A stretch of 24,326 nt of DNA. Origin: a virus. Lineage: Duplodnaviria; Caudoviricetes. The position numbers and the translations under genes were made by a program. The notes under the pieces were generated by a model that was given only the letters and a program-made list of their open reading frames with translations, was not told where the DNA came from and made no database searches. Below are positions 1 through 24,326 of this stretch, in pieces; positions within the stretch are counted from its first letter, which is position 1; every line of letters begins with the position of its first letter. The stretch lies in IMG/VR virus record IMGVR_UViG_3300033067_002141, positions 1-24,326 of that record, one strand, 5' to 3'.

Positions 1-758
1 CGGCGGGTCTGCTCGATCTTCGGATCGGCGGTGATGTTGAGCGTCTGCAGCAGATCACACAGCTCGTACGCGCCCGACACCAGGGTGTCGTGGAACCGGC
101 GATTCTTCGGGACCCCGTCGATGACATCGGTGGACAATCTGTCCGACATACGCTCCAGGTGCTCGATGACACGGCGCCGTACGTCCGCGACCGCGGACTC
201 CACGCGATCGGCCGCCAGCTTCTCCATGCGTTCCTGCAGCTCACGCTGCGCCTCGTTGCCAACGTCTACCCGGAAGTCCCCCGTGGCCGGCACAGGCAGG
301 TAGTTGACCCTGAACGCGAACTTGCGACGCAGCTCCTCGGGGCTCGGGTAGTCCGCGCGTTTGAACATGGACCCCAGCGCCATGGCCTGGGCCGTGATGA
401 GCGACGGGTAGATGGTGAGGAAGGTCTCCACCATGTTGTCGAACTGGTCCTCGTAGTCCGACATGCGCTTGTTGAACTCCATGAACTGCAGCGAGGGCAG
501 CAGGCGCTGCCCGCTGTCGGACCACGGTAAGGTGTGGTCGTAGACGTAGTTGCGCGCCGCGGTGGCGTAGCTCTGGATCTCGTCGAGCTCAGGGCGCCCG
601 GCCATGAGGGACTTGTTGACACGCGCTGCGTCCTTGGACTTCGCGGTGTGAGCCGCGACGACCTCGTCGGTGACGGTGCGATCGAGTTTGCGTGCGGTCC
701 AGGTGGAGACGTTGAGTTCCACGATGAGAGCGCAGGTGTCGATGTTGATGTTGCTCAT
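1..758 (-). CDS. DUF3150-like phage protein (runs off the left edge; absent from the ORF track)
   Basis: ATG at 758 with SD GAAAGGA; the frame stays open to the window edge. Translation MSNINIDTCALIVELNVSTWTARKLDRTVTDEV...NKSLMAG...HTLPWSDSGQRLLP...DYPSPEELRRKF resembles the phage family that accompanies AAA/vWA genes (recognised by eye). Confidence 0.75.
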   Translation of the reverse strand, partial: MSNINIDTCALIVELNVSTWTARKLDRTVTDEVVAAHTAKSKDAARVNKSLMAGRPELDEIQSYATAARNYVYDHTLPWSDSGQRLLPSLQFMEFNKRMSDYEDQFDNMVETFLTIYPSLITAQAMALGSMFKRADYPSPEELRRKFAFRVNYLPVPATGDFRVDVGNEAQRELQERMEKLAADRVESAVADVRRRVIEHLERMSDRLSTDVIDGVPKNRRFHDTLVSGAYELCDLLQTLNITADPKIEQTR

Positions 759-892
759 GTTGATTCCTTTCGTGCCGCGTATGCGGCTTGGGCCAGAAGA
801 AGCAGTCCGGCCCGGGCTGCAAAAAGTCGAGAACCTTTGGTGTTGGATAGTTCTGCGGTGCCTAGGATGTAGTCATGCTCGTCCAGTTCTCT

Positions 893-1171
893 TCATACCT
901 CCTCCGCAAGTGCGCCGAGCAGGAGCATGATGTAGTCCTTCACCTCTTCAATGTCCGCGGTGTCGGGAACAAAGGTGTCGAATATACTGCCGCTTTTATC
1001 CAGTTCACATAGTCGGAGGTATTTAAACCCCGTGTTTATATCCGCGCTACTCGCCTCTTCCGTGATCCACATCAGCTCTCCGCCAACACTTGTATCATAA
1101 AAGTCCGCCCTTATCAGCCCGAACGGACCTGGTTCTTTGTAGAACAGCTTCTGCGCGCTGATCCTTTTCAC
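893..1171 (-). CDS. hypothetical protein (92 aa)
   Basis: GTG start overlaps the upstream stop (GTGA); ends in an acidic/amphipathic helix like its neighbours. Confidence 0.65.
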   Translation of the reverse strand: MKRISAQKLFYKEPGPFGLIRADFYDTSVGGELMWITEEASSADINTGFKYLRLCELDKSGSIFDTFVPDTADIEEVKDYIMLLLGALAEEV

Positions 1172-1485
1172 ACCTCATCCTTCAAATTCAACAAGATCAT
1201 GCAGCGCTCAGCCATCTCGGGCCAGTCCTCCTTCTTGACGTCCGGGCTGAGCTTCATCTGATACTTTGGTGGGGCTTGGGTGAGCGCGTGCAGGGCAGGC
1301 GTCGAGTTTCTCTCGTACGTGTAGAAGTTCATGATCACTGCGCCGGCCATCTGGCTGTGCACCGCCGTCCATGAGATGACGGGCTGGCCTTTGAGATGCC
1401 GTGCAGCCCACGCTGTGATTTCTGGCTCGCCGTTGCCAGCGTACACCAGGCTCTTCGGGGGTTCGGGTCTTGGTGGTTTACTCAT
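1168..1485 (-). CDS. hypothetical protein (105 aa, MSKPPRPEPP...)
   Basis: ATG at 1485 overlaps the upstream stop (ATGA), with GAGG upstream; preferred over the track start at 1506. Confidence 0.65.
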   Translation of the reverse strand: MSKPPRPEPPKSLVYAGNGEPEITAWAARHLKGQPVISWTAVHSQMAGAVIMNFYTYERNSTPALHALTQAPPKYQMKLSPDVKKEDWPEMAERCMILLNLKDEV

Positions 1486-1727
1486 TCGGTGTACCTCGCT
1501 TCGCACAGCGCCAGGAGCAGCGCTTCATCTTCAAGATTGGCGGGCGCGGTGTAATACGCGTTCGCGACTGTGTGCCTTGCGGCGTCCATCACGTAGACGA
1601 TCTGCTTGTCTTCCGAGTGAGGGTGCTTGTACTCCAAGTGACCGATGTGCAGCGGCAGCGTTATCTTGCGCTGTGTATCGAAGAAATTGACCTCTCTCAG
1701 GGACCCGAAGTTGATAGTCTCGCTCAC
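1482..1727 (-). CDS. hypothetical protein (81 aa)
   Basis: GTGA start/stop coupling with the upstream gene; GAGGG SD. Confidence 0.65.
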   Translation of the reverse strand: MSETINFGSLREVNFFDTQRKITLPLHIGHLEYKHPHSEDKQIVYVMDAARHTVANAYYTAPANLEDEALLLALCEARYTE

Positions 1728-1984
1728 TCTGCCCTCGCCATGATCAACAGCTTCAGAAACTCGATCGCCGCGTCACCGTCGTCGAGACGCACAACCCAGG
1801 CATCTGCTACTTTTTCATCCCACTGGTTGTCGATGACGACAACCCCTTGTCCGGACTTATTGCGCTGTACGCGCTCATCCCGCACGTGGCCTCGCAGGCT
1901 CTCGAATGCCCTCGTGTAAATCTCTACGTTCTTCATGGCCGGCTCGTCGATGTCTCCGATGTTCACGTATTCGACCTTCATCAT
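1724..1984 (-). CDS. hypothetical protein (86 aa)
   Basis: ATGA coupling; SD GAGGAG. Confidence 0.7.
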   Translation of the reverse strand: MMKVEYVNIGDIDEPAMKNVEIYTRAFESLRGHVRDERVQRNKSGQGVVVIDNQWDEKVADAWVVRLDDGDAAIEFLKLLIMARAE

Positions 1985-2271
1985 TCACTCCTCGCAAGTA
2001 TCACGGCGAGCAGCCACGCAGTGGCTTCCTCTTGTTGTTCAATCGGCGCAAACGCGTCCGCGATCAAGCCGTCACTCCAGTCCCCCTCCTCCCCGTTCCG
2101 CACCACCAGATGCACGTCGCCTCCAGTGTGCAGACGTACTTCTACATACAGCTTTTCAAAAGCGTGGGCTCCTCTGAAGTCTATCCACCGAAGCCCGTGC
2201 GCGCCGTACGGCAGCGTTCCTGTTTGGCATCTCATCATTCACTCCTCGCAAGTGTCACGGCGAGCAGCCAC
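1978..2271. repeat. 40-bp direct repeat (1978-2017 and 2232-2271, 39/40 identical)
   Basis: TCATCATTCACTCCTCGCAAGT(A/G)TCACGGCGAGCAGCCAC covers the gene end, the SD and the next start. Confidence 0.9.
1981..2238 (-). CDS. hypothetical protein, paralog of 2235..2486
   Basis: ATGA coupling, SD GAGGAG; shares MRC..G.L..GAHGL and EEA..WLLAV.LARSE with the next gene. Confidence 0.7.
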   Translation of the reverse strand: MMRCQTGTLPYGAHGLRWIDFRGAHAFEKLYVEVRLHTGGDVHLVVRNGEEGDWSDGLIADAFAPIEQQEEATAWLLAVILARSE

Positions 2272-2486
2272 TGCTTCGCCTCTTCGATCTGGCTCATGTC
2301 TTCTATGTATGCCAGCGCGATCACCTCACCGTAGTCCCTGTCCTCGTGTATGTTCAACAGCCACCTGTTGGACTTCAGCGCGCTCGGTCTCACCGATACG
2401 CGCAGTGCCTCGAAGGGGGCTTCCTGCCACAGGATCCCGTGCAGTCCGTGCGCCCCTTCTTCCAGTGATCCACCCTTACATCGCAT
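2235..2486 (-). CDS. hypothetical protein, paralog of 1981..2238 (83 aa)
   Basis: ATG at 2486 (MRCKGGSLEEGAHGL) aligns with the paralog N-terminus; the longer track start overlaps the vWA gene. Confidence 0.65.
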   Translation of the reverse strand: MRCKGGSLEEGAHGLHGILWQEAPFEALRVSVRPSALKSNRWLLNIHEDRDYGEVIALAYIEDMSQIEEAKQWLLAVTLARSE

Positions 2487-3747
2487 CAGAGTACAGCCGC
2501 ACGCACTGCCCCCGGAGCGGTTGGAACCCGTCGTTGTCCAGGATGCCCCAGAGAAGGGGTACGTCCGCCGGCGGCAGGTCGTAGGAGCTCTCGATGTACC
2601 CATCCGTGAGATACACCACCGCAGTGGGCTTGTACTGCTTCGCGGCAATGTACTGTGCAACACACGACACCGTCGTGCCACCGCCGCCCTGGGGCTTCAT
2701 GATGTGCGCCATCTGCTCGTACTTGTCCGGAGTGAACACCTGCTCGCTGTTCACCTCCGTGTCCCACCAGATCACACGCACAGCGTCGGGCCGCACGCTC
2801 TGGCAGATGCGCACGATCTCACCGAAGATGATCGGGTACGTGCCGCCCATGGACCCGGACGTATCGCATGCCACGATGATCTCGCCCGTCGCCTCGCTGA
2901 AGTGCGTGGGCATGAGGAACCCACTGGCCAGCATGCGCTTGTTGGGCCGGCGATAGGTGGAGTAGTCATCGCCCTCACACACCGCTGTGAAGAACTCGCG
3001 GAAGTGATCCTGCCAGTTGGTGTCGCGCTCCTTGATGATGTTGTCGATGTCCATGCCGCCCTTGCCCTCACCTCGCAGCTTCTTGGCCAGCATGTCACCC
3101 TGGCGGATGGCGTCGTCGATTGCGCGCCCGATCTCCTGCTTCTGCTCCTCCGTGAGTGCTCCCTCCCCGTCACCCTCCTCGGGCTGCACGTGTTCATCGA
3201 GGGGCCCGCCAGGCTGGCCGGCGCCGCCACCCTTGCCGCTGCCCTTGCCGCTGCCCTTGCCGCCACCTTGCTTCTGCTGCTTGAGCAGATCGAGCAGCAC
3301 TTCGAGGAAGTCCATGCCACGGTACTTCTCGTCGAGACAGATGCCTGGCAGGTTGGGCACCGTGGCGAAGTCCTTGGCGCTCGTGTCGGCCGCCTTGAGG
3401 CGTGTGTTCATGTCCACGATCATCAGGTTGACGACATAGTCCATCGCCATGTTGGACAGCATCCCGTGCTTCTTCATCACGCCGGGGTAGCTGGTGCAGT
3501 GCTTGAGCGCCTTGTGCAGACACTCGTGCGCCACGACGAAGCGCATCTCGGTGCGGCTGAGCTTCATGACGAAGTCCTCGCCATACCAGGTGTTGTACCC
3601 ATCAGTGGCGGCCGTGGGGAACTTGGGATCGATGCGGGTCTTGCCGATCATGGCCAGCCCTGAAAGAAGCGCGAACTCCTTGTTGCGCGCGAAGTCGATG
3701 TGGCACGATGTGACACGATCGAGGGGGGACATTTTTTCGTAGCTCAT
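2476..3747 (-). CDS. DUF2201-type putative metallopeptidase with C-terminal vWA domain
   Basis: PTAATDG motif, HECLH (HExxH), NMAMD..VN, Gly/Lys linker, MIDAS DTSGS, GGGGT and YLTDG; SD AGGAG. Confidence 0.88.
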   Translation of the reverse strand: MSYEKMSPLDRVTSCHIDFARNKEFALLSGLAMIGKTRIDPKFPTAATDGYNTWYGEDFVMKLSRTEMRFVVAHECLHKALKHCTSYPGVMKKHGMLSNMAMDYVVNLMIVDMNTRLKAADTSAKDFATVPNLPGICLDEKYRGMDFLEVLLDLLKQQKQGGGKGSGKGSGKGGGAGQPGGPLDEHVQPEEGDGEGALTEEQKQEIGRAIDDAIRQGDMLAKKLRGEGKGGMDIDNIIKERDTNWQDHFREFFTAVCEGDDYSTYRRPNKRMLASGFLMPTHFSEATGEIIVACDTSGSMGGTYPIIFGEIVRICQSVRPDAVRVIWWDTEVNSEQVFTPDKYEQMAHIMKPQGGGGTTVSCVAQYIAAKQYKPTAVVYLTDGYIESSYDLPPADVPLLWGILDNDGFQPLRGQCVRLYSDAM

Positions 3748-3968
3748 GATTTTTCTCCTGTAGGGGGAAGTGTGTAGGTGAGATTGTTGAGCCCGTACGA
3801 CCTCGGGCAGTTGTACATGTCTCCCAGGACTTGGGGGACGATGTCTTTATTCTGGTACAGCATCCAGCAGATTACGAAGCCTAGGTACTCAGGATCGGCA
3901 TCAATGCTCTTGACGAGGCCGACGAGGACTTTCGCCACGTCGTCAGAGAACTGGCGTTCTTCGCTCAT
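3744..3968 (-). CDS. hypothetical protein (74 aa, MSEERQF...)
   Basis: ATGA overlaps at both ends. Confidence 0.6.
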   Translation of the reverse strand: MSEERQFSDDVAKVLVGLVKSIDADPEYLGFVICWMLYQNKDIVPQVLGDMYNCPRSYGLNNLTYTLPPTGEKS

Positions 3969-4228
3969 ACCTGTGGCCAGGACAAGTAGTCGATGTTGCA
4001 ATGCGTCATATTGAAAGCCCCTGGGTAACGCTCCAGCTCCGTGAACAGCCGCCTCTGTGCCTCCGGGTACAGGCGAAAGAGCGCAGCAGCCAGGAGCAGC
4101 GCGTGTCGGATCTCCTTATTGTCTACATGCATCACGCCGTCAGGCAATGTCTCTGCGTCCTCCATCGCCAGCGTGTAGACCTGCAGCGCCGCCACTGCGG
4201 CTTCTTCATACGCGAATAGCTGTCGCAC
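3965..4228 (-). CDS. hypothetical protein (87 aa, MRQLFAYEE...)
   Basis: GTG at 4228 with SD AGGAGG 6 nt upstream. Confidence 0.6.
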   Translation of the reverse strand: MRQLFAYEEAAVAALQVYTLAMEDAETLPDGVMHVDNKEIRHALLLAAALFRLYPEAQRRLFTELERYPGAFNMTHCNIDYLSWPQV

Positions 4229-4559
4229 GTTGTGCCTCCTTTCTCTCCGCTGCGTTCCGCACATGCACCCACTCGGCTTCACGCCCAGCCTCCTTGAGCA
4301 GCCACAGCGCCTTGAGCTTGGCTTCCGTCTCGGGCGCGTCTGCGAACATCTCGTACTCGCTGCGATTCCGGTGCGCCTCCGACGTGAAATCACTTGAGCT
4401 GACCAGCAGGTGCTCGCCATCAAAGACATAAATCATCCAGCCGTGATTCAGCCCCTCCAGCGTATCCTCTTCAGTGAGCACCAAAGGCCGTGTGCTGAGG
4501 TAATGGTACTCGACGTCCTGTCGCAGTGCCGGGTACTTTCGTACCGCTTCAAAGCTCAT
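4206..4559 (-). CDS. small protein, paralog family A (GW...EY..F...P....K.KALW)
   Basis: ATG at 4559 with SD GAGGAG; carries EYEMFADAPETEAKLKALWLL. Confidence 0.75.
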   Translation of the reverse strand: MSFEAVRKYPALRQDVEYHYLSTRPLVLTEEDTLEGLNHGWMIYVFDGEHLLVSSSDFTSEAHRNRSEYEMFADAPETEAKLKALWLLKEAGREAEWVHVRNAAERKEAQRATAIRV

Positions 4560-4740
4560 GGTCGCTCTCCTCAAAAAGTTCCGCCCCTCGCGGGGCGCCT
4601 GTCTTCAGCCGGTGCAGGTGCGCCTTCGCAAGCCTCACGCCAGCTTCCTGGGCCTGCACCCGAAGGCGCAGGGTGTGCAGCCGAGCCCGGGCCTGCTCAA
4701 GGTCCTGCTCGGCACGACGAAGCTTCTCAGCTTCAGTCAT
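4549..4740 (-). CDS. small coiled-coil protein (63 aa)
   Basis: ATG at 4740 with SD AAGGAG; heptad-like AEQDLEQARARLHTLRLRV. Confidence 0.6.
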   Translation of the reverse strand: MTEAEKLRRAEQDLEQARARLHTLRLRVQAQEAGVRLAKAHLHRLKTGAPRGAELFEESDHEL

Positions 4741-5134
4741 CGGGCTCTCCTTCATCAGCTTCTGGTACGACGTGTTTCAACGAAACCTCTACATCAACCT
4801 CTTCCCACAACTCGTATCCGCAGTCGCCGTCGGCACTCTCTTCGATGTCTGGGGTTTCCTCCCCAGCACGCACGAACCTCCACTCGGCACCAGAGGGGAA
4901 GCTCTCCACTGCCAGCCCCATGAGCGTGTGGTGTGCCTCTACGCTGGGGTCAGACGCATACCATTTGGTTCTGTCTGAAAACGTGATGCGGCTGTTCGGC
5001 TTCTTGTACTCGCACTCTTCAAGCGCGGCGACCTCGTGTTGATTACCTCGCGCCTGGATCAAAAGCACGAACTTGTCTCGCTGTGCGTTGTTGCGGAAGC
5101 GTATCGTGTACGCCACCGAGGAGTTGTAGCCCAT
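4733..5134 (-). CDS. hypothetical phage protein (133 aa)
   Basis: Follows the AAA stop with TAAGGAG immediately upstream; MGYNSSVA N-terminus and FVRAGEE..DIE motif. Confidence 0.75.
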   Translation of the reverse strand: MGYNSSVAYTIRFRNNAQRDKFVLLIQARGNQHEVAALEECEYKKPNSRITFSDRTKWYASDPSVEAHHTLMGLAVESFPSGAEWRFVRAGEETPDIEESADGDCGYELWEEVDVEVSLKHVVPEADEGEPDD

Positions 5135-5138
5135 CTCC

Positions 5139-6266
5139 TTACACCAGCGACAGGAACTGCTTGTTTTCCATCAGCAGCTTGCCGAAGGACTTGCTCGCTG
5201 CGAACTTGGCGAGGTTGGACTTCGCTGCATTCGTCACGAGCAGCATCTGGATCTCCTTCTGCATGCGGGGCACGTAGGTTGCAATGGCCTCGGCTTCCTT
5301 CGCATCGGCACACTGGGTCACGAACTGGAACGCCTGCACGGCCTGGGCGAGAGGCGAGTCAGGCACCTTGGCTTTCAGGGGGTCGGCGATCACGCTGGCG
5401 TACGGGGGCAGGTTGCGGCCGAAGCGGATGAATGCCCCCAAGTCCTTGGCGAACGCCACGCCCACCGTCCCCTCCAGCGCCACCTGCAGGGTGTGGTCAT
5501 CCATCAGGTGCTTGCGCTTGATCAGGTCGCTCGCTGCGTGCAGCGAGCGTGTGGTGACACAGGCCTTGCCCGTGTTGTTGCGGGGATCGTGGATGTAGTG
5601 GTTGTGCTTGGCCAGCGTCTCGCTGGAGTACTTGCCTCCTGGCATGTAATCGATGAAGCTGTCGAAGATCCGCGGGTACTCGAACGTGGCCGCGATCAGC
5701 TCGGGCGCGATGTTGTTGTGCAGCGCGAAGTTGTCAACCCACTCCTGCTGCGTCGGGGGCATGCACTTGACCATCGTCACCCGGTTGCGCAGGTGAGGCT
5801 GCAGGCTGTCGCCCAGACCCTCGTAGGCCATGTTGGTGGTGCCGAACACGATGCTGCCCTCGGGGAAGCGCAGGTTGCCGAGCCGACGCTCGTAGATGAG
5901 CGGGGCGCACATGTCCTTGACGAACTGCTTGGCCTTGCCGATCTCATCGAAGCACAGGACCACCGGCCGGGCGCCGGGTACGCCGGCATGGTTCTCCTCG
6001 TTGACGCCGAAGCGCTCGTTGGGCAGCTCGCGGCTGATACCACGTACGTTGTCCAGGCCCGGCATGGCCAGGCTGCCGTCACCCAGCTGGGTGCAGTCGA
6101 TGAGGCCAGGGAAGTGATGGTTGCTGAGAGCAGGTGTCTTGCGCAGAGCGTGGTACATCGCGGACTTGCCGATGCCCATGGGGCCCTCGACGAAGATCGT
6201 ACGCAGATCGCCAGCAGCGGCGATGAGGGAGACACACTGAGAAAGGGAAAGGAAATCGTGGCTCAT
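5139..6266 (-). CDS. MoxR-like AAA+ ATPase
   Basis: Walker A GPMGIGKS, Walker B VLCFDE, sensor-1 GTTN, Arg finger LRNR, TTRS sensor-2-like; SD GGAG. Confidence 0.9.
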   Translation of the reverse strand: MSHDFLSLSQCVSLIAAAGDLRTIFVEGPMGIGKSAMYHALRKTPALSNHHFPGLIDCTQLGDGSLAMPGLDNVRGISRELPNERFGVNEENHAGVPGARPVVLCFDEIGKAKQFVKDMCAPLIYERRLGNLRFPEGSIVFGTTNMAYEGLGDSLQPHLRNRVTMVKCMPPTQQEWVDNFALHNNIAPELIAATFEYPRIFDSFIDYMPGGKYSSETLAKHNHYIHDPRNNTGKACVTTRSLHAASDLIKRKHLMDDHTLQVALEGTVGVAFAKDLGAFIRFGRNLPPYASVIADPLKAKVPDSPLAQAVQAFQFVTQCADAKEAEAIATYVPRMQKEIQMLLVTNAAKSNLAKFAASKSFGKLLMENKQFLSLV

Positions 6267-6304
6267 GGTTTTCTCCAGTAGGAGTTAGGGGAAGTTTGTA
6301 AAGA

Positions 6305-6332
6305 ATTATACATGCTGACTTGTGAGAGTCAA
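6305..6332 (-). promoter_or_regulatory. sigma70-like promoter for the AAA/vWA operon
   Basis: Minus strand TTGACT (6332-6327), 16-bp spacer, TATAAT (6310-6305); -10 box about 40 nt upstream of the AAA start. Confidence 0.65.
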
Positions 6333-6342
6333 CCAGCCTGTA

Positions 6343-6364
6343 CTCAGGTGCGGATGCACCTGAG
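6343..6364. repeat. palindrome copy 1, CTCAGGTGC-GGAT-GCACCTGAG
   Basis: Exact 9-bp inverted arms; intergenic. Confidence 0.95.
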
Positions 6365-6416
6365 CTGCGTTGTGCTGCCGGTAGGCAGTAGAGGTTATGA
6401 GTGGTGAGAGAAGGGG

Positions 6417-6647
6417 TTAGAGGTCTGTGAGGTAGTGCCTGCGCAGGTCTCCAATTTGCACCAGGAAAGGTGTCTCTTCCGTGTATGCGACACGCCATCC
6501 AGCTGCAGCGAACGGAGACCATAAGCCCCGTGTCTCCTGGTTAAATTTGGACAGCTCGTACCAGACATCTAGCACACCCCGAGCCCACCACAGCAGGACC
6601 ATGGTCCTGGCTGCCTCCAAGGCTTCTTCGAGAGTTGGCTCGTTCAT
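6417..6647 (-). CDS. hypothetical protein (76 aa)
   Basis: ATGA coupling, SD GAGG; N-terminal LEEALEAARTMVLLWWAR resembles the next gene. Confidence 0.7.
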   Translation of the reverse strand: MNEPTLEEALEAARTMVLLWWARGVLDVWYELSKFNQETRGLWSPFAAAGWRVAYTEETPFLVQIGDLRRHYLTDL

Positions 6648-6874
6648 ATTTCAACCTCATATTGCTGGCTCTGGTATTTCACGCACGGTCGGTTCGTATG
6701 GAAAGTGAGGATGTAGCCTTTGTCCTGCAGTGGGTTACGTAGCGGGTTGATCGCTTCCAGGAAATCGCGTATCTCTACGTTCTGTACGTCCCTCACCCCA
6801 TCGGGGAAGCGAGCCCGAAACAGCAGGTGTATGGTTCGGCAGACGTCGATCGCCTCTTGTAGTTCTTCGGTCAC
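6644..6874 (-). CDS. hypothetical protein (76 aa, MTEELQEAIDVCRT...)
   Basis: GTG at 6874 with SD GAGGTG; preferred over the TTG at 6943. Confidence 0.65.
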   Translation of the reverse strand: MTEELQEAIDVCRTIHLLFRARFPDGVRDVQNVEIRDFLEAINPLRNPLQDKGYILTFHTNRPCVKYQSQQYEVEI

Positions 6875-6968
6875 ATTTTCACCTCGTACATCTGCTGGTT
6901 GTACCAAAACTTCGGCGGGTCGCTGACCCCTCGGCCTCTTCAATCTCCTGCGGTGTCAAATCATCCAT
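6871..6968 (-). pseudogene. possible internally deleted or frameshifted paralog of 6644..6874
   Basis: ATG at 6968 with SD GGGAGG gives MDDLTPQEIEEA. A different frame gives VSDPPKFWYNQQMYEVKM*, similar to PCVKYQSQQYEVEI* of the neighbour, and ends in a GTGA overlap. Confidence 0.35.
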
Positions 6969-7123
6969 ACCATGCCTCCCAGTATGAGGCAGAGAAGCGC
7001 GCCGAGGACGCAGCCCCAGGCACGTGGCTTGTCGTCCAGGGCTGTGGCGTAGTCTTCTGCCGCGAGTAGCAGAACACCTGCTGCGCAAGCGCAGGTTAGG
7101 GACATGAGAAAGGTGGTGATCAT
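6956..7123 (-). CDS. small two-TM membrane protein (55 aa; absent from the ORF track)
   Basis: ATGA coupling, SD GGAG; MITTFLMSLTCACAAGVLLLAAEDYATALDDKPRAWGCVLGALLCLILGGMVWMI has two hydrophobic segments. Confidence 0.65.
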   Translation of the reverse strand: MITTFLMSLTCACAAGVLLLAAEDYATALDDKPRAWGCVLGALLCLILGGMVWMI

Positions 7124-7428
7124 TTCAGTTGCTCCAGGTATGCCTCGATGATGCTGAGGCGGTCGTCGTATCTGATCTTCCTGTTGAGTCGCTCCTCATA
7201 GCCTGCGTCTTCGAGCTTGAAGTTGCCGCCCCACCACACGAAGCGTTGTTGTCTGCGAGCTCCAGCGTAGCTGCGGGTCTTCCTCCTGAACATCATCCGC
7301 AGCGTCTCGTCGATGAACTCGAACTGCACCAGGACTCTGGTGTGCTGCCACCTGGCCAGCACGAGTCCGGGAACACGCCGGGACCACTTCCCGTCATGAC
7401 TGACGAAGACCATGTCTCCGGGTTTCAT
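7120..7428 (-). CDS. hypothetical protein (102 aa), SH3/KOW-like N-terminus (MKPGDMVFV)
   Basis: ATGA coupling, SD GAGGAG. Confidence 0.7.
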   Translation of the reverse strand: MKPGDMVFVSHDGKWSRRVPGLVLARWQHTRVLVQFEFIDETLRMMFRRKTRSYAGARRQQRFVWWGGNFKLEDAGYEERLNRKIRYDDRLSIIEAYLEQLK

Positions 7429-7763
7429 ACTGCTCTCCTCTTCGCTCTCTCAAGCGCTTCGATCTCGTCGTCCCTGCCGAGGTTCTCCAGCATCCACAGC
7501 GCCTTCACCTTGAGCTCGGTCTCGGGGGCCTGGACGAACAGGTCGTACTCTCGCGCATTGGGGCCGTAGCCCGCTTGTCTGAAGTTGTTGATGTGCATCA
7601 GTAGAATCTCCCCTTCTTCAGTGACATCTCTGTAGATCACCCAGAAGTCATTGAGCGCCTCCCAGCATTCGTCGGGTGTCAACACGTGATTCTTTTCCTG
7701 CGGGAACCATACCGAGTCCGTCGCAATATTCGGGTGGTTTTTCAGGTCTTCATAGGTTCTCAT
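7425..7763 (-). CDS. small protein, paralog family A
   Basis: EYDLFVQAPETELKVKALWML; SD GAGG. Confidence 0.75.
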   Translation of the reverse strand: MRTYEDLKNHPNIATDSVWFPQEKNHVLTPDECWEALNDFWVIYRDVTEEGEILLMHINNFRQAGYGPNAREYDLFVQAPETELKVKALWMLENLGRDDEIEALERAKRRAV

Positions 7764-7927
7764 CTGCGCCTCGCCAGTTCACGCTCGATCCCCGTCATCA
7801 CAACGGCCGGGGGAAACTCTGTCACGCCATCGGCGCTCGGGACGTCCACCGCGTCCCGACCCTGTACCTTGGCTATGAGTGCTGCGACGTAGAGTCGCAC
7901 CCACGCTGGGAAATCTTCTGTATCCAT
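7760..7927 (-). CDS. hypothetical protein (55 aa, MDTEDFPAWVRLYVAALIAKV...; absent from the ORF track)
   Basis: Fills the gap and its stop overlaps the next ATG (ATGA), but it overlaps the upstream gene by 55 nt and has a weak SD. Confidence 0.45.
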   Translation of the reverse strand: MDTEDFPAWVRLYVAALIAKVQGRDAVDVPSADGVTEFPPAVVMTGIERELARRR

Positions 7928-8202
7928 AGTTCAACATCTTCTCTTTCGGTTTCGTTGAAGTGTTCCCACAACCACAATGCTTTCAACTTGCACATCACGT
8001 CATCGGGGGTGCAGACGAATGCCTCGTACGCGCTGTTACGCCTGTCCAAGCGTGTCTTGTTCAGGAACAATCCCCCGCTCCGCCCCTGGAATATGCGCCA
8101 CCCGTGGCTACACGCCTGCATGTGGTCCTCCATTGTCCAGCCGAAAGCCTTGAGCGCTTGCTCGTGTCTCTCGTAGTCGTAGGCGTCGTCGTCTTCGCTC
8201 AT
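7873..8202 (-). CDS. small protein, paralog family A
   Basis: ATG at 8202 with SD GGAG; FGWTMEDH...HGW...AYEAFVCTPDDVMCKLKALWL. Confidence 0.75.
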   Translation of the reverse strand: MSEDDDAYDYERHEQALKAFGWTMEDHMQACSHGWRIFQGRSGGLFLNKTRLDRRNSAYEAFVCTPDDVMCKLKALWLWEHFNETEREDVELWIQKISQRGCDSTSQHS

Positions 8203-8450
8203 GTGGGTCTCCACAACTCCAACTGTTCGCGCTCGTACGCATCAAACGCAGGCGAGTCCAGGACCCACAACACTTTCAACTTGCAAATCGCGTCGTCGGG
8301 CGTGTTCCAGAAGAGCACGTATTCTTCCTCGCGCGTCGTTCGTTTCTCTGAGTTCAATGCGAGGAGCGCCCCTGTCGGGTCGTCCACCAACACTACCTTC
8401 CAACCATAGTGCGCTGCCTCAGCAGCGTCAGCTTCGGTCCACCAGCTCAT
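8199..8450 (-). CDS. small protein, paralog family A
   Basis: ATGA coupling; WTEADAAEAAHYGW...EYVLFWNTPDDAICKLKVLWV. Confidence 0.7.
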   Translation of the reverse strand: MSWWTEADAAEAAHYGWKVVLVDDPTGALLALNSEKRTTREEEYVLFWNTPDDAICKLKVLWVLDSPAFDAYEREQLELWRPT

Positions 8451-8716
8451 TCCCAGAACCCCCGCTCTTCGAGCCTCCTCCGCAGCCCGTCGTTGATCAT
8501 TGCCCGTAACCACTGCAGCTTCACACGACACAAGGCGTATTCGGGGGTCTGTACTATACGGTTACACAAAATGGTGAAGTACTTCCCGTCCGCGGCGAAG
8601 TCTTCGCCAGGCCATGCGACAGCCAAGTTACCTGTGTCCGTGGTGATCTTCCAACCATACTTCGCAGCGTCTGCTGCGTCATCTTCGGTCCAGCCGAACT
8701 CTTCGAGTAAGCTCAT
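8447..8716 (-). CDS. small protein, paralog family A
   Basis: ATGA coupling, SD GGAG; FGWTEDDAADAAKYGW...QTPEYALCRVKLQWL. Confidence 0.7.
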   Translation of the reverse strand: MSLLEEFGWTEDDAADAAKYGWKITTDTGNLAVAWPGEDFAADGKYFTILCNRIVQTPEYALCRVKLQWLRAMINDGLRRRLEERGFWE

Positions 8717-9021
8717 CCTAGTTTCTCCATGGTTGCCTGCAGCTTCTCGATCTCCGTGCTGTGCCCGACTGCCTGCATCAGCCAGAGTGCTTTCACCTTC
8801 GCCGGGGTGTCGGGCGCTGTGAGGAATAGCTCGTATTCTGCGCCTGCTGCGGAACGGAGCACAAGGTGATTGCCTACGGGATACAGCGCCCAACCATCCG
8901 CTGCTGCTGCAACGATGTCCTCTTGTGTCCAACCGTACTGCAGCAGGTTTTTGCGTATTTCGTTGGGCCAGGTAAAACTCTGGAGTCGTTCTCTCTCCGT
9001 CTCTCTTTCTTCAGGGGTCAC
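8713..9021 (-). CDS. small protein, paralog family A
   Basis: GTGA coupling, SD GGAG; YGWTQEDIVAAAADGW...EYELFLTAPDTPAKVKALWLM. Confidence 0.75.
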   Translation of the reverse strand: MTPEERETERERLQSFTWPNEIRKNLLQYGWTQEDIVAAAADGWALYPVGNHLVLRSAAGAEYELFLTAPDTPAKVKALWLMQAVGHSTEIEKLQATMEKLG

Positions 9022-9662
9022 AAATGTCTCTCCCCGATCTCCTGGTAGAGAGCGCTCAGATGCTTGGCTACCTTCTTCGCCCGACGCAGCAGGTCGGGGT
9101 CCGAGGTCACGTAGGGGTGGTCGAGGATGTAATCCCCGAAGGTGCCGCACAGCATGTACGTCCGATCGAGCGCCTCGTGAGCGTGGTATTCGTCGAGTGC
9201 CGGCGGCGTGGGGTCGATGGACTTCGCTCCGAACCTGTCGAGGATCTTCTGCGCCGCGGCGGCTTTGCCGGTGCCGTTCGCGGGTTCGTTGATGATGCTC
9301 GCGCACATGTCCTTCACCTTCTGGTCAACCTTCGGTTTGATCTCATCCGCCAGGACTTGCAGCGCAGCGTCGTGCTTCCTTCCCCCATCAGTGGGGTCCA
9401 CCTGCTCCGCAGGCTCCAGCTTCTCCCCCGTGGACCTGCTGTACCCGGGGCGGGGCCAGTAGTCGGTCCACTCGATTTCGTAGGTTGAGTCTGTTGGGGT
9501 AGCCGCAAGCTGTGCTGCAGTATCTGCGTCTAGAAAGTCCCCAACGCCTATGCTCCACGTCTTCCCATCCCACCAACGCCAGTAACTCTCCGTGCGGTTC
9601 GGGCTCGCATTCCACCAGCCCACCTCGGGAGGGGGTCCTTTGTGCCAGGTACGGTTGTTCAT
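9018..9662 (-). CDS. hypothetical protein with Trp-rich N-terminal domain (214 aa)
   Basis: ATG at 9662 with SD AGGAG; WHKGPPPEVGWW...YWRWWDGKTWS...IEWTDYWP. Confidence 0.75.
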   Translation of the reverse strand: MNNRTWHKGPPPEVGWWNASPNRTESYWRWWDGKTWSIGVGDFLDADTAAQLAATPTDSTYEIEWTDYWPRPGYSRSTGEKLEPAEQVDPTDGGRKHDAALQVLADEIKPKVDQKVKDMCASIINEPANGTGKAAAAQKILDRFGAKSIDPTPPALDEYHAHEALDRTYMLCGTFGDYILDHPYVTSDPDLLRRAKKVAKHLSALYQEIGERHL

Positions 9663-9826
9663 GTCAGCTCCTTCTTTTCCTTCTCGCGCAGGCGATCTTC
9701 TGCCTGCTTCAGCATGCGACACAGGGTGTCGTTGCGTGCGCGCAGCAGCACGTTCTCTTTCCACAAGGCTTCACGGTCCAGCTTCGACAGGTCCACCTTC
9801 GGAAGCTCTACGATCTCATCTTTCAT
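9659..9826 (-). CDS. small coiled-coil protein (55 aa; absent from the ORF track)
   Basis: SD AGGAG; MKDEIVELPKVDLSKLDREALWKENVLLRARNDTLCRMLKQAEDRLREKEKKELT; ATGA overlap with the next gene. Confidence 0.7.
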   Translation of the reverse strand: MKDEIVELPKVDLSKLDREALWKENVLLRARNDTLCRMLKQAEDRLREKEKKELT

Positions 9827-10220
9827 CTTCTCTCTCCTTGTTGACCGCCATGGCCGCCGGGTTGAAGTTCATCACGCAGCTCGGGTAATAGTCCCCGGTG
9901 TTGCGCGTACCGACTTCGATCACCACCTCATGTGTGCCCACACAACGGATCTCCAGCGTCTCATGTGAATCCCCGTTGGAGTCGAACGTCGGGCCGGGCA
10001 CGGCGTACACGGGGATACCCTCAAACGTATTCACCATCGGGCTGGCGCCGGGGTCTTCGATCCTGATATCACGCAGGTGACTGCGGTACCCGTCGTCGGG
10101 ATCTTCCACCGCCACGTAGATCACGCCGTTGAGGCGGAAGCGCATGATGTTGCGCTCTCCTTCCCATTCGTAGTCCACACCGTCCAGGACATGGAATCCT
10201 TCGAGATCCTTGAGCTCCAT
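9816..10220 (-). CDS. conserved-type hypothetical phage protein (134 aa)
   Basis: TGATG coupling, SD AAGGAG; EDPDDGYRS and GT.NTGDYYP motifs. Confidence 0.75.
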   Translation of the reverse strand: MELKDLEGFHVLDGVDYEWEGERNIMRFRLNGVIYVAVEDPDDGYRSHLRDIRIEDPGASPMVNTFEGIPVYAVPGPTFDSNGDSHETLEIRCVGTHEVVIEVGTRNTGDYYPSCVMNFNPAAMAVNKEREDER

Positions 10221-10531
10221 CACTCCTTCCCCCCTTCGACCTTCGGCGCCGGCTCGACGCGCCACACGCGGCAGAACGTCTTGCCGTGCTCCTCCACCTT
10301 GCGCATCACGTACGTGTTGCCCGTGGCCTTTCGTGCGGTGGCAGCCGCGACGCTGACGCCGGTGGTCGTGTATCCCAGGGCTTTGACACACTCGCCAATC
10401 TTGAGCGCCTTGATGTGCTCCAGCAGGCTGATGCGCTTGGGTTTCTTCGCCTTGGCCGGCTTGTGAATGGGCGCCGGGATGGGGATGTTCCGCTCGACGA
10501 TGATGCGGTAGTTGGTTGCGTCTTTCTTCAT
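10220..10531 (-). CDS. small basic protein, possibly DNA-binding (103 aa)
   Basis: ATG at 10531 with SD GGAG; ERNIPIP...LKIGE...RVWRV pattern seen in small basic phage proteins; Lys/Arg-rich. Confidence 0.7.
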   Translation of the reverse strand: MKKDATNYRIIVERNIPIPAPIHKPAKAKKPKRISLLEHIKALKIGECVKALGYTTTGVSVAAATARKATGNTYVMRKVEEHGKTFCRVWRVEPAPKVEGGKE

Positions 10532-10589
10532 TTCTCTCTCCAGTTGTGCGGTGTTACCCGCGGGTTGAGGGGACAGCCCCCTCGTGAAA

Positions 10590-10611
10590 CTCAGGTGCAG
10601 ATGCACCTGAG
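10590..10611. repeat. palindrome copy 2, CTCAGGTGC-AGAT-GCACCTGAG (extends to AACTC...GAGTT, 10588-10613)
   Basis: Exact inverted arms; intergenic. Confidence 0.95.
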
Positions 10612-10654
10612 TTGTTCTGTGCTGCCGTGAGGCAGGGGTATGAGTGGTGCGAGG

Positions 10655-11464
10655 TCACAAGTCCCGAGTCCAATCCACACCCTGCTCCTCCACGCTCAGG
10701 CGTGGCTCGGGCGTCTTGCGCACGTGGTCGGGGTTCATCTCATACTTGCGCTCGCGGCCGTTGTCCATGATCTCCCGCTCCGCACTTGACATCAGGGGGT
10801 AGTACGTCGGCGGGATGGGCTTCTCCAGGGCGTCGAGGCGCTGCAGCAGGCGCTGCATGACTTCCTCCTGCTTGCGATACTTCTCCCGATCGTGCAAGTT
10901 CTCCGTGGTAGCCAGCAGCTGCGACTGCTCAATGGCCTTCACGATCTGATACCGCACCTTGAAGCGGCGATCGTCTTCCTCACGCATGGACTTCTGGTCG
11001 ATCGTGAAGGGTTCCTTGCGGCGCACACCTGGGCGCAGCGGGATCTTGGCGAACTCCGCGCGCACCGCGTCGCTCACGGCTTTGGGCACGTACGCAAACC
11101 AGAACACGCCGCCACTGGGGATCTGGTACCGTTTCACGTAATCCTGGCGCGTGACACTCTGATTGATCGCCTGGTGGATGCGAGCGCGCAGCTTCAGCAG
11201 CACCTCCAGGTAGGCTTCGTGTGCGTTCCGCTCGGGCGTGCCCGGCATCTTCGAGCGCAGGTTGGCGCGGATAGTCTGGGTTTCGCGACGCAGCGCGGAC
11301 AAGATTGACTTCCAAGAGCGCGACACATGCGTGTCGACAAGCTCCGTTTCGCGTTCAGTCACTTTGAAATTGAACTGTTTGAGTACCTTGTCGGTGGTCT
11401 GCGCGTCGAGTCCAGCCTTGAACAGCATGTCTTTGAACACTTCGGCGGTGAGTTTGAGTTCCAT
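10655..11464 (-). CDS. hypothetical helical protein (269 aa, MELKLTAEV...)
   Basis: ATG at 11464 with SD GGAGG; the upstream extension in the track is low-complexity. Confidence 0.75.
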   Translation of the reverse strand: MELKLTAEVFKDMLFKAGLDAQTTDKVLKQFNFKVTERETELVDTHVSRSWKSILSALRRETQTIRANLRSKMPGTPERNAHEAYLEVLLKLRARIHQAINQSVTRQDYVKRYQIPSGGVFWFAYVPKAVSDAVRAEFAKIPLRPGVRRKEPFTIDQKSMREEDDRRFKVRYQIVKAIEQSQLLATTENLHDREKYRKQEEVMQRLLQRLDALEKPIPPTYYPLMSSAEREIMDNGRERKYEMNPDHVRKTPEPRLSVEEQGVDWTRDL

Positions 11465-12120
11465 TTGGGCCTCCAAAAAGCGCAGTGTAACTTTTCCAGG
11501 AGGAAAGTCAACGAGAACATGAAGGCAAGAGGCCGAGAATCCGTTCGGGCACAAATTGGGGTGTGGAGTAAAGCTGGACATGTGTAGGCAAGCAGTGGAG
11601 AACACGCAGGCAATACGCGGAGAACATGAGACAGAAAAAAGGAGACAACTTTGGCGCAACTGTGAGGCACGCAAAAAGATGAACAAAAGGAGGAAAGAAG
11701 ACGGGAACACAAAAAGGGGGCAAGGCAACAAGACGAGAACATAAAGGAAAGAACGTGGCATTACATGTTGGCTAACCAGATTGGTTATGCTCTTGCCCAA
11801 TTAGCCAGGGCAAGATCCCGGGCAAGCCTGTTGATTTGTATAGGGCTGCCCCTCTGGGCGTGGGAGATTTACTACATCTCCATATCGTAGAGTGCGTCTA
11901 GACTTGTGGATGTGCGGGCGTCCAAGTTCTGAACTATGGACTCACTGGAATACATTTACTTATCTATATACTATATAAAGATATATATTAAATAGACTTC
12001 TACTGGGCGCCCAATCAAGCGCTACAACACACTTACTGAGGTTTATGCCGTGGATAAAATGGCATAAACCTATCCCGACCAAAAAGTGTTGCTTTTTAGC
12101 TACACCTGTCATGTTGGAGA
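11465..12120. other. long non-coding region with purine skew and an AT-rich tract (candidate origin/control region)
   Basis: A/G-rich + strand at about 11500-11760; several GGGCAA/TTGCCC motifs at about 11718-11826; (TA)n-rich tract at about 11950-11995. Confidence 0.4.
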
Positions 12121-12142
12121 CTCAGGTGCACGTGCACCTGAG
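12121..12142. repeat. palindrome copy 3, CTCAGGTGC-ACGT-GCACCTGAG (perfect 26-bp palindrome at 12119-12144)
   Basis: GACTCAGGTGCACGTGCACCTGAGTC. Confidence 0.95.
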
Positions 12143-12160
12143 TCCCGTCGCCCCGCCCGC

Positions 12161-12457
12161 CTATGAGTGCTGCACCCGCGCAGCTTCCCGCCTCTCGCGG
12201 GCGATCGTGTGCCAGCCGATGAAGTCGGCGTTGGCCCTGCGCCTGGCCAGGTCCAGCTCGGGTGTCCAGGGGTGCAGCACCCCCTCGGTGATGAGGCGGA
12301 TGCGCGTGGCGCTCACGCGGGGCTTGTCCAGGGCCTTGATGAAGTGCCGGCCGCCAGGCAGGGCGCCCACGTAGTGGGTCTTGCTCCAGAAAAGGCCGAT
12401 GGTGGTCTCAGCGTGTTGCACCGCGGCAGCGTGGGTGGGGAAGGAAGTAGAAGACAT
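12161..12457 (-). CDS. hypothetical protein (98 aa)
   Basis: SD GGAG; lies between palindrome copies 3 and 4. Confidence 0.65.
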   Translation of the reverse strand: MSSTSFPTHAAAVQHAETTIGLFWSKTHYVGALPGGRHFIKALDKPRVSATRIRLITEGVLHPWTPELDLARRRANADFIGWHTIARERREAARVQHS

Positions 12458-12496
12458 GAAGTTCTCCAGAAGAAAGGGTTGAGAGAGGGGAGGGAT

Positions 12497-12518
12497 CTCA
12501 GGTGCAGCTGCACCTGAG
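12497..12518. repeat. palindrome copy 4, CTCAGGTGC-AGCT-GCACCTGAG
   Basis: Perfect 22-bp palindrome. Confidence 0.95.
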
Positions 12519-12523
12519 TTGGG

Positions 12524-12697
12524 TCAGAACATGGACTTGCAGATGGCGATACCCTGGGCGATGTACGCCTCAGACATGGCGTCGAGGGAGGGCCCATACG
12601 CACGCTTGAAAAGCTCCGCGCTCTTCTGCTCGGGGGTCCAGTCGGGGTGCTCGCGATCGACATCGTCGGCGAGCTTGCGTAGATCAAACAAACGCAT
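12524..12697 (-). CDS. hypothetical protein (57 aa, MRLFDLRKLADD...)
   Basis: SD AGGAGG; TGATG coupling. Confidence 0.65.
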   Translation of the reverse strand: MRLFDLRKLADDVDREHPDWTPEQKSAELFKRAYGPSLDAMSEAYIAQGIAICKSMF

Positions 12698-12882
12698 CAC
12701 AGCCTCCTGGGCAGGGTGAAGGAGTGCACCACCCCGCGCTTGAATTGCACGGTCGTGGTCCCCAGGGGGAAGCAGGTCTGGCGCTCGTTGCGCGGGCCCG
12801 CCACGCTCGCGATGGCGCCGGCGTAGGGGTTGAGTAGGGTAGGCATCCGAAAGGCGCGTTGGCCGTTGGTCTTGAGTTGCAT
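12697..12882 (-). CDS. hypothetical protein (61 aa, MQLKTNGQ...)
   Basis: SD GGAG 6 nt upstream of the ATG at 12882. Confidence 0.6.
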   Translation of the reverse strand: MQLKTNGQRAFRMPTLLNPYAGAIASVAGPRNERQTCFPLGTTTVQFKRGVVHSFTLPRRL

Positions 12883-12905
12883 AAGGTTCTCCAATGAGAG
12901 AGGAA

Positions 12906-12927
12906 CTCAGGTGCATCTGCACCTGAG
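12906..12927. repeat. palindrome copy 5, CTCAGGTGC-ATCT-GCACCTGAG
   Basis: Exact arms; the core is the reverse complement of the core in copies 2 and 7. Confidence 0.95.
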
Positions 12928-12975
12928 AGTAGCGACGCTACTCCATACCCCTGCGCGCAGGGGTACAGGCTAGGG

Positions 12976-13206
12976 TCAGAGCATCTCGTAATACGTCTCA
13001 CGCAGCATGAGCATGAGCCAGACTGTGCGGTCGCGGCGCATCGTGTGCCGTCCAGCTACGCTGAACTCGTGGTCGCGCAAGATCAAAGCCATTTCGTACT
13101 CTGCTCGCGTCATTTGCAGCCACGTGTCGTTGTGGTAGTCGTTGAATGCGTTGATCGCACGTTTGAGCGCGGCGCGGCGATAAGCTGCATGGCGGGATAT
13201 AGCCAT
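12976..13206 (-). CDS. hypothetical protein (76 aa, MAISRHAAY...)
   Basis: SD GGAG upstream of the ATG at 13206. Confidence 0.65.
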   Translation of the reverse strand: MAISRHAAYRRAALKRAINAFNDYHNDTWLQMTRAEYEMALILRDHEFSVAGRHTMRRDRTVWLMLMLRETYYEML

Positions 13207-13453
13207 AAAAGACTCCAAAAGAAGTACGGGACAGTCAAGCTGTCCCAAGGGGTGGGAAACGACGTCTATATAACCAGAAGTAGGATGCCCGGCTTATGAC
13301 ATCCCGATCTGTTGGGGCCGCGTGATATGCGTGTTTGTGTCGCAAGATGCAGAACCCCCGCAGGTGATGGGAGAAACAGGCGTAACCCATCCTTGAATGC
13401 ACGGCAATCCAGGGAAATCTGCAAATTGCGACAAACCTGACCGATCGGTCAGA

Positions 13454-13475
13454 CTCAGGTGCACGTGCACCTGAG
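13454..13475. repeat. palindrome copy 6, CTCAGGTGC-ACGT-GCACCTGAG
   Basis: Perfect palindrome, 1 bp away from a second 16-bp palindrome CTGACCGATCGGTCAG (13437-13452). Confidence 0.95.
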
Positions 13476-13485
13476 TTACCTGGGC

Positions 13486-13914
13486 TCACTCTGCCATTTC
13501 AGACAGGGCAATGGCGAACAGCTTCTTCGCGTCGCTCTTGCTCAGACCGGCGATGGCCTTGCCGATCTTGGCAACGTATTGCCGACGGGTCTCAGTCATG
13601 CGGAAGGCTTTGGTCTCCTTCACGCTGATGCTGTGCCCGAACACAGCGCGCACCAACCTAAGATGCCTGCTCTTGGCCGTGTTGTACTTGGTCTCATCCT
13701 CCTTTGCGAAGCCCATGCCGCGTTGGCCCTCGACCAGACCGATCTTGTAGTGCGCCGCTACCAGCGGCATGAGTAGGGACGCTACGGACTCGCGTCCACC
13801 CTTGATGGCCTTGGCCATCTGCGGGTGCGCTTGCAACGTCACGATGTCATTGAGGAACTTGTCTCCGGTGGTGAGAGCGGAGGAAACAAGAGATTGAAGG
13901 GTAATGGTAGCCAT
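13486..13914 (-). CDS. hypothetical basic helical protein (142 aa, MATITLQS...)
   Basis: SD GAAAGGA upstream of the ATG at 13914. Confidence 0.75.
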   Translation of the reverse strand: MATITLQSLVSSALTTGDKFLNDIVTLQAHPQMAKAIKGGRESVASLLMPLVAAHYKIGLVEGQRGMGFAKEDETKYNTAKSRHLRLVRAVFGHSISVKETKAFRMTETRRQYVAKIGKAIAGLSKSDAKKLFAIALSEMAE

Positions 13915-13942
13915 GATGTGTCCTTTCGAGACATGAGAAAAA

Positions 13943-13964
13943 CTCAGGTGCAGATGCACCTGAG
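13943..13964. repeat. palindrome copy 7, CTCAGGTGC-AGAT-GCACCTGAG
   Basis: Exact arms; followed on the minus strand by TTTTT. Confidence 0.95.
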
Positions 13965-14016
13965 AGCAGCGAGTAACGCCACTCCATTGCACAGCACGCT
14001 GTGCAACAGGGTGAGG

Positions 14017-14199
14017 TCAGATGTAGAAGTACATCGTCTCCGTCTCGTACCCACGGACAATGCGCCGCTCGACGATGCGCTTACCCGCAGCACGCAGTTC
14101 CACCATGTGAGCACGCAAGTCAGCACTGACAACCTCATCGTCTTCGCTGTACTCACTACCAATGTACACAGCGTTCTTTGGGATAGGGGGAAGGGACAT
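14017..14199 (-). CDS. hypothetical protein (60 aa, MSLPPIPKNAV...), first gene of the left arm
   Basis: SD GGAG upstream of the ATG at 14199. Confidence 0.65.
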   Translation of the reverse strand: MSLPPIPKNAVYIGSEYSEDDEVVSADLRAHMVELRAAGKRIVERRIVRGYETETMYFYI

Positions 14200-14215
14200 T
14201 TGGATTCTCCAGAAC

Positions 14216-14236
14216 AAAAGCCCGCAACGTGCGGGC
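14216..14236 (-). terminator. terminator-like hairpin in the leader of the left arm
   Basis: Minus strand GCCCGCA-CGT-TGCGGGC followed by TTTTGTT. Confidence 0.45.
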
Positions 14237-14529
14237 CAACCGATCAACTGGGCCAACCCCAATCGATGCCTCTATTATACCGCAACGTGTTCTGGAGAGA
14301 GGGAGAGTAGGTACTTACAGCCAGGGCGAGACCCACCGGGGGCGGGGGAACCCAATGGAGGGCGAGGTGGGCGATGGGACTTGAACACTGTTCCACACCC
14401 GCGATCGGCATTTTTTAAATTTTTTGAAAACAAAAGGCCACTTCTCAAGCAGAAACACACAAGAAAAAGCCCCGCCGGACACGAATCGAGCGGGGCTAAC
14501 TCGGACATGCCGAGAGGGAGGAGAACGTC

Positions 14530-15177
14530 GTGACTTCCCCAAGCCACGCTCCCAGTGTACACTGCCAAAACATGTTTGACCACCTGCTGAACATCGACTC
14601 CCCAACGCTCGACTTCCCGGCCGAGGGCTTCACCGCTGTCGCGGATGCACAGCCTCACGAGGTCATCACTGCCCAGGTCGGCACCATGGACTGGCTCGAA
14701 GAGATCGGGGCCCCCATCACCAGCCCGATGGACAATTTGCAGAAGGAAGCGGCCCGCTCCGCGTTCCTGGCCGTAACCACAGGCGCTCCACTACCCGACG
14801 CTCAGAAACAAGCGCTCCTGAAGATCAAGGGGCCGGCAGCCGTGCAGCAGCTGACCTCCATGCTGGACGCATATGACTGGGAGTTCGTGGAGCAGGCCAA
14901 GGAACTGCGCGGGTACATCACCGCCAAGATCCTCGAGGAAACCAAACACCCCGACCCACGGATCCGGCTCAAGGCGCTCCAGATGCTCGGCAACATCGCC
15001 GAGGTCGGGCTGTTCGAGGAGCGCGTGAAGATCACCAAGGTGGACGCCACCGCAGAGGAATTGGAGAAACGTATTCGGGAGAGGCTGGCCAATTGGGTGC
15101 CGGCCGCCGCGCAGAACCAGACGGTCACTGACGTCGAGCTGAAGGAAGCCACCGGTGAGCGCCCGACAACCCCTTGA
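14530..15177 (+). CDS. putative terminase small subunit
   Basis: SD GGGAGGAG before the GTG; directly upstream of and overlapping TerL; helical, with an RLKALQMLG..VGLF motif. The call is mainly positional. Confidence 0.6.
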   Translation: MTSPSHAPSVHCQNMFDHLLNIDSPTLDFPAEGFTAVADAQPHEVITAQVGTMDWLEEIGAPITSPMDNLQKEAARSAFLAVTTGAPLPDAQKQALLKIKGPAAVQQLTSMLDAYDWEFVEQAKELRGYITAKILEETKHPDPRIRLKALQMLGNIAEVGLFEERVKITKVDATAEELEKRIRERLANWVPAAAQNQTVTDVELKEATGERPTTP

Positions 15178-17599
15178 CCTGACCCCCAGCGCGATCGCAG
15201 CGCTGCTGCAGGCGCTCCCCACCATGCCCGTGGCGGAGAAGGCCGAGCTGCTGGCCGACCTGGAGTTGCTCGAGCAAAAGACAAAATACCAGCGCGCACG
15301 TGACAGCTTCCCGGATTTCTGCCGGGCCGTGTACCCGGACTGGAAGGAAGGCCCCCACCACCGCCACCTGGCGCCCAAGCTGCACGACGTGGCGCTCGGA
15401 ACGAAGACCCGGATGTCCGTCAGCATGCCCCCGCGGTTCGGAAAGAGCGAGTCGATCGCGTTCTTGTTCGTCGCCTGGTACCTTGGACATCACCCCGGGC
15501 ACCACATCATGATGGTGACGCATACCGCCTCGCTGTCCGCGGACTTCGGGCGAAAGGTGCGCAACCTCATCGACGCGCCCACATACCAGGCGATCTTCCC
15601 AGACACCAAGGTGTCTCGCGACAAGACGGCCAGTGACAACTGGACCACGACGCTCGGGGGCAAGTACCTGGCGATCGGTATCGGCGCCAACGTGGCCGGC
15701 CACGGCGCCCACCTCCTGATCTGCGATGACCTGGTGTCCGAGCAGGTGATGCTGACCTCCAGCCCCGACGCGGCGTTCGCCACGGCCTGGGAGTACGTGC
15801 AGGTGGGCCCGCTGCAGCGCCTGATGCCCAACGGGCGCATCGTGATGATCGCCTGCATGACAGCCGAGACCCGCGTGTTGATGGCGGACGGGACTGAGAA
15901 AGAAATGCAGCACATCAAGGTAGGCGACAGCATCGCTACTTATGACGCTGGGAAGATCTCCACCTCTCGTGTGACAAACTGGATCAAGCATCCTCATGAT
16001 TTTATTTACAAAATAAGAACAACTTCGGGTAGAATTGTCCGGGCAAACAAGAGACACCCTTTTCTTGTGGATCGCAACGGAGTCAGGACATGGGTACGAG
16101 TGCAGGACTTGAAGGTGGGGGACTGCTTGGTGGAGGCTGTTCAACCGCAGGCTGCGGGCGGCCACACAAAGCCAGGGGACTGTGCAGCGCCTGCTACAAA
16201 CGAAAGCTCAGTGCCGAAGGAAGAGTCGGAACTCAACGCCACACCGGGCACTGGGGGAAGTGGAAAGGGGCTGTATGCGCTGTTGATGGGTGCGGCAGTC
16301 CAGTCTCCGCCAAAGGACTTTGTCACAGCTGCTACGGCAAGAAGTACTGGGCGGAAGGAAAACGGCGTCCAACGACTTCTCAGAAACGCGAGAGCCATCT
16401 CAAGCATCGGTACGGCATTTCTGTGCAAATTTACGACGACATGCTGGCGGCGCAAGGAGGCTGCTGTGCCGTATGCAAGCAGCCTCCCAACAACACAAAC
16501 TCACGGGCTGGGCAGGAGCCAAAGCTGTATGTCGACCACTGCCATGACACCGGTAGGGTCCGAGGATTGCTCTGCAACCACTGCAACTTGGCCATCGGAT
16601 ACGCGCACACAGAAGCAGGACTGTTGGCCGCGGCCGAGTACGTACGCTACCACAGCGTCAGCGATTGCTGAGATCGCCGAAGACGGGTTTGAGCCCGTCT
16701 TCGATATGGAAGTAGCGCGTACCGAGAACTTCATCGCTAACGGCGTGGTGAGTCATAACACGCGCTGGGGAAAGAAAGACCCGATCGGCCGCGCGCTGGC
16801 CTGGGCGCAGAACAACCCCGACAGTCCGCAGTGGGACGAGGTGAGATTCCCGGCGATCCTGCCGAGCGGCAAGAGTCTGTGGCCCGAGCAGTGGCCGATC
16901 GAGCAGCTGCTGGCAAAGAAGGCCAGCATGTTCCCCCAGTTCTGGGCCGCCCAGTACATGCAGGAGCCCACCTCGGAGGAGGGGGCGGTGATCAAGCGCG
17001 ACTGGTGGAAGATCTGGGAGTCGGACGACCCACCCAAGTGCGAGTACATCATGATGTCGGTGGACACGGCGCACGACACGAAGAGCTCCTCTGACTACAC
17101 CGCAATAACCACGTGGGGAGTATGGTCAGACGAGCGCCGGGACTACAAGCCACAGTTGATACTTTTGGATGCGTTCAAGGACCGGATGGAGTTCCCGGAG
17201 CTCAAGAAGATAATGCTGAAGCATTACAAGAACTGGGAACCGGACGCGGTGATCATCGAGAAGAAGGCCGCCGGGGCGCCGCTGATCCAGGAGCTGCGGG
17301 CAGTTGGAGTACCGGTGCAGGAGTTCAGCCCGAGCCGGGGAAATGACAAGCGCGTGCGCTTGAATGCTATCGCAGACCTGTTTTCTTCTGGTATCGTATG
17401 GGTCCCCGACACACGATGGGCCCGTGAAGTGATGGACGAAGTGGCTGAATTCCCGAACGGCGAGCACGATGACTATGTGGACACAACTTCACAAGCCCTG
17501 TTGCGTTTCCGCCAGGGCGGGTTCGTGACGCTCGACACCGACGACACAGACGATGACCGGCTGCGCACACCGCAGAGCCGGGCGTACTACAGGATCTGA
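15155..17599 (+). CDS. terL: terminase large subunit with intein (814 aa precursor; 512 aa after splicing)
   Basis: Walker A MPPRFGKS, Walker B LICDDL, motif C IA|TRW split by the intein, RNase H-like nuclease motifs SVDTA..SDYTA, EKKAAG and HDDYVDT. Confidence 0.95.
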   Translation: MSARQPLDLTPSAIAALLQALPTMPVAEKAELLADLELLEQKTKYQRARDSFPDFCRAVYPDWKEGPHHRHLAPKLHDVALGTKTRMSVSMPPRFGKSESIAFLFVAWYLGHHPGHHIMMVTHTASLSADFGRKVRNLIDAPTYQAIFPDTKVSRDKTASDNWTTTLGGKYLAIGIGANVAGHGAHLLICDDLVSEQVMLTSSPDAAFATAWEYVQVGPLQRLMPNGRIVMIACMTAETRVLMADGTEKEMQHIKVGDSIATYDAGKISTSRVTNWIKHPHDFIYKIRTTSGRIVRANKRHPFLVDRNGVRTWVRVQDLKVGDCLVEAVQPQAAGGHTKPGDCAAPATNESSVPKEESELNATPGTGGSGKGLYALLMGAAVQSPPKDFVTAATARSTGRKENGVQRLLRNARAISSIGTAFLCKFTTTCWRRKEAAVPYASSLPTTQTHGLGRSQSCMSTTAMTPVGSEDCSATTATWPSDTRTQKQDCWPRPSTYATTASAIAEIAEDGFEPVFDMEVARTENFIANGVVSHNTRWGKKDPIGRALAWAQNNPDSPQWDEVRFPAILPSGKSLWPEQWPIEQLLAKKASMFPQFWAAQYMQEPTSEEGAVIKRDWWKIWESDDPPKCEYIMMSVDTAHDTKSSSDYTAITTWGVWSDERRDYKPQLILLDAFKDRMEFPELKKIMLKHYKNWEPDAVIIEKKAAGAPLIQELRAVGVPVQEFSPSRGNDKRVRLNAIADLFSSGIVWVPDTRWAREVMDEVAEFPNGEHDDYVDTTSQALLRFRQGGFVTLDTDDTDDDRLRTPQSRAYYRI
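15854..16759 (+). mobile_element. intein (302 aa) in the TerL ATPase domain
   Basis: Block A CMTAETRVLMADG, block B IVRANKRHPFLV, WVRVQDLKVGD, block F VFDMEV..TENFIANG, block G VSHN followed by Thr+1. Removal restores IVMIATRWG. Confidence 0.95.
16090..16671 (+). CDS. zinc-finger / Endonuclease VII-type (His-Me) putative homing endonuclease in an alternative frame inside the intein
   Basis: SD GGAG 7 nt before the ATG at 16090; two Cx4C...GLCxxCY repeats; YGIS...MLAAQGGCCAVC...LYVDHCHDTGRVRGLLCNHCNLAIG, the recombination endonuclease VII signature. Confidence 0.88.
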   Translation: MGTSAGLEGGGLLGGGCSTAGCGRPHKARGLCSACYKRKLSAEGRVGTQRHTGHWGKWKGAVCAVDGCGSPVSAKGLCHSCYGKKYWAEGKRRPTTSQKRESHLKHRYGISVQIYDDMLAAQGGCCAVCKQPPNNTNSRAGQEPKLYVDHCHDTGRVRGLLCNHCNLAIGYAHTEAGLLAAAEYVRYHSVSDC

Positions 17600-17602
17600 C
17601 CC

Positions 17603-19981
17603 ATGGCCACCAACGTCGACAAAGCGCTCTACCAGGCCCCGGTCGGGATCGAGCAGATCCCCGCGGAAGAGATCACGGTGGAGATCATTCCCGACGAGGC
17701 GGAGCTCGACGACAGCGCCACGGAAGAAGCTGCAGAACCTGCGTTCGGCGCGAACCTCGCGGACACGCTCCCGGAAGGGGAGCTGCTGTCGATCGTGGGG
17801 GACCTGCGCTATGAGATCGACAATGACCTGAGCGCTCGGGGTGACTGGGAGAAGGTCTACGTCAAGGGGCTGAAGTTGCTCGGGTTGAAGCCCCAGGATG
17901 TGACTGAGCCCTGGGATGGCGCCTGCTCCGCGGTGCACCCGATGATCACCGAGGCGATCGTACGGTTCCAGTCCGAGGCCGTCATGGAGACGTTCCCGGC
18001 CGCCGGGCCGGTGCGCACGCGCATCATCGGAAAAGAAACTCCCGAGAAGAAGGAAGCCGCCAAGCGGGTCGAAACGGACATGAATTTCCAGCTCACTGAG
18101 GTGATGCAGGAGTTCCGCCCCGAGCACGAGCGCATGCTGTGGACGCTGCCTGGCGCCGGCAGCGCGTTCAAGAAGGTGTACTACGACCCGTCCATGGGGC
18201 GCCAGGTCTCGATGTTCATCCCCCCGGAAGATGTGATCTTGCCCTACGGCATGACGGACATTTCCACGTCGCCGCGCGTCACGCACCGCATGCGCAAGAC
18301 GAAAAACGACATTGAGAAGCTGATCAAGGCTGAGTTCTACGTCGATGCGGAACTCGGGGACCCCGTGAAGTCGATCACTGACGACGTCCGGAACCGAAAA
18401 GACCGTGAAACAGGTCTCTCAGACTTGAATTTCGAGCACTACGAGCTGTACGAGGCCCATGTGGACCTGATCGTCGAGAGCGACCCGCTCGGCGAGGAGG
18501 GAATTGCCCTTCCGTACGTCCTGACGTTCGACAAAGCCACCGACAAGGTGCTCGCGCTGTACCGGAACTGGAAGGAAGGCGACGAATTCAAGCTGAAACG
18601 CCAGCATTTCGTGCACTACCAGTACATCCCAGGCTTCGGGGCGTACGGATTCGGGCTTTTTCACCTGATTGGCGGCTACGCCGAGTCCGCGACAAGCATT
18701 TTGAGGCAGTTGGTCGACGCCGGTACCCTCAACAACTTGCCCGGGGGCATGAAAACCAAGGGGCTGCGCGTCAAAGGCGATGATACCCCGATCGCGCCAG
18801 GTGAATTCCGTGATGTGGACATCGCCAGCGGCTCGCTGCGCGACAACATCATGCCGCTGCCGTACAAAGAGCCGAGCAGCGTGCTGGCGCTGCTGCTGGA
18901 CAAGATCATCGAGGAAGGCCGGCGTTTCTCCGCAGCCGCGGACCTGAAAATCAGCGACATGAGCGCGAATGCGCCGGTGGGGACCACCCTGGCGCTGCTG
19001 GAGCGCACGCTCAAGGTGATGTCGGCTGTCCAGGCGCGCATCCACTTCAGTCTGAAGCAGGAGCTCAAGCTCCTGGCCGGGATCATCCGGGACTTCACGG
19101 ACGTGGACTACGCCTACGACGCGGACACCGACATGCCCCGGGCCCGTCGGGAGGACTTCAAGCACACGGACATCATCCCGGTCAGCGATCCGAACGCGGC
19201 CACGATGAGCCAGCGGGTTGTGCAGTACCAGGCGGTGATCCAGCTGGCGCAGATGGCGCCAGACATCTATGACCTGCCCGTGTTGCACCGCGAGATGCTC
19301 GAGGTGCTCGGGATCAAGAACGCGGCCAAGATCCTGCCGCTGCCGGAAGACATGAAGCCGGTGGACCCGATCAGCGAGAACATGGCTATCCTGAAGGGCA
19401 AGCCAGTCAAGGCGTTCATGTACCAGAACCACCAGGCGCACCTGACGGTGCACATGGCCATGCTGCAGGACCCCCAGATCGCGCAGATGATGGGGCAGAG
19501 CCCGGCCGCAGCCCAGATGGCTGCCGCTGCGCAGGCGCACATTGCCGAGCACCTGGGATATGCGTACCGGGCCCGGGTCGAGCAGGTTCTCGGCGCCCCG
19601 CTGCCGCCGCCGGACGAGCCGATGCCGCCGGAAGCCGAAGTCATGCTCAGCCAGCTCACGGCGCAGGCCGCCACGCAAGTGCTGCAGCAGGCCCAGGCGC
19701 AGCAGGCTCAACAGCAGGCACAGCAGCAGGCACAGGATCCGGTGCTGCAGTTGCAGGCGAAGGAAGTTGCGATCAAGGAAGCGGACGTCAAGCGCAAGCA
19801 ACAGAAAGACATCCTCGACGCCGCGGCGCGGGAAGACGATCTGGCGCTCAAACGTCAGCAGCTCACGGGCGTGCAGGAGAAGGAAGGCGTCTCCCTGGGT
19901 CTGGAGATCGCCCGGGCGAAGGCTGAGATGGCACTGGCCGCCAAAGAGGTTGAGCAGCAGAACACAGGAGCGGCGGGATGA
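17603..19981 (+). CDS. portal protein (P22-like), Gln-rich C-terminus
   Basis: 792 aa directly after TerL; EPWDGACSAVHP, GSAFKKVYYD, YGFGLFHLIG, LVDAGTL.NLPGG and PVGTTLALLE motifs typical of podovirus portals. Confidence 0.9.
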   Translation: MATNVDKALYQAPVGIEQIPAEEITVEIIPDEAELDDSATEEAAEPAFGANLADTLPEGELLSIVGDLRYEIDNDLSARGDWEKVYVKGLKLLGLKPQDVTEPWDGACSAVHPMITEAIVRFQSEAVMETFPAAGPVRTRIIGKETPEKKEAAKRVETDMNFQLTEVMQEFRPEHERMLWTLPGAGSAFKKVYYDPSMGRQVSMFIPPEDVILPYGMTDISTSPRVTHRMRKTKNDIEKLIKAEFYVDAELGDPVKSITDDVRNRKDRETGLSDLNFEHYELYEAHVDLIVESDPLGEEGIALPYVLTFDKATDKVLALYRNWKEGDEFKLKRQHFVHYQYIPGFGAYGFGLFHLIGGYAESATSILRQLVDAGTLNNLPGGMKTKGLRVKGDDTPIAPGEFRDVDIASGSLRDNIMPLPYKEPSSVLALLLDKIIEEGRRFSAAADLKISDMSANAPVGTTLALLERTLKVMSAVQARIHFSLKQELKLLAGIIRDFTDVDYAYDADTDMPRARREDFKHTDIIPVSDPNAATMSQRVVQYQAVIQLAQMAPDIYDLPVLHREMLEVLGIKNAAKILPLPEDMKPVDPISENMAILKGKPVKAFMYQNHQAHLTVHMAMLQDPQIAQMMGQSPAAAQMAAAAQAHIAEHLGYAYRARVEQVLGAPLPPPDEPMPPEAEVMLSQLTAQAATQVLQQAQAQQAQQQAQQQAQDPVLQLQAKEVAIKEADVKRKQQKDILDAAAREDDLALKRQQLTGVQEKEGVSLGLEIARAKAEMALAAKEVEQQNTGAAG

Positions 19982-20181
19982 TCCAGGACTTTGTCGCAGA
20001 ACAGCAACGCCGGTTGCAGGAACGTATCCAGCAGCAGTCTGAAGCCATCGTAGACGGCGCGTTTGCCGACTACGCCAAGTATCGTGAAGCCTGCGGCGTC
20101 ATCCGCGGGTTGCGCATGGCCGAGCGCGAGCTGGCCGAGCTGGTGGAGGCTGTGCGCAAGCACAACGACACCGACTTCTGA
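19978..20181 (+). CDS. small conserved head-module protein (67 aa)
   Basis: ATGA overlap, SD AGGAG; DYAKYREACGVIRGL motif. Confidence 0.75.
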   Translation: MIQDFVAEQQRRLQERIQQQSEAIVDGAFADYAKYREACGVIRGLRMAERELAELVEAVRKHNDTDF

Positions 20182-20221
20182 CACCGTCTTGGCGCGGCTC
20201 GCCATGCTTTTGAGAGAGACC

Positions 20222-20662
20222 ATGAGTCAAATTCTGCTTCCGCCGGGGCTCCAGATCCCCGTACCCACCTTTGCGCCTCGTGAGGCGACTGTCGACGAGG
20301 AACCGCAGGAGGTCAAAGCCACCTACACCCCTCGACCTGTTGGACACAACATCTTGTGTGTTGTGCCGAAACGCTCTGCCAAGTTCGAGAACTCCGTTCT
20401 GGAGAAGGCGGACTCCACGATTCGTACTGAGGAAGCCACGTCGCACGTGCTCTTCGTGCTGGACGTGGGCCCTGAAGCCTACCTCGACAAGGAACGGTTT
20501 CCAAAAGGGGAGCCGTGGTGCAAGAAGGGCGACTTCGTCCTGGTGCGTGCCTATGCCGGCACTCGATTCAAGGTGTTCGAGCAGGAGTTCCGCCTCCTGA
20601 AAGACGACCAGATCGACGGCGTCGTGGACGATCCACGAGGCATCAAAGGCATGTACAACTGA
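20222..20662 (+). CDS. GroES-like co-chaperonin (146 aa)
   Basis: RPVGHNIL...VLDVGPEAY...WCKKGDFVLVRAYAGTRFKV...FRLLKDDQIDGVV matches the Cpn10 pattern; ATG at 20222. Confidence 0.85.
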   Translation: MSQILLPPGLQIPVPTFAPREATVDEEPQEVKATYTPRPVGHNILCVVPKRSAKFENSVLEKADSTIRTEEATSHVLFVLDVGPEAYLDKERFPKGEPWCKKGDFVLVRAYAGTRFKVFEQEFRLLKDDQIDGVVDDPRGIKGMYN

Positions 20663-20673
20663 AAGGGCACACC

Positions 20674-21615
20674 ATGGCAGGCGAAGCAGAATTCAAGTTC
20701 CCGGACGAAACCGGGGGCACCGACGACGGCGCGCAAGACGAGCTGAAGATCGAGATCGAAGACGACACCCCTGCGGCGGACCGCGGCCGGCAGCCGCTGG
20801 ACAAGCCGGTGGCGGAGCCGACGGACGAAGAGCTGGCAAGCTATTCCGAGAAGGTCCAGAAGCGCATCAAGGAGCTGACCCACGCACGGCACGACGACCG
20901 GCGCCGGGCCGAGGCCCTGCAGCGTGAGCGGGACGAGTTGGAGCGTGTAGCGCGCCAGGCGCTCGAGCAGAACAGCCAGATCCGCAAGCAGTACGAGAAG
21001 GGCGCCACGGAGCATGCCTCCCTGGCCAAGACGGCGGCCACGGCCGAGATCGGGGCGATCAAGGCGAAGCTGAAGGCGGCGCACGAGGCGTTTGATCCGG
21101 AAGCCATCAGCAACGCCACGGCGGAACTGTTTGCGGCGCAGCAGAAGTTGCACGACGCAGAAAAATTTACCCCGGCCCCTTCCACAACGGAAGAAGTTGA
21201 GGTACCATCGCGCCAATTCACCGCGACCGCGGCGAGGCCGGACGAGAAAACCCTGCGCTGGCAGGCAACAAACCAGTGGTTCGGCAGCCCGGGGTACGAG
21301 GAAGTCACCAGCTTTGCTCTTGGAGTCCATCAGCGGTTGGTGAACACGGGCATTGACCCGCAGTCCGACACCTATTTCGAGCGCCTCAACGCTCGCATCA
21401 ACGAGAAGTTCCCGGAAGTTACCGGGAACGGCGGACGTGAAAGTCCTGCAGCCTCCAGTTCCGCTACGCGTCGTCCGACAGCAGTCGTTGCAGCAGTGCA
21501 GCGGTCTTCTGGCCCTCGAACCGTCAAGCTCACAGCAACACAGGTCGCCCTGGCGGCCAAGCTGAACTTGACTCCGCAGCAATACGCTGCAGCCGTACTG
21601 AAACTGGAGAACTGA
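20674..21615 (+). CDS. putative capsid scaffolding protein (313 aa)
   Basis: Acidic N-terminus, long coiled coil (YSEKVQKRIKELT...), W...NQWFG, C-terminal VKLT..QVALAAKLNLTPQQYA; position upstream of the capsid gene. Confidence 0.7.
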   Translation: MAGEAEFKFPDETGGTDDGAQDELKIEIEDDTPAADRGRQPLDKPVAEPTDEELASYSEKVQKRIKELTHARHDDRRRAEALQRERDELERVARQALEQNSQIRKQYEKGATEHASLAKTAATAEIGAIKAKLKAAHEAFDPEAISNATAELFAAQQKLHDAEKFTPAPSTTEEVEVPSRQFTATAARPDEKTLRWQATNQWFGSPGYEEVTSFALGVHQRLVNTGIDPQSDTYFERLNARINEKFPEVTGNGGRESPAASSSATRRPTAVVAAVQRSSGPRTVKLTATQVALAAKLNLTPQQYAAAVLKLEN

Positions 21616-21616
21616 A

Positions 21617-22066
21617 ATGACCGACGCCCGTAAACCACGCGAAGTCTCAACGCGCACCGCAGCACAACGTGAGGTCTATCAGCCTCCCAGCGCGCTGCCT
21701 GATCCCGCTTCCGACGATATGTGGGCCTACCGCTGGGTGGCCACGCACGTCACGGGGGTCCTCGAAGCTGCCCACACGTCGAAGCGTTTTCGCGACGGCT
21801 GGGAACCCTGTAAGGCTGAAGACCACCCCGAACTGGGCGTCGCGGCTGACAGGAATGGCAACATCGAGGTCGGCGGTCTCATGCTGTGTCGTATGCCCAA
21901 AGCTCGGGCGACGGCCATGAACGAGTACTATCGGAATCAGGCCGAGCGCCAGATGGAGTCCGTGGACAACACGTACATGCGTGAAAGGGATCCCCGTATG
22001 CCGAAGTTCACGGAGCGCAGCTCCGAGGTGACACGCGGAAACGGATTTGGCACAGGCACGAAATAG
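21617..22066 (+). CDS. conserved head-module protein (149 aa)
   Basis: SD GGAG; YRWV...GWEP...IEVGGLMLCRMP motifs. Confidence 0.8.
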   Translation: MTDARKPREVSTRTAAQREVYQPPSALPDPASDDMWAYRWVATHVTGVLEAAHTSKRFRDGWEPCKAEDHPELGVAADRNGNIEVGGLMLCRMPKARATAMNEYYRNQAERQMESVDNTYMRERDPRMPKFTERSSEVTRGNGFGTGTK

Positions 22067-22077
22067 GAGTTTCAGCA

Positions 22078-22701
22078 ATGGCATCAACCGCCGCACCTTA
22101 CGGGTTCCGTCCCGTCAACGAGATCGGAGGCCTGCCCTACGCCGGCAGCACCCGTTCTTTCAAGATCAACCCTGCCGGTTACAGCACGAACATCTTCAAC
22201 GGATCGCTCGTGTACGTCGCCGATACGGGCTATCTGCAGATCGCCACCTCCACCGGTGCGGATGCAACCACCAACGGTTTTCCGGTCGGCTCGGCCAACA
22301 CGGGCTGCGTGGGTGTGTTCGTGGGCTGCGTGTATATCAACTCGCTCGGGCAGCCGACCTGGTCGCAGTACTACCCCGCCAGCGCGCTGAATGCCGTCGC
22401 CTATGTCGTGGATGACCCCGACACGGTGTTCCAGGTGCAGGCGGCCGGCACGGTGACGCAGGCAGCCCTCGGCGCCAACACGTTCCTGAACGCCGTCCAG
22501 AGCACCAGCACTGGCTCGACGACCACAGGCAACTCCAACACGGCGGTTGTCCTCGGCTCTTCGGCGGTCACGACGACTGCAGCGTTCCGCATCATCGGTT
22601 TCGTGGACAGCACGACCTCCACGGTCGGCGACGCCTACACGGATCTGCTGGTGAAGTTCAACCCCGGCTATCACAGCTACACCAACGCCGTCGGCCTGTA
22701 A
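22078..22701 (+). CDS. putative capsid decoration/minor structural protein (207 aa)
   Basis: SD AGGAG; PYGFRPV, GVFVGC.Y and VVDDPDTVFQVQ; Thr/Gly/Ala-rich; immediately before the capsid gene. Confidence 0.7.
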   Translation: MASTAAPYGFRPVNEIGGLPYAGSTRSFKINPAGYSTNIFNGSLVYVADTGYLQIATSTGADATTNGFPVGSANTGCVGVFVGCVYINSLGQPTWSQYYPASALNAVAYVVDDPDTVFQVQAAGTVTQAALGANTFLNAVQSTSTGSTTTGNSNTAVVLGSSAVTTTAAFRIIGFVDSTTSTVGDAYTDLLVKFNPGYHSYTNAVGL

Positions 22702-22713
22702 GGAGCACACGAA

Positions 22714-23646
22714 ATGGCAATCTCACGCGCACAACTGCTCAAGGAGCTCCTGCCTGGCCTGAACGCCCTGTTCGGCCTGGAATACGCCCGCTACGGCGAA
22801 GAGCACACGCAGATCTACGAGACTGAAAAGTCCGAGCGTTCCTTCGAGGAAGAAACCAAGCTGTCTGGCTTCCAGGCGGCGCCGGTGAAGAACGAAGGCC
22901 AGGCCATCGCCTACGACAACGCGCAGGAAGCCTTCACGGCGCGTTACACCCACGAGACCATCGCGCTGGGCTTCTCCATCACCGAAGAGGCGATGGAAGA
23001 CAACCTGTACGACTCGCTGTCCGCGCGCTACACCAAGGCGCTCGCCCGGGCCATGGCCTACACCAAGCAGGTCAAGGCGGCCAACGTCCTGAACAACGGG
23101 TTCAGCGGCAGCTACCTGGGCGGTGACGGTGTCTCGCTGTTCGGCGTGAACTCTGGTGGGACTCGCGTTGGCCATCCGCTGGTTGGCGGCGGCGTCAACT
23201 ACAACTCGCCGGCTACCGCTGTCGATCTGAACGAGACCGCGATCGAAGCGGCCGTCATCCAGATCCAGGCGTGGACCGATGAGCGTGGTCTGCTGATCGC
23301 AGCCAAGCCCCGCAAGATCGTCATCCCGACGGCCTACCAGTTCGTGGTCAAGCGTGTCCTCGGCAGCCCGCTGCGCGTGGGTACCACCGACAACGACCTG
23401 AACGCGTTGAAGGAGCTGGGCACCATCTCCGACGGCTACACCATCAACCACTTCCTGACGGACCCGAACGCCTGGTTCATCCTGACGGACGTGCCCAACG
23501 GCCTGAAGCACTTCACCCGTGTCGGGATGGAGACAAAAATGGACGGAGATTTCGACACCGGGAACGTCCGCTACAAGGCGCGAGAGCGTTATTCGTTTGG
23601 CTGGAGCGACGCACTCGGAGCGTGGGGATCCAGCGGTTCCAGCTAA
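22714..23646 (+). CDS. major capsid protein (310 aa)
   Basis: SD AAGGAG; MAISRAQLLKELLPGLNALFG..., HETIALGFSITEEA, DFDTGNVRYKARERYSFGWSD; strongly biased codon usage. Confidence 0.92.
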   Translation: MAISRAQLLKELLPGLNALFGLEYARYGEEHTQIYETEKSERSFEEETKLSGFQAAPVKNEGQAIAYDNAQEAFTARYTHETIALGFSITEEAMEDNLYDSLSARYTKALARAMAYTKQVKAANVLNNGFSGSYLGGDGVSLFGVNSGGTRVGHPLVGGGVNYNSPATAVDLNETAIEAAVIQIQAWTDERGLLIAAKPRKIVIPTAYQFVVKRVLGSPLRVGTTDNDLNALKELGTISDGYTINHFLTDPNAWFILTDVPNGLKHFTRVGMETKMDGDFDTGNVRYKARERYSFGWSDALGAWGSSGSS

Positions 23647-23667
23647 AAAGCGGAACAAAAGTGAACA

Positions 23668-23691
23668 AAAAAGGCCCTTTGGGGCCTTTTT
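23668..23691 (+). terminator. rho-independent terminator after the capsid gene (possibly bidirectional)
   Basis: AAAAAGGCCC-TTTG-GGGCCTTTTT. Confidence 0.85.
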
Positions 23692-23697
23692 CACGTT

Positions 23698-23726
23698 TTG
23701 ACTTTATGGCGGCGCTTCGGTAGAGT
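23698..23726 (+). promoter_or_regulatory. sigma70-like promoter for the downstream endonuclease-like gene
   Basis: TTGACT (23698-23703), 17-bp spacer, TAGAGT (23721-23726). Confidence 0.5.
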
Positions 23727-23748
23727 ATGGGTTTTATATCCCACCTAC

Positions 23749-24326
23749 ATGAAGAAAAAGACATTCGCCGAGTTTGCGGCACAAGCGACCCAGGTTCACG
23801 CAGGCAAGTACCACTACCCAGAGCAGGACTGCTCAGGAAAGCGCGGAGACGTGCGGTTCGTGTGCAATGTGCATGGAGAGCGAACGCAGGGAGCAGGTAA
23901 CCACCTCATGGGGGCTGGCTGCATGCTCTGCGGCCGTACAGAGCAAACTAAGAAGCGAAGCAAGGGGACGAGCACCTTCATACAGCAGGCCTCCATTTTG
24001 TACGGGGAGATGGACACCTTCGAGCGTACCGAGTACCGGAACACAATGACGGCAGTACAGCTCACGTGTCGAGCGCACGGAGACTACTGGATCCGACCAC
24101 ACAACTACTTGCGCATGGGACAGCGGTGTGCGCTGTGCGCGAAAGAAGGGAACACGGTACGCACCGAGGTCAAAGAAGCGTACAACGCACACTTTCGGCG
24201 GCGTATGGCCGAAGACCCTCTACACGCGATGAAGAAGCGCTTGCGCAAGCGTCTGCGGGAGTCACTGGTGAAACGTAGTCTGCCGAAAGACAAAAAACTG
24301 AGGGAGGTTCTAGGGTGCTCGTACGA
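23749..24326 (+). CDS. putative free-standing homing endonuclease with zinc-binding repeats (partial; absent from the ORF track)
   Basis: Open from the ATG at 23749 to the edge: MKKKTFAEF..VHAGKYHY...CNVHG...NHLMGAGCMLC and a second repeat TCRAHG...HNYLRMGQRCALC, then LRKRLRESL...LGCS. The nuclease domain is not within the window. Confidence 0.7.
   Translation, partial: MKKKTFAEFAAQATQVHAGKYHYPEQDCSGKRGDVRFVCNVHGERTQGAGNHLMGAGCMLCGRTEQTKKRSKGTSTFIQQASILYGEMDTFERTEYRNTMTAVQLTCRAHGDYWIRPHNYLRMGQRCALCAKEGNTVRTEVKEAYNAHFRRRMAEDPLHAMKKRLRKRLRESLVKRSLPKDKKLREVLGCSY

Follow-up and report, generated by a model that had tools for sequence, protein, structure and literature searches.

Predicted stacked stem-loops behind two stop codons and a repeated palindrome in the early region of a Caudoviricetes phage

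The window (the whole stretch of DNA that was analyzed, 24,326 nucleotides, positions 1 to 24,326 of IMG/VR virus record IMGVR_UViG_3300033067_002141) carries the terminase, portal, and major capsid genes of a Caudoviricetes phage on the plus strand from position 14572, and, to the left of these, small unassigned minus-strand genes. By capsid protein, the nearest annotated phages are Pag-Yong1/MinM2 (70%), DSL-LC04 (61%), and HTVC023P/027P (59%), and capsid and portal together place the phage near the HTVC023P-type and Pag-Yong1 phages, an abundant, mostly uncultured group. Because a −10 box and a 5′ hairpin head the minus-strand genes and 40 viral loci match this leader pattern (a −10 box, then a 5′ hairpin), we take the minus strand to be the early transcript. 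The features of this early region are as follows.

14243..14279, minus strand: predicted main early promoter and 5′-end hairpin with two G-U pairs; −10 box TATAAT at 14279-14274
14017..14199, minus strand: 60-aa ORF upstream of module 7
13943..13964, no strand: palindrome copy 7, with a terminator-like call and, on the minus strand, a T-run behind it
13486..13914, minus strand: 142-aa gene, candidate palindrome reader; in relatives, the first early gene is of this family
13454..13475, no strand: palindrome copy 6, behind the 142-aa gene
12976..13206, minus strand: 76-aa ORF upstream of module 5
12906..12927, no strand: palindrome copy 5 (likely a DNA dyad site)
12497..12518, no strand: palindrome copy 4, a minimal junction of stop codon, 4 nt, and palindrome, without stems A and B
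12121..12142, no strand: palindrome copy 3
10590..10611, no strand: palindrome copy 2
6343..6364, no strand: palindrome copy 1, with a sigma-70-like −35 box (6332) 11 nt downstream

In the window (14274-14300) and the 40 loci, the early promoter has a conserved −10 box, no canonical −35 box, and usually a C-run about 10 nt upstream of the −10 box. The leader also holds a palindrome (14219-14237) whose sequence is unlike that of the seven-copy palindrome; a T-run follows it, right before the first ribosome-binding site. An odd leader hairpin is found in relatives L143, L144, and L161 as well, together with a palindrome copy within gene 1.

The 142-aa protein falls within the family of first early genes of the relatives (gene 1) at up to 28% identity. 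The gene-1 set comprised 66 distinct proteins in the tree and 56 in the alignment, with the ORF of L056 left out as a wrong call. No Pfam or PHROG family matched the 142-aa protein. Its structure model is confident (pLDDT 84.8), and a fold search with that model returned no reliable match and no DNA-binding fold, the best hit being KH-like at a Z score of 5.3, below the bar.

Copies 5 and 7 of the palindrome are part of longer junctions. Read along the minus strand, each of them has a TGA stop codon, a 7-nt spacer, stems A and B, and then the 22-bp palindrome. Measured from the stop codon, the shared junction spans 73 nt in copy 5 (12978-12906) and 77 nt in copy 7 (14019-13943), and its sequences lie where the original prediction had placed a shared module of about 75 nt reaching the upstream stop codon. 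The stems are located as follows.

12943..12968, minus strand: stem A of copy 5, 11 bp, CGCG tetraloop, starting 7 nt past the stop codon
12927..12943, minus strand: stem B of copy 5, stacked directly on stem A
13984..14009, minus strand: stem A of copy 7, CGUG tetraloop, four compensated pairs relative to copy 5
13964..13984, minus strand: stem B of copy 7, containing minus-strand U-G and G-U pairs

Alignment of the two copies reveals that, of the 11 pairs of stem A, four have changed on both sides and none is broken, which agrees with the earlier claim that the four differing pairs are all compensated. In copy 5, stem A consists of eight Watson-Crick pairs followed by basal G-U, U-G, and C-G pairs, and this three-pair extension, absent from the original prediction, exists on the minus strand only. 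Two of the six pairs of stem B have changed on one side, giving U-G and G-U; the pair count thus bears out the claim that mismatches on the plus strand become wobble pairs on the minus strand. On the transcribed strand, each of the four wobble positions in the two stems is a G-U pair. None of the nine pairs of the palindrome hairpin varies. With two rows, the shuffle control of this alignment has a floor of 31/500; in simulated trials, eight random substitutions over the eight inner pairs kept all pairs about twice in 10,000. These features (sequences, compensation, minus-strand G-U pairs, and the position 7 nt past the stop codon) are read directly from the two copies. One Logan contig, probably from the source sample, covers both copies without a differing letter, and the contigs examined showed neither a variant nor a joint between copies of the palindrome.

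The two junctions fold on the minus strand with z-scores of −4.2 and −3.8, and none of 200 shuffles is as stable. Folding energies of the minus and plus strands are close (−45.5 versus −43.0 and −43.1 versus −42.7 kcal/mol), and folded as DNA the two strands are equal in stability. In addition to stems A and B, we found a competing fold that the original prediction had not described.

12933..12978, minus strand: predicted long stem of copy 5, from stop codon to stem-B loop, 18 of 21 rungs paired
13974..14019, minus strand: predicted long stem of copy 7, 19 of 21 rungs paired

In this long stem, the stop-codon segment pairs with the 5′ arm of stem B, so that the long stem and stem B are mutually exclusive. 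The long stem is favored over A and B by 1.5 kcal/mol in copy 5 (pair probability of about 0.9), whereas A and B are favored by 1.0 kcal/mol in copy 7 (long-stem pair probability of about 0.2). When the first 9 nt are blocked, both copies adopt the A and B fold. All six substitutions in the outer arm preserve or create pairs, and this pairing is weakly significant (random 10-mers match in 4.9% and 1.2% of cases; substitution P = 0.05 and 0.31).

The comparison with Rfam that the original prediction had called for gave no matching family (Rfam 15 covariance models at the gathering threshold, window positions 5000-15000, best E = 0.85); the same scan of 16 related loci yielded a tRNA only. Searches of viral contigs, GTDB genomes, and related loci recovered no sequence homolog of A and B. 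Patterns of the module gave five matches, none with pairing, and no match in GTDB genomes; a stem-B pattern gave 33 matches, in which the upstream stem A was missing and similarity to the window was absent. A covariance model built from the two copies, as the original prediction had proposed for a search of phages, found no homolog (no match under E = 3 in 97 related loci). Protein-led locus searches using the 142-aa and 76-aa genes recovered nothing. Because the homolog search was empty, the covariation of the exact A and B module rests on two copies. In the open-access literature, to which our search was confined (subscription papers were outside its scope), we found no description of the junction elements. 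The stem-B palindrome of copy 5 also occurs in unrelated contigs (L190:2003-2131, L182, L193, and L184); in L190, a 164-kb contig, it stands five times in tandem between two genes.

The relatives carry a two-hairpin motif of their own, covarying and rich in G-U pairs (alignment A2, model R1), mostly between gene 2 and gene 3. R1 matches 25 of 97 loci at E < 1e−11 (L008:6756-6820 and 24 others), including the 14 loci used for training the model; the related loci represent few lineages and are not independent. Within the alignment of 14 sequences, both sides have changed in 6 of 15 pairs and 97% of cells are paired. There are 30 G-U/U-G cells and no A-C cell, and the six unpaired cells are all C-U. 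None of 500 shuffles reached the covariation score. Rfam did not match R1 in the six loci scanned. On the basis of this alignment, R1 itself is a candidate for a new structured RNA.

R1 resembles A and B in its layout: a stop codon, about 10 nt, a long stem (at least 11 bp) containing G-U pairs, a stacked second hairpin, and an alternative long fold. In L020 and L032, the stem has 11 bp and a CGUG loop; the lineage palindrome is sometimes present, and the motif lies after gene 2, just as copy 5 lies behind the second early gene. The stem base is 8 to 16 nt from the first base of the upstream stop codon in 15 of 17 distinct R1 instances and 10 nt from it in both window copies, versus 7.5% of random positions, although intergenic elements in compact genomes are expected near stops. 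The long form is the lowest-energy fold in 8 of the 17 instances, and all 17 give an A-and-B-type fold after blocking. In contrast, the second hairpin differs and sequence homology is undetectable; the R1 model did not match either window copy with filters off and E up to 10. Because no sequence homolog was found and R1 misses the window, the link between them is one of layout and position only, and we treat A and B and R1 as analogues by layout rather than as demonstrated homologs.

Hairpins near the relatives' palindromes are also biased by strand. Counted over 182 distinct hairpins that lie no farther than 70 nt from a palindrome, G-U exceeds A-C (43 versus 24, P = 0.027, for hairpins that are not independent), whereas a shuffled control gave 279 versus 291. 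Loop types differ between the transcribed and the opposite strand as well (CGGNY, 18 versus 1; UUCG, 5 versus 0; GNRA, 28 versus 12). The compensation, the G-U pairs on the transcribed strand only, and, in the relatives, the covarying motif of the same layout and the strand-specific hairpins suggest that stems A and B likely fold as RNA, shortly after the stop codon of the upstream gene in the early polycistronic mRNA. The earlier claim of a folded RNA structure is supported for these two stems but not for the third hairpin of the proposed module, the palindrome. Five further copies of the palindrome stand without the stems, and its equivalents in relatives are unbiased by transcript strand and switch with the first early gene.

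Two kinds of accessory hairpin in the relatives deserve mention. A hairpin with a CGGNY pentaloop is conserved, with 7 to 8 bp of varying stem sequence, mostly 8 to 20 nt before a ribosome-binding site (L007, L008, L010, L035, L045, L046, L054, L142, L156, and others). Nested hairpin units with UUCG and GTC loops lie downstream of the palindrome and are gained or lost between close relatives (junctions of L035, L036, L039, L041, L049, L055, L007, and L017).

The palindrome itself likely is an element separate from A and B, a DNA dyad site rather than an RNA. Seven copies are present versus none in 100 shuffles, five of them without stems A and B, and only one of the seven receives a terminator-like call. 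Copies 1 and 2 carry an accessory hairpin different from A and B: 10 nt upstream of them on the minus strand (6375-6400 and 10622-10645) lies CACTCATA, then a 5-bp hairpin, CTGCC-N4-GGCAG, a unit which we take to be loosely like lambda boxA/boxB. The exact palindrome has no match in viral contigs and is found in four metagenome contigs, one copy each, within unrelated coding DNA; a shorter core has 52 single-copy matches and no repeated one.

Early regions of the relatives carry repeated palindromes of their own. In 90 early regions, including that of the window (cut from 80 TerS-linked and 40 leader-linked loci, near-identical genomes included), at least three copies of one palindrome are present in 77, and in 49 of the 52 that are at least 4 kb long, versus a repeated palindrome in none of 55 late regions. 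Its sequence differs from lineage to lineage, and some relatives have copies inside gene 1. On the transcript, arm mismatches are G-T in 19 and A-C in 13 cases (291 distinct sites), spacer-edge mismatches are A-C in 19 and G-T in 11, and 60 of 179 asymmetric centers are found reversed as well. The mean T-run after the palindrome equals the mean A-run before it (2.57 versus 2.60), while runs of at least 5 are somewhat T-favored (37 T-runs after versus 21 mirror A-runs before, of 290 in relatives).

The palindrome also changes together with gene 1. Loci L029 and L018 are 82 to 97% identical outside the gene-1 block, but their palindromes differ at two aligned junctions, and at a third the palindrome is lost in L018 relative to L029. 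In pairs with TerS at least 85% but gene 1 less than 40% identical, the palindrome differs in 30 of 33 (the pairs are not independent); the other three share the palindrome despite 22 to 24% gene-1 identity. In the nine reverse pairs, the palindrome is shared in five and similar in four. When all pairs are considered, the similarity of palindromes tracks gene 1 and TerS to about the same extent (Spearman 0.33 and 0.30), which does not discriminate between them. Because the palindrome cosegregates with gene 1, we infer that it likely is a DNA site to which the 142-aa first early protein would bind. The dyad site thus follows a phage protein, as in a repressor-operator array, in the discordant pairs, although the global correlation does not discriminate. 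An integron attC site forms a long, imperfect hairpin, flanked by RYYYAAC and GTTRRRY, in which some bases are extrahelical; the perfect palindrome of 22 to 26 bp, with AAC/GTT edges at some copies only, rules this identity out, and a CRP-like reading was also ruled out on sequence. Mycobacteriophage stoperators, the sites of a repressor (PMC9283540), similarly occur in many copies through a transcribed region, some within genes, and change in sequence with a phage protein. Unlike them, the window's palindrome is a symmetric dyad, its candidate reader has no reliable fold match, and there is no sign of a temperate lifestyle.

How two junctions came to carry the same module can be read from the relatives. 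In one of them, protein P0002 (called from an upstream start) begins with 17 residues that are the translation of the window's leader and runs from these straight into the homolog of the 142-aa protein (a protein-level observation). Neither the 60-aa gene nor module 7 thus stands behind the same leader in this relative; in other relatives, gene 1 follows the leader. These observations suggest that module 7 probably is a duplicate of module 5 brought by an inserted gene, in which case the junction (stop codon, hairpins, palindrome, and ribosome-binding site) would be duplicated upon insertion of a gene cassette, as for PeSL-type linkers. The PeSL cassettes of the T4-type phages RB49 and phi1, in the passages of PMC2839356 that describe them, likewise combine repeated stop-to-ribosome-binding-site junctions, stem-loops, and small early ORFans, with genes gained or lost at the junction (in our case, the one P0002 relative at the protein level). 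The window differs in having no sigma-70 promoter in junctions 5 or 7 (there is one beside copy 1), a perfect lineage-specific palindrome that tracks the first early gene, and accessory RNA hairpins that vary by junction.

What would stems A and B do in the early mRNA? The reading that we prefer, and to which we give somewhat less than even weight, is by analogy: the stems would be a decay signal between cistrons, similar to REP and puf elements. REP elements are defined by a consensus with a 5′ GTAG tag and by many copies per genome; A and B do not have this consensus, and in the two modules GTAG occurs only inside the stem-B arm of copy 5. REP/BIME elements and the Rhodobacter puf stem-loops are, as here, adjacent stem-loops just behind a stop codon within a polycistronic mRNA. 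In the puf operon, stem-loops block 3′ exonucleases and endonucleolytic steps (passages of PMC7509114), and a REP at most 15 nt away from a stop codon stalls ribosomes, which leads to cleavage (passages of PMC12306157); A and B lie within that distance in both copies, 7 nt from the stop. The stacked stems would block 3′-to-5′ exonucleases and, being no more than 15 nt from the stop codon as in translation-active REP hairpins, would meet the terminating ribosome. In this way they could set the duration and efficiency of expression of the short upstream cistron relative to the next one. Unlike REP and puf elements, A and B are phage-borne, present in two copies, free in stem sequence, and accompanied by a separate palindrome and a predicted alternative fold.

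That alternative fold raises the possibility, which we consider unlikely, that the long stem is a host RNase III site at which the early transcript is cut between cistrons, as in phage T7. The T7 early mRNA has five RNase III signals (section of PMC3867540), and R1.1-type signals are interrupted hairpins of about 21 bp between early cistrons (parts of PMC1540722, PMC6212723, and PMC3867540); RNase III takes about 22 bp and requires an 11-bp helix (parts of PMC6212723 and PMC1540722). The long stem, with 18 to 19 of its 21 rungs paired, symmetric internal loops, and an 11-bp helix with a tetraloop, fits this description and sits between the stop codon and the following ribosome-binding site. 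Scored by the base-pair counts of Altuvia 2018 (PMC6212723, Table S4), which derive from E. coli and may not hold for the host, the best sites (−27.1 and −25.2) pass the lax threshold of that study, but equally good scores are reached by 46% and 40% of the random sequences that were threaded on these stems. The pair pattern is thus no better than in threaded controls, and the tandem G-U pairs near the center fall where E. coli targets in that table almost never carry any. The stem further differs from a T7 signal in competing with stem B, and the relatives' R1 instances score −26 to −37 (nine scored).

A wider scheme, in which this phage group would assemble its early gene junctions from a kit of two layers, seems to us rather improbable: the DNA palindrome would be read by a swappable first early protein, and undescribed RNA modules would be added at the junctions, with A and B forming a two-state switch flipped by the ribosome that terminates on the upstream stop codon. 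If this were true, the terminating ribosome would couple the translation of one cassette to the processing or expression of the next.

We find it quite improbable that A and B act at the DNA level or are neutral, either as perfect palindromes that template switching makes and repairs where hairpins abound and recombination occurs, or as hairpins in single-stranded DNA. Template switching can repair perfect palindromes without selection, and gCNNGc and GXC loops are stable in DNA. The inner stems are indeed perfect, with centers of 1 to 2 nt, the two strands fold equally well as DNA, and the tandem array in L190 is of the stem-B palindrome. Yet the four wobbles all are G-U on the transcribed strand, the basal two of stem A are present in both copies, where repair would erase them, and the accessory hairpins are strand-biased across the clade.

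Doubtful to a high degree is a two-state RNA switch, in which a ribosome on the stop codon would give A and B and its absence the long stem, altering downstream expression or cleavage. The two folds are within 1.5 and 1.0 kcal/mol of each other, blocking of the first 9 nt leads to A and B in both copies and in all 17 of the relatives' instances, eight of which favor the long form, and all outer-arm substitutions keep or create pairs. The significance of the outer-arm pairing is weak, however, nine of the relatives' instances do not favor the long form, and no output is visible: neither state masks the ribosome-binding site or precludes the palindrome hairpin.

Least probable is an effect on transcription. 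The HK022 put antiterminator works through the put sequence and modification of the polymerase, and A and B, as two adjacent stems resembling put, might modify the polymerase similarly, or the palindrome hairpin might terminate transcription, given that copy 7 is terminator-like with a T-run after it; but this call applies to one copy in seven, the relatives' T-runs and A-runs are equal on average, the palindrome hairpin is compatible with stem B and hence offers no mutual exclusion, and R1 often has no palindrome behind it. PeSL stem-loops do act as terminators (passages of PMC2839356).

Intercistronic stem-loops, cassette linkers, and operator arrays are known as general kinds, while these instances are not in Rfam. 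If our reading of a decay signal at A and B and of a DNA site in the palindrome is right, the early genes would be tuned by at least three RNA motifs missing from Rfam and also by a protein-palindrome pair exchanged between strains, of which L029 and L018 would represent a natural specificity swap.

Several minor observations concern other parts of the window. An AT-rich tract lies beside a long imperfect palindrome (11950-12000 and 12040-12070), together a possible origin; TATA tracts are found in relatives at the matching position. Short paralogous ORFs (4206-4574, 7425-7763, 7873-8214, 8199-8531, and 8713-9306) end in a similar KLKALWL-type motif, and this family comes with repeated DNA (families D2, D5, and D17). 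On the plus strand, the terminase gene (15155-17599) has an insertion that we take to be intein-like; nested in it, on the same strand but in a different frame, is a 193-aa ORF (16090-16671) with a motif that is presumably endonuclease-VII-like.

Follow-up and report, generated by a model that had tools for sequence, protein, structure and literature searches.

Gosselin, Arsenault and Gogarten (bioRxiv 10.1101/2025.01.02.630785) described, as new, inteins with an EndoVII-like nuclease encoded in frame 3. Members included those of phages Affeca, Keitabear and Sedona, and their mobility was called ambiguous; the main text of the preprint contains none of the terms "start codon", "frameshift", "synonymous" or "ribosom". 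In mycobacteriophage clusters B3/B4, Kelley et al. (2016, PMC5050341) reported TerL6-f inteins and found ready splicing of the phage Chandler intein in a reporter. Their cleavage tests were confined to two other inteins, and a second frame is without mention in those parts of the article on which we draw here. Phillips et al. (bioRxiv 10.64898/2026.09.14.751524) presented a dnaX intein from cyanobacteria whose LAGLIDADG nuclease is out of frame, and the ShiLan domain (Arsenault et al. 2025, PMC11855218) is an HNH nuclease concealed within a phage methylase. F-CphI (Fang et al. 2018, PMC6083498) is a homing endonuclease of the DHHRN type that is free-standing; the word "intein" is absent from the main text of that paper.

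The window (the whole 24,326-nt stretch of viral DNA analyzed here) is a linear virus record with a packaging module. Its terL gene (15155–17599, + strand) encodes a large terminase of the Terminase_6 type that matched Terminase_6N, Terminase_6C and phrog_38; the precursor has 814 residues, or 512 without the intein. The portal gene (17603–19981, + strand; phrog_1216, E = 9.3e-21) lies directly 3′ of terL, which therefore sits in a normal packaging module. The intein (15854–16759, + strand; 906 nt, 302 aa) is inserted before Thr-Arg-Trp in the ATPase coupling motif, at a site that Kelley et al. (2016, PMC5050341) named TerL6-f, and the insertion site is the same in phages Chandler, Phlyer and Sedona.

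The intein consists of an N-terminal splicing region (15854–16141, + strand) containing Cys1, the block B His68 and the Trp80 motif, a stop-free linker in the terL frame (16142–16645, + strand), and a C-terminal splicing region (16646–16759, + strand) with Asp284 in block F and His301-Asn302. The class 1 residue set (C1, H68, D284, H301, N302 and a Thr at +1) is complete, and C1, N65, H68, P69, F70 and W80 are invariant in 83 aligned inteins. Thr is the usual residue at one position of block B in inteins; the window's intein has Asn there. Pfam Intein_splicing was matched in the terL frame of the window with E = 7.6e-16. Unlike canonical full-length inteins, in which the nuclease is in frame, the intein frame matched neither LAGLIDADG nor HNH nor any other nuclease family in Pfam. 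A model based on the 83 aligned inteins predicted the Hint fold at both ends (pLDDT 87–98, and 88–98 over residues 1–100), and Foldseek matched the model to solved inteins at E = 4e-8 to 1e-7. The middle of the model was without confident structure: the linker is predicted to be disordered (pLDDT <50 over residues 115–220), its amino acids are not conserved, and the free part spans approximately residues 97–264. The original prediction had claimed intact splicing blocks at both ends of the intein, on which the residue set, Pfam and the model all agree, and its coordinates, motifs, target site and terL flanks were all correct. It had also described a stop-free center of ~190 codons with no LAGLIDADG or HNH motif; the center is indeed stop-free and free of both motifs, but the free linker is nearer 170 codons, because the 194-codon ORF described below overlaps the splicing sequence at both ends. 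By its residues, its predicted fold and the empty homologous alleles (see below), the insertion classifies as a class 1 intein. Splicing to a 512-aa terminase is likely, by analogy with the relative in phage Chandler.

Overlapping the intein is a 193-aa ORF for a nuclease of the endonuclease VII (DHHRN) type (16090–16671, + strand), in the −1 (+2) frame relative to terL. Its ATG is made up of the last base of intein codon 79 and the TG of Trp80, and thus starts within the splicing motif that follows block B, as had been predicted; its stop falls at intein codons 272–273, where the C-terminal splicing region has its first strand. A search of both frames with profiles placed the splicing domain in one and Endonuclease_7 in the other. 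The full Endonuclease VII signature ascribed to the ORF was borne out by Pfam Endonuclease_7 (PF02945; E = 2.8e-18 over residues 102–186, 66 bits against a cut-off of 23.6) and by PHROG 2914 endonuclease VII (phrog_2914; E = 9.6e-31 over residues 17–190). Two Cys-rich repeats (residues 17–35 and 63–81; 16138–16332, + strand) begin at residues 17 and 63, correspond to the two Cys fingers that had been described, and are predicted Zn-binding modules that may serve in DNA recognition. C63, C68 and C78 are invariant in 78 aligned nucleases, a set selected for intact motifs, and so is the catalytic core, consisting of C126, C129, D149, H150, H152, R158, C162, C165 and N166 (16465–16587, + strand). 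The DHHRN pattern, CxxC ... D-H-x-H ... R ... CxxC-N, is complete in the window's nuclease as it is in F-CphI, and the core residues match those described by Fang et al. (2018, PMC6083498). The structure predicted from the 78 aligned proteins had a mean pLDDT of 88. Foldseek returned nothing at E ≤ 0.001 for this model; the top five matches were Hpy99I and T4 EndoVII, and were weak (E = 0.0097–0.13, TM about 0.25–0.3), the best being 0.0097 for Hpy99I and 0.018 for T4 EndoVII. The nuclease gene was listed in none of the six annotated phage records examined; annotation pipelines miss such hidden nuclease genes.

Among annotated phages, Sedona, Keitabear and Affeca gave the top matches to both the intein and the nuclease of the window. 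For Sedona, the E-values were 1e-34 and 2e-39, respectively, and identity was 57% in the N-terminal splicing region and 52% in the nuclease. Sedona also has the same Thr-Arg-Trp site, frame offset and Trp-overlapping start, and the EndoVII-like ORF of the window, like those described by Gosselin et al., lies in frame 3 on the same strand, between the splicing regions. The window thus belongs to their family, although its C-extein is only 15–19% identical to those of their phages, and its nuclease has two Cys repeats whereas the actinophage forms are shorter. The original prediction had mentioned reports of alternate-frame nucleases in a few actinobacteriophage insertions, and the architecture had in fact already been described by the 2025 preprint for this same intein family; the window adds one more carrier. 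What goes beyond the main text of the preprint is the start from a codon of the splicing motif, the selection measured for each frame, the rejection of frameshifting and the recent environmental movement. Among the open-access articles and bioRxiv main texts covered, we found none in which translation or cleavage had been put to an experimental test for this intein family.

The other systems share parts of this layout. The Chandler intein occupies the same site in the ATPase coupling motif and carries the same hidden nuclease ORF. As described by Phillips et al., the nuclease of the dnaX intein is likewise in a +2 ORF over a disordered linker, with an upstream SD-like motif and with purifying selection confined to the nuclease frame; it differs in being a LAGLIDADG rather than an EndoVII nuclease and in residing in a bacterial host gene. 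ShiLan, as reported, is also an out-of-frame nuclease in a stop-free insertion, but it is of the HNH family, is without a splicing domain or a detectable SD, and resides in a non-essential host gene.

Relatives were sought with the N-terminal splicing region as the query and with seed patterns upstream of the nuclease start. Matches were found in 334 stretches of viral contigs, 241 of metagenome contigs and 16 of prokaryotic genome assemblies, from which we used the best 80 of 334 viral and the best 80 of 241 metagenome matches, all 16 prokaryotic ones, plus five annotated phages and further matches. After 77 duplicates and nine incomplete sequences were dropped, 136 distinct complete inteins were kept. 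All 136 had a length divisible by three and a stop-free terL frame; Thr-Arg-Trp followed the intein in all but one. Nuclease sequence was present in 135 of the 136, every time in the +2 frame, and among the matches listed there was no intein with an in-frame nuclease (0/136). The nuclease had been partly or mostly lost in 11 inteins, each by an in-frame deletion, and one intein had a premature stop in the nuclease frame. Such in-frame deletions are the decay expected in a homing cycle. In one contig, L017, a hidden nuclease was present without an intein; a search for its relatives in the terL frame matched that contig only, and a search in the nuclease frame gave no close relative.

The layout is real and widespread. 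That two compensating assembly errors had shifted an ordinary in-frame nuclease out of register, a possibility for which nothing speaks beyond the oddity of the layout, was excluded because 135 of 136 inteins, cultured annotated phages included, share the same +2 offset and none is in frame. Contigs from run X1, which is possibly the window's own sample, covered the stretch with no gap and no differing letter, and one contig from run X2, from another study, ran across the start codon without a gap. Compensating indels, which the original prediction had named as the finding that could overturn it, are thus found neither in these contigs nor in the family, and the chance that they explain the layout is practically nil. 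An X2 joint that skipped the intein was discarded, as its short side had only 22 letters and was probably from another phage. Runs X2 and X3 contained small shares only, and no habitat is therefore claimed. No RNA run was among those listed as containing the sequence, a result that carries no information on expression.

Selection on the two frames was compared after leaving out 10 of the 136 inteins that lacked intact motifs. dN/dS was obtained by simple pairwise counting, with no model for overlapping frames, from disjoint pairs grouped by identity into three bands (15, 4 and 33 pairs). For the nuclease frame, the bands gave 0.20, 0.22 and 0.19; for the overlapping terL frame, the same pairs gave 1.16, 1.05 and 1.04. 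Most differences between the members of a pair fall at the third codon position of the nuclease. Read in the terL frame, the nuclease gene of the window is free of stops, where 2.6 would be expected after synonymous shuffling (3% of shuffles stayed open) and 4.2 after shuffling of the codon order (1.5% stayed open). The terL frame was stop-free over the nuclease in all 94 representatives with an intact nuclease, for which synonymous shuffles gave 1.7 terL-frame stops per gene, and the codon pairs that would make such stops were absent (xTA before A/G, 0/223; xTG before A, 0/581). Among 16 other EndoVII genes, the corresponding frame was interrupted by 4–13 stops in 15, and the remaining gene is likewise hidden within a terminase. 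The nuclease frame is under purifying selection, and the overlapping terL frame is selected solely to stay open. This upholds the description of the terL frame as a stop-free passive linker, given a dN/dS of ~1.0–1.2, the predicted disorder and the stop avoidance, and it agrees with the expectation of purifying selection (~0.2) and conservation of the alternative frame in homologs, where 135 of 136 have a nuclease match.

The start of the nuclease is fixed on the invariant Trp codon, as ATG in 124 of 136 inteins and as GTG in the remaining 12. Glu, Lys and Gln codons before the Trp force a purine there, so that the fair test is made up of freely degenerate codons; in all 22 representatives with such a codon the third base was a purine, compared to 332/572 before extein Trp codons. 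In the window, the SD that had been noted ahead of the ORF is an SD-like GGAG (16079–16082, + strand) formed by the intein Gly76 codon and the next base, at −11 to −8 from the ATG. Across the family, the Gly codon four residues before the Trp ended in A or G in 86/96, compared to 276/703 for Gly codons elsewhere in the splicing domain, and the base following it was G in 80, yielding GGAG or GGGG at −11 to −8. Of the eligible codons in the N-terminal splicing region, 617 of 1803 ahead of the start had a third-position T that makes a stop in the nuclease frame, as opposed to none of 305 after it; all 136 ORFs are at least 22 codons long. In 74 of the 136 inteins, a stop lies between the His-Pro-Phe motif and the start. 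Since related sequences are not independent, such family counts overstate the statistical strength. The RNA fold around the start was nothing unusual (z = 0.31).

The fixed start codon, the SD-like bias and the upstream stop in 74/136 make internal initiation at the Trp-overlapping codon the likely route, consistent with the separate translation that had been proposed. A −1 frameshift, which the original prediction had offered as an alternative, did not hold up for the family. Programmed frameshifting out of the terL frame, by which the nuclease would be fused to the N-terminal half of the terminase and of the intein, gains some plausibility in the window itself, where the nuclease occupies the −1 frame, a canonical slippery heptamer coincides with the His-Pro-Phe codons and no −1-frame stop occurs between 16033 and the ATG; a minor frameshift product may accordingly be made there. 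However, the heptamer of the window is found in only 2/136 inteins, the blocking stop is present in four of its seven closest relatives among the matches listed, and only 10 of 94 representatives had a canonical slippery site of any kind where it could be used, at scattered positions. Moreover, the fixed start codon and the SD bias would be left unexplained. We rejected this mechanism, which lacks a conserved slippery heptamer, as the family route and consider it very unlikely. Internal initiation might alternatively occur at the same codon on a short transcript of its own, from a promoter within the intein. Intron-borne phage nucleases can possess promoters of their own, and one weak sigma-70-like site was found at 15971–16000, 90 nt before the ATG, but the scan for internal promoters gave this one site where 0.4 ± 0.6 would be expected by chance, and a separate transcript seems improbable. 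Internal initiation on the terL message is the reading that we follow below.

Among the top 80 relatives of the C-extein, one terL locus was too short to score, and all 79 that could be scored were empty at the intein site, with the flanks joined. A tree was calculated from 113 filled and 71 empty C-exteins, two sets that had been fetched with different queries. The nearest terL neighbors of the window in this tree are empty, and its clade contains eight filled and 20 empty alleles. Filled alleles cluster (19 changes, compared to about 57 in shuffles), and intein identity correlates with extein identity (Spearman 0.75), indicating that much of the inheritance is vertical. Nevertheless, among 122 inteins there were 87 pairs at least 90% identical, 41 of which resided in C-exteins less than 80% identical to each other. 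In one such pair, the inteins are 99.8% and the C-exteins 64% identical, and the shared sequence extends only eight bases upstream and five downstream before the first differences. Near-identical inteins were seen in terL genes that are 64–70% alike, and identity between intein-carrying C-exteins went down to 13%. Metagenome contigs may be mis-joined at shared inteins; a mis-join could mimic such a pair only if a single sample contained near-identical inteins in distinct terL genes, and this carries the same message. The window's intein has no very close relative among the matches listed (the best nucleotide identity in the nuclease region was 76%), so that recent homing is supported for other members of the family only. 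Judging from these comparisons, the element does move between host alleles and is sporadically spread within the family, as distinct from the window's own copy.

As it possesses every DHHRN residue of F-CphI, a homing endonuclease, the nuclease would be expected to cleave the empty terL allele at or near the Thr-Arg-Trp site. It might instead have been domesticated for a phage job, such as junction resolution or packaging cuts, and no longer be mainly selfish: it is of the same family as the T4 junction resolvase and resides inside a packaging gene. A phage job is hard to reconcile with the 79/79 scorable related terL genes that do without the nuclease, with carriers that lose it by in-frame deletion, and with near-identical copies in divergent hosts, and proteins with EndoVII motifs include F-CphI, a proven homing endonuclease according to Fang et al. 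(2018, PMC6083498). We consider domestication highly improbable and a role in homing the better reading.

Our main conclusion, which on the sequence evidence we hold with a probability of roughly 85%, is that the terminase intein contains an intact out-of-frame nuclease of the EndoVII type that is likely translated separately and is likely to drive the homing of the insert. According to this model, ribosomes that translate terL would produce the 814-aa precursor, from which splicing would remove the intein, junk linker included, so that the 512-aa terminase remains. Other ribosomes would start inside the same mRNA, at the Trp-overlapping ATG, and produce the 193-aa nuclease. During co-infection, terL alleles that lack the intein would be cleaved by the nuclease at Thr-Arg-Trp or close by, and repair of the cut allele would copy the intein in. 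Because the splicing and nuclease functions share DNA at both ends, they would travel as one unit.

It also seems reasonably probable that a splicing motif was recruited as the nuclease start, with the Trp codon serving as the start codon and the Gly codon as the SD, so that the two activities form one mobile unit in which nuclease output is independent of splicing. The family would then be old and large, with hundreds of environmental matches, and would still be homing across terminases that are less than 20% identical. The 2025 preprint, as far as its main text goes, left open whether the nuclease is translated and whether the intein moves; the present evidence answers both by inference. The locus is a clear natural example of dual coding, with one frame only kept open and the other kept functional. 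It makes measurable both what overlap costs and the model of intein origin by which the splicing domain came first and the nuclease later. If this reading is true, many phage inteins that are filed as nuclease-less with a long linker would be active homing elements.

Within the window terL gene (15155-17599, + strand), a canonical -1 slippery heptamer occurs at 16056-16062, positioned in the terL frame at His-Pro-Phe codons, and the -1 frame is open from 16033 on into the nuclease ORF (16090-16671). The heptamer is not conserved, being found in 2 of the 136 distinct complete inteins of this family, 135 of which carry out-of-frame endonuclease VII sequence. The terL start is overlapped by a 215-aa ORF (14530-15177, + strand) in the position of the small terminase subunit; it had no match in PHROG, and its Pfam matches were weak and HEAT-like only. 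Elsewhere in the window, a 423-aa ORF at 2476-3747 on the minus strand matched phrog_1314, labeled HNH endonuclease (E = 9e-78), and a 437-aa open frame is present on the opposite strand at 2350-3663.

The hidden nuclease varies across the family. Closely related inteins (L154, L155, L156 and L231 compared with L157 and L159) have lengths of 510, 738 and 909 nt, and the nuclease start codon is retained across all three lengths, a series in which the hidden nuclease is lost stepwise and in frame. At locus L319 (1801-2616), the nuclease frame reaches a premature stop after 49 aa, and the nuclease of phage AlanGrant (L144:1501-2400) lacks the second His of the catalytic D-H-x-H motif. Phages Sedona (L143) and Fosterous (L145) share 97% identity in the C-extein, the terminase part downstream of the intein, but only 67% in the intein at the same site; these near-identical hosts carry two different family members.

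In four loci (L001, L002, L060 and L061), the upstream part of terL contains a second intein of ≈1 kb in the Walker A or B region, with an in-frame, nuclease-like middle that is LAGLIDADG-like by eye, so that in-frame and out-of-frame inteins coexist in one gene. A closely related terL (L090:761-3346) has an intein at a different site, in the Walker B region. Read in the +1 frame, this intein holds an ORF of 228 aa (L090:1620-2306) whose motifs resemble those of an HNH-type nuclease; Pfam gave nothing above the cut-off for it. L090 represents a second out-of-frame arrangement, and an independent one.

The terminase at locus L017 (3-2171) is of a different type from that of the window (TerL_ATPase plus TerL_nuclease). 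It contains a stop-free insertion of ≈230 aa, which had no intein match; read in the -1 frame, this insertion hides an ORF of 194 aa for an endonuclease VII (L017:704-1288). In searches for relatives of this element, the terL frame matched only the L017 contig itself, and the nuclease frame matched nothing closely related. Like the out-of-frame HNH nuclease of ShiLan, which lies in a phage methylase, it is a hidden nuclease without an intein, but its host gene is essential. The L017 insertion is a ShiLan-like, intein-less element located in an essential gene.
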